From Alphaproteobacteria bacterium (lineage in GTDB: Bacteria; Pseudomonadota; Alphaproteobacteria; UBA828), in the NCBI GenBank assembly GCA_965220745.1, contig CBDCQT010000013.1, positions 896,001 through 960,000 of the forward strand: DNA of 64,000 nucleotides, written 5' to 3'. The translations under genes and the position numbers were made by a program. Under the pieces are notes generated by a model, which worked only from the letters and a program-made list of their open reading frames with translations, did no database searches and was not told the DNA's origin. Each line of letters begins with the position of its first letter. The first letter of the stretch is position 1. Shown here piece by piece: positions 1 through 64,000 of the stretch.

Positions 1-43
1 CGCCGGCGAGCAGTGCCGCCTTGCCCTTTGTCATGAGTCTCAT
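1..43 (-). CDS. 5' end of a gene running off the window, probably an ABC substrate-binding protein (signal-peptide start)
   Basis: Minus strand reads AAGGGAGACAAGC-ATG, giving MRLMTKGKAALLAG..., a basic then hydrophobic N-terminus. Lies downstream of the ABC ATPase on the same strand. Confidence 0.4.
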   Translation of the reverse strand, partial: MRLMTKGKAALLAG

Positions 44-133
44 GCTTGTCTCCCTTACTCGGTCTACTCGCAAACCGCGGCGGTGCCTGCCGTCGATCGT
101 GTCGGCCGGCCGCTCCGGCGGGCGCGCCGCATC

Positions 134-1228
134 CTACGCCACCATGGTGCCGGAGTCGCTCAGGAAAAGTCGTGTATCGGCGCCGGCGAGCGCAATGCGC
201 ACGCTGTCACCGGCTGTATAGCGGGCGCCCGTCGCTTCCGCCACCACCATGCGAAGCGGTACGCCGGCCGCCGAAAGGTCGAGAATCGTGATGTCGCCCT
301 GGGGCTCGGTAATCTCGATCGTGGCCGGCACGCCGTCTCCGTTCTCCTCGACCAGCGAGAGGTCGTGCGGCCTGATTCCCACCAGGAGCTCGGTACCCGC
401 ACCGAGCGCCTGCAGCCTCTCGCGCCACGGGTTGCCGTCCAGTTCCATGAACGGCAGCTCGATGGCAGGCCCTGTGTTGCCGCCCAGCTTGAGCGTGCCC
501 TTGACCAGATTGATGGGCGGGTCGCCGATCAGCGAGGCGACGTGGCGGTCGACCGGCTTGGCATAGAGGCGGTCGGGGGTATCGACCTGGGCGATCTGCC
601 CGTGCTGGATCACGGCGATGCGCTCGCCGATGCTGAGCGCCTCAAGCTGATCGGGCGTCGCGTAGATCGTGGTCGTGCCGAGCTCCCGGTGCAGCCGCTT
701 GAACTCGGCCCGCATGTCGTGGCGGAGCTTCGCGTCGAGGTTGGTGAGCGGCTCGTCGAAGAGGAAGAGCCGCGGACGGCGGATGATGGCGCGCCCGATG
801 GCGAGCCGCTGCTGCTCGCCGCCGCTGAGCGAAGCCGGCCTGCGGTCGAGCGTGTGGGTGATGCGCAAAAGCTCCGCGGTCTCGCGCACGCGGCTGTCGA
901 TCTCGGCGCGTCGCATCTTCATCTCGCGCAAGGGGTAGGCGAGGTTCTGGAAGGTGGTCAGGTGGGGGTAGAGCGCGAAGCTCTGGAAGACCATCGCCAT
1001 GTCGCGCCGCTTGACCGGAGTGCCTGCGAGATCGATCCCGTCCACCATGAGCGTGCCGGCGTCCGGCTTCTCCAGCCCGGCGATGACGCGGAGCGTGGTC
1101 GTCTTTCCGGCCGCGCTCGGGCCGAACAGCACGAAGAATTCTCCGTCATCGACCTCCAGGTCGACGCCGCGCAGCGCATGCACCGAGCCATAGCTCTTGG
1201 TCAGCCCCGTGAGGCGTACCTCCGCCAT
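134..1228 (-). CDS. ABC transporter ATP-binding protein, MalK/UgpC (CUT1) family
   Basis: Walker A GPSAAGKTT, signature LSGGEQQR, Walker B LFLFDEP, C-terminal TOBE-like region (GIRPHD...). Start re-picked at MAEVRLTGLTKSYG. Confidence 0.9.
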   Translation of the reverse strand: MAEVRLTGLTKSYGSVHALRGVDLEVDDGEFFVLFGPSAAGKTTTLRVIAGLEKPDAGTLMVDGIDLAGTPVKRRDMAMVFQSFALYPHLTTFQNLAYPLREMKMRRAEIDSRVRETAELLRITHTLDRRPASLSGGEQQRLAIGRAIIRRPRLFLFDEPLTNLDAKLRHDMRAEFKRLHRELGTTTIYATPDQLEALSIGERIAVIQHGQIAQVDTPDRLYAKPVDRHVASLIGDPPINLVKGTLKLGGNTGPAIELPFMELDGNPWRERLQALGAGTELLVGIRPHDLSLVEENGDGVPATIEITEPQGDITILDLSAAGVPLRMVVAEATGARYTAGDSVRIALAGADTRLFLSDSGTMVA

Positions 1229-1526
1229 CCGATGTGCCCGCTCCGATGAATTCTCCCAGACGCGCGAGCGGCGGCCGAGCGGTCCAGCCAGGACCGCGTT
1301 CGGCTGCCTTTCGCGCGCGCACAATAGCACCATGGCCTCGCCTGCCAAACGTGCGGCGCGTGTTTCCTTTCCTTGCGACAAGCGGTTGCTCTCACGAGCC
1401 TCCTGAAACGCGCTTCACAAATGGGCCACGCTATGCAACAACCCGGCCCCGACGGTCGTCGGCGTGGCTCAGAAGTCCCGCAATTCGGCCCGTCGCCCTT
1501 TTGAACGAGAAGCAGCACCTTCGCCT

Positions 1527-1745
1527 ATGGCCAAAGAGGACTTGCTCGAGTTTTCCGGCACGGTTCGCGAGAAGCTGCCGGACACGATGTTCCGCGTGGC
1601 GCTCGATAACGGTCACGAGATCATCGCGCGCCCGGCGGGCAAGATGCGCAAGTTCCGCATCCGCGTGCTCGTCGGCGACCGGGTCGATGTCGAGATGACG
1701 CCCTACGATCTGTCGAAGGGCCGCATCATCTTCCGCCACAAGTAG
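1527..1745 (+). CDS. infA: Translation initiation factor IF-1
   Basis: 72 aa [31 protein letters not shown]...[35 protein letters not shown], a typical IF-1 sequence. Confidence 0.97.
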
Positions 1746-1811
1746 GCTAAGAGCAGGCGAGTAGGGCGCGCAACGGGCGGAGCCTCCCGTCCGCACGCCT
1801 CCCCCGTACTC

Positions 1812-1820
1812 TGTTATGAT
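1812..1820 (+). promoter_or_regulatory. Possible extended -10 promoter element upstream of the haloacid dehalogenase
   Basis: TGTTATGAT (TGn-TATGAT) about 26 nt before the ATG, which has a GGAGG/GAGGGG RBS. Confidence 0.3.
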
Positions 1821-1846
1821 CGGGAGGTATCGGGAGGAAGAGGGGC

Positions 1847-2536
1847 ATGGCCCATCCACGCTTCGGCGATATCGCGGCCTGCGTCTTCGACGCCTACGGC
1901 ACACTGTTCGACTACAACGCGGCGGCCGGGCGCCACGTTGCGGCGCTCGGCGACAAGGCCGCTCCGCTCGCCGAGCTCTGGCGTCACAAGCAGCTCCAGT
2001 ACACCTGGCTGCGCAGCCTGATGGGCCGCTACACGGGGTTCTGGCAAGTCACGGGCGACGCGCTCGATTTCTCCATGGGGGAGCTCGGTATCGAGGACGA
2101 CGCGCTGCGCGCCCGGCTGATGGAGGCCTACCGCACCCTGGACGCCTACCCGGAGGTGCCGGAAACGCTGGCGACGCTCAGGGCGCACGGGCTCAAGACC
2201 GCTATCCTCTCGAACGGCGAGCCCGAGATGCTGGCGGCGGCGGTCGAGGCGGCAGGAATCGGTGACAGTCTCGATGCGGTGCTCTCGGTCGAGGAAGTCG
2301 GCATCTTCAAGCCTCATCCCTCTGTCTACCAACTGGTGGTGGATCGGCTCGGCGTGCCGCCGGCCAAGGTGAGCTTCCAATCCTCGAACGCGTGGGACGC
2401 CAACGGGGCGGCAGCCTTCGGCTTCCGCGTCGCTTGGTGCAACCGCTTCGGTCAAGGGCAGGAGCGTATCCCGGAGGCGCCCGACGCCGAGATCAAGACC
2501 CTCGCGGAGCTTCCTCCCCTACTGGGCGTCGCCTGA
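1847..2536 (+). CDS. Haloacid dehalogenase type II (L-2-haloalkanoic acid dehalogenase)
   Basis: FDAYGTLFD nucleophile motif, WRxKQLQYTW, ILSNG, FKPHPSVY and SSNAWD. Confidence 0.92.
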   Translation: MAHPRFGDIAACVFDAYGTLFDYNAAAGRHVAALGDKAAPLAELWRHKQLQYTWLRSLMGRYTGFWQVTGDALDFSMGELGIEDDALRARLMEAYRTLDAYPEVPETLATLRAHGLKTAILSNGEPEMLAAAVEAAGIGDSLDAVLSVEEVGIFKPHPSVYQLVVDRLGVPPAKVSFQSSNAWDANGAAAFGFRVAWCNRFGQGQERIPEAPDAEIKTLAELPPLLGVA

Positions 2537-2546
2537 GGATCGCGCC

Positions 2547-3158
2547 ATGCGCCTGTTGCAAGTCCTTGGCCTGATCGCGCTCCTGGCCGCGGGCGCTGCA
2601 GCGACGGGCGCCGCGCAGGCCGACTCGTGGCTGGCCGGTCGGGTGCTGGTCGCGAGCGAGCACATGCCCGACCCGCGCTTCCAGGAGACCGTGATCTATC
2701 TCGTCGATCACGACGAGAACGGCGCGTTCGGACTGGTCGTCAACAAGCCGATCAGCACCGCGCCGATCGAGGGACTTCTCGATCGGCTTGGCATCGACCT
2801 CGACGATGAGGGCCTGGACGCGCTGCGCAGCGGCCCCATAACCCTGCATTACGGCGGCCCGGTTCAGCCGGAAATCGGCTTCCTGCTGCACTCGGCCGAG
2901 TACGCGATCCGCGGAACCAGGGTCCTCTCCGGCGCGTTCGCGCTCACCACCAACCTCGAGGTGCTGGTCGACGTCGCGTTCGGTCGTGGGCCGCGCCGCA
3001 GCCTGCTGATCTTTGGTTATTCCGGCTGGGGGCCGTCGCAGCTCGAGAGCGAGCTCGCGCGCGGTGACTGGGCGGTGATCGACGCCGATCCCGACCTCGT
3101 GCTGGGCACCGACCACGAGAGCAAATGGCGCCGCCTGCTCGGCGGCATCATCATTTGA
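2547..3158 (+). CDS. YqgE/AlgH family protein with an N-terminal signal peptide
   Basis: LVASEHMPDPRF, GAFGLVVNKP, YGGPV and GYSGWGPSQLESEL. N-terminus is MRLLQVLGLIALLAAGAAATGAAQA. Confidence 0.88.
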   Translation: MRLLQVLGLIALLAAGAAATGAAQADSWLAGRVLVASEHMPDPRFQETVIYLVDHDENGAFGLVVNKPISTAPIEGLLDRLGIDLDDEGLDALRSGPITLHYGGPVQPEIGFLLHSAEYAIRGTRVLSGAFALTTNLEVLVDVAFGRGPRRSLLIFGYSGWGPSQLESELARGDWAVIDADPDLVLGTDHESKWRRLLGGIII

Positions 3159-3164
3159 ATCGCC

Positions 3165-3190
3165 GCCTGCAGACCGCAGGCCAGGTTTTA
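3165..3190 (+). terminator. Possible intrinsic terminator between the convergent yqgE-like gene and secA
   Basis: Hairpin GCCTGC-agacc-GCAGGC followed by caggTTTT. The stem is short and the U-tract is displaced. Confidence 0.3.
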
Positions 3191-3215
3191 CGCGAGAGGA
3201 CGAGGCCCCGGCCGC

Positions 3216-6014
<2,799 letters not shown>

Positions 6015-6168
6015 GGCATCATCCCGACAACTATCGCCCGCCGCCGCATGCAGCGACGCCAGTAACCGAGAGATAGGCGTGCGTTCGGGTCCTGTCAACG
6101 CGGCGCGGTATTCGTCTCGCTCCGGCTCTGCTTGTATGTTTGGCGCGGCCCGCCACCAGGAGAGGTCG

Positions 6169-7404
6169 ATGACCGCGATATCACCCCTTGCGCCCGCGCG
6201 CTTCCCCGATATGCCGCCGGTTCCCGGCGTTCGGCTTGCCGCTGCCGAGGCGCGGCTGCGCTACAAGGGCCGGCCCGATCTTCTGCTCGCGTCCTTCGCG
6301 CCGGGGACGACGGTCGCCGGCACGCTCACCCGCTCGCATACGGCGGCGCCGCCGGTGCACTGGTGCCGGGCGCTGCTGGGCGAGGGCGATGGCACGGCAC
6401 GGGCGCTGGTGGTCAATGCCGGCAACGCGAACGCCGCGACCGGGGAGCAGGGCCACGCCGCCGTGCGTCAGACCGTCGATGCGGCCGCCGCGCTGGTGGG
6501 CTGCCGGGCGGACGAGGTTTACGTCAGCTCCACCGGGGTGATTGGCGAGCAGCTGCCGGTGGAAAAGCTGACCGCCGCGCTGACCCCGCTTCACGCCCGC
6601 CTCGCGGACGACACCTGGCCCGAGGCTGTGGCCGCGATCATGACCACGGATACCTTCCCCAAGGGTGCTTCGGCCAAGGCCGAGATCGACGGCGTGCCGG
6701 TGGTCATCAATGGTATCACCAAGGGCTCCGGCATGATCGCGCCGAACATGGCCACCATGCTCGCCTACGTGTTCACCGACGCGAACCTGCCGGCAGCGGC
6801 GCTGGGGCCTCTGGTCCGGCGCGGCGTGAACCGCTCGTTCAACGCCATCACGGTGGACGGCGATACCTCGACCAACGACACCTGCCTGCTCTTCGCCACC
6901 GGCGCTGCGGGGAACCGGCGGATCGGGCGGGCGGGCGACCCGCGGCTCCAAGGGTTCCGTACCGCGCTGGAGGGCGTGCTGACCGACTTGGCCCAGCAGA
7001 TCGTGCGGGACGGGGAGGGGGCCCAGAAGCTGGTTTCGATCACGGTGCGCGGCGCGGCTTCGGAGGCGGCAGCCCGCAAGCTCGGGCTCGCCATCGCCAA
7101 CTCGCCGCTGGTGAAGACGGCGATCGCCGGCGAGGACCCCAACTGGGGACGGATCGTCGCCGTGGTGGGCCGGGCTGGCGTGGCCTTCGACCAGGCGCGG
7201 CTCTCGATCTGGCTCGGCGGCGAGCGCGCGGCCAAGGACGGTGTGGCCGATCCCGCCTTCGACGAGCCGGCGGCGGCCCGCCACATGCAGGGGCAGGAGG
7301 TCGACCTCGCCGTCGAGATTGGTGCGGGCCCCGGCTCGGCAACCGTCTGGACCTGCGACCTGACCCACGGCTACATCGAGATTAATGCCGACTACCGCAC
7401 CTGA
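6169..7404 (+). CDS. argJ: Bifunctional glutamate N-acetyltransferase/amino-acid acetyltransferase ArgJ
   Basis: [52 protein letters not shown] and [10 protein letters not shown]. Confidence 0.97.
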
Positions 7405-7810
7405 CGGGTCGCGTCCCCTTGTCCTGGTGGCGGCGGTCGCGCTGGTCGATGCCGACGGCCGCGTGCTGCTGGCGCGCAGGCCGCCGGGCAAGGCCATGGC
7501 GGGGCTGTGGGAGTTCCCCGGCGGTAAGGTTGCGCCCGGCGAGACGCCCGAGCGCGCGCTGATTCGCGAGCTGCGCGAGGAGCTCGGGATCGACACGGAG
7601 CAGAGCTGCCTCGCGCCTCTGGCTTTCGCTTCCCATAGCTACGACGACTTCCACCTCCTCATGCCGCTCTACATCTGCCGGATATGGAACGGCTTCGTGA
7701 CGGCGAAGGAGAGGCAGGAGCTCCGCTGGGTTCGGCCCGCGCGGCTCCGCGACTTCCCCATGCCGCCGGCCGATGCGCCGCTGATCCCCGTGCTGCGCGA
7801 CCTGCTCTAA
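7385..7810 (+). CDS. mutT: 8-oxo-dGTP diphosphatase, MutT/Nudix family
   Basis: Nudix box WEFPGGKVAPGETPERALIRELREELG and FASHSYDDFHLLMPLY. Follows argJ, as in other alphaproteobacteria. Confidence 0.9.
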   Translation: MPTTAPDGSRPLVLVAAVALVDADGRVLLARRPPGKAMAGLWEFPGGKVAPGETPERALIRELREELGIDTEQSCLAPLAFASHSYDDFHLLMPLYICRIWNGFVTAKERQELRWVRPARLRDFPMPPADAPLIPVLRDLL

Positions 7811-7813
7811 CCC

Positions 7814-8932
7814 ATGAGAATCGCCGCCATCGAGATCACGCGTCACCGCATTCCGCTCGACCCGCCGGTGCCGGTCTCGTGGGACAGCAGGTCGCGCGAG
7901 AGCTTCACCATCAACCTCGTTCGCGTGCGCACCGACCAGGGACTTGAAGGCGTCGCGGCGGGCGATTCGATGGGTGGGTTCGACGAGCACGCCGACCTGT
8001 TTCTCGGCCGCGACCCGCGCGATATCGAGCGCCATCACGCGGTGCTCGACAATCTCTGCTTCCACTACGGGCGCTGGTGGCCGCTCGACCTAGCGCTCTG
8101 GGACCTGCGCGGCAAGATCGAGAATGAGCCGGTGTTTCGCCTGCTGGGCGGCACCGACAACCGTGTGCGAGCCTATGCCTCGACGGCGCTCTGGCGCGAC
8201 GAGGCCGCGAGCCGCGAGACCACGCAAGCGCTCGTCGCCCGTGGCTTCAAGGCAATCAAGCTGCGCTTCTCCACCGACGACCGGCGCCGTGATATGGCGC
8301 GCGCCGCCGCCGTGCGCGACGCCGTCGGCCCCGGCATCGACCTGATGGTCGATTGCAACCAGGCTTGGCGCATGTCCTGGGACACCGCGCCGCCGTGGGA
8401 TCTGGCGACCGCCCGCGAGGTGGCGCATGCGCTGGCCGAGCTCGACGTCTACTGGGTGGAGGAGCCGCTGCATCGGGGCGATTACGCCGGCATGGCGGCG
8501 CTGCGGGCCGAGACTGGAGTGAGGATCGCGGGCGGCGAAGTGACCCGCGAAGCCCACGAGTTCCGCACCTTGATCGAGCGCGGCTGCCTCGACGTGCTGC
8601 AGCCGGACTGTGTCTTCGTTGGCGGCATCACGGGATGCGCGCGCATCGCCGCGGCGTCACATGAGGCTGGCCTGATGTTCACGCCGCACACCTGGGGGAG
8701 CGGCCTGGGCCTGCTGGCCAACGCCCAGCTGACGGTCGGCGTCGGCGGTGCGCCCTACCTGGAGTTCCCCTTCGATCCGCCGGACTGGGTGCCGACACGG
8801 CGCGACTTCGGCCTCAAGGAGCCGATCGAGGTCGACGACGAGGGGTGGCTTGCGCTGCCGGATCGCCCAGGCCTCGGCGCCACACTCGACGAAAACGTGC
8901 TGCGTGACACTCTGATTGACGGGGCGGGATGA
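7814..8932 (+). CDS. Mandelate racemase/muconate lactonizing enzyme family (enolase superfamily)
   Basis: KAIKLR, metal ligands LMVDCNQ, WVEEP and AGGE, plus LQPD, PHTW and C-terminal PDRPGLG. Confidence 0.9.
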   Translation: MRIAAIEITRHRIPLDPPVPVSWDSRSRESFTINLVRVRTDQGLEGVAAGDSMGGFDEHADLFLGRDPRDIERHHAVLDNLCFHYGRWWPLDLALWDLRGKIENEPVFRLLGGTDNRVRAYASTALWRDEAASRETTQALVARGFKAIKLRFSTDDRRRDMARAAAVRDAVGPGIDLMVDCNQAWRMSWDTAPPWDLATAREVAHALAELDVYWVEEPLHRGDYAGMAALRAETGVRIAGGEVTREAHEFRTLIERGCLDVLQPDCVFVGGITGCARIAAASHEAGLMFTPHTWGSGLGLLANAQLTVGVGGAPYLEFPFDPPDWVPTRRDFGLKEPIEVDDEGWLALPDRPGLGATLDENVLRDTLIDGAG

Positions 8933-8986
8933 CACAGGTGCCCGCAGCCTCCATGATCCGCGTCCCAAGCCACGACTGCCGAGGAG

Positions 8987-10396
8987 TTGCCGGTGACCGA
9001 TGATCTTTGCTTCACGCCCGCCACCGAACTCAGCCCCCTGATCCGGCGCAAGGAGCTCTCGCCGGTCGAGCTGATCGACGCGGTGCTGGCTCGCATCGAG
9101 GCTTGCGAGCCCCGCGTCAACGCCTTCGCAACGCTGACCGCGGAGCGGGCGCGGGAGGCCGCAAAGCGCGCGGAGGCTGCGTTGATGAAGGGCGATGCCT
9201 CGGGCGCGCTCTTCGGCCTGCCCGTCACCATCAAGGATCTGACCGAGACCGCCGGGATCCCCACCGAGCGCGGCTCCCATTCGCTGAAGGACCACGTGCC
9301 GACGGTGGACGCGCCCGTGATTCCGCGGCTGGAGGAGGCCGGCGCCATCATCCTCGGCAAGACCACCACGTCGGAGTTCGGCTGGTCCGGCGTGAGCAAC
9401 AGCCCGCTCACCGGCATCACCTCGAACCCGTGGAAGGAGGGCTACAACGCGGGCGCCTCCTCGGCCGGCGCCGGGGCGGCTGCGGCGGCGGGCTACGGGC
9501 CGCTGCACCAGGGCTCGGACGGCGCCGGCTCGATCCGTATGCCCTCGCACTTCAGCGGCATCTTCGGCCTGAAGCCCACGTATGGGCGCGTACCCAACTG
9601 GCCGGTGCCGAACAACGATCAGGTCTCCCACGTGGGACCCATGACCCGCACGGTGGGCGACGCCGCGCTGATGCTGCAGGCGATGGCAGGCCCGCACCCG
9701 TGGGATCACACCAGCCTGGAGGCCCCGCCCGCCGACTATCCGGCGAGGCTCGACGACGGGATCGCAGGGCTCAAGGTCGCCTTCAGCCCGGACCTCGGGC
9801 ACGCCCGCGTCGATCCGGACGTGGCGGCGCTGGTGCAGAGCGCGGCCGAGGCGTTCGACGCGCTGGGCTGCACCGTGGAGAGCCCGGCGCTGCCCTTCGG
9901 CCCGGAGGGGCCCGAGATCATTCGCCTGCTCTGGCCGATCCATCTCCACGCCTACCGCCCGCTGCTCGACGAGTTCGAGGACCGCATGGACCCCGGCTTG
10001 GTCGCCTGCATCCGCGCGGCTGACGGGGTGACGGGTGCGACCTATCTGGAGACGCGGGCGCGCAAGTTAGCCTATGCGGAGGCGGTGCATCGCTTCTTCG
10101 AGGAGTGGGACCTGCTGCTCACGCCGGCCGTCTCCGTGGCGGCGTTCCCGGCCGAGCGGCTGCAGCCCGAGCACTGGCCGTCCCATCCGTGGGACTGGAT
10201 CATGTGGGCCGAGTTCTCCTACCCCTTCAACTTCAGTCAGAACCCCGCGGCGTCCGTGCCCTGCGGCTTCACCGATGCGGGGCTCCCGGTCGGCCTGCAG
10301 ATCGTAGGCAAGCGCTTCACCGATCTGACCGTGCTCCAGGCAGCCCGCGCCTTCGAGCAGGCGCGCCCGTGGGCGGACAAGCGGCCGGCGTTGTGA
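8987..10396 (+). CDS. Amidase signature family protein (GatA-like)
   Basis: GLPVTIKDL, LGKTTTSEFG, AGASSAGAG, GSDGAGSIRMP and GLPVGLQIVG. The Lys-cisSer-Ser triad is present. Confidence 0.93.
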   Translation: MPVTDDLCFTPATELSPLIRRKELSPVELIDAVLARIEACEPRVNAFATLTAERAREAAKRAEAALMKGDASGALFGLPVTIKDLTETAGIPTERGSHSLKDHVPTVDAPVIPRLEEAGAIILGKTTTSEFGWSGVSNSPLTGITSNPWKEGYNAGASSAGAGAAAAAGYGPLHQGSDGAGSIRMPSHFSGIFGLKPTYGRVPNWPVPNNDQVSHVGPMTRTVGDAALMLQAMAGPHPWDHTSLEAPPADYPARLDDGIAGLKVAFSPDLGHARVDPDVAALVQSAAEAFDALGCTVESPALPFGPEGPEIIRLLWPIHLHAYRPLLDEFEDRMDPGLVACIRAADGVTGATYLETRARKLAYAEAVHRFFEEWDLLLTPAVSVAAFPAERLQPEHWPSHPWDWIMWAEFSYPFNFSQNPAASVPCGFTDAGLPVGLQIVGKRFTDLTVLQAARAFEQARPWADKRPAL

Positions 10397-10443
10397 CCGG
10401 CGGTAGGCATTGCAGCTAACACACAAGGAGATTGCGGCACTGC

Positions 10444-10473
10444 TTGCCGGCTCCCGGCGCCTGACGCTATAAG
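10444..10473 (+). promoter_or_regulatory. Sigma70-type promoter for tRNA-Pro
   Basis: TTGCCG-N18-TATAAG followed by a GC-rich discriminator, about 47 nt upstream of the tRNA. Confidence 0.55.
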
Positions 10474-10520
10474 GGGCGCGCGCGAGGGCCGGCATTGCAT
10501 CGCCTGCGCGCACCCTCGGT

Positions 10521-10597
10521 CGGAGTGTAGCTCAGCTTGGTAGAGCACCGTCTTCGGGAGGCGGGGGTCGGTGGTTCAAATCCACTCACTCCGACCA
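10521..10597 (+). tRNA. tRNA-Pro(CGG)
   Basis: Acceptor stem CGGAGTG/CACTCCG, D arm AGCTCAGCTTGGTAGAGC, anticodon arm CCGTC-TT-CGG-GA-GGCGG, T arm GGTGGTTCAAATCCACT, encoded ACCA end. 77 nt. Confidence 0.97.
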
Positions 10598-10863
10598 ATC
10601 CTTTCAAGCACTTAGCCGCCTCCCGACCATCCCCGAAATCCGCTATTTCCGTGCATTTGTGCGGAAACGCCCCGAATCGAACTTCTGTCGGTCGCCAGGG
10701 CGCGCGCCGGTGCGTCGTGGGAGCGCCGGCGATACCTGCCCGCGCGATCTCCTGTCGCGCGGTGCTCGGCTTGGAAGAGGGCGCGGGCTTGCTCTAGACT
10801 GACCGGCAGAGGGAGTTGGCCGGCTCGCCGCCGGGCGGCGGGTCGGAACAGGGGAGAGACTGG

Positions 10864-11727
10864 ATGAAACCGCCACCGTTCGACTACTGCTGTCCGGATT
10901 CCCTGGACGAGGCGCTGGCGCTGCTTGCAGAGCACGGCGAGGAGGCCAAGGTGATCGCGGGCGGCCAGAGCCTGGTGCCGATGCTGAACCTGCGGGCGCT
11001 GCATCCGGGCGTGCTGATCGACATCAACCGGCTGCCAGGTCTCGACTACATCAACCTGGAGAATGGGCAGCTCAGGGTTGGCGCGCTGGCGCGGCACAAG
11101 GCAGTGCTGGGCTCGGCGGCCGTGCAGGAAGCTTCGCCGCTGATGGCTCTGGCCTACCCCTATGTCTCCCACGGGCCGATCCGCAACCGCGGCACGCTCT
11201 GCGGCAATCTCTGCCACAACGACCCGGCGTCGGAGATGCCGGCGGTGGCGCTCGCGAGCGATGCGGAGATGGTGCTGCAGAGCACGGGAGGCACGCGCAC
11301 CGTCGGCGCGGCTGACTTCTTCACCGGCACGCTCTCCACAGCGGCGGAGGCCAACGAGCTCCTGGTCGAGGTCCGCGTGCCCCGCGCGCCGGCCGGCCAG
11401 GGCGCGGGCTTTCACGAGGTGAGTCCTCGCAAGGGCGACTTCGCCTACGTGGCCGTGGGCGCGACGCTGCAAGTAGCGGACGGCGTCTGTACCGGCGCGC
11501 GGATCGTCTGCGCCGGCGTGGGCGACGGGCCGCACCGGGCGCACGCCGCCGAGGATGCGCTCACGGGCGCAGCACCCGGAGACGATGCCTTCCGCCAGGC
11601 GGCTGCGGCGGCGGCCGACAGCATCGACCCCAACGAAGACTTTCACGCGGACGCGGACTATCGTCGCGATCTGGTGCGCAGCCTGACCCGGCGCGCCCTC
11701 GCCGACGCCGCCTCCCGCTGCAACTGA
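10864..11727 (+). CDS. Molybdenum hydroxylase FAD-binding subunit (CoxM/CutM-like), module 1
   Basis: MKPPPFDY, IAGGQSLVPMLNLR and IRNRGTLCGNLCHNDP. Confidence 0.93.
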   Translation: MKPPPFDYCCPDSLDEALALLAEHGEEAKVIAGGQSLVPMLNLRALHPGVLIDINRLPGLDYINLENGQLRVGALARHKAVLGSAAVQEASPLMALAYPYVSHGPIRNRGTLCGNLCHNDPASEMPAVALASDAEMVLQSTGGTRTVGAADFFTGTLSTAAEANELLVEVRVPRAPAGQGAGFHEVSPRKGDFAYVAVGATLQVADGVCTGARIVCAGVGDGPHRAHAAEDALTGAAPGDDAFRQAAAAAADSIDPNEDFHADADYRRDLVRSLTRRALADAASRCN

Positions 11728-11733
11728 AGGGAG

Positions 11734-12225
11734 GTGGAGATGACGACGCCACGCACCGTCGAGCTTGTCGTCAACGGCGAGAGCCGCGCCGGCGACGCCG
11801 AGCCGCGCATGCTGCTGAGCGACTTCCTGCGCGAGCAGCTCGGGCTCACCGGCACTCACGTGGGATGCGAGCACGGGGTCTGCGGCGCCTGCACCGTGCT
11901 GGTCAACGGCGAGGCCGCGCGCTCCTGCCTGATGCTCGCCGTCCAGGCGGAGGGCGCGGAAGTCCGCACCATCGAGGGCCTCGGCGGTGTCGACGACATG
12001 CACCCGCTGCAGGAGGCCTTCTGGGAGAAGCACGGCCTGCAATGCGGCTTCTGTACCCCCGGAATGCTCATGACGGCGGTCGAGCTGCTGGAGAGCACGC
12101 CCAACCCGAGCCTCGACGACATCCGCGAGGCGATCTCGAGCAATCTTTGCCGTTGTACTGGATATCAGACCATCGTCGAGGCGGTGCAGGCCGCGGCCGA
12201 ACGGATGCAGGGAGAGGCGCAATGA
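11734..12225 (+). CDS. Molybdenum hydroxylase [2Fe-2S] subunit (CoxS/CutS-like), module 1
   Basis: GCEHGVCGACTV...SC and LQCGFCTPG...NLCRCTGY. Confidence 0.95.
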   Translation: MEMTTPRTVELVVNGESRAGDAEPRMLLSDFLREQLGLTGTHVGCEHGVCGACTVLVNGEAARSCLMLAVQAEGAEVRTIEGLGGVDDMHPLQEAFWEKHGLQCGFCTPGMLMTAVELLESTPNPSLDDIREAISSNLCRCTGYQTIVEAVQAAAERMQGEAQ

Positions 12226-14693
12226 CCCGCGAACGCCACTACATCCCCGAATCGCGCCAGCGCGAGAAGCCCAAGTCCAAGTACTTCGCCATCGGGCATA
12301 GCATGAAGCGGGTGGAGGACACCCGCCTGCTCACAGGCTCCGGCACCTATGCCGACGACGTGACGCTGCCCAACATGGCGCATGCGGCGGTGTTGCGCAG
12401 CCCCCACGCGCACGCCCGCATCGTGAGCATCGACAAGGCCAAGGCCGAGGCGTTGCCCGGCGTGCTCTGCGTCATGACCGGCGCCGAGGCGGCGGAGGTG
12501 ACGGGGCCCTGCGCGGATTTCTCCAGCCCGCCCACGACGCAGCACTGCATCGCCGTGGACAAGGTGCGCCACGTAGGCGAGGCGGTCGCCGCCGTGGTAG
12601 CGGAGAGCCGCTACATCGCCGAGGACGCCTGCGAGCTGATCGAGGTAGAGTACGATCCGCTGCCTGCGGTGGTCGACCTCGAAGAGGCGGTGACCTCCAC
12701 TGGCGATGCCGTGCTCCATCCCGAGCGGGGCGACACCAACGTGGCACACCACCGCGTCATCGACTTCGGCACGGTGGACGAGGATTTCGCCGCCGCCGAT
12801 CTGGTGATCGAGCGCAGGCTGCGCTGGCCGCGCTCCGGCGGCACGCCCATCGAGACCGTCGGCGCCACCGCGCATTACGACCGCGGCACGGGCAAGTTCA
12901 CGATCCATGCCAACACGTCGATGTACAACTATGTCGGCTGGCTGATCGCGGTCTCGCTCAAGGTCGAGCCCCACCGGCTCAACATCGTGCCGACGGATGC
13001 CGGCGGCAGCTTCGGCAGCAAGCTCTTCTGCCACAAGGTCTGCACCCTGGCGGGCACGCTCGCCCGCGCCGCGGGCCGGCCGGTCAAGTATCTGGAAGAC
13101 CGCATCGACAACATGACCAGCGGCGACGCCCACGGGTCGGACCGCGTCTACGACGCCCAGCTCGCGCTGAAGCGCGACGGCACCATGCTGAGCATGCGGC
13201 TCAAGGTGATCGACGATTACGGCGCCTACTTCCAGTACGGCGTCGGCCAGCACGGCAACGCCATGGCGCAGGTAACCGGCCCCTACAAGATCAACAGCGT
13301 CCAGGTCGATCTCACCGCCGTGTTCACGAACAAGTGCCAGCAGGGGGCCTATCGCGGCTTCGGCTCTGAGGTCGGCAACTTCGTGATCGAGCGCCTGGTC
13401 GATGCCGCTTGCGAAGAGCTCGACATCGACCCCATCGAGATGCGCCGGCAGAACCTGATCGAGCAGGACCAGTTCCCCTACATCATGCCGACCGGCAACA
13501 TGTACGACAGCGGCAACTACCAGGCCGTGCTCGACGAGGCGCTCGGCATGATCGACATTGACGGCTGGCGGGCGAAGCAGGCCGAGGCGCGCAAGGAGGG
13601 CCGCTACATCGGCATCGGCATCTCCACCTGCCAGGAGCGGAGCGTCTTCAGCGCCACCGAGTTCTGGATGTGGAACCCGAACGAGACCCCGGGCTTCACG
13701 CTCTCGAGCTCGCCGGAGAGTGTGTCCGTCAACATCGACCCCACCGGCAAGGCTTTCATCACGCTGAACGCGCCCTTCTGGGGCAACAGTCCGGAGACGA
13801 TGGCGGTCCAGGTGCTGGCCGAGAAGCTGGAGATGGACCCGTCGGACATCTCCGTCGGCTATGCCGATTCCGACAAGGGCTTCAACTCGTCGGGGCCGGG
13901 CGGCAGCCGCTTCACCGTGATGATCGCAGGCGCGGTGAGCGGCGCCGCCGACGTGATCAAGGAGAAGATGCTGCGCGTCGCGAGCCATATGCTGGAGGCT
14001 GACCCGAGCGATCTCGAATTCCGCAACGGCTCCATCGGGGTCCAGGGCGTGCCCGGCAAGGAGAAGACCCTGGCCGAGGTGGCGCTCCACGCTCACTACT
14101 TCAGGTTGGACCTGCCGGAGGACCACGACCTCACCAGCGGCATCGACGCGGCCTACGTCTACGACCATCCGGTCACCACCATGCCGTCGGAGGACCGCAC
14201 CGACCTCGGCATCTTCTATCCGATCGTCGGCCACATGTGTCACATCCCGGTGGTGGAGGTGGATGCCGAGACCGGCAAGGTCGATTTTCTCGACTACGTG
14301 GCGGTCCACGACTGCGGCACCATGGTCAACCCGATGACGCTGGCCGGCCACGTGCGGGGCGGCACCGTGAACGGCATCGGCAGTGCCCTCTACGAGCACT
14401 TCCACTATGACGAGAACGGCCAGCTGCAGAACGCGCTCTTGAGCGACTATCTGCACCCGACGCTGATGGAGACGCCGGTCGATATCCGCGTGGGCCACGT
14501 GGAGACGCCGTCCCCCTTCACCGAATACGGCATCAAGGGCGGCGGCGAGGGCGGGCGCATGGGCGCCCCGCCCGCCATCGCCGCGGCGGTGGAAGACGCG
14601 CTCAAGCCCTTGGGCGTCAAGGTGGACTCGCTCCCGCTCACGCCCAAGGTGCTACGCGGCATGATCCGCGAGGCGGAGGCGAACGGGGGCTGA
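12222..14693 (+). CDS. Xanthine dehydrogenase family molybdopterin-binding large subunit, module 1
   Basis: KRVEDTRLLTG, LRSPHAHA, GGSFGSK, GAYRGFG, HDCGTMVNP and GIKGGGEGG with the catalytic Glu. ATGA overlap with the small subunit. Confidence 0.93.
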   Translation: MTRERHYIPESRQREKPKSKYFAIGHSMKRVEDTRLLTGSGTYADDVTLPNMAHAAVLRSPHAHARIVSIDKAKAEALPGVLCVMTGAEAAEVTGPCADFSSPPTTQHCIAVDKVRHVGEAVAAVVAESRYIAEDACELIEVEYDPLPAVVDLEEAVTSTGDAVLHPERGDTNVAHHRVIDFGTVDEDFAAADLVIERRLRWPRSGGTPIETVGATAHYDRGTGKFTIHANTSMYNYVGWLIAVSLKVEPHRLNIVPTDAGGSFGSKLFCHKVCTLAGTLARAAGRPVKYLEDRIDNMTSGDAHGSDRVYDAQLALKRDGTMLSMRLKVIDDYGAYFQYGVGQHGNAMAQVTGPYKINSVQVDLTAVFTNKCQQGAYRGFGSEVGNFVIERLVDAACEELDIDPIEMRRQNLIEQDQFPYIMPTGNMYDSGNYQAVLDEALGMIDIDGWRAKQAEARKEGRYIGIGISTCQERSVFSATEFWMWNPNETPGFTLSSSPESVSVNIDPTGKAFITLNAPFWGNSPETMAVQVLAEKLEMDPSDISVGYADSDKGFNSSGPGGSRFTVMIAGAVSGAADVIKEKMLRVASHMLEADPSDLEFRNGSIGVQGVPGKEKTLAEVALHAHYFRLDLPEDHDLTSGIDAAYVYDHPVTTMPSEDRTDLGIFYPIVGHMCHIPVVEVDAETGKVDFLDYVAVHDCGTMVNPMTLAGHVRGGTVNGIGSALYEHFHYDENGQLQNALLSDYLHPTLMETPVDIRVGHVETPSPFTEYGIKGGGEGGRMGAPPAIAAAVEDALKPLGVKVDSLPLTPKVLRGMIREAEANGG

Positions 14694-14907
14694 CGTAGCC
14701 TCCGCATCTAGCCTTTTCGGCGGCTGTCGTCAGGGGTCGCCGACGCTCCATCGCTTTTACCGGGCAACTAGTCCGAAGGAAACCTGTTCTGAGACGGTAA
14801 TCGCCTCACAGTTTGGCCGGCGCCGGCGCGCGACCATCAGGAATCGTGTACGCCGGCTCGACTTCGAGCAACCTGTGCCAATGCAATTCTACCTCTTCCA
14901 CCCTACT

Positions 14908-16047
14908 CTATTCGCTTCCTCTGCTCACTTCTTCCTTCGCATTGCGCGCGTACTCCATGAATTCTTTGGTAAGAGACCCTCTCTTGCGATCCAATTCATG
15001 CAACGCATCTAAAAGGCCGACAGTTGCACGAAACACAGATTTTATCATTTCTACTCTAGCATCATAACTGCTCGTAGTTGATACGTCTAAGTCATCAATG
15101 ACCCTTCTTAGACAGTTTATCCATCGCTCTTTATCGACGTCGTTCGATGAGAGCAACTCTCCAAAATTGCCGAAACCAATCACTTCAAACCTCCTACTTC
15201 CATCTCTTATTTCCGTAATTATTAAGTCTCCTACAGCAGATTGAAAATCGCGATATATCCAAGCTTCTCTGATGGAAACGGCTCGAATTGCCTCCTCACA
15301 CTTTTCTCCTATTTCGTTGTCCTTTAGAGCCTTTTCTGACAGCTTTTCTTCGAATACCGCGTGCAACTCGCGGCACAGCTTTAGTCTCTGCGTGATATCA
15401 TCTATCTTCTCAGCCGTTGTTACCTTACTCCCGTGCAAATACTTCTGTAGTACTCTATCGATACTTACACCTATCTCTGATTTAGTGCATTCTTTCAAAT
15501 CGTTATTGTTTATGGATTGTATCCCCCACACGGAAGCAAGAGCATCAACTCTTTGAGTCTCCACATGAGCGCCATCCGCGAGAGCCCTTTCAAACTCCTG
15601 AATGGCTTCCACCCAGCCTCTTAGTTTCTTGGGATTGCTAAGTGAGAAAAAGGTAAGCTCCCTATGGTATGCTCGAAGCCAGCCGATTACAGCGGCTATT
15701 CTATACAATGTGCTATCGTATTTGTACTGGCCGAAGTCTGTGATTCTCTCGCTCTCAATCAGAAATGAACCTCGGCCCTCTTTGCGAAGTATTTCGTCTA
15801 GGCGCCAAAACAAGCTAGAAGAGGCCAATATTATAGGGTCCGCGTAATGGCGGTAAATTACGAGAGCATTCTTTCGTCTTCGACGTTCGTCTTGCCATAC
15901 AAACAGAGGAACTTCCTTCAGGATAAGTAGAATAAGCGCAAAGAAGGATGTAACCAGAGCGGCCAATACTGCCGCATCCGGTAAGGCGAATTGGCTAGCC
16001 ATGAGTTGGAGTTCTCCGTTTGCGGTAGATGTTGGAGACTGAGCCAT
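14908..16047 (-). CDS. Hypothetical protein, AT-rich, with one N-terminal transmembrane helix
   Basis: 379-aa open frame in markedly AT-richer DNA. Hydrophobic AAVLAALVTSFFALILLIL followed by basic ERRRRK. No recognised catalytic motif. Confidence 0.75.
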   Translation of the reverse strand: MAQSPTSTANGELQLMASQFALPDAAVLAALVTSFFALILLILKEVPLFVWQDERRRRKNALVIYRHYADPIILASSSLFWRLDEILRKEGRGSFLIESERITDFGQYKYDSTLYRIAAVIGWLRAYHRELTFFSLSNPKKLRGWVEAIQEFERALADGAHVETQRVDALASVWGIQSINNNDLKECTKSEIGVSIDRVLQKYLHGSKVTTAEKIDDITQRLKLCRELHAVFEEKLSEKALKDNEIGEKCEEAIRAVSIREAWIYRDFQSAVGDLIITEIRDGSRRFEVIGFGNFGELLSSNDVDKERWINCLRRVIDDLDVSTTSSYDARVEMIKSVFRATVGLLDALHELDRKRGSLTKEFMEYARNAKEEVSRGSE

Positions 16048-16227
16048 TGGTGAAGTGTTCGGTTAGTGGAGGGAATGACTTGGGTGGAGAGGGGTTGGGA
16101 TCAGAGCGCGTACTTGTCCCTTAGCTCCTGTTGCTACGCTGCGCGGGACTGATATTGTGGAGGACGGTCGGGACACGCAAGTAAAGGATTGCCGCCAAGA
16201 AGAGCGGCGCGCTTGGGGGAGGGGGCC

Positions 16228-18597
16228 ATGTACGTCGGTCAGGCGATTCGGCGCCGGGAGGACGAGCGCTTCCTTCGGGGGCGCGGCCGCTTCGTTGAGG
16301 ACATCACCCTCGATCAGCCCATAGCCCACGCCGCCTTCGTTCGCAGCCCCCATGCCCATGCCGCAGTGACGCGCGTCGAGACCGCGCAGGCCGCGGCCAT
16401 GCCGGGGGTGCTCGCGGTGCTCACCGGCGCGGACTGGACCGCGGCTGGCCACGGCGAGGCCGAGGGCGTCTGGCCGGTCAAGGACATGAGTGGTGCGGAC
16501 TCGCGCACCGCCTACCGGCCGCTTATCTGCGTCGATGGCGTGGTTCGCTGCGTGGGCGAGATCGTCGCCATGGTGGTCGCCGAGGACCGCCACCAGGCCC
16601 TCGATGCCGCCGAGGTCATCGAGGTCGATTACGAGGAGAAGCCGGCCAACACGATCACGGCCAGGGCGCTCGATCCCGACACCCCGCTCGTGCATCCCGC
16701 CTTCGGCACCAATGAGGTGATGGTCACCGAGCACGGCCTGAAGGAGGAGACCGAGGCGGCGCTCGCGAACGCGCATCACGTGACCGAGGTCGTGGTGCCC
16801 ACCAACCGCGTCACCGCCGCCTCGATGGAGCCCCGCGCGTACCTGGGCCACTACGACCAGGTCAACGACCGCTACACGGTGTGGACCACCAACCAGGCGC
16901 CGCACATCGTGCGCCGCTACTTCACCAAATCGCTGCACATTCCCGAGCACAAGCTCAGGGTGATCGCGCCAGATGTCGGCGGCGGCTTCGGGATGAAGCT
17001 CTACCACTATCCCGAGGAGGGGCTGGTGCTGTGGGGCGCGATCGTCTGCGACCGGCCCGTGCGCTGGGTGGGCACGCGCTCCGAGTGCCTGCTGGGGGAC
17101 ACGCACGCCAGGGACCACTACACCGTGGGCCGCATGGGCTTCGACGAGAACGGCAAGATTCTCGGCGTGAAGTTCGAGACCCTTGCCGCCTTCGGCGCCT
17201 ACGAGAGCCAGTGGCAGGCGAGCATCACCAACGCCTATCACTTCACCATGCTCTCGCTCGCCTACGACATCCCGGCGATCCATACCCAGGTGCGCGCGGT
17301 CTACACCAACGCGACTCCGGTGGACGCCTACCGCGGCGCGGGCCGGCCCGAAGCCGTCTATCAGGTCGAGCGCATGATCGAGAACGGCGCCCAGGAGATG
17401 GGCATCGACCCGCTGGAGCTGCGCGCGCGCAACCTGATCCCGCCTGAGAAGTTTCCGTACCAGACCGCTCTCGGCATCACCTACGATTCCGGCGACCCGC
17501 CGGTGCTCATGGAGAAGATCAAGGCGCTCGCCGCCTACGACGCGCTCCGTGCCGAACAGGCCAAGCTCAGGGCGGACGGCCAGTGGATGGGCATCGGCAT
17601 TTCGGCCTTCTTCGACATGGCCGGCGCCGGCCCAGTGAAGATGATGAACGACCTCGGCGCCAAGGTCGGCTGCTACGACGTGGCCAGCGTCCGCGTGCAC
17701 CCGGACGGGCGCATCACCGTGTTCGCCGGCAGCCACAGCCACGGGCAGGGCCACGAGACCACCTGGAGCCAGATCGCGGCCGACCGCCTCGGCTGCGACA
17801 TCGACCACATCGACCTGGTGGAGGGCGATACCGACCGCGTGCCCATGGGGATCGGCACCTGGGGCTCGCGGTCGCTTTCCACCGCCGGCATGGCGGTCTA
17901 CACCGCCGCCGACCGGGTGGTGGCGAAGGCCAAGCGCATGGCGGCGCACATGATGGAGTGCGCGCCCGAAGACCTCGACCTCGCCGATGGCGAATTCACG
18001 GTCAAGGGGACGGACCGCAAGCTCTCGTTCGCGGCCGTGGCCAACGCCTCCTACCATTCCGGCGACCGTCCGTCCGATCTGGAGATCGGCCTGGAGGAGA
18101 CCTCGTTCTTCGACCCCGCCGATTGCACCTATCCTTCGGCCATCCACCTCTGCGTCGTGCTCGTCGATCCCGAGACCTGCGCGGTGACGCTCCGCAACTA
18201 CTGGGCGGTGGACGACGTCGGCACCGTCATCAACCCGATGGTGCTGCACGGGCAGGTCCACGGCGGGCTGGTCCAGGGCATCGGCCAGGCGTTGATGGAG
18301 GAATGCGCCTACGATGCCGAGAGCGGCCAGTATCTCTCGGGCACCTTCATGGATTACGCCATACCCCATGCGGAGGACGTGCCGTCTTTCGGCCTCGATG
18401 CGCATTTCACGCGGGCGCTGGGCAACCCGCTTGGGGCCAAGGGGGCGGGAGAGAGCGGCACCATCGGCGCGCCGGCCTGCATCTGCAACGGGGTGGTCGA
18501 CGCGCTCTGGCATCTCGGCGTGCGGCAGATCACGCAGCCGATGACGCCCAGGAAGATCTGGCGTGCCATCGAGGACGCGAAGCGGGCGCAGCACTAG
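16228..18597 (+). CDS. Molybdenum hydroxylase large subunit, form II CoxL-like
   Basis: RREDERFLRG, DVGGGFGMK, active-site loop DAYRGAGRPEA, HSHGQGHETT, GTWGSRS and GAKGAGESG. Confidence 0.92.
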   Translation: MYVGQAIRRREDERFLRGRGRFVEDITLDQPIAHAAFVRSPHAHAAVTRVETAQAAAMPGVLAVLTGADWTAAGHGEAEGVWPVKDMSGADSRTAYRPLICVDGVVRCVGEIVAMVVAEDRHQALDAAEVIEVDYEEKPANTITARALDPDTPLVHPAFGTNEVMVTEHGLKEETEAALANAHHVTEVVVPTNRVTAASMEPRAYLGHYDQVNDRYTVWTTNQAPHIVRRYFTKSLHIPEHKLRVIAPDVGGGFGMKLYHYPEEGLVLWGAIVCDRPVRWVGTRSECLLGDTHARDHYTVGRMGFDENGKILGVKFETLAAFGAYESQWQASITNAYHFTMLSLAYDIPAIHTQVRAVYTNATPVDAYRGAGRPEAVYQVERMIENGAQEMGIDPLELRARNLIPPEKFPYQTALGITYDSGDPPVLMEKIKALAAYDALRAEQAKLRADGQWMGIGISAFFDMAGAGPVKMMNDLGAKVGCYDVASVRVHPDGRITVFAGSHSHGQGHETTWSQIAADRLGCDIDHIDLVEGDTDRVPMGIGTWGSRSLSTAGMAVYTAADRVVAKAKRMAAHMMECAPEDLDLADGEFTVKGTDRKLSFAAVANASYHSGDRPSDLEIGLEETSFFDPADCTYPSAIHLCVVLVDPETCAVTLRNYWAVDDVGTVINPMVLHGQVHGGLVQGIGQALMEECAYDAESGQYLSGTFMDYAIPHAEDVPSFGLDAHFTRALGNPLGAKGAGESGTIGAPACICNGVVDALWHLGVRQITQPMTPRKIWRAIEDAKRAQH

Positions 18598-18624
18598 GCC
18601 GGGAGCAATCGCGGGGGAGAGGCG

Positions 18625-19098
18625 ATGGCAGGGGTTTCAGTAACCTTCAGCGTGAACGACCGGGAAGTCACGGCGACGGTTGATCCACGCACCCTCCTGG
18701 TCCACTTCCTGCGCGAGCATCTCAAGCTCACGGGCACCCATATCGGCTGCGACACGAGCCAGTGCGGCGCCTGCACGGTGCACCTGGACGGCAGGCCGGC
18801 GAAATCCTGCGCGCTGCTGGCGGTGCAGATGGAGGGTGCCGAAGTGACCACCATCGAAGGGGTCGCCGGGCCGGACGGAATGCACCCGATGCAGGCCGCC
18901 TTCAAGGAGCATCACGGCCTGCAATGCGGCTTCTGCACTCCCGGCATGGTGATGATGGGGATCGACATCGCGAACCGCCACGAGGCGCCGGACGAGGCGA
19001 CCATCCGCCGCGAGCTGGAAGGCAACCTCTGTCGATGTACGGGCTACCACAACATCGTCGCGTCGATTGCGGCCGGCGCGAGTTCGATGCGGGGCTAA
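18625..19098 (+). CDS. [2Fe-2S] subunit (CoxS-like), module 2
   Basis: [24 protein letters not shown] and [13 protein letters not shown]. Confidence 0.95.
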
Positions 19099-19110
19099 GG
19101 AGAGGGGGCG

Positions 19111-19914
19111 ATGTATCCGTTCACCTACCACCGGCCTGCCTCGCTCGACGACGCCAAGGCCCGCCTCGCCGCGAGTGAGGACGGCCGCCCGCTCGCCGGC
19201 GGCATGAGCCTGCTCCCGACCATGCGCTTCCGCCTCACCTCGTGTGCGGACCTGGTCGATCTCAACGGCATCGAGTCGCTGGCCGGGATCGAGCGGGGAG
19301 ACGGTCACGTGCGGATCGGCGCGATGACGCGGCACGTAGCGGTCGCGGAGTCAGCAGAGGTGGGGGAGGCGATCCCGGCGCTTGCGGCGCTCGCGGGCTC
19401 GATCGGCGACGTGCAGGTGCGCAATCGCGGCACCATCGGCGGCTCGATCTGCTTCGCCGACCCGGCGGCGGACTACCCGGCCGGCCTGCTCGGCCTCGGC
19501 GCCACGGTCAACACCGACCGGCGCGCCATCGCCGCCGACGATTTCTTCACCGGGCTCTACGAGACCGCGCTGGAGGATGGCGAGATCGTGGTCTCGGTCG
19601 ATTTCCCAGTGCCTGAACGCGCGGGCTGGGCCAAGTTCGGCAACCAGGCTTCGCGGTTCGCGATCGTCGCGGTGATGGTATCGCAGGCTGCGGGCGGCGC
19701 TGTGCGCCTCGCGGTGACCGGCGCCAAGTCCCACGTCTTTCGCATGACGGAGATGGAGCAGGCGCTCGCTGGAGACTTTTCCGCAGAGGCCCTCGACGGC
19801 ATCGCGATTCCGAGCGAGGGGCTCAACGAGGACCTTCATGCCGATAAGGACTACCGCGCCCACCTCGTCGGCGTGATGGCGAAGCGCGCCGTCCGCGACG
19901 CCCCCGCACGATGA
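19111..19914 (+). CDS. FAD-binding subunit (CoxM-like), module 2
   Basis: MYPFTYHRP, LAGGMSLLPTM, VRNRGTIGGS and YRAHLVGVMAKRA. Confidence 0.93.
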   Translation: MYPFTYHRPASLDDAKARLAASEDGRPLAGGMSLLPTMRFRLTSCADLVDLNGIESLAGIERGDGHVRIGAMTRHVAVAESAEVGEAIPALAALAGSIGDVQVRNRGTIGGSICFADPAADYPAGLLGLGATVNTDRRAIAADDFFTGLYETALEDGEIVVSVDFPVPERAGWAKFGNQASRFAIVAVMVSQAAGGAVRLAVTGAKSHVFRMTEMEQALAGDFSAEALDGIAIPSEGLNEDLHADKDYRAHLVGVMAKRAVRDAPAR

Positions 19915-20768
19915 AACCCGCTCGCTTCCGCTACCTGCGCGCCGCCAGTGTGGACGATGCGCTGCAGGCGCTCGCCGACAACCCCGACGCGCAAATTCTG
20001 GCCGGCGGCCAGAGCCTGATCGCCATGATGAACCTCAGGCTGGTGAAGCCCGCCTGCCTGATCGACATCAACCGGATTTCGAATATCGGACACATCGATG
20101 AAGACGGCGACGGCGTCGCCATCGGCGCGCTGGCTCGGCACAACGATGTGAAGCACTCGCCGCTGATCCGGGAGCGCTGCCCGCTGCTGACCGAGGCTTA
20201 CGAGTCGATCGCGCACCACACTGTGCGCAATCGCGGCACGCTCGGCGGCAATCTTTGCCACGCCGATCCCTCGTCGGAGACGCCGGCGGTGATGGTGGCG
20301 ATGGGTGCCACGTTGGTGCTGCAGAGCGTGCACGGCAGGCGCGAGGTCGGGGCGCAGGATTTCTTCCTCGGCACCTACGAAACGGCGCGGCAGCAGGACG
20401 AGATGCTGGTCGAGATTCGCATTCCCGGTCGCGGTGCCGATGGCTGGGCCTTCGCCGAGATCAGCAACCGGCACGGCGACTTCGCCATCGCCGTGATCGC
20501 GACGACGCTGCGGCTCGCGAACGGGAGCTGCGAGGCGGCCCGCGTTGTGGTGAGCGGGGTCGGCGAGCACGCTGCGCGGCTCAGGCCAGCGGAGGATGCG
20601 CTCATCGGCGGGCCGATCGACGATGCGCGCCTCGATGCCGCTGCGGCAGCCGCCGCGGGCGCGGTCGATCCGCACAGCGACAGCCATGCCGATGCCGCCT
20701 ATCGGCGGGACGCGATTGCTGCGCTGACCAAGCGGACCGTGCGCCGGGCCGCCGAGCGCTGCGGCTGA
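19911..20768 (+). CDS. FAD-binding subunit (CoxM/CutM-like), module 3
   Basis: MKPARFRY, LAGGQSLIAMMNLR and VRNRGTLGGNLCHADP. ATGA overlap with the preceding gene. Confidence 0.93.
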   Translation: MKPARFRYLRAASVDDALQALADNPDAQILAGGQSLIAMMNLRLVKPACLIDINRISNIGHIDEDGDGVAIGALARHNDVKHSPLIRERCPLLTEAYESIAHHTVRNRGTLGGNLCHADPSSETPAVMVAMGATLVLQSVHGRREVGAQDFFLGTYETARQQDEMLVEIRIPGRGADGWAFAEISNRHGDFAIAVIATTLRLANGSCEAARVVVSGVGEHAARLRPAEDALIGGPIDDARLDAAAAAAAGAVDPHSDSHADAAYRRDAIAALTKRTVRRAAERCG

Positions 20769-20781
20769 AGAGGGGCGCACC

Positions 20782-21260
<479 letters not shown>

Positions 21261-21264
<4 letters not shown>

Positions 21265-23723
21265 CCGATCGCGGCCACATCCCCGAGAGCCGGCAGCGCG
21301 AGAAGCCGCGCGCCGACCTGCAATGGATCGGCAAGAGCATGAAGCGGGTGGAGGACCCGCGCCTCCTCGTCGGCAAGGGCATCTATGCCGACGACATCAA
21401 CATGCCGGAGATGGCGCACGCCGCCGTGCTGCGCAGCCCCCACGCCCATGCACGGATCGTCTCCATCGACGTGAGCAAGGCGGCCGCGCTCCCCGGCGTG
21501 CTCTGCGTGATGACCGGCGCCGATGCGGCGCAAGTCTGCGATCCGCTGCCCACATGGGCGAGCCCGCCGGTGCTCCAGCCCGCGATCGCTCACGATCGCG
21601 TGCGCCATGTTGGCGAGGCGGTGGCAGCGGTGGCGGCGGAGGATCGCTACATCGCCGAGGATGCCTGTGACCTGATCGAGGTCGAGTACGAGCCGCTGCC
21701 TCCTGTCGTGGATCCCGAGGAGGCGCTGACATCCACGGGCGATGCCGTGCTGCATCCCGAGCGCGGCGACACCAACATCGGGCTCGAGCGCACGCTCTCC
21801 TTCGGGCCGGTGGAGGAGGATTTCGCCGCCGCCGACCTGGTGATCGAGCGCCGCTTCCGCTGGCCGCGTTCGGGCGGACAGCCGCTGGAGACGGTGGGCG
21901 CGGTCGCGAGCTTCGACGACGGCGCGGGGCGTTTCACAATCCAGTGCAACACCTCGATGTACAACTATTGCGGCTGGATGATCGCGAGCACGCTCCGCGT
22001 CGCGCCTCACAAGCTCAACATCGTGCCGACGCTCGCGGGCGGCAGCTTTGGCAGCAAGATGTTCGTCCACAAGGTCCCGGTGCTGGCGGCGGTGCTGGCG
22101 CGCGCGGTGGGACGGCCGGTCAAGTTCATGGAAGACCGGATCGACAACACCACGAGCTGCGATAACCACGCGTCCGACCGGGTCTACTACGCCAAACTCG
22201 CGCTCAATCGGGACGGCACGCTGCTCAGCCTGATGACCCGAATCATCGACGATTACGGCGCCTATCTGCAGTTTGGCGTGGGCCAGCATGGCAACGCGCT
22301 CTCGCAATGCGTAGGCCCCTACCGCATCAACAGCGTCGAGGTCGACCTCGCCGCCGTGCTCACCAACAAGTGCCAGCAGGGCGCCTATCGCGGCTTCGGC
22401 TCCGAGGTGGCGAACTTCGTCATCGAGCGACTAGTGGACGCGGCGGCGGACGAGCTCGGAGTCGACCGGATCGCGCTCCGGCGGCAGAACTTCATCCAGC
22501 CCGACCAGTTCCCCTACCTGATCCCGACCGGGAACATGTACGACAGCGGCAACTATCAGGCGGTCCTCGACGAGACCCTAAAGTTGGCCGACGTGGAGGG
22601 CTGGCGGGCGAAGCAGGCCGAGGCGCGGGCGCAGGGCCGATACATCGGCATCGGCGTCGCCACCTGCCAGGAGCGGAGCGTCTTCAGCGCCACCGAGTTC
22701 TGGATGTGGAACCTGGAGCCCGGCGTCGAGTGGACCAGCTCGCCCGACGGGGTCTCGGTCAAGATCGACCCTACCGGCAAGGCCTTCGTCACCCTGCACT
22801 CACCCTTCTGGGGCAACAGCCCGGAGACGGTGGCAGCGCAAGTGCTGGCCGAGCAGCTCACCATCGATCCGGCTGACATCGAGATCACCTATTCGGACAC
22901 CGACCAGGGCCTCAACTCGACCGGGCCGGGCGGCAGCCGGTTCACCGTCATGGTGACCGGCGCCATCGTCGGTGCCGCCGGCAAGATCCGCGAGAAGCTG
23001 CTCCGCATCGCCGCCCATCTGATGGAGGCCGATGTTCGCGATCTCACGCTTGAGGACGGTGCCGTGCACGTCAAAGGCGTGCCCGACATGAAGATGAGCA
23101 TCGCCGAGCTTGCCGACAAGGCGCACTACTACCGGCTCAGCATGCCCGAGGATCTCGACCTCACCAGCGGGCTCGACGCCACCTATGTCTACGACCACCC
23201 GGTGACCACGCTCCCGGACCCCGACGAGCGGCACATGGGCATCTTCTATCCGATCATGGGCCACAGCTGTCACATCCCCGTGGTCGAGGTGGATATCGAG
23301 ACCGGGCAGGTGCACTTCCTCCACTACGCCGCCGTGCACGACTGCGGCACGATGGTGAACCCGATGACGCTGGAGGGGCACATCAGAGGCGGCACGGTGA
23401 ACGGGATCGGCACGGCGCTCTTCGAGGAGTTCAGCTACGACGAGGCCGGCCAGCTGACCACCGCGCTCTGGACCGATTACCTAATCCCGACCATCAAGGA
23501 GTCGCCGGCCGACATCGTCGTGGGCCACGTGGAGACGCCGTCTCCGTTCACCGAGTACGGTGTGAAGGGCGGCGGAGAGGGCGGGCGCATGGGCGGCCCG
23601 CCGGCGATCGCGGCGGCCATCGAGGACGCGCTCAAGCCCCTGGGCGTCACCATCGACAGCCTGCCGCTGCCGCCGAGCAAGCTCCGCGCCCTCATCCGCG
23701 AGGCTCAGGCGCGTAGCGCTTGA
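21261..23723 (+). CDS. Xanthine dehydrogenase family molybdopterin-binding large subunit, module 3
   Basis: Same motifs as 12222-14693 (GGSFGSK, GAYRGFG, GVKGGGEGG) and collinear with it over the whole length. Confidence 0.93.
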
Positions 23724-24616
23724 TCCTGCCCGGCGTCCGGGCCTTCCGATCCGAAGTGTGCCGCCTCCCAGCCCAGCATGACCCGCTTGCGGGAGCGCCC
23801 CCACTCGTAGTTCGAGATGACGCCCGAGCGCCGGATCACCCGGTGGCAGGGGATCAGATACGAGATCGGGTTGGCGGCGACGGCCCCGCCCACCGCGCGC
23901 GCTGAGCGGGGCAGACCCAACGCCTGCGCGAGCGCGTGGTACGACGTGATGCGACCGGGCGGGATTCGCAGCAGCGCCTCCCACACCTTGAGTTGGAAGT
24001 TGGTGCCGCAGAGCGCGAGCCGGAGGGGTTCGGTGGCCGTCGCCCGCCTACCATCGAAAATGCGTGCGACCACGGGTTCGGTTGTGGCTCGATTTTCGTG
24101 GAAGCGCGCGGCGGGCCAGCGGCATTCGAACTCGGCGCGGACGGCTTGGGCATCGCTCCTGTGATCATCGGCGAAGCCGAGAGCGCAGATGCCGCGTTCG
24201 GTCTGCCCGATGAAGCAGGGGCCGAAGGGGCTCGGGTGCACGCCGTACGAAATTTTCACGCCGTTGCCGCCCTGCTTGAAGGCACCGGGGCTCATCGCCT
24301 CGTAGGTGACGAAGAGATCGTGCAGCCGGGAGGGGCCGGAGAGGCCGGCGTCATAGGCAGTATCGAGGACCGAGGCCGCGGCTTCCAGCTGCGCCTTGGC
24401 ATAGTCCAGCGTGAGGAACTGGCCGAAGCGCTTGGGCGAAATGCCTGCCCAGCGGCGGAACATGCGCTGGAAGTGGTGGCAGCTGAGACCAGCCTCCCGC
24501 GCCACGTCGTCGAGGCTCGGTTGATCGCGGAAGTGCTCCTCCAGGTAGAGGATCGCGGCTTCGATGCGGGCGTAGTCGCGCGCATTCTGGGCGATGTCCG
24601 AGGATGTGGATGTCAT
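23705..24616 (-). CDS. AraC-type HTH plus methylated-DNA--protein-cysteine methyltransferase (Cada2-like Ada regulator)
   Basis: HFQRMFRRWAGISPKRF HTH, SRLHDLF, GTNFQLKVWEALLRIP and the PCHRV active site. No N-terminal Ada Zn-binding domain. Start re-picked at MTSTSSD with an AGGAGGG RBS. Confidence 0.9.
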   Translation of the reverse strand: MTSTSSDIAQNARDYARIEAAILYLEEHFRDQPSLDDVAREAGLSCHHFQRMFRRWAGISPKRFGQFLTLDYAKAQLEAAASVLDTAYDAGLSGPSRLHDLFVTYEAMSPGAFKQGGNGVKISYGVHPSPFGPCFIGQTERGICALGFADDHRSDAQAVRAEFECRWPAARFHENRATTEPVVARIFDGRRATATEPLRLALCGTNFQLKVWEALLRIPPGRITSYHALAQALGLPRSARAVGGAVAANPISYLIPCHRVIRRSGVISNYEWGRSRKRVMLGWEAAHFGSEGPDAGQDQALRA

Positions 24617-24662
24617 GGCGGCCCTCCTGAGCCGCCAATCTATGGAGCGCGCAGGCGCCGGG

Positions 24663-24677
24663 CCACCCGATAGTTGC
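24663..24677 (-). promoter_or_regulatory. Putative Cada2/Ada-type operator
   Basis: Minus strand reads GCAA-ctat-CGGGTGG about 47-61 nt upstream of the methyltransferase start. It resembles the GCAA plus CGG motif I recall for Caulobacter Cada2. Confidence 0.5.
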
Positions 24678-24715
24678 GTTGGGATCACATCCAAATTAAT
24701 GTAGTAACATAAATA

Positions 24716-24985
24716 ATGTTAGTAGAGTTCGATTCGGCGAAGCGCGCCGCCACTCTCCAGAGCAGGGGACTGGACATGGCACGCGCCGGAGAGGTGCTGG
24801 CGGGAGCCACGCTGACCGCACAGGACGACCGACGAGACTACGGCGAGGATCGCTTCATCACCATCGGGTTCCTCGACGACGCAATGGTGGTCCTGGTCTG
24901 GACGCCGCGCTATGGCGCGCATCGCATCATTAGCATGAGGAAAGCCAATGAAAGAGAACGAGCATTCTACGGTCCGCGATTCTGA
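24716..24985 (+). CDS. brnT: BrnT family toxin (DUF497)
   Basis: EFDSAK...RGLD, DDRRDYGEDRFITIG and RIISMRKANERE. Confidence 0.9.
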   Translation: MLVEFDSAKRAATLQSRGLDMARAGEVLAGATLTAQDDRRDYGEDRFITIGFLDDAMVVLVWTPRYGAHRIISMRKANERERAFYGPRF

Positions 24986-25205
24986 TCCCGATGACGCGCC
25001 GGACCTTACTCGGGATGGCTGGCCGGAGAAGTTCGCCAAGGCGAAAGTTCGCCGGGGCCGCCCGCCGGTCGCCAAGCCGAAGGTGTCGACCACGATCCGC
25101 CTCTCGCCGGAGGTGATCGATTACTTCAAGGCCGGCGGCCGTGGGTGGCAAACACGAATCGACGAGGCGCTTCGCGACTGGATCGGGAAGCAAGGCGCTG
25201 CATGA
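24948..25205 (+). CDS. brnA: BrnA family antitoxin (DUF4415)
   Basis: DPDDAPDLT, RRGRPP and TIRLSPEVIDYFKAGGRGWQTRIDEALR. Overlaps the toxin gene. Confidence 0.9.
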   Translation: MKENEHSTVRDSDPDDAPDLTRDGWPEKFAKAKVRRGRPPVAKPKVSTTIRLSPEVIDYFKAGGRGWQTRIDEALRDWIGKQGAA

Positions 25206-25224
25206 TCGTTACCGCCCGCGGCGT

Positions 25225-26025
25225 CTATGTCGTGGGCGTCAGGGTTACCCCGTGATTGACCGGCCCGTGGCCGGCGCCATAGCCCGGCGCCGCCTCGATC
25301 GCCGCTCTTAGATAGTGGCGTGCCCGCGCCACGGCATCGATGAGGCCCATGCCCTGCGCGATGCCCGTGGCGATGGCGGAAGCTAGTGTGCAACCCGTGC
25401 CGTGGGTGTGGCGGCTCTCGATCCTCTGTGCATGGAAGCGTTCAATCCCGCCCACGTGACTGAGCAAGTCGGTAATCTCGTCCGACTCAAGGTGACCGCC
25501 CTTAACCAAGACCGCCTTCGGTCCGAGTTCGTGGATTCGTTCGGCGGCGCGCGCCATGTCGTCCGCCGTGGCAATGGTGAGCCCCGTCAGTCGCTCCGCC
25601 TCCGGAATATTAGGCGTCACGAGGTCGGCCCGGCCGATGAGCGCGGTCTCCAGCGCGCGCATCGCCGAGGCCTCAAGCAGCGAGGCCCCGCCCTTGGCCA
25701 CGAGCACGGGATCGACCACCAGGGGGATGCCCTCACCGTAACGCGCCGCGGCGTCGGCGACCGCCTCGATGATGGGCGCGCTGTGGATCATTCCGGTCTT
25801 GATGCAGTCGGCGCCGATGTCGGCCAGCACGACGCGCATCTGCTCGGCGACGAATTCCGCCGGCACCGCGTGGACTGCGTGGACCGTGCGCGTGTCCTGT
25901 GCAGTGAGCGCGGTGATGGCGGTTGAGGCGTAGCCGCCGAGCACGGTCACGGTCTTGATGTCGGCCTGGATGCCGGCGCCGCCGCCCGAATCGGAGCCGG
26001 CGACGATCAGCACACGACCCTTCAT
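25225..26025 (-). CDS. thiD: Hydroxymethylpyrimidine/phosphomethylpyrimidine kinase
   Basis: [37 protein letters not shown] and [11 protein letters not shown]. Confidence 0.96.
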
Positions 26026-27422
26026 TGCGCCGCGGCGCCCGTGCGCTCCCCCGCGTGTTCCGCCTCGGCCGCTGCGACCACGGCTTCGGCGACATCGTCG
26101 ACCACTTCAGCGACCAGCGCTTCATCGTCCCCTTCGGCCATCACACGGATGACGGGCTCGGTGCCGGACGCGCGAATGACCAGGCGGCCGCGCTCGCCGA
26201 GCCGCGCGTTGCCATCCGCGATCGCCGCTTTAGCCGCGGCGCTCTCAAGCGCTCCGGTGCCGGCGACGCGGACGTTGCGGAGCATTTGGGGGACGGATTC
26301 GAAAAGACCGGTCACGTCACCGGCTCGGCGCCCCGTCGCCGCGAGCGCCGCCAAGGTTTGGAGAGCGGCCATCAAGCCGTCGCCGGTGGTCGCATGGTCG
26401 CTCATGACGATGTGGCCCGACTGCTCGCCGCCCAAGTTGAACCCGTGCTCCCGCATGTGCTCGACGACGTAGCGATCGCCGACGCGGGTGCGCTCCAGGG
26501 TGAGCCCAATGTCTCCGAGGTAGCGCTCCAGGCCCAGATTGGACATGACGGTCGCGACCACGCCGCCGCCTCTCAGCCGTCCCGCCGAGGCCCAACTCGA
26601 CGCGATCAGCGCGAGGATGTAATCGCCGTCGATCACCGCGCCATTCTCGTCACAGATCACGACCCGGTCGGCGTCGCCGTCCAGCGCAATCCCGATATCC
26701 GCGCCGCGTTCCAAGACTGTGCGGACGAGTGCGGCCGTGTCGGTCGAGCCGCAGTCCTGGTTGATGTTGAAGCCATCGGGCTCGGCGCCGATGGTGACGA
26801 CCTCGGCACCAAGCTCCCACAGCACGGTCGGGGCCACTTTGTAGGCGGCGCCGTGGGCGCAGTCGATCACGATGCGCCTGCCTTCGAGACCCAGCGGCTG
26901 CGGGAAGCTGTTCTTGACGAACTCGATGTAGCGGCCCTCGGCGTCGTCGAGGCGGCGTGCCCGCCCCAGCGCCGGCGGCGCCGCCAGTCCGTGCGCGCCG
27001 GAATCGACTGATGCCTCGATGCGTGCCTCCGTCTCGTCCGAAAGCTTGTAGCCGTCCGGCCCGAACAGCTTGATGCCGTTGTCGGCGAAGAGGTTGTGAG
27101 AGGCGGAGATCATCACGCCGAGATCGGCCCGGAGCGCGCGGGTCAGCATCGCCACGGCGGGCGTCGGCATGGGGCCCACCAGGATCACGTCCACGCCCAC
27201 CGAGATGAAGCCCGCCGTCAGCGCCGGCTCGAACAAGTAGCCCGAGAGCCGCGTGTCCTTGCCGATGACCACGCGATGCCGGTGGTCGCCGCGCACGAAG
27301 AGACTGCCGGCGGCAGCGCCCACCTTCATCGCGGTCTCGGCGGTCATCGGCTCCTGGTTCGCGATGCCACGAATGCCGTCGGTACCGAAGAGCGAGCGTG
27401 GCGCTCCACCGGCGCGGCTCAC
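26022..27422 (-). CDS. glmM: Phosphoglucosamine mutase
   Basis: [37 protein letters not shown] and RASGTEP. GTG start overlaps the folP stop. Confidence 0.96.
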
Positions 27423-28537
27423 CGGAGTATCTCCTGTACTGCTGCCTCGGGGTCGCGAATGCCTCGCCACATCGCGAGCGCTTGGCGGGTTTCGGCAACG
27501 TCATGCACGCGCAGGATGTGGGCGCCTTCGCCGAGCGCGTGCAGTCCCGCCGCCAGCGAGCCCGGCAGCCGTGCCTTTGGCGCCTCGCCCGCACTGAGCC
27601 GCCCGATAAAACTCTTGCGCGATGCGCCGACGAGCAACGGGCAGCCCAGGCCGTGGAACAGCGCGATATCGCGCAGGACTTCGAGATTGTGGCGCACCGT
27701 CTTGCCGAAGCCGATGCCTGGATCGACGATGATCCGCGCGCGGGGGATGCCGGAGGCTTCCGCTGCGCTCATGTGGGCGGCCAGCGCATCGAACACATCG
27801 AGGCTCGCGTCCTCGTAGCGGGGCTCGCGCTGCATGGTCTCCGGCGTGCCCTGCATGTGGCTGAGCACGACCCAAGCGCCGTGCCGGGCGACGACCGCGC
27901 ATGCCTGCGGATCGTGGCTGAGCGCGCTGATGTCGTTCACGACCCGCGCACCGGCATTGAGTGCGGCATCCATCACCGTAGCGCGGCGGGTATCGACCGA
28001 GACCAGAATTCCTTCTTCGGCGAGGGCACGAATCACCGGGATCACCCGGCGAAGTTCCTCCGCCTCGCTCGGTGCCTGCGAGCCAGGTCGGGTCGACTCG
28101 CCGCCGACGTCGATGATGTCGGCGCCGGCTGCGGCCATGGCGCCGCCGTGCGCGATCGCGTCGTCTTCGGCCGCGAAGTCGCCGCCGTCGGAGAAGCTGT
28201 CAGGCGTCACGTTTAGGACGCCCATCAGGCGTGGCCGGTCGAGCACGAGCCCGCAGACCGGACTACGAGGCGCGCTCAGGCGGGCGCTGAGCTGTGCGAT
28301 TTCGTCGGCTGCGCCTGGCGCGTTCTTCTCGGCCCAGCGCGAGAGCACGGCTTGTTGCAGCCTGATCCGACGGCGCGCAGGTGTGCCCCGAAAGAGCACG
28401 TCCACCAGGTCGAAGGTGAGCGCCTCACCGGGGACCGGGTTACAAGGCCGCAAGTAGACGCTGCCGACGCGAGGCTCCGGCAACGCGCCTTCGGCGTCTT
28501 CTCGTTCAGAATGTCTCAGAGGTACCGCCGCCGGCAT
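27419..28537 (-). CDS. folP: Dihydropteroate synthase with an N-terminal extension
   Basis: [40 protein letters not shown] and LRVHDV. Sits in the ftsH-folP-glmM context. Confidence 0.95.
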
Positions 28538-28553
28538 GACGGCTCAGGTGCCG

Positions 28554-30482
<1,929 letters not shown>

Positions 30483-30626
30483 CGTTCGGCCTCCGATTGT
30501 CCTCGCGTTCGTCTACGGCCGACGCCGTCAGCGGCAAAGCAACCCGCGTGCAATCCACACGCGTAGCCGCTGCAGTGTACACGACATTCGCCGCGCGGAC
30601 GATCAATAGTCTCTTCAACGGTTTCG

Positions 30627-32069
30627 TCAACTGTCTTCATCCTGCAACGGCAACACGCGAAGCGTCGCCGGGAGGCCCGGTGCCAAGGGACGCGTTGGCC
30701 GAAACGACACTGAAAACTCTGCGGCCCCGGCCTCGTGTTGGGGCGATGCACGTCTGAATCCCAAGTGGGGAGCGGCGAGCGGACCGTCAAGGTCGAACAA
30801 CGCGGGCAGTGAAGGCCGCGCCGGTGCTGGGAAGCTATCGGTCGTGAGTGGCATACCTGAGCTGCGAACCATTGCGCGGGCCTGAGCCAAGCCGTCGGTC
30901 CCGAGTCGGCGGACGACGAAGGGCCCAGCGGCGGCGGAGAGTTCCAGAGAGACGACGAATCGGTGGTCCCACAGTGTGCTCTCGCCCGGCGCGAGCGGGC
31001 AAACTTCCGAGGCGGCAGACGGTTCTCGGCATACGACGACCCGCCCATCTCGCTGCGGCACCACGCGGCATCCGCCGAGCGTCGCCGCCTTGGTGCCATC
31101 GTCGAGCAATCGGTGGGCGAGCCGCTCCAATCTTTCTTGCCGTGGCGGATAGGCGCTGCCGGAGACCGTAGTAACGACACAGCCCAACGCACGCACCGCC
31201 AGAGCAGACGGCGCCCGCCGCAAGACGCTCAGGTCCAGGATCACGAAGCCCGCCGGCGAGGGGCGCGCGCAGGTGGCCAGCAGGTCGGTGCAGAGCCGCT
31301 CCAGCGCGGCACGGTCGCTTGCAGCGCGAGTCGCGGCACTCGCCAACCGCGAAACGCTCAGCCCTTCGGACCCGAGGCGTGCCAATGCCGCTGCCAGGCG
31401 TGGGCGGGCATGACGGACGTCGCGGTTAGTCGGATCGTCAATCCAGGGCTGATTCCAACGAGCCAAGGTCGCGATCAGCGCGGCGCGTGACACGGGAAGC
31501 AGGGGTCGGAGCAAACGGACGCCTCCACCTGCCGGCTCCATCGCCAGGCGAACCGGTGCCATGCCTGCAAGTCCGTCGATACCGCTTCCACGGACGAACC
31601 GTTGTAGTGCGGTCTCCGCCTGATCCTCCCGCTGATGGCCGAGCAACAGGTGGAGAATGCCCACCCGCCGACACCAGCCGGTGAGCAGTGCAAGTCGCGC
31701 GGCCCGTGCCTGTTCTTGGATTGCCGAGAGAGGGGGAGCGCCCTTCCAGCGGAGCGCGTGGTGGGCAATGGCGCGGGCCTCGAGCCAGCGCCGCACCTGC
31801 GCGGATTCGGCGGCCGATTCAGAGCGCAAGCGGTGGTCGACGGTGAGCCCATATACCGTGCCGCTCCGTGACCGTGCCCAGCGATCGGCCAGCAAGCAAA
31901 GTGCGAGGCTGTCCGGACCACCGGAGACCGCCACCGCGATCCTCGGCATGGGCTCGAAGGGGCCGAGCGGCGCCATGAGCACCTCGAAAGCCGCCGCATC
32001 GATGGCTGCGGCGCCGGGCTCCACGCTTTCGGGTCTGACGATGCGGGGCGCGGCCACGGGCAGAGACAC
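30627..32069 (-). CDS. tilS: tRNA(Ile)-lysidine synthetase
   Basis: AVSGGPDSLAL, VDHRLR, GHQREDQAET, LLRPLL and WIDDPTN, located between cpoB and ftsH. Start is uncertain; GTG at 32069 chosen. Confidence 0.92.
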   Translation of the reverse strand: MSLPVAAPRIVRPESVEPGAAAIDAAAFEVLMAPLGPFEPMPRIAVAVSGGPDSLALCLLADRWARSRSGTVYGLTVDHRLRSESAAESAQVRRWLEARAIAHHALRWKGAPPLSAIQEQARAARLALLTGWCRRVGILHLLLGHQREDQAETALQRFVRGSGIDGLAGMAPVRLAMEPAGGGVRLLRPLLPVSRAALIATLARWNQPWIDDPTNRDVRHARPRLAAALARLGSEGLSVSRLASAATRAASDRAALERLCTDLLATCARPSPAGFVILDLSVLRRAPSALAVRALGCVVTTVSGSAYPPRQERLERLAHRLLDDGTKAATLGGCRVVPQRDGRVVVCREPSAASEVCPLAPGESTLWDHRFVVSLELSAAAGPFVVRRLGTDGLAQARAMVRSSGMPLTTDSFPAPARPSLPALFDLDGPLAAPHLGFRRASPQHEAGAAEFSVSFRPTRPLAPGLPATLRVLPLQDEDS

Positions 32070-32080
32070 CCCGGCCCTAG

Positions 32081-33118
32081 TCAGGGACAGTTCGCTTGGC
32101 GCCGCCCCTGCTGTGCCGCCCGGCGGATATTGAGCGGCGGGTCGGAAAACGCTTGGTCGAGCTGCTCGAAGGCCCGGCACGCCTCTTCGCTGCGGCCGAG
32201 CTTGAGCAATGCGATGCCGAGCTTGACCATGTTGTCCGGTGCTTTGCGGCCCTCCGGGTACTGGCGAAGGTTGAGCGCGTAGGATTTCGCCGCCTCCGGA
32301 TACATCTGCCTGGCGTACAGGCTCTCGGCACGCCAATAGGCCGCGTTCTGCGCGAGGGCATCCGTGGGGTTCGCGTCGATGAAGCGCGAGAACGCTTCGT
32401 GTGCCTCTTCGTAGCGCGCCTCCTCCAGCAGGCCGAATGCCGCCTGGTACTGCTCTTCCGGTGTTCCGGTGAGCGACAGCGCGGTATCGCCAGACTGTTC
32501 CGCGGGCACCGTGCCAAGTGTGCGGGGCGCCGCGGAGGGCTCATAGCCCGCATCCTGTCCTGGCGTGATGCTGGCCTGGACTTGCCCCGTAGGCGCTGCA
32601 GAGGGCGTCTCGGTGCCGGACGACGCGACCGAAGCCGTCGGCACTCCGCCTTGCTGCTGTTCGAGGGCGGACAGTCTGAAGTCCACGTCCGCGACCAGCC
32701 GCTCGATGCGTCCATCGAGTCTGCGAAGCACATTATCGAACTCCTCGAAGCGGCCGGTGACACGGCGCCGCCATTCTCGGGCCTCGTCGATGTCGCTCTC
32801 AAGCTCCGCCAAGCGTCGCGCGTTCCGACTCGCGAGCCCGGAGTCCGCCTCCGACTCGGCCGCTGCGTCGCGTCGCGTGCCGCCGGTGTGGACCGTCTTC
32901 TCGAGGTCAGAAAGCTGGGCACGGAGGCTGGAGATCTGGTTGCTGAGATTGATGATCTGCCGCCTGAGCTCGGCAGCGGATTGAGCGTCGGCCGTCGTCG
33001 GTGCAAGCAGCAAAACGACGACCGCCAGCGCTCCCAATGCTGCCGCAGGCCCCGCCGCCAGCCACCACCGCCTGCGGCGGCCCGCGACGCCACGCGGGCT
33101 GGCTGCGACGCCGCCCAT
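32081..33118 (-). CDS. cpoB: Tol-Pal system protein CpoB/YbgF
   Basis: Signal peptide, coiled coil and C-terminal TPR (AQNAAYWRAES, KAPDNMVKLG). Immediately downstream of pal. Confidence 0.9.
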   Translation of the reverse strand: MGGVAASPRGVAGRRRRWWLAAGPAAALGALAVVVLLLAPTTADAQSAAELRRQIINLSNQISSLRAQLSDLEKTVHTGGTRRDAAAESEADSGLASRNARRLAELESDIDEAREWRRRVTGRFEEFDNVLRRLDGRIERLVADVDFRLSALEQQQGGVPTASVASSGTETPSAAPTGQVQASITPGQDAGYEPSAAPRTLGTVPAEQSGDTALSLTGTPEEQYQAAFGLLEEARYEEAHEAFSRFIDANPTDALAQNAAYWRAESLYARQMYPEAAKSYALNLRQYPEGRKAPDNMVKLGIALLKLGRSEEACRAFEQLDQAFSDPPLNIRRAAQQGRRQANCP

Positions 33119-33141
33119 CGCTCTTCCGGCCCTCCGGTTTC

Positions 33142-33714
33142 CTAATCGATGACGGAGACGGAGCGCCGATTGAGCGCCCAGGCCTCTTCATTGTGACCGA
33201 GCGCGTAGGGTCGCTCCTTGCCGTACGAGACCGTTCTGAGCCGCGACGGCGCGATGCCCTGATCGATCAAGTACTCACGAACTGCGTTGGCGCGACGTTC
33301 GCCAAGGGCAAGGTTGTATTCGCGGGTACCGCGTTCGTCGGCATGGCCCTCGATCACCAGCGAGACCTCGGGGAACAGCCTGAGCCACTCGGACTGACGA
33401 TCCAGCGTGCGCCGCGCATCTGCGCCGAGAACCGCGCTGTCGAAATCGAAGAACACGCGGTCGCCGACGTTCTGAACAAGCTCCTCTTGCGATCCGGGAA
33501 GCGGCTGGCTCGGGTCAAGGGCGGCCACCGTCGTCTCTTCCTCGATCATGATGTCGCTGTCAGAGGTGTCCGTGCCCGAATCCAGCGTTTGGTCGGCCCC
33601 GGTACCGGTGGTCGAAGCGGTTTCTTCTGGCGTGCTCTCGCATGCCGCCACGCCGAGCGCCAACAGAAGCGGCAAGATCAGTCTCAGTCGCATTCGCATG
33701 CTCTCCTTCATCAT
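33142..33714 (-). CDS. pal: Peptidoglycan-associated lipoprotein
   Basis: Lipobox LGVAAC, VFFDFDS, IEGHADERGTREYNLALGERRA and SYGKERP. Confidence 0.96.
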   Translation of the reverse strand: MMKESMRMRLRLILPLLLALGVAACESTPEETASTTGTGADQTLDSGTDTSDSDIMIEEETTVAALDPSQPLPGSQEELVQNVGDRVFFDFDSAVLGADARRTLDRQSEWLRLFPEVSLVIEGHADERGTREYNLALGERRANAVREYLIDQGIAPSRLRTVSYGKERPYALGHNEEAWALNRRSVSVID

Positions 33715-33877
33715 TCGGTAGCGGCGGGACCGTCGCTATCCCGTCCACACCTATCTGGAATCCTACCGATCCTCAAACGCCAATGCCCGGCGCAACGCAT
33801 GATTGCGTGCCGTGGGGCTGAGCCGCTGCCGAAGCGGCAGTCTCGTCGGATGGCAAGGCGACTATATCTTTGGGTCA

Positions 33878-35242
33878 TTACTGGATCAACGGCGACCAGG
33901 CCGGATCGGAGGCCGCCGTGCTCGTGAAGAGGATGCGCTCGTTGCGTCCCGTCAAGTCGATGGTGACCAGTTCGGCGCTATCGGGATCACGCGAGCTCGA
34001 ACGGAAAAACATGAGCACACGCCCGTTCGGCGCCCAGGTCGGGCCTTCCACCAGATAATCTCGCGCCAGAATTCGCTCGCCACTCCCGTCAGTCTTCATG
34101 ACGCCGATCGAGAACTGGCCGCGATGGCTCTTGGTGAAGGCAATCAGGTCGCCGCGCGGCGACCATACCGGGGTCCCGTAGCGGCCTTCGCCGAAGGTGA
34201 TGCGGCGCACGTCGCTCCCGTCGCGTCGCATCACGTAAATCTGCTGGCTGCCGCCTCGGTCCGATTCGAAGGCGATGAACTGGCCGTCCGGCGAGTAGCA
34301 GGGCGCGGTCTCGATCGCCGGGTTGTTGGTGAGCCGCCTAGTCCCACGCGAGCGCAAGTCCATTTCGTAGATTTCCGAATTTCCATCGCGCGCCAACGTC
34401 ATGACCACATGATTGCCGTCAGGCGAGAAGCGCGGCGCGAAGGTCATACCGGGAAAATCGCCAAGGATCTCCTGCTGGCCAGTGTCGATGTGGCGCAGGT
34501 AGACCTTCGGCACGCCGCGCTCGTAGGAGAGGTAAGTGATCTCCTGCGCGGTCGGCGAAAAGCGAGGGGTCAACACCAGATGGCGGCCGTCCGACAAGTA
34601 GCGCAGGTTATGGCCGTCCTGATCCATGATCGCCAAGCGCTTGATGCGCTTGTTGGGCGGTCCGGTCTCGGCGATGTAGACGACCCGGGTGTGGAAATAG
34701 CCGCTCTCGCCGGTCAGCCGCTCGTAGATCTTGTCGGACATGGTGTGGGCGATGGGGCGCCACGCTTCGGCCGAGCCGCTCAGCTTCAGTCCCACCAGGT
34801 CTTGCTCGGCGAACACGTCCCACAGGCGGAATTCGACCGTGAGTCGACCGGTGTCGCTGGGTACCACGCGACCCGTCACCAGCGCTTGCGCATTGATGAT
34901 GCGCCAATCCTGGAAGCGCGGCCGCACGCTCATTCCGCCCGCGCCACTGATAAAGGCGGCCGGATCGATGGCGCGGAACAGGCCGGAGCGCTCCAAATTT
35001 CGGGTGATCACTTGTGTGATCTGCCGGCCAATCTTGGCATCCGCCTCGTTCGCGCCGGCGAGATCGACCAGCGCGATGGGAAGCGGCTCCACGTGGCCGC
35101 GCGTGATGTCCACGCGGAGCTCGGCCTTGGCAGTGCTGGCGGCTGCGAGGAGCGCCAGGGTGAGGACGACGGCGGCTGGGAGGAGCAGGGCCTGGCGCGC
35201 CGTGTGCCCAACATGTCCACTCAGTGTCAGCAATCGTCTCAT
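33878..35242 (-). CDS. tolB: Tol-Pal beta-propeller protein TolB
   Basis: RLAIMDQDG and repeated PRFSP/PVWSP/PTWAP/PAWSP propeller motifs. Operon context fits. Confidence 0.96.
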
Positions 35243-35294
35243 TGTCGCACCGTCGGTTCCTTTGTTTCGATCCTATGCAATCCCGGTGAACGCC

Positions 35295-36254
35295 TCACAC
35301 CGGTGGACTGAAGGTCATGGTGATGTCGCGCCAACCTTCATACTTGTCCACGTGACGCGTCAGGGCATCGAAGGGGCTGGCCTTCAGCACGGCACGGCGG
35401 CCGCTCTCCGCCATCGTCCTGTAGTTGGCGCCCCCGCCGTCGTCGACGATCTCTACCCGGCGAACGGACCCGTCCGGTCCCAACTGGATCCTCAACGTCA
35501 CCACCAACTCGCCGGCATCGAGGACACCGGCCGGAACGCTCCAGTTCCGCTCGACCTTCTGCTTGATGGCATCGGTGATCGTCCGCCGCAAGGGCCCGGT
35601 GAGGGGAGCCGGTGCATTGACCTCCGGGGGCGGTTCGTCATCCACACCGGCGATGCTCGCGAGCATGTCATCGAAGGACGGCTCTTCCGTCTTTTTCTCG
35701 GGCGGCAGGGTTGCGTCGGGCTCTTCGTCCGTGAGGCTTTGCAGCAGGGTGTCGAAACTCGGCTTCTTCTTCACCGGTGGCTTGGCAATAGGCAACGGCG
35801 GCGGTCCGGGGTCGGGCGGCGGATCCGGCTTCACCTCGGGTGCCTTCGGCGCCGGCTCAGGTTCGGGCTCTACGACGGGCTCGGGCGGCGGCGCCGGTTC
35901 CGGCTCCACAATGGGCTCCGGCTCTGGTTCGATAACCGGCTCCGGATCCAAAGCGGCGAAGACCTCGGGCTCCGGTTCCGGCACAGGCTCCGGCTCGGGC
36001 TCTGCAACGACCTCAGGCTCGGGCTCCGGTTCGAGCTCCGGCGCAGCCTCGGGGATCGGCTCCGGCTCCGGCTCGGGCTTGGCCTCCTCGGCGGGAGCAG
36101 TCGACTCCTCGGCGAACTCCACCACGCTGACTACGATCGGCTGATCGCTGGGGACGAGCGCGTCGCTCTCGAACACCTGCGGCAGGCCCAGTACTGCGGC
36201 GACGATCACGCCGACATGGAGCAGGCCGGAGAAGAGCCAGCCGCGCTTACTCAT
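35295..36254 (-). CDS. tolA: TolA/TonB-like energy transducer
   Basis: TM helix with SGLLH (SxxxH), Pro/Glu-rich linker and C-terminal domain ([13 protein letters not shown]). Located between tolR and tolB. Confidence 0.85.
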
Positions 36255-36701
36255 CGCTCCCCGCCGTGCGCGGTTCCGTCACCAGCGCCAGGTTGTTGAA
36301 GCCCGCGCGGTTGAGCGCGCCCATGACCTCCATCACGCGGCCGTAAGCGATCTCCTGGTCGCCCCGGATGAATATCCGGACATCGGGGCGGCGCTCGGTG
36401 ATCGCCTTGAGCTTGGGAATCAGCTCATCCACGGTCACCTCGGTTTCCTGAAGATAGGTGGTGCCGTCGCGGGCGACGGTGACCGAGAGCGGCTCGTCGT
36501 CTCCCGGCAAGGGCGGTGCATCGGACTTGGGCAGATCGACCTCAACGCCGACTGTCAGCAGCGGTGCCGTGATCATGAAGATCACCAGGAGCACCAGCAT
36601 GACGTCGACGAAGGGCGTGACGTTGATCTGGCTCATGGGCGGGCGCCGGCGGCGTCCGCCTCTGCTGCGGCCGTTGAGCGCTCCGTCAAACTCGGCCGCC
36701 A

Positions 36702-36702
<1 letters not shown>
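36247..36702 (-). CDS. tolR: TolR
   Basis: [22 protein letters not shown] and [15 protein letters not shown]. Confidence 0.95.
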
Positions 36703-37436
<734 letters not shown>

Positions 37437-37446
37437 GCGTTCCCCG

Positions 37447-37917
37447 TTACTCCCCGCCCGCCGGCAACAGGCCCGAGAGCGCTTCACGCAGCGGCGCTGG
37501 CAGCCGTACCGCGCGGCCGTTGCGCCCGATACAGCCGAGCCTGAGGTCAATGCTGGCCAACAACGCCTCTTCGCGTACGACGCGCTGCTTGGCCTCGATA
37601 TGGGCGCCGGCCACCCTGTTGATGGTCGTGCGAACTTCGATATCGTCGTCGAGCCGTGCCGGCTGCCGGTAATCCACAACGCAGCGTCTCACGACGAAGG
37701 CTGCATCGTGGTCCCCCAACAGCGTGACGTGGGTGATGCCGGCGCCCCGCATCATCTCGGTCCGCGCTCGCTCGGCGAACTTGAGGTAGTTGGCGTAATA
37801 GACGATGCCGCTCGCGTCCGTATCCTCGTAGTAGACGCGGAGCGGGTAGACGTGCTCGGCGCCGTGGAAGCGGCCGCCGGGCGGTGCCATTGGCGTGTCC
37901 GGTTCAACGGCTGTCAT
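37447..37917 (-). CDS. ybgC: Tol-Pal-associated acyl-CoA thioesterase
   Basis: [28 protein letters not shown]. Confidence 0.93.
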
Positions 37918-38950
37918 GGCCTTCGTCGAGCAAGGCGAGCTGACGCGGCGCGTCCTCCGGCTGCGCCAAACCCAGATGACCGAAGCCGTGCTGGGTGAGC
38001 ATGCGGCCGCGCGGCGTCCGCTGCACGAAGCCCTGTTGGATCAGGAACGGCTCGATCACCTCTTCCAGTGCGTCGCGCTGTTCGGAGAGCGCCGCCGCGA
38101 TGGTCTCGATGCCTACCGGGCCGCCGCCGTAGTTCTCCGCGATGCAGGAGAGGTAGCGGCGGTCCATCGAATCGAGGCCGCGCTGGTCGACCTCGAGCCG
38201 GTTGAGCGCGCGATCCGCGACGGCGGCGTCGATGGTCTCGACACCCGCGACCGCCGCGAAGTCGCGCACGCGGCGCAGCAGCCTGCCGGCGATGCGCGGC
38301 GTGCCGCGGGAGCGGGCGGCGACCTCTGCCGCCCCGTCGGCGCTCAGCCCGACGTCGAGGAGCCCCGCGTTTCGGGTCACGATCTCGACCAGCTCGTCGA
38401 CCTCGTAGAAGTCGAGCCTGAGCGGAATGCCGAAGCGCTCACGCAACGGCGTGGTAATGAGGCCGGTGCGCGTGGTCGCGCCGACCAGGGTGAAGGGCGG
38501 GAGATCGATCCGAACCGAGCGCGCGCCCGGCCCCTCGCCGATGATCAGGTCGAGCTGAAAATCCTCCATGGCCGGGTAGAGAATCTCTTCCACCGCCGGG
38601 TTGAGGCGGTGGATCTCGTCGATGAACAGCACGTCGCGTTCGTCCAGGTTGGTCAGGATCGCCGCGAGGTCGCCGGCACGCGCGATCACCGGCCCGGAGG
38701 TCGCCCGAATGCCGACGCCGAGCTCGCGGGCGACGATCTGTGCCAGCGTGGTCTTGCCGAGGCCGGGCGGCCCGTAGAAGAGCACGTGGTCCAGTGCCTC
38801 GCCCCGCTCGGACGCAGCGGCGATGAAGACTCGCAAGTTCTCGCGCACCGCGCGTTGGCCGACGAAGTCATCGAGCTTGCGCGGCCTGAGTCCGCTGTCG
38901 AGCCGGTCTTCGGCTTCCGCCGCGCCGGCGACGATGCGGGCCTCGCTCAC
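37904..38950 (-). CDS. ruvB: Holliday junction branch migration helicase RuvB
   Basis: [31 protein letters not shown] and RTPRGR. Confidence 0.98.
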
Positions 38951-39540
38951 TGCGCAAGCTCCTTAAGCCCGGCGCGGATCAGTTCCTCCACCGGGGCCTC
39001 GGCGCCGAGCGTGCGGGCCGCGCCGGAGACCGCGCCGTGGGCCTCGGTGGGCCGGTAGCCGAGATTGACGAGGGCCGCGATGGCGTCGGCGTTCGCCGTT
39101 CCGTCAACGGCGGCGGACGCCGGCGCCGCACCCGGAAGGGTCTCCGCCTTGTCTCTCAGCTCGCTCAGGATGCGCGCCGCGAGCTTGGGCCCCACCCCCG
39201 GTGCGCGGGTGAGCCCCGCCTTGTCTTGCGCAGCGATGTAAGCGGAGAGCTCCGCTGCGGGCAGCGCGCCCAGGATTGCGAGCGCGAGACGGGCGCCGAC
39301 GCTCTGCACGGTCTGCAGGAGGCGGAACCAGTCGCGTTCCTGCTCGCTGGAAAAGCCGTAGAGATGGATGTGGTCCTCACGCACCACAGTCTCGATGGTG
39401 AGGCTCACCTCCTGTCCCCGCTGGGGCAGGGAGGCCAACGTGCCGGCGGAGCAATAGATGAGGTAGCCCACGCCACCGACATCGACGACCGCCCAGCCGT
39501 CGCCCAGGCTGTCGAGAACGCCGCGCAGCTTCGCGATCAT
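38947..39540 (-). CDS. ruvA: Holliday junction branch migration protein RuvA
   Basis: [25 protein letters not shown], HhH motif GVGPKLA and ALVNLGY. Start re-picked at 39540. Confidence 0.96.
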
Positions 39541-40055
39541 CAGGCTGCTCCCGACGCCGCTTGCGCCAGCTGCCAGTGGGCGCGGGTGCCTGCGGCATGG
39601 GCATGACAGATCGCTGCGGCAAGAGCGTCGGTGGCGTCTGACGTCGCTTCGCCGACACCCGGCAACAAATGGCGGACCATCAGCGCGACCTGCTCCTTGT
39701 CGGCATGCCCGGCGCCCACCAGCGCCTTCTTGATCCGGTTCGCCGCGTATTCGTGGACGGGCAGCCCGGCGAGCGCCGGCGCCAGCAGGGCGACGCCCCG
39801 CGCAAGGCCGAGCTTGAGGGTGGACTCGGGGTTGCGGTTGACGAAGGTCTCCTCGACGACCGCCTCGTCCGGCTCGTAGCGCGCGACGATTTCGACGAGG
39901 CCTTCGTGCAGGGCGCAGAGGCGCTCCGGCACGCTCGCGCCGGAGTCGGTGGCGACCACGCCGTGGCCGACATGGCGCAGTCGGTTGCCCGCGGTCTCGA
40001 TCACGCCCCAGCCGGTGCGACGGAGGCCGGGGTCGAGGCCGAGTATACGCGCCAC
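39540..40055 (-). CDS. ruvC: Crossover junction endodeoxyribonuclease RuvC
   Basis: [25 protein letters not shown] and [12 protein letters not shown]. Confidence 0.97.
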
Positions 40056-40070
40056 GCCGCTTGCTCCCGC

Positions 40071-40823
40071 TCAGGCCGAGAGCTTGCACAGCACATCGTC
40101 GGTCACGTCGTAGTTCGCCGAGACCTGCTGCACGTCGTCGCTGTCGTCGAGCGCTTCCAGTAGCTTGAAGACGGCCTCCGCCTTGTTCTCGTCGATGGGC
40201 ACGGTGGTCTGCGGGCGCCAGGCGATCTCGACCCGCTCCGGCGCACCGAAGTGCTCGGTGAGCGCCTCGCTGGCTTCGCTCAGGGATTCGGGCGCGCAAA
40301 TGACCTCGTGGCCGTCTTCCTCGCTCTCGCATTCGTCGGCACCGACCTCGAGCGCGGCTTCGAACATGTCATCTCCGCTTGCCGCGTCCGCAGGGAAGCG
40401 AATGATTCCAACACGTTGAAACAGATAGTTCACGGAGCCTGTTTCGCCGAGCGTGCCGCCATGCCGGCTGAAGATCGAGCGGATCGTGGCTGCCGTCCGG
40501 TTGCGGTTGTCGGTGATCGCATCGACGATCACAGCAACGCCGCCGGGCCCGAACCCCTCGTAGCTCAGCGTGTCGAAACGCTCTTGTCCGCCGTCTCCGC
40601 CCGCCGCCTTCTTGATGGCGCGTTCGATGTTGTCTTTGGGCACGCTCTGCGACTTGGCCGCCGCGATGGCGGTGCGCAGGCGCGGATTATGGTCGGGGTC
40701 GGGCGCGCCCTCTCTGGCGGCAACGTAGACTTCGCGGATCAGCTTGGTGAACCGCTTGGCCCGCCGGGCATCTTGCGCGCCCTTGCGGTACATGATGTTG
40801 GCCCATTTGGAATGGCCGGCCAT
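40071..40823 (-). CDS. yebC: YebC/PmpR family protein
   Basis: MAGHSKWANI, NPRLR, YEGFGPGG and TDNRNRT. Directly upstream of ruvC. Confidence 0.96.
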   Translation of the reverse strand: MAGHSKWANIMYRKGAQDARRAKRFTKLIREVYVAAREGAPDPDHNPRLRTAIAAAKSQSVPKDNIERAIKKAAGGDGGQERFDTLSYEGFGPGGVAVIVDAITDNRNRTAATIRSIFSRHGGTLGETGSVNYLFQRVGIIRFPADAASGDDMFEAALEVGADECESEEDGHEVICAPESLSEASEALTEHFGAPERVEIAWRPQTTVPIDENKAEAVFKLLEALDDSDDVQQVSANYDVTDDVLCKLSA

Positions 40824-41080
40824 GGGCTCTACTCAGTCGCGTGGGAAGACACGGGTCGGCGACGCGAGTTGGCGGCGTCTCTCATTACCCTGCCTAAATG
40901 CTCATTGTGGCCAGATTGGGGCAGCCTCTCTTGGGGTTGGTACTACATATTGTGTAGCGCGTCACCCCCGAAACCTACGCCATCCGGGCGAAGAAGGCTA
41001 TTGGGGATAGGGCAAGTCTCAAAACCCGAGGGAAGCTGACCATCCGCTCCCCGCGAGTGCAGTTCGACCTGCAGTGGCGC

Positions 41081-41908
41081 CTATTCGTCTGCCACCCGGA
41101 TCGCGACAAAGCGCAGGCGGGTGTAGTCGGTCACCCAGCGCCCGTCGGGGCAGAGCCGGTCGCGAGTGAGTTCGATTGTGCGGTCGATGACCGCAGGAAC
41201 GCGCCCCGGCGGTGCCGCGTCGGTAAAGTTCCCGCCGAACATGGCAATCCAGTCGGCGAGGCCGTTGGGGCAGTCGTCGAGCGGAGTTGGGCGGGCAAAA
41301 TAACGGAGCTGCGTCACATCGAACCCGCCATCCTCCAGCAGGCTGACGTAATGGCTCGTACGCGGGAAGTACCAGGGAAAGTCGACCGCTTCGGCCGGGA
41401 CGCCTTCCTCGGCCAGCGCCTGGTAGAGCGCATCGGTGATGATCCGCACGTTGCGGTGCGCGCCCATCTCGGCGACGAACCGGCCGCCGGGCCTGAGCGC
41501 GCGGGCAACGCAGGCGATAACGCCTGGGGGCTCCTCCTTCATCCAGTGCAGTGCGGCGTTGGAGAAGACCGCATCGGCGTGGCCTTCGATGGCGAAGTCG
41601 CGGCCATCCGCGTGCTCGAAGGCGAGGGCGGGGTGAAGCGCGCGGGCGCGCTCGACCATCGCCGCATCGCCATCGATGCCGATCACCTCAGCGCCGCGCG
41701 CGGCAATGGCCGCCGTCAGCTTCCCGGTGCCACAGCCGAGATCCACGATCCTCTCGCCGGGCTCGGGCGCGAGCAGATCGACCATGTCGGTGGCAAAGTC
41801 CGAGACGAAGCCGAACGAGCGGTCGTAGAGGCCGGCGTCCCAGGTCGTGTCTGCGCCTGAACCTGTGTCCACGCCCGCGGCGTTCCCCTCCGCCGATTGC
41901 CGAGTCAT
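41081..41908 (-). CDS. Class I SAM-dependent methyltransferase (trans-aconitate methyltransferase-like)
   Basis: WDAGLYD, DLGCGTG, DAVFSNAALHW, LRPGGRF and DYTRLRF. Confidence 0.9.
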   Translation of the reverse strand: MTRQSAEGNAAGVDTGSGADTTWDAGLYDRSFGFVSDFATDMVDLLAPEPGERIVDLGCGTGKLTAAIAARGAEVIGIDGDAAMVERARALHPALAFEHADGRDFAIEGHADAVFSNAALHWMKEEPPGVIACVARALRPGGRFVAEMGAHRNVRIITDALYQALAEEGVPAEAVDFPWYFPRTSHYVSLLEDGGFDVTQLRYFARPTPLDDCPNGLADWIAMFGGNFTDAAPPGRVPAVIDRTIELTRDRLCPDGRWVTDYTRLRFVAIRVADE

Positions 41909-41926
41909 GCGCGCGTGCCGTGCTAA

Positions 41927-42721
41927 CTAATCGTCCGCGGTTTGATGGTCGCGGGCGGCGTCCATCATGGCGTGGATCATCTTCGGACGCGGCACGGCAG
42001 GCTTGGGATGAGCCACCGGGCTGTGGCTGTGGCCGAGGCCCAGCACCGTCTCCACCATCTTGAGTGCGAGCGGGCCCGGATTGACCACCGGGACAGGCAG
42101 GTTCTCCGAGAGATAGGGCCCGGCCTGCGAGAGCGTGGTCGAACCGAGGACGATCACGTCGGCGCCCTTGGCGAGACCCCTCTCACAGGTCTCCTTCATG
42201 ATGGGGAAGACCTCCGCCTCGCGGCCGGTGAACAGCGCCCTCATGTCCGATTTTGCCTCGAACAGCTCGACCGAGGAGCAGAACTGGGAAACCTCGAACT
42301 TCTTGAACAGGTTCTTGTAAAAGGCGAGCCAGGCGTCGGTGTACTGCGGATATGAGGGGTCGGTCTGCGCGATCACGCAGAAGCGGGTGCCGAGGGTGAG
42401 CGCGTAGAGCAGCGATGACTTGCCGTTCGAAACCACAGGAATATCAAGTACCGCGCGCAGCTCGGCGACGCCGGAATCGCTCAAGGTGTTGACCGTGATG
42501 GCGTCATAGCCCTCCTCGGCCAGCGCCATGCCGGCTTCGAGGATGGCGAACTCGACCAGAAACTCGTCGTGGCGGCCGAGGAAGTGCATCGGCCCTGCCT
42601 TGAGCGGCTTGTAGTCGAAGGTGACGTTGCCGGAGAGCTCGACCTGCTCCAACTCGGCACGCCTGTAGTCGAGGCCCTCCTCATCATACGGAAACGGCAC
42701 GATCACTGCGGCGCGTGGCAT
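41927..42721 (-). CDS. Asp/Glu/hydantoin racemase family protein with non-Cys catalytic positions
   Basis: EEGYDAITVNTLSDSG...LDIPVV and GADVIVLGSTTL...LPVPVVNP follow the hydantoin racemase pattern. Confidence 0.8.
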   Translation of the reverse strand: MPRAAVIVPFPYDEEGLDYRRAELEQVELSGNVTFDYKPLKAGPMHFLGRHDEFLVEFAILEAGMALAEEGYDAITVNTLSDSGVAELRAVLDIPVVSNGKSSLLYALTLGTRFCVIAQTDPSYPQYTDAWLAFYKNLFKKFEVSQFCSSVELFEAKSDMRALFTGREAEVFPIMKETCERGLAKGADVIVLGSTTLSQAGPYLSENLPVPVVNPGPLALKMVETVLGLGHSHSPVAHPKPAVPRPKMIHAMMDAARDHQTADD

Positions 42722-42766
42722 GGCAAGTCCTCCCTTTGATCCTCGTTTTGTGACGGTGTCCCGGTT

Positions 42767-43687
42767 CTACACGGGGTTCTCGGCGAGCCAGCCGGCGTAT
42801 TCGCGCACGCCATCGGCGAAGGCGATCTGCGGTCGCCAGCCCAGGACGCGCGCGGCTGCCGAGATGTCAAAACGGCCGTGACTCTGGTCTTCCGGGTCGG
42901 CGCCCTCGCCGAGCGTGACTTGCGCCGCCGGCACCGCGTTGCGCACGGCGTCTGCGATCTCGCCGAATTCCAGGCGCTGGCCGCCCGTAATGTTGAACGC
43001 GCGCTGCGGCCCGATCTCCTCGGCATCGAGCGCCGCAATCACGGCGCTCACGACGTCGTCGATATGGACGTACTGCCGTGTGAAGCCGCGGCCGTAGGGG
43101 AGCGTGGTGGGCTGCCCGGCGTGCGCGTCCTTGATCATCTCGCGCACCACGCAGGTGGTGCGGCGGCGCGGCCCGTAGACCCACGAGAAGCGTAGCACGA
43201 CGGCGTCGAGGCCGGTCTGTGCCACGTAAGCGCGGGTCAGGATGTCGCCGGACGCCTTGGTGGCACCGTAGATATCGTCTGCGGTGAGTGGCGCGTCCTC
43301 GGGCACCGGCTCAAGACCGACGGCGGTGTGACCATAGGCAGACGTGGAGGAGCAGAACACCAGGCGCACGCCTCGTTGACGCGCGATCTCCAGCAGGTTG
43401 GCGGTGCCGGCGACATTGGTCTCGATCACCGCACGCGGATTGTCGCGCCCTAGCATGGGGCCCGAGACAGCGCCGCAATGCACGATCGCCGCGATGTCGC
43501 CGCTGCAGATGGCATGCAGCTTGTGAACGTCGGTGAGCTCCGCATCGGTCGAGGAAAACCCGCCGTCCTCCCTGGGCTGGATGCGATCGGTGCCGATCAC
43601 GTCGCGTCCTTCACGCGCGAGCCGAGACGCGACGGCGAAGCCGATCAGCCCCGCCGATCCGGTGACCACGATTGCTCCCGACGCCAT
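42767..43687 (-). CDS. NAD(P)-dependent epimerase/dehydratase (extended SDR)
   Basis: VTGSAGLIG, CSSTSAYG, YGATK (YxxxK), VYGP and YVHIDDVV. Confidence 0.9.
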   Translation of the reverse strand: MASGAIVVTGSAGLIGFAVASRLAREGRDVIGTDRIQPREDGGFSSTDAELTDVHKLHAICSGDIAAIVHCGAVSGPMLGRDNPRAVIETNVAGTANLLEIARQRGVRLVFCSSTSAYGHTAVGLEPVPEDAPLTADDIYGATKASGDILTRAYVAQTGLDAVVLRFSWVYGPRRRTTCVVREMIKDAHAGQPTTLPYGRGFTRQYVHIDDVVSAVIAALDAEEIGPQRAFNITGGQRLEFGEIADAVRNAVPAAQVTLGEGADPEDQSHGRFDISAAARVLGWRPQIAFADGVREYAGWLAENPV

Positions 43688-43847
43688 CGGTTTCTCCCTG
43701 CTAACCCCACCTGGAAGGGTGCGGCGGAGCGGGCGAGCGCGTCAAGCGCGCCGCGAATCCATGCTTCGAATCGCCGGCGGAACACGTCACCCTCGCGTGG
43801 CGCGGTCGATGGTTTACAATCGACGCTGAGATGCACCGTCGCCGCCC

Positions 43848-44192
43848 ATGACCGCCCGCCCCACCCGCGATCCGAAGAAGATTCGGCGAATCCTCGAACA
43901 GGAGCGCGCCGAGCTGCTTGCGCTTAGCGAGGCGGCGGCGGACGAGCGGCGCCCGGTGGCACTCGACCAGCAAAGTGTCGGTCGCGTCTCGCGCATGGAT
44001 GCAATGCAGGTGCAGGCGATGGCGCAATCAGTGGAGGCCCGCCGGCGCGCGCGGCTGCCCCTTATCGAGGCGGCGTTGCGCCGGCTCGACACCGGAGATT
44101 ACGGCTATTGCACCGATTGCGGAGAGCGAATTCCCGCCAAGCGGCTCGCCATAGACCCGACCATTGCCCGCTGCGTCGACTGTGCCGGTTAG
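43848..44192 (+). CDS. TraR/DksA family C4 zinc-finger protein
   Basis: Coiled coil with VGRVSRMDAMQ, then GDYGYCTDCGERI...RCVDC. Confidence 0.9.
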   Translation: MTARPTRDPKKIRRILEQERAELLALSEAAADERRPVALDQQSVGRVSRMDAMQVQAMAQSVEARRRARLPLIEAALRRLDTGDYGYCTDCGERIPAKRLAIDPTIARCVDCAG

Positions 44193-44211
44193 TATTGGAG
44201 ACGGCGCTGCG

Positions 44212-45003
44212 TCAGTCGCCGACTGAGATCGTCGCGTCCATGTAGAGCACCGCGCGGCCCGCGATGGTGACGCGCTCGCCCCAATCCTCGCACACCATTC
44301 GCCCGCCGCGGGCAGAAAGCTGGCGCGCGGCGAGTCGTTGCTTGCCGAGGCGGCCAGTCCAGTAGGGCACCAGTGCCGTCTGCACGTTGCCGGTGACCGG
44401 GTCCTCCGGCACGGCATTCTTGGGCGCGAAGAAGCGCAGCACGTAATCGGCGTCGCCCTCGTCTCCCGGTGCGGTCGCCACCACTCCGCGCCGGTCCAGG
44501 GCGGTCAGCCCCGCGTGATCGGGATTGAGCGCCGCGACCTGGGCGGCGTTCTCGAACACCGCGATCCAGTCCGCGCCGGCGAGCACCTCGGCCGGGGTGG
44601 CCCCCAGTGCCTTCGCGAGCACCGCAGGCGCTTGCGCCGGGCGCGCCGGCTGGGCCGGAAAATCCATCACCAGTGCCTCGCCATCGCGCGCGACCGTGAG
44701 CCGGCCGCTCAACGTCTCGAACGCGACGCTCTCCGCGCCCGGTCTCAACTCCTCGAACACGACGAAGGCGGCCGCGAGAGTGGCGTGGCCGCAGAGATCG
44801 ACCTCGACGTTGGGCGTGAACCAGCGCAGGCGATAGCCTTCGCCCTCGGGCACCATGAAGGCGGTCTCCGAGAGATTGTTCTCGGCCGAGATTGCCTGCA
44901 TCGTCGCCTCGTCGAGCCAGGCCTCGAGGGGGCAGACCGCGGCCGGATTGCCGCCCAGCACCCGGTCGGTGAAGGTATCGATCTGCAGCAATCTGATGGT
45001 CAT
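44212..45003 (-). CDS. PhzF family isomerase/epimerase
   Basis: GGNPAAV, NLSETAF, LRWFTP.VEVDLCGHATLA and EDPVTG. Confidence 0.93.
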   Translation of the reverse strand: MTIRLLQIDTFTDRVLGGNPAAVCPLEAWLDEATMQAISAENNLSETAFMVPEGEGYRLRWFTPNVEVDLCGHATLAAAFVVFEELRPGAESVAFETLSGRLTVARDGEALVMDFPAQPARPAQAPAVLAKALGATPAEVLAGADWIAVFENAAQVAALNPDHAGLTALDRRGVVATAPGDEGDADYVLRFFAPKNAVPEDPVTGNVQTALVPYWTGRLGKQRLAARQLSARGGRMVCEDWGERVTIAGRAVLYMDATISVGD

Positions 45004-45012
45004 CCACGCCTC

Positions 45013-45954
45013 CTATTCACCTGCGCGACGCTTGGACCAGGTAAGCACCCCAAGACCCGCGAGCAGGAGGGCAGCCGCGACCCACGCCCAGCCGCTCAGC
45101 CGCTCGCCGAAAATCACCGCTCCCCAGCCCGGCCCCGTCAGCACGATGATATAGCCGAACTGGGAGAGGAAGAGCGGGCCGCTGCGCCTGAGGATTTCGA
45201 ATATGAGATACCAGACAACGGCGGTGATCACTGTCGCACCCAGGATAGCGAGATCGCCGGCAAGCATCGGGCCGGGGAAGAGGTAGGTCTCGCCCATGCC
45301 GATCATCACCGGGACGAGCACGATGGCAGCGCCGAGCTGGATGCCGCAGGCCAGCGAGAGCGAGTGCGCCTTTGGCGGCCAGAGCAGCGTGCCTGCGATG
45401 TTGAACGCGGCGAAGCAAACCGGCGCGAGCAAGGCCAGCAGCAGCCAGCTTGCCTCCGCAAAGCTCGGCACTGTGATGCCCGGCAGCACCAGGATGACAA
45501 CGCCCACGAGGCCGAGGGCCACGCCCACGGTGCTGAGCAGCCGGAAGCGCTCCATCCTGAGCGTCATTGCCATCAGGTAGGTGCAGGTCGGCGAGAGGCA
45601 GGTGACCATGACCACGAGGCTCGCCGGCAGCTTGGGCGCCACATGGGCGAGAATCGACACCGGGATCGAAACGCCGACTGCGCCGCAGACCGCATAGAAG
45701 CGCAGATGCGCCACGCTGAAGCCCACGGGCGTTCGGGTCGCGAGGCAGCCGAGCCAGAGGATCAGCCCGGCACCGAGGGTATGCCAGAAGACGTAGGCCA
45801 GCCCCGGCACGCCATTGGTCGTCGCGACCTTGTTGATCGAGAAGAGCAGGCCGTAGAGCGCGCCCGCGATCAGCAGGTAGACGACCGCGAGTACGCCGAC
45901 CCGGGGCGCCGTTGCCGCGGCGGCGCTCGGCCGCGCTTCGCCCGCGTCGGTCAT
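45013..45954 (-). CDS. DMT/EamA family transporter
   Basis: About 10 hydrophobic helices arranged as two repeats, ending LRMER and IFGERLS. Confidence 0.85.
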   Translation of the reverse strand: MTDAGEARPSAAAATAPRVGVLAVVYLLIAGALYGLLFSINKVATTNGVPGLAYVFWHTLGAGLILWLGCLATRTPVGFSVAHLRFYAVCGAVGVSIPVSILAHVAPKLPASLVVMVTCLSPTCTYLMAMTLRMERFRLLSTVGVALGLVGVVILVLPGITVPSFAEASWLLLALLAPVCFAAFNIAGTLLWPPKAHSLSLACGIQLGAAIVLVPVMIGMGETYLFPGPMLAGDLAILGATVITAVVWYLIFEILRRSGPLFLSQFGYIIVLTGPGWGAVIFGERLSGWAWVAAALLLAGLGVLTWSKRRAGE

Positions 45955-46040
45955 GGACTCGGTAGCGGTGTGCCGGTGCGCTGCTACGCGCTACGGTCCA
46001 GCCGTTGGCCCCGGCCGGTGCGAATCGTCGGCGTCGGCCG

Positions 46041-46523
46041 CTACCACTTCGCGTGCTTGTAGCGTTCGGCCCAGTCCACGCCCTGCCAGGTCATCTGCGA
46101 ATCGGGCTTCAAGAAGATGAGCCAGCGGGGCTCGACCAGCGTCGGCTCCAGGTACTTCGGTCCATTCTCGCCCAGATAGCGCAGCGACATCTCGGTCGCG
46201 ACCTCGACCCACTTGCCGCCGGTATTGGGCTCCTCGACGATCTCGGCCCTTCCTTTGGCCATCACCTTCTGCATCGTCTCCCAGATATCGACGCAGATGT
46301 GGACTCGCGGGTCCCGCTGGATGTGCTTGGCCCAGACCGAGCGCGCGCGGGGGACGACGTAATAGCCACCGTCGCGGTACTGGTACCAGAGCGGCACGAT
46401 ATAGGGCCAACCTTCCTCGTCGAGGCAGGCGAGCCGGCATAGGTGGGGCCCCTTGAGGAATTCGTTGACCTCTTCGTCGCTCATACCGCCGACTTTGCCG
46501 CGCCAAGAGTCGTTATCCGCCAT
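46041..46523 (-). CDS. Pyridoxamine 5'-phosphate oxidase (split beta-barrel) family protein, possibly F420-binding
   Basis: CRLACLDEEGWPYIVPLWY and HIQRDPRVHICVD. Divergent from the F420 operon. Confidence 0.82.
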   Translation of the reverse strand: MADNDSWRGKVGGMSDEEVNEFLKGPHLCRLACLDEEGWPYIVPLWYQYRDGGYYVVPRARSVWAKHIQRDPRVHICVDIWETMQKVMAKGRAEIVEEPNTGGKWVEVATEMSLRYLGENGPKYLEPTLVEPRWLIFLKPDSQMTWQGVDWAERYKHAKW

Positions 46524-46658
46524 CTTGTCTCTCCCTTATCCGGCTGGTACGCGGCCACTCCGCCGAGGCCCGACGATGCCGCACTGACGGCGCATGATAA
46601 CATGGTATGCCGCGGCCGCGCCGGCCGCGCGCGCAACCGTGAGCGAGGGAGGCCTTGA

Positions 46659-47522
46659 ATGCAGCTTGGCGTCGTTTTTCCACAGACCGAGATCGGCAAC
46701 GATCCCGCGGTCGTTCGCGACTACGGGCAGGCGGCCGAAGCGCTGGGCTACGAGCACGTCCTCGCCTTCGATCACGTGCTCGGCGGCAACGCGGCCACGC
46801 ACGATCTCAGAGGCCCGTACAAGCACACCGATGCATTCCACGAGCCCTTCGTGTTGTTCGGTTTTCTCGCAGCCGTCACCCGGCTCGAATTCGTCACCGG
46901 CATCATCATCCTGCCGCAGCGTCAGGCCGCGCTGGTCGCCAAGCAGGCGGCGGCGCTCGACGTGCTTTGCGAAGGGAGACTCAGGCTCGGCGTCGCGGTC
47001 GGCTGGAACCACGTGGAGTTCGAGGCGCTCGGCATGGATTTTTCGGACCGCGGACGACGCATCGATGAGCAGATCGAGGTCATGCGCCTGCTCTGGACCA
47101 ACGAGCTCATCACCTACGAGGGGCAGGACCACCGCATCACCGATGCCGGGCTGAACCCGCTCCCGGTCCAGCAACCCATCCCCGTCTGGTTCGGCGGCCA
47201 CGCCGATGTCGTCCTCAAGCGCATCGCCCGGATCGGCGACGGCTGGTTCCCGCTCTTCGCGCCGGACGACGCGGGGGCGGCTGAGGTCGAGAAGTTCCGG
47301 GGCTACATCCGAGACGCCGGCCGAGATCCTGCTGCGGTCGGGATCGAGACTTGGCTCGATGTGCTGGACAAGACGCCCGAGCAGTGGCGGGCGCACGCCG
47401 CGGGCTGGAAGAAGCTCGGCGCGACACACTATTCGGTCAACACGATGAACTCGGGCCTCACCACGCCGCGGGCACATATCGAGGCCATCGAACGGATCAA
47501 GACGGCACTCGCGGACATCTGA
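46659..47522 (+). CDS. LLM-class F420-dependent oxidoreductase (Rv2161c-like)
   Basis: VFPQTEIG, FDHVLG, FHEPFVLFGFLAA, ILPQRQ, GRLRLGVAVGWN..EFEALG and IPVWFGG. Upstream of cofE/cofD. Confidence 0.88.
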   Translation: MQLGVVFPQTEIGNDPAVVRDYGQAAEALGYEHVLAFDHVLGGNAATHDLRGPYKHTDAFHEPFVLFGFLAAVTRLEFVTGIIILPQRQAALVAKQAAALDVLCEGRLRLGVAVGWNHVEFEALGMDFSDRGRRIDEQIEVMRLLWTNELITYEGQDHRITDAGLNPLPVQQPIPVWFGGHADVVLKRIARIGDGWFPLFAPDDAGAAEVEKFRGYIRDAGRDPAAVGIETWLDVLDKTPEQWRAHAAGWKKLGATHYSVNTMNSGLTTPRAHIEAIERIKTALADI

Positions 47523-47543
47523 ACCCGGCGGCGCCGTAGCGGT

Positions 47544-47990
47544 ATGGACGAGGGCAGGGCGGCCGTCCTCGGGGAGGGCGAGCGCGCCTTCCTGGAGGCG
47601 CAGCGGGTGGCCCGCCTCGCGACTGCCGATGTGGCCGGTGCACCCCATGTCGTGCCCGTTTGCTTCGCCATCCAAGGCGTCTCCGCCTATATCGCGATCG
47701 ACCGCAAGCCCAAGAGCGGTAGGCCGCTGAAGCGCCTCCGCAACATTGCGGAGAACATGAACGTCGTGCTGACTGCCGATCACTATGACGATGACGACTG
47801 GTCCCGGCTGCGCTGGGTCATGGTGCGCGGCCGGGCGGAGATACTGGAAAGCGGTGCGGAGCACGACGCGGCTCAAGCGCTTCTCCGCGCCAAATATCCG
47901 CAGTACCGCAAGATGGACCTGGCGCCGCTCCCCGTGATCGCGATTCGTATCGAGCGAGCGACGAGTTGGAGCGGGGCCGGCACGCGATGA
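47544..47990 (+). CDS. PPOX-class F420-dependent oxidoreductase (Rv0121/TIGR03668-like)
   Basis: ARLATAD..GAPHVVPVCFA, IDRKPK, LKRLRNIAEN, DHYDDDDWSRLRWV and LRAKYPQY. Confidence 0.88.
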   Translation: MDEGRAAVLGEGERAFLEAQRVARLATADVAGAPHVVPVCFAIQGVSAYIAIDRKPKSGRPLKRLRNIAENMNVVLTADHYDDDDWSRLRWVMVRGRAEILESGAEHDAAQALLRAKYPQYRKMDLAPLPVIAIRIERATSWSGAGTR

Positions 47991-48772
47991 CCGCACGGCC
48001 GGCGCGCCCTCGCGCGCTCTCATTGTTCGCGTTGCCGGGCATCCCCATGGTGCAGCCCGGCGACGATCTCGCGGCGCTGATCGCGGACGGCTTCGCGCGG
48101 GCCGGCGAAGCGGCGGCCGCAGGCGACGTGCTCGTTGTCGCCCAGAAAATCGTGTCCAAGAGCGAGGGGCGCTACGCCAATCTGGCGGAGGTGGTGCCCG
48201 GTGCCGAAGCGCGGGAGCTTGCCGCGCGCGCCGACAAGGACCCGCGCATGGTCGAGCTGATCCTGAGCGAGTCGCGGCGGGTGGTGCGTCATCGGCCTGG
48301 AGTCATCATCGTGGAGCACCGGCTGGGGTTCGTCATGGCGAACGCCGGGATCGACAACTCCAACGTGGAGCCGGCGGGCGCGGACGAGCGGGTTCTGCTG
48401 CTGCCCCGCGATCCCGACGGAAGTGCGCAACGTCTGCGCGAGGGGTTGCGGGACCGGCTCGGCACGGACTGCGCCGTGATCGTCAACGACAGCGTTGGCC
48501 GGGCCTGGCGCGTGGGCACCGTGGGCCTCGCGCTGGGCGCCGCCGGACTGCCCTCGCTGCTCGACCTCCGGGGGCGCGACGATCTCTTCGGCCGGCCGCT
48601 CGAGGTGACGCAGGTGGCGCTGGCGGACGAGCTCGCAGCCGCCGCCTCGCTGCTGCAGGGCGAGGCCGACGAAGGCATGCCCGTGGTGGTGGTGCGCGGG
48701 CTTGCCGCTGCGGGGCCGGGCAACGATGGCGCCGCGCTCATTCGCGACGAGGCCGATGACCTCTTCCGCTGA
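47987..48772 (+). CDS. cofE: Coenzyme F420-0:L-glutamate ligase
   Basis: PGIPMVQPGDDL, AQKIVSKSEG, MANAGIDNSN, LPRDPD.SA, DSVGRAWR, ADELAAAA and DLFR. Confidence 0.93.
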   Translation: MTARPARPRALSLFALPGIPMVQPGDDLAALIADGFARAGEAAAAGDVLVVAQKIVSKSEGRYANLAEVVPGAEARELAARADKDPRMVELILSESRRVVRHRPGVIIVEHRLGFVMANAGIDNSNVEPAGADERVLLLPRDPDGSAQRLREGLRDRLGTDCAVIVNDSVGRAWRVGTVGLALGAAGLPSLLDLRGRDDLFGRPLEVTQVALADELAAAASLLQGEADEGMPVVVVRGLAAAGPGNDGAALIRDEADDLFR

Positions 48773-49745
48773 CGCCAGCTACGTCGCGCTCTCCGGCGGG
48801 GTGGGCGGCGCCAAGCTCGCGCTCGGGCTCTGCGACGCGCTGGAGGATCCTGGTCGGCTCACGGTCGTCGCCAACACCGGCGACGACTTCGAGCAGCTGG
48901 GCCTCAAGGTCTGCCCTGACCTCGACACGCTCACCTACACCCTGGCCGGGCTCGCGAACCCGGAGACCGGCTGGGGGCGAGCGGGGGAGAGCGGCGCTTT
49001 CATGGAGGCGCTGGGCGCGCTTGGTGGCGAGACCTGGTTCTTCCTCGGCGACAAGGACCTCGCCATCCACGTCGAGCGCACCCGACGGCTGCGGGCGGGC
49101 GAGAGCCTGAGCGCGGCCACTGCGGCGCTGAGTGCGAGGCTGGGTATCCAGGCGCGCATCGTGCCCATGAGCGACGATCCGGTGCCGACCGTCGTCGAGA
49201 CCGAGGACGGCCCGCTCGCGTTCCAGCACTATTTCGTGCGGGAGCGGTGTAAACCGAAGGTGCTGGGATTTCGCCACGAAGGGGCGGAGCAGGCGCGGGC
49301 CTCGGCCGGCTTTCTGGATGCGCTGGCGGCGCCTGATCCCTGCGCCGTCATCATCTGCCCGTCGAACCCGTATATCAGCATCGACCCCATCCTGGCGCTG
49401 CCGGGCGTGCGCGCCGCGCTCACGGCCTGCGAGGCGCCGGTGATCGCGGTCTCGCCGATCATCGGCGGGCAGGCGGTCAAGGGACCCACGGCCAAGATGA
49501 TGGCGGAGCGCGGCATCGCGCCGAGCGCCGCCGCCATTGCCGAGCACTACGCCGGGCTGATCGACGGCTTCGTGCTCGACGAAGCCGACCGGGCCGAGGC
49601 GGCCGGAATCGCCGCGACCGGCGTGGCGGTCGAAGTCACGGCCACGATGATGACCGCGCGCAAGGAGAAGCAGGCCCTCGCCCGCGCGGTTCTCGCGTTC
49701 GCTGAGCGGCTCAGCGCGGCGGGCTACTCGAGCTCCACCGCGTAG
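48756..49745 (+). CDS. cofD: 2-phospho-L-lactate/phosphoenolpyruvate transferase
   Basis: LSGGVGGAK, NTGDDF, CPDLDT, WFFLGDKD, PMSDD, FQHYFV, PSNPYISIDPIL and KGPTAK. Confidence 0.94.
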   Translation: MTSSADASYVALSGGVGGAKLALGLCDALEDPGRLTVVANTGDDFEQLGLKVCPDLDTLTYTLAGLANPETGWGRAGESGAFMEALGALGGETWFFLGDKDLAIHVERTRRLRAGESLSAATAALSARLGIQARIVPMSDDPVPTVVETEDGPLAFQHYFVRERCKPKVLGFRHEGAEQARASAGFLDALAAPDPCAVIICPSNPYISIDPILALPGVRAALTACEAPVIAVSPIIGGQAVKGPTAKMMAERGIAPSAAAIAEHYAGLIDGFVLDEADRAEAAGIAATGVAVEVTATMMTARKEKQALARAVLAFAERLSAAGYSSSTA

Positions 49746-50683
49746 GCCGAAGCGGGCAGCGCCTCCGGGATCAGCCCCTGGGCCTGGAGAAAGACGGCGA
49801 AGCGCTCGTAGCGCGCGGTATCCAGTGCCGCCGGCCTGAGCGCGAAGCGCGGCAGCGTGTCGCGCCAGGCGCGCTTGTTGAGCTCGTCGTCGAGCTCCTC
49901 CCGGCCCTTCAGGAACAGCTGCCAGGACTCGTCCGGGTGGTTGATCAGGAACTGCACGCCGCGTTCCAGGGCATCGACGAAGCCACGAAGCGCGGGGTCG
50001 CCTTGCCGGCTGGTGTGGGCGACGACGATGAGCTCGTCGTAGGGCGGCACGCCCTCTTCCTCGATATAGAAGGCGCGTCCCGGATGCCCTTCGATGTCCA
50101 TCTGGTTGAGCTCGAAGTTGCGGTAGGCGCCGATCACGGCATCGACCTGGCCGGAGAGGATCGACGGCGAGAGCGAGAAGTTGACGTTGACCAGGGTCAC
50201 GTCGTCGATGCCGAGGCCGTGGCGTTCGAGCATGGCGCCGAGCAGCGCGTCCTCGAAGCCGCCGACCGAGTAGCCCACCGTGCGCCCCTTGAGGTCCGCA
50301 ATCGACTGGATCGGGCCGTCAGCCAGCACCAGCAGCGTGTTGAGCGGGGTGGCCACCAGCGTCGCGATCCGCACCAGCGGCAGCCCCTCTGCCACCTGGA
50401 GGTGAAGCTGCGGCTGGTAGGAAACCGCGAGGTCCGCCTTCTCGGCGGCGACCAGCTTGGGCGGGTCATTGGGATCGGCCGGCGCGATGAGCTCGACCTC
50501 CAGACCAGCGTCCGCGAAATAGCCCTTCTCAAGCGCCACGTAGAGCGGCGCGTGGTCGGGATTGACGAACCAGTCGAGCAGCACGGTCAGCTTCTCGGCC
50601 GCATCCGCCGGTTTCGGCGCGATCAGGGCCGCCGCCAGGCACAAGGCGGCGACTGTCATCAACGTCTTGGCCATACTCCGCAT
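49724..50683 (-). CDS. thiY: ABC substrate-binding protein, NMT1/THI5 (ThiY-like HMP-binding)
   Basis: Signal peptide, LDWFVNPDH, AVSYQPQL, GAYRNFE and PYDELI. Under a TPP riboswitch. Confidence 0.88.
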   Translation of the reverse strand: MRSMAKTLMTVAALCLAAALIAPKPADAAEKLTVLLDWFVNPDHAPLYVALEKGYFADAGLEVELIAPADPNDPPKLVAAEKADLAVSYQPQLHLQVAEGLPLVRIATLVATPLNTLLVLADGPIQSIADLKGRTVGYSVGGFEDALLGAMLERHGLGIDDVTLVNVNFSLSPSILSGQVDAVIGAYRNFELNQMDIEGHPGRAFYIEEEGVPPYDELIVVAHTSRQGDPALRGFVDALERGVQFLINHPDESWQLFLKGREELDDELNKRAWRDTLPRFALRPAALDTARYERFAVFLQAQGLIPEALPASAYAVELE

Positions 50684-50706
50684 GTGTCATCCTCCCGGTT
50701 GGTAAT

Positions 50707-51447
50707 TCAGGTGTCGGGCTGCCAATGAAGGGCCCGGCGCAGCACGTGGTCGATGATGAAGTAGATCGCCACCGCGAAGACCGCGAGGGTGAGCAGCGCG
50801 GCGAACATCAGGTCGATTTGCATGCGCGCGTTGGCGTGCAGCATGAGGAAGCCGAGGCCCGCGCTGGAGCCCACCCACTCGCCCACAACGGCGCCGATGG
50901 GGGCCACCGCCGCCGCGACGCGGACGCCCGAGGCCAGCGCGGGCAGCCCCGCCGGCACGCGAATGCGCCAGAGCGTCCGCCACGGGCTCGCGCCCATGGC
51001 GCGGGCGAGGTCGAGCCAGCCCGGCTCGGTACGCCGGAGGCCGTCGAAGAAGTTTGCGGCAACCGGAAAGTAGATAATCAGCGTCGCCATCGCGACCTTG
51101 GACGCGATGCCGTAGCCGAGCCAGAGCACGAGGATCGGCGCGAGCGCGAAGACCGGCACGGCCTGGGACGCCACCAGCACCGGCAGGAGCCAGAGCCGCG
51201 CCGGCCTGACGTACGTGAGCACCAGGGCGCTGATCACGCCCAGCAGAGTGCCGAGCACAAGGCCGAGCGCGATCTCCAGCAGGGTGGTCTGGGCGTGGCC
51301 CAGGATCAGACCGGCGTGCTCCCACCAGGTCACCCCGACCCGCGCAGGTCCAGGCAGGATGAAGTGAGGGGTGTCGGCCAGCCAGACGACCGCCTGCCAG
51401 ACCAGCACCAGAAGGCCGCAGATCGTCGTCAGCCTGAAGACGCGCAT
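50707..51447 (-). CDS. thiX: ABC transporter permease (ThiX-like)
   Basis: FILPGP, SQAVPVFALAP, EAA-like loop LARAMGAS and GAVVGEWVG. Confidence 0.87.
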   Translation of the reverse strand: MRVFRLTTICGLLVLVWQAVVWLADTPHFILPGPARVGVTWWEHAGLILGHAQTTLLEIALGLVLGTLLGVISALVLTYVRPARLWLLPVLVASQAVPVFALAPILVLWLGYGIASKVAMATLIIYFPVAANFFDGLRRTEPGWLDLARAMGASPWRTLWRIRVPAGLPALASGVRVAAAVAPIGAVVGEWVGSSAGLGFLMLHANARMQIDLMFAALLTLAVFAVAIYFIIDHVLRRALHWQPDT

Positions 51448-51462
51448 TACAAGCCCTGGCCA

Positions 51463-52230
51463 TCAGTGGGGCCGCGCGTCGGCGCCGGCATCGTCGGCCG
51501 CGGCGAGTCGTTCCAGCAGCGCGGCGTGCTGAGCCTGGAGGGTGCGATCGCCGGGCTTGCGGGGCGGCACCCCGTCGGGCGCGGAGGCGCGCTGCAGAGT
51601 CGCCGGGCGGCCAGCCATGACGTAGATTCGCTCGCCCAGCCGGAGCGCCTCCAGCGGATCGTGGGTCACCAGCAGCACCGTGCGCCCGGCGAGGAGGCCG
51701 GCGGCAAGCTCCTGCAAGCGCATCCGCGTGATCGCGTCGAGTGCGGAGAAGGGCTCGTCCATGAGCACGATGGGCCGGTCCTCCATCAGGGTGCGGGCGA
51801 GCGCGACCCGCTGGCGCATGCCGCCGGAGAGCGTGCGGGGCAGGGCATCGGCCTCGGCGCCGAGGCCCACGCGCTCCAGCATCGCGAGGGCGCGGGCCCG
51901 GTCGGGCTTCTCGCCACGCAGGCGTGCGCCGAGGGAGACGTTGCCGAGCGCGCTGAGCCAGGGCATGAGCAGGTCCTGCTGCGCCATGTAGGCGACCGGC
52001 GCGCCACCCAGGACGTCCAGGCTGCCGGACTCCAGCCGCTCCAGGCCCGCGATGACCCGGAGCAGGCTCGACTTGCCCACGCCGCTCGGCCCCAGCAGGC
52101 AGGTCCAGCGGCCCCGCTCCAGGTCGAGCTCCAGGCCGTCGAAGAGCAGCGTGCCCTCGAAGCCGAAGCGTGCGCCCTCGACCCGGACGGCGTGGTCCGA
52201 TTCGGATTGTGGGTGTTCCGGTGGGGGCAC
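51463..52230 (-). CDS. thiZ: ABC transporter ATP-binding protein (ThiZ-like)
   Basis: GPSGVGKSS, LSGGMRQR, LMDEPFSALD and VTHD. Confidence 0.87.
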   Translation of the reverse strand: MPPPEHPQSESDHAVRVEGARFGFEGTLLFDGLELDLERGRWTCLLGPSGVGKSSLLRVIAGLERLESGSLDVLGGAPVAYMAQQDLLMPWLSALGNVSLGARLRGEKPDRARALAMLERVGLGAEADALPRTLSGGMRQRVALARTLMEDRPIVLMDEPFSALDAITRMRLQELAAGLLAGRTVLLVTHDPLEALRLGERIYVMAGRPATLQRASAPDGVPPRKPGDRTLQAQHAALLERLAAADDAGADARPH

Positions 52231-52233
52231 GTC

Positions 52234-52330
52234 TCGTTTCCTACGCCGGTCCTAACCGGATCAGGTTCAAGGGGTCGTCGGGGTGGGTCCGACCTCTCAG
52301 CCGCGTACGGCTCCCCCAGAGCGGAACCGA
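52234..52330 (-). ncRNA. TPP riboswitch (THI element)
   Basis: Minus strand reads GGGGGAGCC...GGCTGAGAG...GACCCCTTGAACCTGATCCGGTTAGGACCGGCGTAGGAA, immediately upstream of the thiamine-precursor transporter. Confidence 0.95.
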
Positions 52331-52398
52331 TTGTGACGAAGCGACTGCCGCGTTGCAAGCGCGGTAGAGAGTTTCTTCATTTCCCTCAATCGCCGGGC

Positions 52399-52468
52399 GC
52401 TCGCTCCGCGAGCTTGGCTCCGCGCTTCGCGCGCGGCGCTATCGCGCCGTCCGGGCCTGCCGGCCCGG
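52399..52468. repeat. Array of four short GC-rich hairpins (REP/BIME-like palindromic element)
   Basis: GCTCGC-tcc-GCGAGC, CCGCGC-ttcgc-GCGCGG, CGGCGC-tatc-GCGCCG and CCGGGCC-tgcc-GGCCCGG. Only one copy seen in this window. Confidence 0.5.
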
Positions 52469-52541
52469 TCCCTCTGATGTGCTACATCTCGACTGTCGCT
52501 GGTTTAGGTGCGGCGGTGGAGCCGATTTTTGGGGGCAGGCG

Positions 52542-53309
52542 ATGGAATGGAGCGATACGGGCATCGTCCTTTCCGCTCGCCGCCACGGTGAGAACGCTGC
52601 CGTGGTCTCGCTGCTTACCGAGCATCACGGCCGCCACGCCGGGCTGGTTCACGGCGCTCGCGGACGCAGGGCGCGCGGGCTCTACGAGGCGGGGAACACG
52701 CTCTCGGCCCGCTGGCAGGCGCGCTTGGCCGAGCACCTCGGCCGCTACACCTGCGAGCTCGTGCGTGCGCGTGCGAGCCTGCTGCTGGACGATCCGCCGC
52801 GCCTCGCGGCGCTCGCCGCCGTCTGCGCGCTGACGGAGGCGACGTTGCCCGAGCGGCACCCGTATCCGCAGGTCTACGACGCCACCGGGCGCCTGCTCGA
52901 CAAGCTCGAAGCAAGCGAGCGCTGGGCCGAAGCGGTGGTCCATTGGGAGCTTGCGCTGCTCGCCGAGCTTGGCTTCGGTCTCGACCTCTCGGCCTGTGCG
53001 GCGACCGGGGCGGTCGAGGACCTGGCCTACGTCTCGCCCCGCAGCGGGCGGGCGGTGTCGCGTGAGGCCGCCGAGCCCTACGCGGAGAAGCTGCTCTCGC
53101 TGCCGACCTTCCTCGTGCGGCCGGAGGATGACGCCGCAGTCGCCGCCACCGATATTGTGGCCGGGCTCCGGTTAACAGGATGGTTCTTCGAGAAGCACGT
53201 GTTCGTGGGGCAGGGCGGCCGGATGCCCGCCGCCCGCGAGCGCTTCATCGACCGCATTCAGGCAAGCACGAAGCCGTCGCCCGCCGCGCCGATAGAGCAA
53301 GACCCTTAA
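52542..53309 (+). CDS. recO: DNA repair protein RecO
   Basis: [41 protein letters not shown] and [11 protein letters not shown]. Confidence 0.96.
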
Positions 53310-53340
53310 CCGGCGCGCCGCCTGTGCTATAGCGGCTGTC

Positions 53341-55575
53341 ATGGCGCGAATCGCAGGCGAGGCTGAAACGGAGGGCGCGGTCCACCCCGTGCCGCTCGGC
53401 GATGCGCTGAGCGAACGCTATCTCGCCTACGCGCTCTCCACCATCACCGCGCGCTCGCTGCCGGACGTGCGCGACGGGCTCAAGCCGGTCCAGCGCCGCC
53501 TCCTCTACGCCATGCGGGGGCTGAAGCTCGATCCCGACGCGGGCTTCAAGAAGTGCGCGCGGGTCGTGGGCGATGTGATCGGCAAGTATCACCCCCACGG
53601 CGATTCCGCGGTGTACGACGCCCTGGTGCGGCTCGCGCAGACCTTCGCCGCGCGCTACGCGCTGGTCGAGGGGCAGGGCAACTTCGGCAACGTCGATGGC
53701 GATAACGCCGCGGCCATGCGCTACACCGAGGCGCGGCTCACCGAAGTGGCGCAGGCGCTGCTCGACGGCCTCGATGAGGACGCGGTCGACTTCCGCGAGA
53801 CCTACGACGGCGGCGACAGCGAACCGGTGGTGCTGCCGGCGGCCTTCCCCAACCTGCTCGCGAACGGGGCGACGGGAATCGCCGTGGGCCTCGCCACCAG
53901 CATCCCGCCGCACAATGCCGGCGAGCTCTGCGACGCGCTCACCGCACTGCTCAGGGAACCCAAGCTTGCGGACGATGCCCTGGTGGCGCTCGTGCCGGGC
54001 CCGGATTTTCCGACGGGCGGCGTGCTGGTCGAGGACCGTGAGCAGATTGTCGACGCCTACGCGACAGGGCGCGGCGGCTTCCGGGTCCGCGCCCGCTGGG
54101 AGAAGGAGAGCATCGGCCGCGGCCAGTACCAGATCGTGGTCACCGAGATTCCCTATCAGGTGCAGAAGGCGCGCCTGATCGAGCGCATCGCCGAGCTTCT
54201 GCAGGCCCGCAAACTCGCCCTGCTGGCGGACGTGCGGGACGAATCGGCCGAAGACGTGCGCATCGTGCTGGAGCCCAAGAGCCGCACGGTCGAGGCCGAG
54301 CTGCTGATGGAGATGCTGTTCCGCCAGACAGAGCTGGAGACCCGCATCGGACTCAACATGAACGTGCTGGATGCGGCGGGTGTGCCCCGCGTGATGACAC
54401 TGAAGCAGGTGCTGCAGGCGTTTCTCGATCATCGACGCGAGGTCCTGCTGCGGCGCACCGCCCATCGGCTGGCGGCGATCGCCCACCGGCTCGACGTGCT
54501 CGGCGGCTATCTCGTGGCTTACCTCAACCTGGACGAAGTGATCCGCATCGTCCGCGAGGAGGACGAGCCGAAGTCCGCGCTCGTGGCCGCGTTCGGGATC
54601 AACGACGTGCAGGCCGACGCGATCCTCAACATGCGCCTGCGTGCGCTGCGACGCCTCGAGGAAGCGGCGATCAGGCGCGAGCACGAGGCGCTGGAGGCGG
54701 AGCGCGGCCGGCTCGAGAAGCTCGCGAACAGCACGCGCCGGCAGAAGACCGCGCTCGCCGCCGAGATCGCGGAGATCAAGACGCGCTTCGGGCAGGAGAC
54801 CGTGCTCGGCGCGCGGCGAACCGCCATCGGGGAGGCGCCGCTGCCGCAGGAAGTTCCGGTGGAGGCGCTGGTGGAGCGGGAGCCGATCACGGTGATCTGC
54901 TCGGCGAAGGGGTGGATCCGCGCGGTCAAGGGACATGCCGAGGCGGACACGACGGTGCGCTACAAGGATGGCGACCGCGAGCGCTTCCGCTTCCACGCCG
55001 AGACCACGGACAAGCTGCTGCTCTTCGCCACCAATGGGCGCTTCTACACGCTGGCGGCGGATCGGCTGCCCGGCGGCCGGGGCTTCGGCGAGCCGGTGCG
55101 CCTTATGATCGATCTCGGCAACGATCACGAGGCGGTTGCGCTCTTCGCCCACCGGCCCGGCCGGCGGCTATTGGTGGCGGCGAGCGATGGGCGCGGCTTC
55201 TTCGTCCCCGAGGACGACGTGGTGGCGCAGACCCGCACGGGGCGGCAGGTGCTCAACCCGGCGCAGGGGGCGGAGGCTGCGGTCTGTGTCGAGGCGGCCG
55301 GCGACTGGGTCGCGGTCGTCGGCACCAACCGGCGGCTGGTGATCTTCCCGGCTGCCGAGGTGCCGACCATGGCGCGCGGACGCGGCGTGATCCTGCAGCG
55401 CTACCGCGATGCCGCGCTCTCGGACGCGCAGGTGTTCGACGGCGCGGCGGGGCTGCGCTGGCGCTCGGGCACCGGCGTGCGCACCGAGACGGCGCTGGAG
55501 CAATGGCGCGGCAAGCGCGGCCAGGCGGGACGCGCGGCGCCACGCGGCTTCCCCGCTGCAAACCGTTTTCTCTAG
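53341..55575 (+). CDS. parC: DNA topoisomerase IV subunit A
   Basis: [24 protein letters not shown] and the catalytic Tyr in [10 protein letters not shown]. The CTD has no GyrA box, and the recO-parC order is typical of alphaproteobacteria. Confidence 0.95.
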
Positions 55576-55584
55576 GCGACATCT

Positions 55585-56338
55585 GTGAAGTACGAAAAGA
55601 CCCAACCCGGAAATCCGCATCAACTGACAATTAAACAGCATTGTTTTCCGAAGAAATCAATTGAGAGATTTTGCAACGAGAATGGTGTGGTCGAAGTTTA
55701 CTTGATCGACAAAAACAAAACCGTTCTCATGAAGCCTGACAACGAGATATTCTGCGCACGTAGGGTATGGGATCAGCGTGCGGAAGCGCTATTCATGCAG
55801 GGTATAGAAAATGCATATCAGGATGTTGTAAGCCAATTAGAAGTAGAGGATTGGTCTCGCCGGCTCGGCATTGAGGAAAACCAGACCGTTACAGATATGT
55901 ATTCGCTTTGGCATGTTCGCTGTTGCTGGAAAAATAAGTATCTAAACGATCAAGAATTGCCGGGAGCGCTGCCCGCACGACCGGGGTATTCTCAAGACGA
56001 TAGAGAGGCGCTGGAAAAGAGCAACATGGTGACCTCTATCGACCGTGGTGCAAGTGCCTTTCTGCCCGGTCGTCATATCGCCGGAACCTTGGTTCAAAAC
56101 GATTATGGTCGTGTCAGAAACGCCTTGCGAGGCTATTCGTGGGGAATAGTGCAGAGTGTGTGGAGAATTTATTGTCCCCGACAAAAGCAGTGCTGGACTT
56201 TGCCTGCCTGTTACACCGACGATATATTTTTCCGCTGGACAGGATAATCGTCGAGTCGTCATGAAGTCGGAATTACGCCACATGAATACAGCCCTTAGAT
56301 TAGGCAGTGAACAGTACTACTTTGGCAGAAAGTTGTGA
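55585..56338 (+). pseudogene. DUF4238-like hypothetical protein, apparently frameshifted near 56155-56162
   Basis: AT-rich. N-terminal KQHCFPKKSIERF (QHxxP) motif. After WGIVQS the family-like continuation GEFIVPD...LPVTPTIYF lies in the second ORF, 56156-56338. The junction is GAGTGTGTGGA. Confidence 0.6.
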
Positions 56339-56476
56339 GGTTTGTTTAATTCGGATATGACACCTTTCTGCAATGTAGAAGAAGTTGCAGTGGAGTTCTC
56401 AAAGAATAGTTGGGATCGACGCCTGCGAAACTCTTCATTCAGTACTGGACAGCCGTGTTCTCTGGTTGCAAGCGGG

Positions 56477-56647
56477 TCAGAGCGCCGCGTTCGCGCCTGC
56501 AATGAAGTCGGCCGCGTTCGCCGTCCCTACCGTCAGGAACAGAGCTGCCGCGAGACCGACACTCAACGCGAGAAGCAAGAGCCCGAGGCCGTACGAAACT
56601 CTGCGCCTGTTTCTTCGGTCATCGCTCTGAGTGTGCTGCCAAGGCAC
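56477..56647 (-). pseudogene. 56-aa ORF: signal peptide plus a truncated mature N-terminus (possible Sel1-repeat protein remnant)
   Basis: GTG-started (M)PWQHTQSDDRRNRRRVSYGLGLLLLALSVGLAAALFLTVGTANA-ADFIAGANAAL*. Too short to appear in the supplied ORF track. Confidence 0.4.
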
Positions 56648-57057
56648 CTTTGCCGATGCTATCGCTGCGCGTGCCGCGCAGGTGCCCTGCGTGCCTACGT
56701 TCCATAAAGGCCGGCTCCCGAGGCGGGCTTCGGCGAGAGCTGCCGCGACTGCTTCATTTTCTCCCGTGCAATCACCGGTCGGCAGCCAGTCAGGGCAACG
56801 AGCTACCCACCGTCAGTCGACAAGCGCGTGGTTCACCTGGTGCAACCGTGTCGAACGACGAGGGTTCCATAAGTTATGCCGAGATTCAATCGAATACGAT
56901 ATGCCAATATATCATAAAGCGCAGCGGTCAAGCTCATATGCACCGCGGGTCATGGCGCGGATTTTCGAGCGTCGCTCCACGCACCGACCCGAAACACGTC
57001 GTTATGAAAGCTGAGGTGCCCGCTGAACGGTGGGAGGGCGCGTCCTCTGACGGTGGT

Positions 57058-57741
57058 TCAGCCCTCCAAGAGGCTCAGCGCATGGGCGAGGGGCGGGGCC
57101 TCGCGCCAGGGAGCGGGGGAGTGGCAGAGACGCGGCACATGCGCGATGGGTAGCGGCCCCGCGTGCCTGGCGATGGCTTCCGCCGTCTCAGCCGGGGGCA
57201 CCGGGCTCTCCGGCGATTCGCTGATGACGAGACCGGCGACCTCGATGCCGCGCCCGCGTATGGCCGCGAGCGTGGTCAGCGTGTGGCTGATGGTGCCGAG
57301 GTAGCTGCCCGCCACCACCAGCGCCGGCGCGCGGAGTTCTGCGATCCAGTCGAGCACGGTGTGGTCGTCGTTGAGCGGCACCATGGCACCGCCGATGCCC
57401 TCGACCAGCAGCGGGTCGCCCTCAGCCGCGCGACAGAAGGCGACGATGTCCGCGAGGTCGAGGCGGCGCCCCTCGCGGGCCGCGGCCATGTCGGGCGAGA
57501 GCGGGGCGGCGAAGCGCCAGGGCGTGATCTCGGCGACGGCCTCCTCGGTCACGGCTTCGCCCAAACTCGCGAGGAGAACGCCGGGGTCGCTCTCTGCAAG
57601 CGTCGCCGGGTCGTAGCCGCTGAGAACCGGCTTGAGCGCGCGGACGGGCCGGCCCGCGGCGCGAAGCTGGTGACAAAGGGCGGCCGCGACCAGTGTCTTG
57701 CCGATCTCGGTGCCCGTGGCGGTAACGAAAAGCGTGCTCAT
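57058..57741 (-). CDS. bioD: Dethiobiotin synthetase
   Basis: FVTATGTEIGKT, LKPVLSG, PLSPDMAA, VEGIGG and YLGTISHTL. ATGA overlap with bioF. Confidence 0.95.
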   Translation of the reverse strand: MSTLFVTATGTEIGKTLVAAALCHQLRAAGRPVRALKPVLSGYDPATLAESDPGVLLASLGEAVTEEAVAEITPWRFAAPLSPDMAAAREGRRLDLADIVAFCRAAEGDPLLVEGIGGAMVPLNDDHTVLDWIAELRAPALVVAGSYLGTISHTLTTLAAIRGRGIEVAGLVISESPESPVPPAETAEAIARHAGPLPIAHVPRLCHSPAPWREAPPLAHALSLLEG

Positions 57742-58907
57742 CGCTCGTCCCGGTCCAGAATGCGTTCGCGAACGATGTCCGCCAGCCGCTCGATATCGTC
57801 GTCGTCGTGGCCGGCGCTGAAGGTGAGGCGGAGCCGCGCCGTGCCCTCCGGCACCGTCGGCGGCCGGATCGCCGTGACGAGATAGCCCTCGTCCTCCAGC
57901 AGCCGCGAGGCCCCGAGTGCGCGCTGCGGCGCGCCGAGCAGGATGGGCACGATGCAGCTTTCCGGCGTCGGCAGGTTGAGACGCGTGCAGAAGAGCGACG
58001 CCTTGCGCAGCGGCGCCGCGACCAGGGGGGGATCGTTTGCAATCAGGTCGAGGGCCGCGATGCTGGCTGCGACCACGCCGGGCGGCAGCCCGGTGGAGTA
58101 GATGAAGGGCCGCGCGCGGGTACGGATGAGGTCGATCACCGGCTGCGAGGCGCAGAGATAGCCGCCGTAGCTGCCGACCGCCTTCGACAGCGTGCCCATC
58201 TGCAGCGGTACCTCGACCTTCGCGCCGCCGACGAAGCTCGACCCGCGCCCGCCGCCGACCACGCCGATGCCGTGGGCATCGTCGGTCATCAGCCATGCGT
58301 CGTGGGCCGCCGCGATCTCGGCCAGCGCCGCGACCGGCGCGAGGTCGCCGTCCATGCTGAACACGCCATCGGTGAGCAGCAACGCGCGCTCGTGGCCGGC
58401 GCGGTGTTCAGCTAGCAGGGTTTCCACGTGGTCGAGATCGTTGTGCCGGAAAATCTCGACGCGCGACTGCGAGAGCGCCGCGCCCGCGCGCAGACACGCG
58501 TGGCTCAGCTCGTCGGCCACGATCAGGTCGCCGGCACCGACGAGGCTCGGAACGATGCCGAGATTGGCGAGGTAGCCCGAGCCGAAGACGCAGGCGTCTT
58601 CGGTGCCCTTGAGGCGGGCGAGACGGCGTTCCAGCGCGGCGAAGAGGGGATGGTTGCCGGTGACAAGCCGCGACGCGCCGGCGCCGGCGCCCCAGCGCTC
58701 GGTGGCTTCGACAGCGGCCCGCTTGACCGCCGGGTGCTGCGACAGGTTGAGGTAGTCGTTGCTGCAGAAAGAGATCAGCGTTCGCCCGTTCCGCTTCACA
58801 CTGACCGGCCCGCACGGCGCGGTCTCGTGGACGGTGCGGCGCAACTGCCGCTCTGCCAGAGCGGCGAGCTTGTCCTCGGCGAAGCGTTCGAGCGTATCCA
58901 TGCGCAT
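57738..58907 (-). CDS. bioF: 8-amino-7-oxononanoate synthase
   Basis: FCSNDYLNL, GAGASRLVTG, DELSHAC, DGVFSMDGD, DDAHG, GTLSKA and IRPPTVP. Confidence 0.94.
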   Translation of the reverse strand: MRMDTLERFAEDKLAALAERQLRRTVHETAPCGPVSVKRNGRTLISFCSNDYLNLSQHPAVKRAAVEATERWGAGAGASRLVTGNHPLFAALERRLARLKGTEDACVFGSGYLANLGIVPSLVGAGDLIVADELSHACLRAGAALSQSRVEIFRHNDLDHVETLLAEHRAGHERALLLTDGVFSMDGDLAPVAALAEIAAAHDAWLMTDDAHGIGVVGGGRGSSFVGGAKVEVPLQMGTLSKAVGSYGGYLCASQPVIDLIRTRARPFIYSTGLPPGVVAASIAALDLIANDPPLVAAPLRKASLFCTRLNLPTPESCIVPILLGAPQRALGASRLLEDEGYLVTAIRPPTVPEGTARLRLTFSAGHDDDDIERLADIVRERILDRDER

Positions 58908-58943
58908 TCCCGCGCCGAGGCGGCGGTGCCGCGCGCGTGGCGG

Positions 58944-60350
58944 CTAGAGCTCGCCTTCCCGGCGCAACATGCGGATGGTCTCGCGGAAGGCGTCGACGGT
59001 GACGGGGAGATCGTCCGCCGTGTTGGCGGCCGAGGTCATGCCGCCGGGCCAGCCCTGGATGTCCACGCCGTTCACCAGCAGGCCCAAGCGGATCTTGTTG
59101 ACGAGCGCCGGCGGGCGGTCCTTGAGCTCGGCGTAGTCGATCTCGAGCGGATCGAAAGTCGACGGCGTGATCGCGCGTCCGCGCGGGTTCATGAAGAGGT
59201 GGAACGAGGAGAAGGTGCCGTAGACCGACCAGGGGACGCTTTCATCCTCCAGCACCCCGTTGAGCCCGGCCCGAAGCTCGGCGCCGAAGGCCGACGCCCG
59301 CTCGCACGCGTCCGAATCCCGCACGATCTCAAGCGCGGCCGTGCCGGCGGCGGCGGAGACGGGGTTCGCGTTGAAGGTGCCGGGGTGGAAGATCTTCTCG
59401 CGGCCGCTTGCCTTGGTCTCGTAGAAGTCCAGGTCGTCGAGAATCTCCTTGCGCCCGGCCACGGCCCCGCCCGGCAGGCCGCCGGCGATGATCTTGGCGT
59501 GGGTGCTCATGTCGGGCGTGACGCCGAAATACCCCTGCGCGCCACCGGGAGCGACGCGAAAGCCGGTAATCACCTCGTCGAAGATCAGCACCACGCCGTG
59601 ATTCGCCGTGAGCTCCCGCAGGAAGCTCAGAAACTCGAACGCGTGGGGCACGAGCCCGAAGGAGCCGCCGGTCGGCTCCAGAATCGCGGCGGCGATATCG
59701 TCGTTGGCCTCGAAGGCGGTGCGCGCGGCCTCCTTGTCGCCGGGCGGCAGCAGGATCACCTGGGACGCGAGGTCCGGAAGCACGCCGGTCGTTGGCGAAC
59801 CGTCGAAATGCGAGATGTAGCCGGAGGTCATGTGGTCGTGCCAGCCGTGGAAGTGGCCCTTGAAACGCACGATCTTGTGCTTGCCGGTATGCGCGCGGGC
59901 CAGGCGGAGGGCCATGTGCGTCGCCTCGGTGCCGGAGGAGGTGAAGCGCACCCGCTCCGCGCACGGCACCATCTCGCGCACGATCTGCGCCCAGCGCACC
60001 TCGCGCTCGTGGTTGGCGCCGGGATGCGTGCCGTCCGGCAGCGCCTCCTGGATCGCGGCGACCACCTCCGGCCGGCCGTGGCCGAGCAACAGGGCGCCGT
60101 GGCCGCCGGCGTAGTCGACATACTCGTTGTCGTCCCGGTCCCACTTGCGCGAGCCCTCGGCCCGCGTGACGTAGATGCCGTAGGGCTGCATGTGGCGCGC
60201 ATCGTGGACGATGCCGGAGGGCAGGATGTCCCTGGCCTCGGATGCGAGCGCCGCCGAGCCGGGCGTCTTCGTCAGGTAGGCCTGAACGATCCCGGAGTTG
60301 GAGGCGAGCAGGTCGGCGCTCGCCGCCGCCTGTGATGTTGCCGTGTTCAT
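58944..60350 (-). CDS. Class III aminotransferase, glutamate-1-semialdehyde aminomutase-like
   Basis: RFTSSGTEAT, GHFHGWHD, ILEP, LIFDEVITGFR, PLP lysine in HAKIIAGGLP and GTFNANP. Confidence 0.88.
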   Translation of the reverse strand: MNTATSQAAASADLLASNSGIVQAYLTKTPGSAALASEARDILPSGIVHDARHMQPYGIYVTRAEGSRKWDRDDNEYVDYAGGHGALLLGHGRPEVVAAIQEALPDGTHPGANHEREVRWAQIVREMVPCAERVRFTSSGTEATHMALRLARAHTGKHKIVRFKGHFHGWHDHMTSGYISHFDGSPTTGVLPDLASQVILLPPGDKEAARTAFEANDDIAAAILEPTGGSFGLVPHAFEFLSFLRELTANHGVVLIFDEVITGFRVAPGGAQGYFGVTPDMSTHAKIIAGGLPGGAVAGRKEILDDLDFYETKASGREKIFHPGTFNANPVSAAAGTAALEIVRDSDACERASAFGAELRAGLNGVLEDESVPWSVYGTFSSFHLFMNPRGRAITPSTFDPLEIDYAELKDRPPALVNKIRLGLLVNGVDIQGWPGGMTSAANTADDLPVTVDAFRETIRMLRREGEL

Positions 60351-60358
60351 GTCCTGTC

Positions 60359-61081
60359 CTATTCGATGTAGGGATCGACCGCGTCGCGCACGGCCTTGGC
60401 GACCGCGACGGCGCCCGGCGTATCCGAATGGACGCAGATCGTCTCCGCCTTGGTCGGCACGTCCTTGCCGTTGACCGAGCGGATTACGCCGTCCTTCACC
60501 ACGCGCATGATCTGCGCCACCGCCTGTTCCGGCGCCACGGACTTGTGCTCGCGCGTGATGATGCAGCGGCCCTCGTCGTCATAGTCGAGGTCGGCGAAGA
60601 TCTCCCACACGACATCCGCGTACTTGGGCCAGATGGTCTCGTGCATGGTGCCGGTGGTGCCGTACATGGGCACGCCGAAGACCTGTGCCGCCTCGGCGCA
60701 CGCGGTGGCCACGTCTTCGTCGATCCAGGCGGCGCCGTAGAGTGCACCGTGGGGCTTCAGGTGGTTGAGTGTCATCCCCTCCATTTCGAGAAAACCCTTC
60801 AGTGCGCCGCATTGATAGATGATGGCGTCGCGCAGCTCCTTGCGATCCATCTTCATGTAGCGCCGCCCGAAGCCGTCCCGGTCGGGGAACGACGGGTGAG
60901 CCCCCACCTTCACGCCGTGCTTCTTGGCGAGCACGACGGTTTCGTGCATCACGCCGGGGTCCGAGGCATGGAAACCGCAGGCGACGTTGGCCGAGGTGAT
61001 GTAGGGCATGATCGCCTCGTCGTCGCCGCAGGTGTAGATGCTGTAGGCCTCGCCCATGTCGCAGTTGATGTCGATCCCCAT
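60359..61081 (-). CDS. pxpA: LamB/YcsF family protein (5-oxoprolinase subunit A-like)
   Basis: DINCDMGE, ANVACGFHASDP, GAHPSFPD..GFGRR, KPHGALY and TICVHSDTPGA. Start re-picked at MGIDIN. Confidence 0.88.
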   Translation of the reverse strand: MGIDINCDMGEAYSIYTCGDDEAIMPYITSANVACGFHASDPGVMHETVVLAKKHGVKVGAHPSFPDRDGFGRRYMKMDRKELRDAIIYQCGALKGFLEMEGMTLNHLKPHGALYGAAWIDEDVATACAEAAQVFGVPMYGTTGTMHETIWPKYADVVWEIFADLDYDDEGRCIITREHKSVAPEQAVAQIMRVVKDGVIRSVNGKDVPTKAETICVHSDTPGAVAVAKAVRDAVDPYIE

Positions 61082-61291
61082 GGTCTCCCCCTGCCGTTCC
61101 GTCGCCTCTCCGCCCTCAGTCACGGGTGAGTAACGAGGACTGTCCGTCAAACGTAGCAGGATTGTTTCCCAATCTCGATTCCGTAGCCGTCGACCGTAGC
61201 CGGCGACCTTGCCGAGTCCTGTGGCGGCCCCGTGGCTTTTCGCTCTGTGGCCGTGTGGTTATATGGCGAACGAGTCGGACCCCGAGTCGCA

Positions 61292-62104
61292 ATGAATGCG
61301 CCTGCCGATGCCGTGACCAAGATTGGTCGTCGAGTGACGCGTGAACTCGACCGGTTGAAGAAGTATCGACTGGCGGCCGGACTCCTTTCCTTCGCCAGCC
61401 TCGTGCTCGGCACGCTTCGCGATCTGGCGCCGATCATCGCCGTGGTCGCAGTATTCCAGGTCGCGATCCTGCGCCAACCCTTCCCCGATCTTGGCGGCAT
61501 CGTCGGCGGTCTCGTGCTCGTAATGCTTGGGCTCGCGCTCTTCATCAAGGGCCTGGAGATGGGCCTCTTCCCGCTCGGCGAGGGTCTGGCCCAGGGGTTT
61601 GCCCAAAAGGGGAGCCTGTTCTGGCTTCTCGTCTTCGCCTTCGCGCTCGGCTTCGGAACTACCGTCGCGGAGCCTGCGCTGATCGCCGTCACGGCGGAGG
61701 CCGCCCGGGTCGCCGCCGACGCCGGAGTCGTCGCGGCCAATGCGGACGCCATGGACTCCTATGCCCTCGGGCTACGCTACACGGTCGCCGTCTCGGTCGG
61801 CGTCGGTATCACGCTCGGTGTGCTCCGTATCCTCAAGGGCTGGCCGCTCCACTACTGGATCATCGGCGGCTACATCATCGCCGTCGGCCTCACCTTCATC
61901 GCGCCCGACGAGATCGTCGGCATCGCCTACGATTCCGGCGGGGTCACGACGTCCACCATCACCGTGCCCATGGTGACGGCCCTCGGCGTCGGCCTGGCCG
62001 CGTCGATCCGCGGGCGCAACCCGCTGGTCGACGGCTTCGGGCTCATCGCCTACGCGAGCCTCACGCCCATCATCTTCGTGCTCATCTTCGGCATGGTGAC
62101 TTAG
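61292..62104 (+). CDS. DUF1538 family membrane protein (first copy)
   Basis: [38 protein letters not shown] and DGFGLIA, with multiple TM helices. Start is uncertain. Confidence 0.88.
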
Positions 62105-62115
62105 GGCGCGGCGCG

Positions 62116-62358
62116 ATGGAGTTGATCTCTCTCATACTGTCCGCCGGCCTCGATACGGTGCAGGACGTTGCCCCGCTGGTCGCTGCACTCGGCCTCGGCC
62201 TTGCCGCCAATGTGCCTGGGCGAAGCCCTCTGTTCGACGGCTTCGGACCCATCGCCTTCGCCAGCGTGTTCCCAATCATTGCCGTGCTGGGCTACGCCCA
62301 GCTCTCGTCGGCGCTTGAGAGTGCTCAAGAGCGCCGCCGCAGGCGTGGTCGCGCCTGA
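62116..62358 (+). pseudogene. Internally deleted DUF1538 paralog (80 aa, in frame)
   Basis: N-terminal GLDTVQDVAPL is joined directly to C-terminal VAALGLGLAANVPGRSPLFDGFG. Both halves match the ends of 62393-63181. Confidence 0.75.
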
Positions 62359-62392
62359 TGCGGATGCTCATCACGGCCTTCCGAGGTGCGGC

Positions 62393-63181
62393 ATGGTAGA
62401 CATTCTTGTCGTTCTGCCATCCGTCGGCCTCGATACGGTGCGCGACATCGTGCCGCTGCTCGCCATCGTGCTGTTCTTCCAGATCGTCGTCCTGCGCCAG
62501 CGCCCGGCGAATCTCGGTCGGATCGTGGTCGGCTTCGTCTATGTCGTCGTCGGACTCGTGCTGTTCCTCATCGGGCTGGAAGAGGCGCTCTTCCCTCTCG
62601 GCAAGACGATGGCCGCCCAACTGACCGACCCGGCCTTCCTCGGCCTTGCGGCGGGCGCTACCGCTCATTGGCTCGACTATGGCTGGATCTACGCCTTCGC
62701 GGCGGCCATCGGCTTCGGCACCACCATCGCGGAGCCGTCGCTCATGGCCGTTGCGCGCAAGGCCGGCGCCGTCTCGGGCGGGACGATCAACCCCTGGGGT
62801 CTAAGGATTGCCGTTGCCGCGGGCGTTGCCGTCGGCGTCGGGGTGGGGACCGTCCGCATCGTCACCGGGATACCGCTCCACTATCTGTTCATGGGCGCCT
62901 ATGCGCTCGTGATCCTGCTGACGATCTTCGCCTCGCGCAGCATCATCGCGCTCGCCTACGATTCGGGCGGCGTCACGTCGTCGACCGTGACCGTGCCGCT
63001 GGTGGCCGCCTTGGGGCTCGGCCTCGCCGCCAACGTGCCGGGGCGCAGCCCAATGCTCGATGGCTTCGGCCTTATCGCGTTCGCATGTGTGTTTGCCGTC
63101 ATCGCTGTGCTGGGGTTTACCCAGCTTTCGTCGGCGCTCGCCGCCCTGCGCAAGCGCCGATCATCCGGGAAAGGAACCTGA
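62393..63181 (+). CDS. DUF1538 family membrane protein (second copy)
   Basis: [37 protein letters not shown] and DGFGLIA. Start re-picked at MVDILV with a GAGGT RBS. Confidence 0.88.
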   Translation: MVDILVVLPSVGLDTVRDIVPLLAIVLFFQIVVLRQRPANLGRIVVGFVYVVVGLVLFLIGLEEALFPLGKTMAAQLTDPAFLGLAAGATAHWLDYGWIYAFAAAIGFGTTIAEPSLMAVARKAGAVSGGTINPWGLRIAVAAGVAVGVGVGTVRIVTGIPLHYLFMGAYALVILLTIFASRSIIALAYDSGGVTSSTVTVPLVAALGLGLAANVPGRSPMLDGFGLIAFACVFAVIAVLGFTQLSSALAALRKRRSSGKGT

Positions 63182-63184
63182 ACG

Positions 63185-63535
63185 ATGCGTTTCAAGCTCA
63201 TCATGGCGCTCGTGGATTCGGGCGAGACCGATGCCGTTCTCGCCGCCGGCCGTCGCACCGGGGCGACCGGTGCTACAATCATCACCGGCTGCCGCGGCGA
63301 GGGGCTCGAGCCGCAGCAAACCTTTCTCGGCTTGCGGCTGACTGGCCAGCGCGACATCGTGATGTTCCTCGTGGAAGAGCATATGAGCCGCAACGTCCTT
63401 GAGGAGATTGCGACGGCCGGGGCCTTCGAGGAGAAGTCAGGGACGGGGATCGCGTTCCAGATTGCCATCGAAGACGCGATCGGCCTTTCCCATCAGATCG
63501 CCGAGATCAAGCACGAGATCGAGGACCAGATATGA
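63185..63535 (+). CDS. PII-like (GlnB superfamily) signal protein
   Basis: 116 aa with KLIMALVD, GATGATII..RGEG and the B-loop GTGIAF. No GlnB Tyr51-type T-loop motif. Confidence 0.85.
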   Translation: MRFKLIMALVDSGETDAVLAAGRRTGATGATIITGCRGEGLEPQQTFLGLRLTGQRDIVMFLVEEHMSRNVLEEIATAGAFEEKSGTGIAFQIAIEDAIGLSHQIAEIKHEIEDQI

Positions 63536-63990
63536 GCAGGAAGGCAAACACGGCCACGGCAGAAGCGCAGGGTGCGCAGCTCAACACGGTGCGCGCGGTG
63601 ATGTCGCCGATGCCGGCGCCGATCAACGGCGTGGCCACGGTGCACGAGGCTCTCCAAGTGATGCGCGAGAACAACGTGTACTCGCTCGTGGTCGAGCGCC
63701 GTCGGCCCGGCGACGAGTACGGCATGGTCGTGATCTCCGATATCGCCAACAAGGTGATCGCGGACAACCGCTCGCCCGACCGGGTGAATGTCTACGAGAT
63801 CATGTCGAAGCCGGTGCTCACCATCAGCGCAGACATGGAGATCAAGTACGCCATCCGCCTGCTCGGCCGCTTCGGCCTGTCGCGCAGCGTGGTGGTCGAC
63901 GGCAACGAGGCGGTCGGCTTCGTCACGCTGACCGACATGGTCTTTCGCTACTACGAGCAGGAAGCGAGGCGGCAAGAGGCGAGCGGGTAG
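63532..63990 (+). CDS. Stand-alone CBS-pair (Bateman module) protein
   Basis: VRAVMSP...ATVHEALQVM...YGMVVISDI and VYEIMSKPVLTI...GFVTLTD. ATGA overlap with the PII-like gene. Confidence 0.88.
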   Translation: MSRKANTATAEAQGAQLNTVRAVMSPMPAPINGVATVHEALQVMRENNVYSLVVERRRPGDEYGMVVISDIANKVIADNRSPDRVNVYEIMSKPVLTISADMEIKYAIRLLGRFGLSRSVVVDGNEAVGFVTLTDMVFRYYEQEARRQEASG

Positions 63991-64000
63991 GCCGGACGCA

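Follow-up and report, generated by a model that had tools for sequence, protein, structure and literature searches.

Within the window, i.e., the entire 64,000-nucleotide stretch of DNA analyzed here, we identified a cassette of four genes on the forward strand. Two of these encode DUF1538 membrane subunits, hereafter umpA-like (61292..62104, 270 amino acids, with a K/R-rich N-terminal extension) and umpB-like (62393..63181, 262 amino acids, with a K/R-rich C-terminal tail), and are followed by a gene for a non-canonical PII-like protein (63185..63535, 116 amino acids; Pfam P-II) and one for a stand-alone CBS pair, or Bateman module (63532..63990, 152 amino acids; Pfam CBS in two stretches). 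A pxpA-like gene (60359-61150, reverse strand; pxpA/LamB_YcsF from the Pfam and NCBIfam searches) diverges from the cassette across an intergenic region of the ORF map (61151..61291) that presumably holds the cassette promoter. A consensus scan of this region detected no sigma-70-like site and one terminator-like hairpin (61219-61235), which is within chance expectation, and Rfam returned no match at E ≤ 1 between 60300 and 64000. Direct reading of the DNA placed the stop codon of the umpB-like gene (TGA, 63179-63181) 3 nt ahead of the PII-like ATG at 63185, while the PII-like and CBS genes overlap by 4 nt (ATGA, 63532-63535), with purine-rich, Shine-Dalgarno-like stretches 5' of both the PII-like and CBS starts. 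The CBS gene is translationally coupled to the PII-like gene, and both junctions, the 3-nt gap and the ATGA overlap, count as signs of such coupling.

This layout, including both gene junctions, agrees with an earlier note on the same DNA, and the motifs quoted there are present in the translated products. The note had, however, overlooked a third DUF1538 sequence between the two membrane-subunit genes. Specifically, the 288 nt separating these genes contain a forward-strand open reading frame of 80 codons (62116..62358) that matches Pfam DUF1538 at positions 159-209 only (41.9 bits). It consists of ~21 N-terminal codons joined to ~59 C-terminal codons and aligns to both ends of the umpB-like product. 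It represents an internally deleted umpB-type DUF1538 gene and is probably a decaying pseudogene. Across 14 loci fetched from the same genus, the middle position between umpA and umpB was occupied by an intact umpB copy in five cases, and by other partial deletions in three further ones. Separately, short contig segments from four public sequencing runs span the stretch with 88-99% likeness and represent several related strains, and contigs from an RNA-library run (X20) extend over most of the cassette, which is no proof of transcription.

DUF1538 subunits: family, orientation and fold

Full-length DUF1538 domains (PF07556) were found in two adjacent paralogous genes, with the A type first. 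The umpA-like product scored 220.5 bits (profile positions 1-211) and the umpB-like product 211.8 bits (positions 2-208), and the two share 47% identity across an alignment of 233 positions. Each subunit scored higher with its own NCBIfam subunit model, i.e., UmpA (NF041627, 356.9 bits) and UmpB (NF041628, 304.9 bits), with both values under the respective equivalog cut-offs of 490 and 500 bits, which classifies the pair, as judged from these scores, as UmpAB homologs and not equivalogs. None of the 401 genomes searched from this phylum reached the UmpAB cut-offs, and the best matches outside the equivalog clade stood at ~390 bits.

A 2017 study described UmpAB from Halomonas zhaodongensis as a heterodimer with Na+(Li+,K+)/H+ antiporter function: in the sections of that paper considered here, the heterodimer is demonstrated by co-immunoprecipitation, and everted vesicles with UmpAB display Na+, Li+, and K+/H+ antiport that is optimal at pH 9, with K0.5 values between 0.26 and 0.46 mM (PMC5484666). 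The earlier note had held that DUF1538 has no assigned substrate, which is not supported in view of this study and of the NCBIfam models named after UmpAB (PMC5484666; NF041627, NF041628). Its reading of an uncharacterized transporter falls on a ground that it had itself named, an existing characterization. The same sections report UmpAB to be functional in E. coli from a cloned fragment that ended at umpB, i.e., without PII-like and CBS genes (PMC5484666), so that these partners are dispensable for transport and their role in regulation is one we infer. The terms P-II, PII, and CBS do not occur in the paper, nor does an orientation analysis in the sections considered (PMC5484666).

The locus resembles UmpAB in belonging to the same Pfam family, in its adjacent, paired paralogs with A before B, in its conserved motifs, and in the hydrophilic C-terminal tail on the UmpB-type subunit. 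GTTVAEP is present in the translations, as are two longer motifs of 18 and 15 residues. The locus differs from UmpAB in its scores (357 and 305 bits versus cut-offs of 490 and 500), with function here predicted from homology, and in the additional remnant of a third-subunit gene. As the best reading, the cassette encodes a UmpAB-family (DUF1538) secondary antiporter for cations and protons, whose substrate in this organism would be extrapolated from one study in a heterologous host to proteins well below the equivalog cut-offs.

We then considered how the two subunits may be arranged in the membrane. Under a seven-segment scheme, the K+R bias was +7 for the umpA-like and -7 for the umpB-like product, in line with a mean of +6.09 across UmpA-type proteins (positive in 66/66) and -5.66 across UmpB-type proteins (negative in 66/67). 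Per-region means restricted to internal loops speak less clearly, as the bias is strong in UmpA-type proteins but, although opposite in sign, only weak in the UmpB type. The opposite biases suggest that the two subunits are antiparallel, a reading that presupposes an odd number of membrane crossings. Opposite orientation was among the features that the earlier note had put forward for checking, and the result is in its favor.

The AlphaFold2 model of the umpA-like product was all-helical (mean pLDDT 89.2), with GTTVAEP and a second motif of 10 residues sitting at helix breaks. A natural fused DUF1538x2 protein (L097, 495 amino acids) was modeled with a pLDDT of 91.5 and a pTM of 0.90 from an alignment of diverse fused representatives (A5). 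An alternative alignment (A4), in which every single subunit fell on the first half, was set aside. Structural comparison yielded, for the umpA-like model, a best Foldseek E of 0.22 in the PDB and a best Z of 6.0 in a wide VIA-align search (86 residues, rmsd 3.2), and for the fused model, a best Foldseek E of 0.013 with TM 0.14-0.15 and a best VIA-align Z of 6.7, while the umpA-like sequence reached a best E of 0.93 against solved structures. Overall, the confident predicted structure of the fused form matches no solved fold and no family stands out, although a new fold is not thereby proven. A relationship to CaCA exchangers was also considered and is unsupported, with an hhalign probability for Na_Ca_ex (PF01699) of 1.1% (A2 versus A6) or 0.3% (A5 versus A6). 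The likeness to CaCA alpha-repeats (motif G-T-S-x-P-E) exists at the motif level only, in a match that is not significant: the best local hhalign match places a 10-residue DUF1538 motif opposite AFGTSAPELV with the preceding helix aligned too, and a weak structural match to NCX_Mj (Z 5.8 over 159 aligned residues, rmsd 6.5) has a score within noise, so that the likeness is no more than a lead.

Conservation of the cassette across genomes

Next, we evaluated gene order at 80 loci picked with a PII-like profile, i.e., by similarity to the PII-like protein itself. A CBS gene was found directly downstream of the PII-like gene in 79 of these, the sole exception being a contig end. An UmpB-type gene was directly upstream in 76 (the rest comprising three contig starts and one locus with broken DUF1538 pieces), and an UmpA-type gene was upstream in 72, the contig ending first in the other eight. 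Based on record titles, this order was seen in Alpha-, Beta-, and Gammaproteobacteria, Actinomycetota, Latescibacterota, and Flavobacteriales, and it was kept in split, fused, and rearranged (CBS-PII-umpA-umpB, L095) forms. Since the umpA-umpB-PII-CBS order is conserved elsewhere, a chance arrangement is excluded. Every cassette included a single PII-like gene, tandem cassettes and the fused subfamily included. Flanking genes differed, with no neighbor shared by more than 16 of these 80 loci and the recurrent ones (SDR, FolB, AmpD/AmpE-like, NadC, UvrB/UvrC) being housekeeping genes; as the flanks are not conserved, the four genes represent the unit. In a genome where the UmpB equivalog cut-off was reached (G616, 500.1 bits versus 500), PII-like and CBS genes also lay directly downstream.

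Across the 401 genomes of the phylum, DUF1538 was detected in 152 and the cassette-type PII in 137 (E ≤ 1e-8): 129 genomes encoded both, 23 DUF1538 only, 8 the PII type only, and 241 neither, although these genomes are interrelated and one family is dominant, so that the figures overstate independence. Two of the 23 genomes with DUF1538 only (G079 and G127) carry a fused DUF1538x2 gene with CBS and more divergent PII-like genes next to it. In addition, natural fusions were found among the 150 representatives listed: one protein (P0242) combines DUF1538x2 with a Pfam P-II domain (residues 543-637), three (P0253, P0255, and P0256) consist of DUF1538 and then a PII-like domain scoring 71-76 bits with an HMM built here, and two (P0344 and P0286) are weaker cases. 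The PII domain of these natural fusions follows the C-terminus of the UmpB-type subunit. Gene order, co-occurrence, and DUF1538-PII fusions together favor an ion transporter of heteromeric make-up that is partnered by a PII-like and a CBS protein, as the earlier note had proposed.

These patterns could in principle reflect inherited synteny among related genomes with no functional link, especially as many of the genomes counted are relatives, a single family makes up much of the phylum sample, and the 80 loci were selected by PII-like similarity. Given an order that spans several phyla and proteobacterial classes with different flanks, that holds across split, fused, and rearranged forms, and that is accompanied by domain fusions, we consider this explanation barely credible.

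The same loci bear on the substrate. The DUF1538 pair might carry another solute in vivo, e.g., a Na+-coupled anion such as bicarbonate or a different small molecule, with the antiport observed in E. coli being a side activity and the PII-like protein tying uptake to carbon or energy status as in SbtB-SbtA. The known PII-transporter pairs, AmtB-GlnK and SbtA-SbtB, are nutrient uptake systems, and many of the 80 loci are titled as sulfur- or methane-oxidizing organisms, including Thiohalomonadaceae, Sedimenticolaceae, Methylococcales, Halothiobacillaceae, and a tubeworm endosymbiont. The proteins at the locus also score below the equivalog cut-offs, and the sole functional data in the sources considered come from one complementation and vesicle study (PMC5484666). 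However, the cassette is carried by heterotrophs too (Shewanella and Thalassotalea, and, in its fused form, Marinobacter and Halomonas), no carbon-fixation or carbonic-anhydrase gene is a recurrent neighbor across the 80 loci, and the Glu and Asp that are conserved within the membrane are compatible with the binding of cations and protons. Likewise, the part considered of a machine-learning study places PF07556 among the key genes for pH adaptation, beside other cation transporters (PMC13255231). Overall, we regard transport of another solute as unlikely, and retain the cation/proton antiporter of the UmpAB family as the preferred reading.

The PII-like and CBS proteins as candidate regulators

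The PII-like protein matched Pfam P-II (PF00543) with 33.3 bits versus a cut-off of 25, over profile positions 2-97 of 102, and scored 32.7 bits in a genome-wide P-II search. Its match to solved PII proteins was weak (best E 0.027), and the ESM Atlas returned only P-II clusters of its own kind. Among the listed members of its 6398 homologs, nearly all were 116 amino acids long. An alignment of 23 sequences (homologs 59-90% identical) displayed 35 invariant columns, of which T46, F47, G49, L50, R56, and D57 lie in the T-loop region, an invariance as expected for a fixed partner.

Canonical PII proteins are modified on the T-loop at Tyr51 or Ser49, and their ATP/2-oxoglutarate site is formed by the B-loop GDGKIF, a C-terminal Arg-x-Arg, and Arg38/Gln39. 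Here, the T-loop region (residues 37-57) contains no Tyr, as already pointed out in the earlier note, and the loop includes no Tyr/Ser modification motif, while the B-loop reads GTGIAF, another motif quoted there, in place of GDGKIF. Compared to the genome's own GlnB (L110:1480-1818) in an hhalign alignment with a probability of only 46%, the B-loop Lys and Asp are replaced by Ile and Thr, the C-terminal Arg-x-Arg is absent (GLS opposite RIR), and the Arg-Gln at the T-loop base is replaced by Leu-Glu. Hence, neither the modifiable T-loop residue nor the ATP/2-oxoglutarate residues of a GlnB/GlnK-type PII were found, and since the GlnB-aligned ligand positions differ, canonical binding of ATP, ADP, or 2-oxoglutarate by this protein appears doubtful, and the dual adenylate-sensing control proposed in the earlier note is conjectural. 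Stand-alone PII-like paralogs occur as well: in two of the four such loci inspected (L139 and L141), the paralog lies near amino-acid-kinase and SH3-domain genes with no transporter, while an SH3-domain gene alone was found at L138 and neither gene at L140.

The CBS protein is a Bateman module with two Pfam CBS stretches (PF00571 x2, 59.1 bits). It is similar over the whole module to its closest solved sequence, the CBS-CP12 protein (PDB 5nmu, E 1.2e-19), and to Ta0289 (PDB 1pvm and 2qh1, E 2e-15). Unlike these, it is devoid of a CP12 or zinc-ribbon extension, and its genomic partner is a transporter-PII pair. CBS is a less universal partner than the PII-like protein: no CBS match was found within the 0.9-1.3 kb of downstream sequence covered after PII in any of the four loci of one family (L102-L105), nor at L094, and there was no CBS fusion among the 150 representatives.

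In both GlnK-AmtB and SbtB-SbtA, a PII-type protein gates the transporter encoded beside it. The cassette may work like these systems by analogy, without being a member of them. It has in common with them a small PII-fold protein in a transporter operon, a near-obligate linkage through which the PII gene is co-located and co-inherited with the transporter, and a conserved T-loop. It differs in its transporter, for which Pfam returned only DUF1538 and the PDB a best E of 0.93, in a PII-like protein with neither a T-loop modification motif nor canonical nucleotide residues, in the added CBS protein, and in that binding of PII-like protein to transporter is presumed.

Building on the established family membership, gene order, co-occurrence, and fusions, we lean, with slightly more confidence than doubt, towards a cation/proton antiporter whose dedicated PII-like protein acts as its gate and whose CBS protein serves as an additional sensor, in which binding, ligands, and substrate are those we infer. 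Specifically, the two paralogous subunits would probably pair as an antiparallel heterodimer, with each providing two helix-break motifs that include conserved acidic and hydroxyl residues, and the ion/proton binding sites attributed to Glu in TT(V/I)AEP and Asp in YDSGGVT. The PII-like protein, presumably a trimer as in other PII proteins, would be a dedicated cytoplasmic regulator that docks at the cytoplasmic face beside the K/R-rich C-terminal tail of the UmpB-type subunit, and its unusually conserved T-loop would either open or block transport, as GlnK does on AmtB and SbtB on SbtA. The CBS pair, present less universally, would be another sensor that most likely responds to adenine nucleotides and acts on either the transporter or its PII-like partner. 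Prediction of a complex between the UmpA-like subunit, the UmpB-like subunit, and one PII-like chain returned "no answer" with a score of 0.00 in both runs, and is evidence neither way.

Alternatively, the signal might be reversed, with the transporter serving as a sensor and sequestering the PII-like protein at the membrane to control a cytoplasmic target, or the PII-like and CBS proteins might be assembly or stability factors instead of a gate. AmtB-dependent sequestration of GlnK is known, and the stand-alone PII-like paralogs away from transporters suggest that the wider group may have soluble targets. The activity of UmpAB in E. coli in their absence, as reported in the sections considered, is compatible with such a role as well (PMC5484666). 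However, covalent DUF1538-PII fusions tether the PII domain permanently, which is easier to reconcile with a built-in gate than with a signal that shuttles, the single PII-like gene per cassette extends to tandem and fused forms, and the neighborhood includes no conserved third-party target gene. Both versions of this alternative accordingly strike us as quite improbable, and gating of the antiporter by its PII-like protein is the mechanism we favor.

A broader and more speculative view, which we put forward tentatively and consider possible but on the whole doubtful, is that the antiparallel DUF1538 heterodimer, found as a fused inverted repeat in some lineages, has a fold unrepresented among solved structures and, in addition to Amt and SbtA, would be a third transporter family to have independently acquired a PII-type gate of its own. 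Such a gate, devoid of a canonical ATP/2-oxoglutarate site, would read a different signal and, together with CBS, couple Na+/K+/pH homeostasis to the metabolic state.

To our knowledge, the post-synthesis regulation of bacterial Na+/H+ and K+/H+ antiporters is poorly understood, and we know of only a few transporter families for which PII proteins serve as gates. The function of a DUF1538 pair was already known from UmpAB, whereas its PII/CBS link is new within the literature searched, where no description of it was found (subscription journals were outside the scope of this search). Also new here are the opposite K+R bias, the fused model with no solved-fold match, and a PII protein apparently without canonical ATP-binding residues. 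Taken together, an antiporter family that is widespread and nearly always has a PII-like gene of its own beside it, in most cases along with a CBS gene, offers a directly testable case of a new PII-transporter pair. It would be worth learning which ligand the PII-like protein binds, as the canonical nucleotide site is altered, what the structure of the transporter is, as a confident model matched no solved fold, and whether Na+/H+ exchange, as assigned in a single heterologous study, is what the transporter does physiologically. A practical consequence for annotating genomes is that "nitrogen regulatory protein P-II" calls of this type are probably not nitrogen regulators.

A four-gene cassette with a conserved order

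The cassette lies on the + strand and comprises an umpA-like ORF (61292-62104, 270 aa) and an umpB-like ORF (62393-63181, 262 aa), both matching Pfam DUF1538, a PII-like ORF (63185-63535, 116 aa; Pfam P-II, 33.3 bits against a cut-off of 25) and a CBS-pair ORF (63532-63990, 152 aa; two CBS motifs by Pfam). The junction DNA reads as the earlier note had claimed, i.e., a 3-nt gap between the umpB-like and PII-like genes and an ATGA overlap between the PII-like and CBS genes, and purine-rich stretches precede the starts of the latter two. No Rfam family matched the cassette region. Upstream, Pfam and NCBIfam identified divergent genes of pxpA/LamB type and for a class-III aminotransferase. Just past the window end, an SDR gene and folB follow on the + strand (L005:5014-6167 in locus coordinates), the SDR gene starting 24 nt beyond the stop codon of the CBS gene and overlapping folB by 4 nt, before genes on the opposite strand; these two look like housekeeping genes and may be co-transcribed with the cassette.

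Gene order was evaluated in 80 loci obtained by a PII-like protein profile search of a species-representative genome collection, a sample skewed to near relatives of that protein (identity at least 53%) and spanning, by record title, Alpha-, Beta- and Gammaproteobacteria together with two Actinomycetota MAGs and one MAG each of Latescibacterota and Flavobacteriales. A CBS gene directly followed the PII-like gene in 79/80 loci, the remaining one being a contig end, and a UmpB-type gene preceded it in 76/80, the other four being three contig starts and one locus with broken pieces. UmpA-type genes lay 5′ of the UmpB-type gene in 72/80 loci, and the other 8 contigs stopped before that point. The flanks were not conserved: the commonest neighbors (SDR, FolB, AmpD/AmpE-like, NadC, UvrB/UvrC) occurred in at most 16/80 loci, with SDR and FolB genes downstream in ~14-16. 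Overall, umpA-umpB-PII-CBS is one unit.

Across 401 genomes of the phylum, DUF1538 was found in 152 and the PII type (matches at E ≤ 1e-8) in 137. The two overlapped in 129 genomes, leaving 23 with DUF1538 alone, 8 with PII alone and 241 with neither; because the genomes are mutually related, these figures do not represent independent trials. Several variants of the cassette were also recovered. One locus (L095) has the rearranged order CBS-PII-umpA-umpB, and five others (L094, L102-L105) have no CBS gene detectable within about 1 kb. In a fused subfamily, with Marinobacter, Halomonas and Nitrincola among its record names, both subunits form one ~495-aa protein. In all five loci examined, the fused gene was followed by a PII-like gene of greater divergence (35-39 bits) and by a CBS gene scoring 68-75 bits. 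Extended or tandem cassettes were present in some genomes (L092 of genome G616, L093, and L099 of genome G229), one of them ordered fused DUF1538x2, PII, CBS, PII, umpA, umpB.

A probably decaying umpB duplicate within the genus

Between the two subunit genes lies an 80-aa DUF1538 ORF (62116-62358, + strand) matching only positions 159-209 of the Pfam profile, in which ~21 codons resembling the start of umpB are joined to ~59 resembling its end. The region was matched in 21/21 genomes of the genus, and among 14 loci compared (L125-L137 and the window) this middle umpB copy was intact in five (G706, G710, G728, G726, G715), damaged by differing internal deletions in four (the window genome, G711, G712, G716) and absent in five, which had only umpA and umpB. 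Within the genus, umpB therefore underwent a tandem duplication, and in the window genome the extra copy is probably in decay. A contig of public run X5 and genome G716 have an identical joint, 62182 to 62356.

Sponge-metagenome-labelled runs among X4, X5, X7 and X20 contained about half of the sampled words of 61100-63990, and their contigs there mostly showed 90-99% likeness and came from several related strains. Contigs from an RNA-library run span most of the cassette, a presence that does not equate to transcription. Elsewhere in the window, where G+C is near 0.70, ~1.1 kb at 55500-56700 has a G+C near 0.50, flanked by a topoisomerase IV/gyrase A-type gene (53341-55575) and biotin-synthesis genes. 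ORFs in this stretch had no Pfam match and Rfam returned none; the DNA here may be non-coding or of foreign origin.

An antiporter family and its proposed regulatory partners

The earlier note held that DUF1538 has no assigned substrate, a claim that falls because antiport by UmpAB of Halomonas zhaodongensis, a Na+(Li+,K+)/H+ antiporter, is already published (Meng et al., PMC5484666). According to that paper, umpAB was cloned through complementation of E. coli KNabc, with both genes needed; UmpA and UmpB co-immunoprecipitate; and everted vesicles perform Na+, Li+ and K+/H+ antiport (K0.5 0.26-0.46 mM), which is optimal at pH 9. The fragment that was cloned extended no further than umpB, and the terms P-II, PII and CBS are absent from the paper. 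In NCBIfam the two DUF1538 proteins take the names UmpA (356.9 bits) and UmpB (304.9 bits), scores that fall short of the respective equivalog thresholds, 490 and 500 bits. Among 301 genomes of another order, G616 alone reached the UmpB cut-off (500.1 bits), and the gene order at its locus is PII-like, umpA, umpB, PII-like, CBS and a further DUF1538 gene; the characterized UmpAB subfamily therefore shares these partners. No account of PII-like and CBS partners was found in the papers searched on DUF1538/UmpAB/PF07556 and PII-like proteins, and these partner genes seem to be undescribed.

The PII-like protein had 6398 homologues, nearly all of 116 aa among the matches listed, and 23 sequences with 59-90% identity shared 35 invariant columns, including T46, F47, G49, L50, R56 and D57 in the T-loop equivalent. 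The window's genome also encodes a canonical GlnB, adjoining glnA. In an hhalign comparison with this GlnB, of only 46% probability, the B-loop GDGKIF is replaced by GTGIAF, the C-terminal RIR by GLS and the loop-base Arg-Gln by Leu-Glu, and the loop Tyr is absent. These positions of GlnB/GlnK bind ATP, ADP and 2-oxoglutarate. Among solved proteins, the CBS protein is most similar (E 1.2e-19) to the CBS domain found in CBS-CP12. The earlier note envisaged adenylate sensing by both proteins, which from these comparisons appears better founded for the CBS protein than for the PII-like one. A stand-alone PII-like paralogue not beside DUF1538 (E ~1e-23 to 1e-25 against the window's) occurs at L138-L141 (genomes G010, G130, G030, G118), near an SH3-domain gene at L138 and L141 and an amino-acid-kinase-family gene at L139 and L141, the latter recalling the PII-NAGK pairing.

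Among 150 cluster representatives listed from a search with a fused DUF1538x2 protein, several joined DUF1538 to PII: P0242 (659 aa) contains DUF1538 twice and a Pfam P-II domain at 543-637, while P0253, P0255 and P0256 have a DUF1538 domain, ~45 residues and a PII-like domain that an HMM made from translated loci scores at 71-76 bits; the evidence is weaker for P0344 and P0286. In these fusions the PII domain comes after the C-terminal end of the UmpB-type subunit, and no CBS fusion was found among the 150. Some could be gene-calling read-throughs, as the window's umpB-like and PII-like genes share a frame with one stop and one codon between them; however, the fusion is present in several distinct clusters, and its linker matches the UmpB tail. 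Other representatives combine fused DUF1538x2 with cytidylate-kinase-like/AAA (P0243), N-terminal methyltransferase (Cons_hypoth95; P0308) or LemA (P0363) domains, combinations that could be either genuine or the product of gene-calling errors.

Fold, subunit orientation and proposed mechanism

The AlphaFold2 model of the UmpA-like protein (pLDDT 89.2) places GTT(V/I)AEP and YDSGGVT(T/S)ST at breaks between helix pairs, and that of a natural fused form was more confident (pLDDT 91.5, pTM 0.90). Neither Foldseek against solved structures (best E 0.22 for UmpA-like, 0.013 for fused; TM-scores up to ~0.23) nor VIA-align against 48,161 chains (Z no higher than 6.0 and 6.7, inside the tool's quoted noise for helical proteins) yielded a convincing relative. 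The Na+/Ca2+ exchanger NCX_Mj gave a weak structural row, and GTTVAEP resembles the CaCA motif GTS(L/M)PE; a profile comparison following up these two leads was not significant (probability 1.1% and 0.3%).

Orientation was evaluated through the K+R bias (N-terminal minus other side) of extramembrane regions, using a seven-segment scheme from the AlphaFold2 helices and the seven segments predicted by Meng et al. (PMC5484666). The bias averaged +6.09 in 66 aligned UmpA-type proteins (positive in 66/66) and -5.66 in 67 UmpB-type proteins (negative in 66/67, zero in one), the UmpB value coming largely from the tail and first loop. The window pair scored +7 and -7, in favor of the opposite orientation that the earlier note had suggested testing. 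Because the biases are opposed, the positive-inside rule suggests an antiparallel pair, with UmpA N-in/C-out and UmpB N-out/C-in, while an even crossing number would permit a parallel arrangement. The antiparallel reading is consistent with the fused-form linker (~30 residues, acidic, non-hydrophobic) and with the UmpB C-terminus carrying a cytoplasmic PII domain.

Taken together, the cassette most likely encodes a PII-gated monovalent cation/proton antiporter with the CBS protein as second sensor. Specifically, an antiparallel UmpA/UmpB-type heterodimer would exchange monovalent cations for protons. Family membership, gene order, co-occurrence and the fusions are documented here, and we infer the substrate in the window organism, the topology, the binding of the partners, their ligands and the direction of control. 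The dedicated PII-like protein would gate the antiporter at its cytoplasmic face, and the CBS-pair protein would act as a second sensor.
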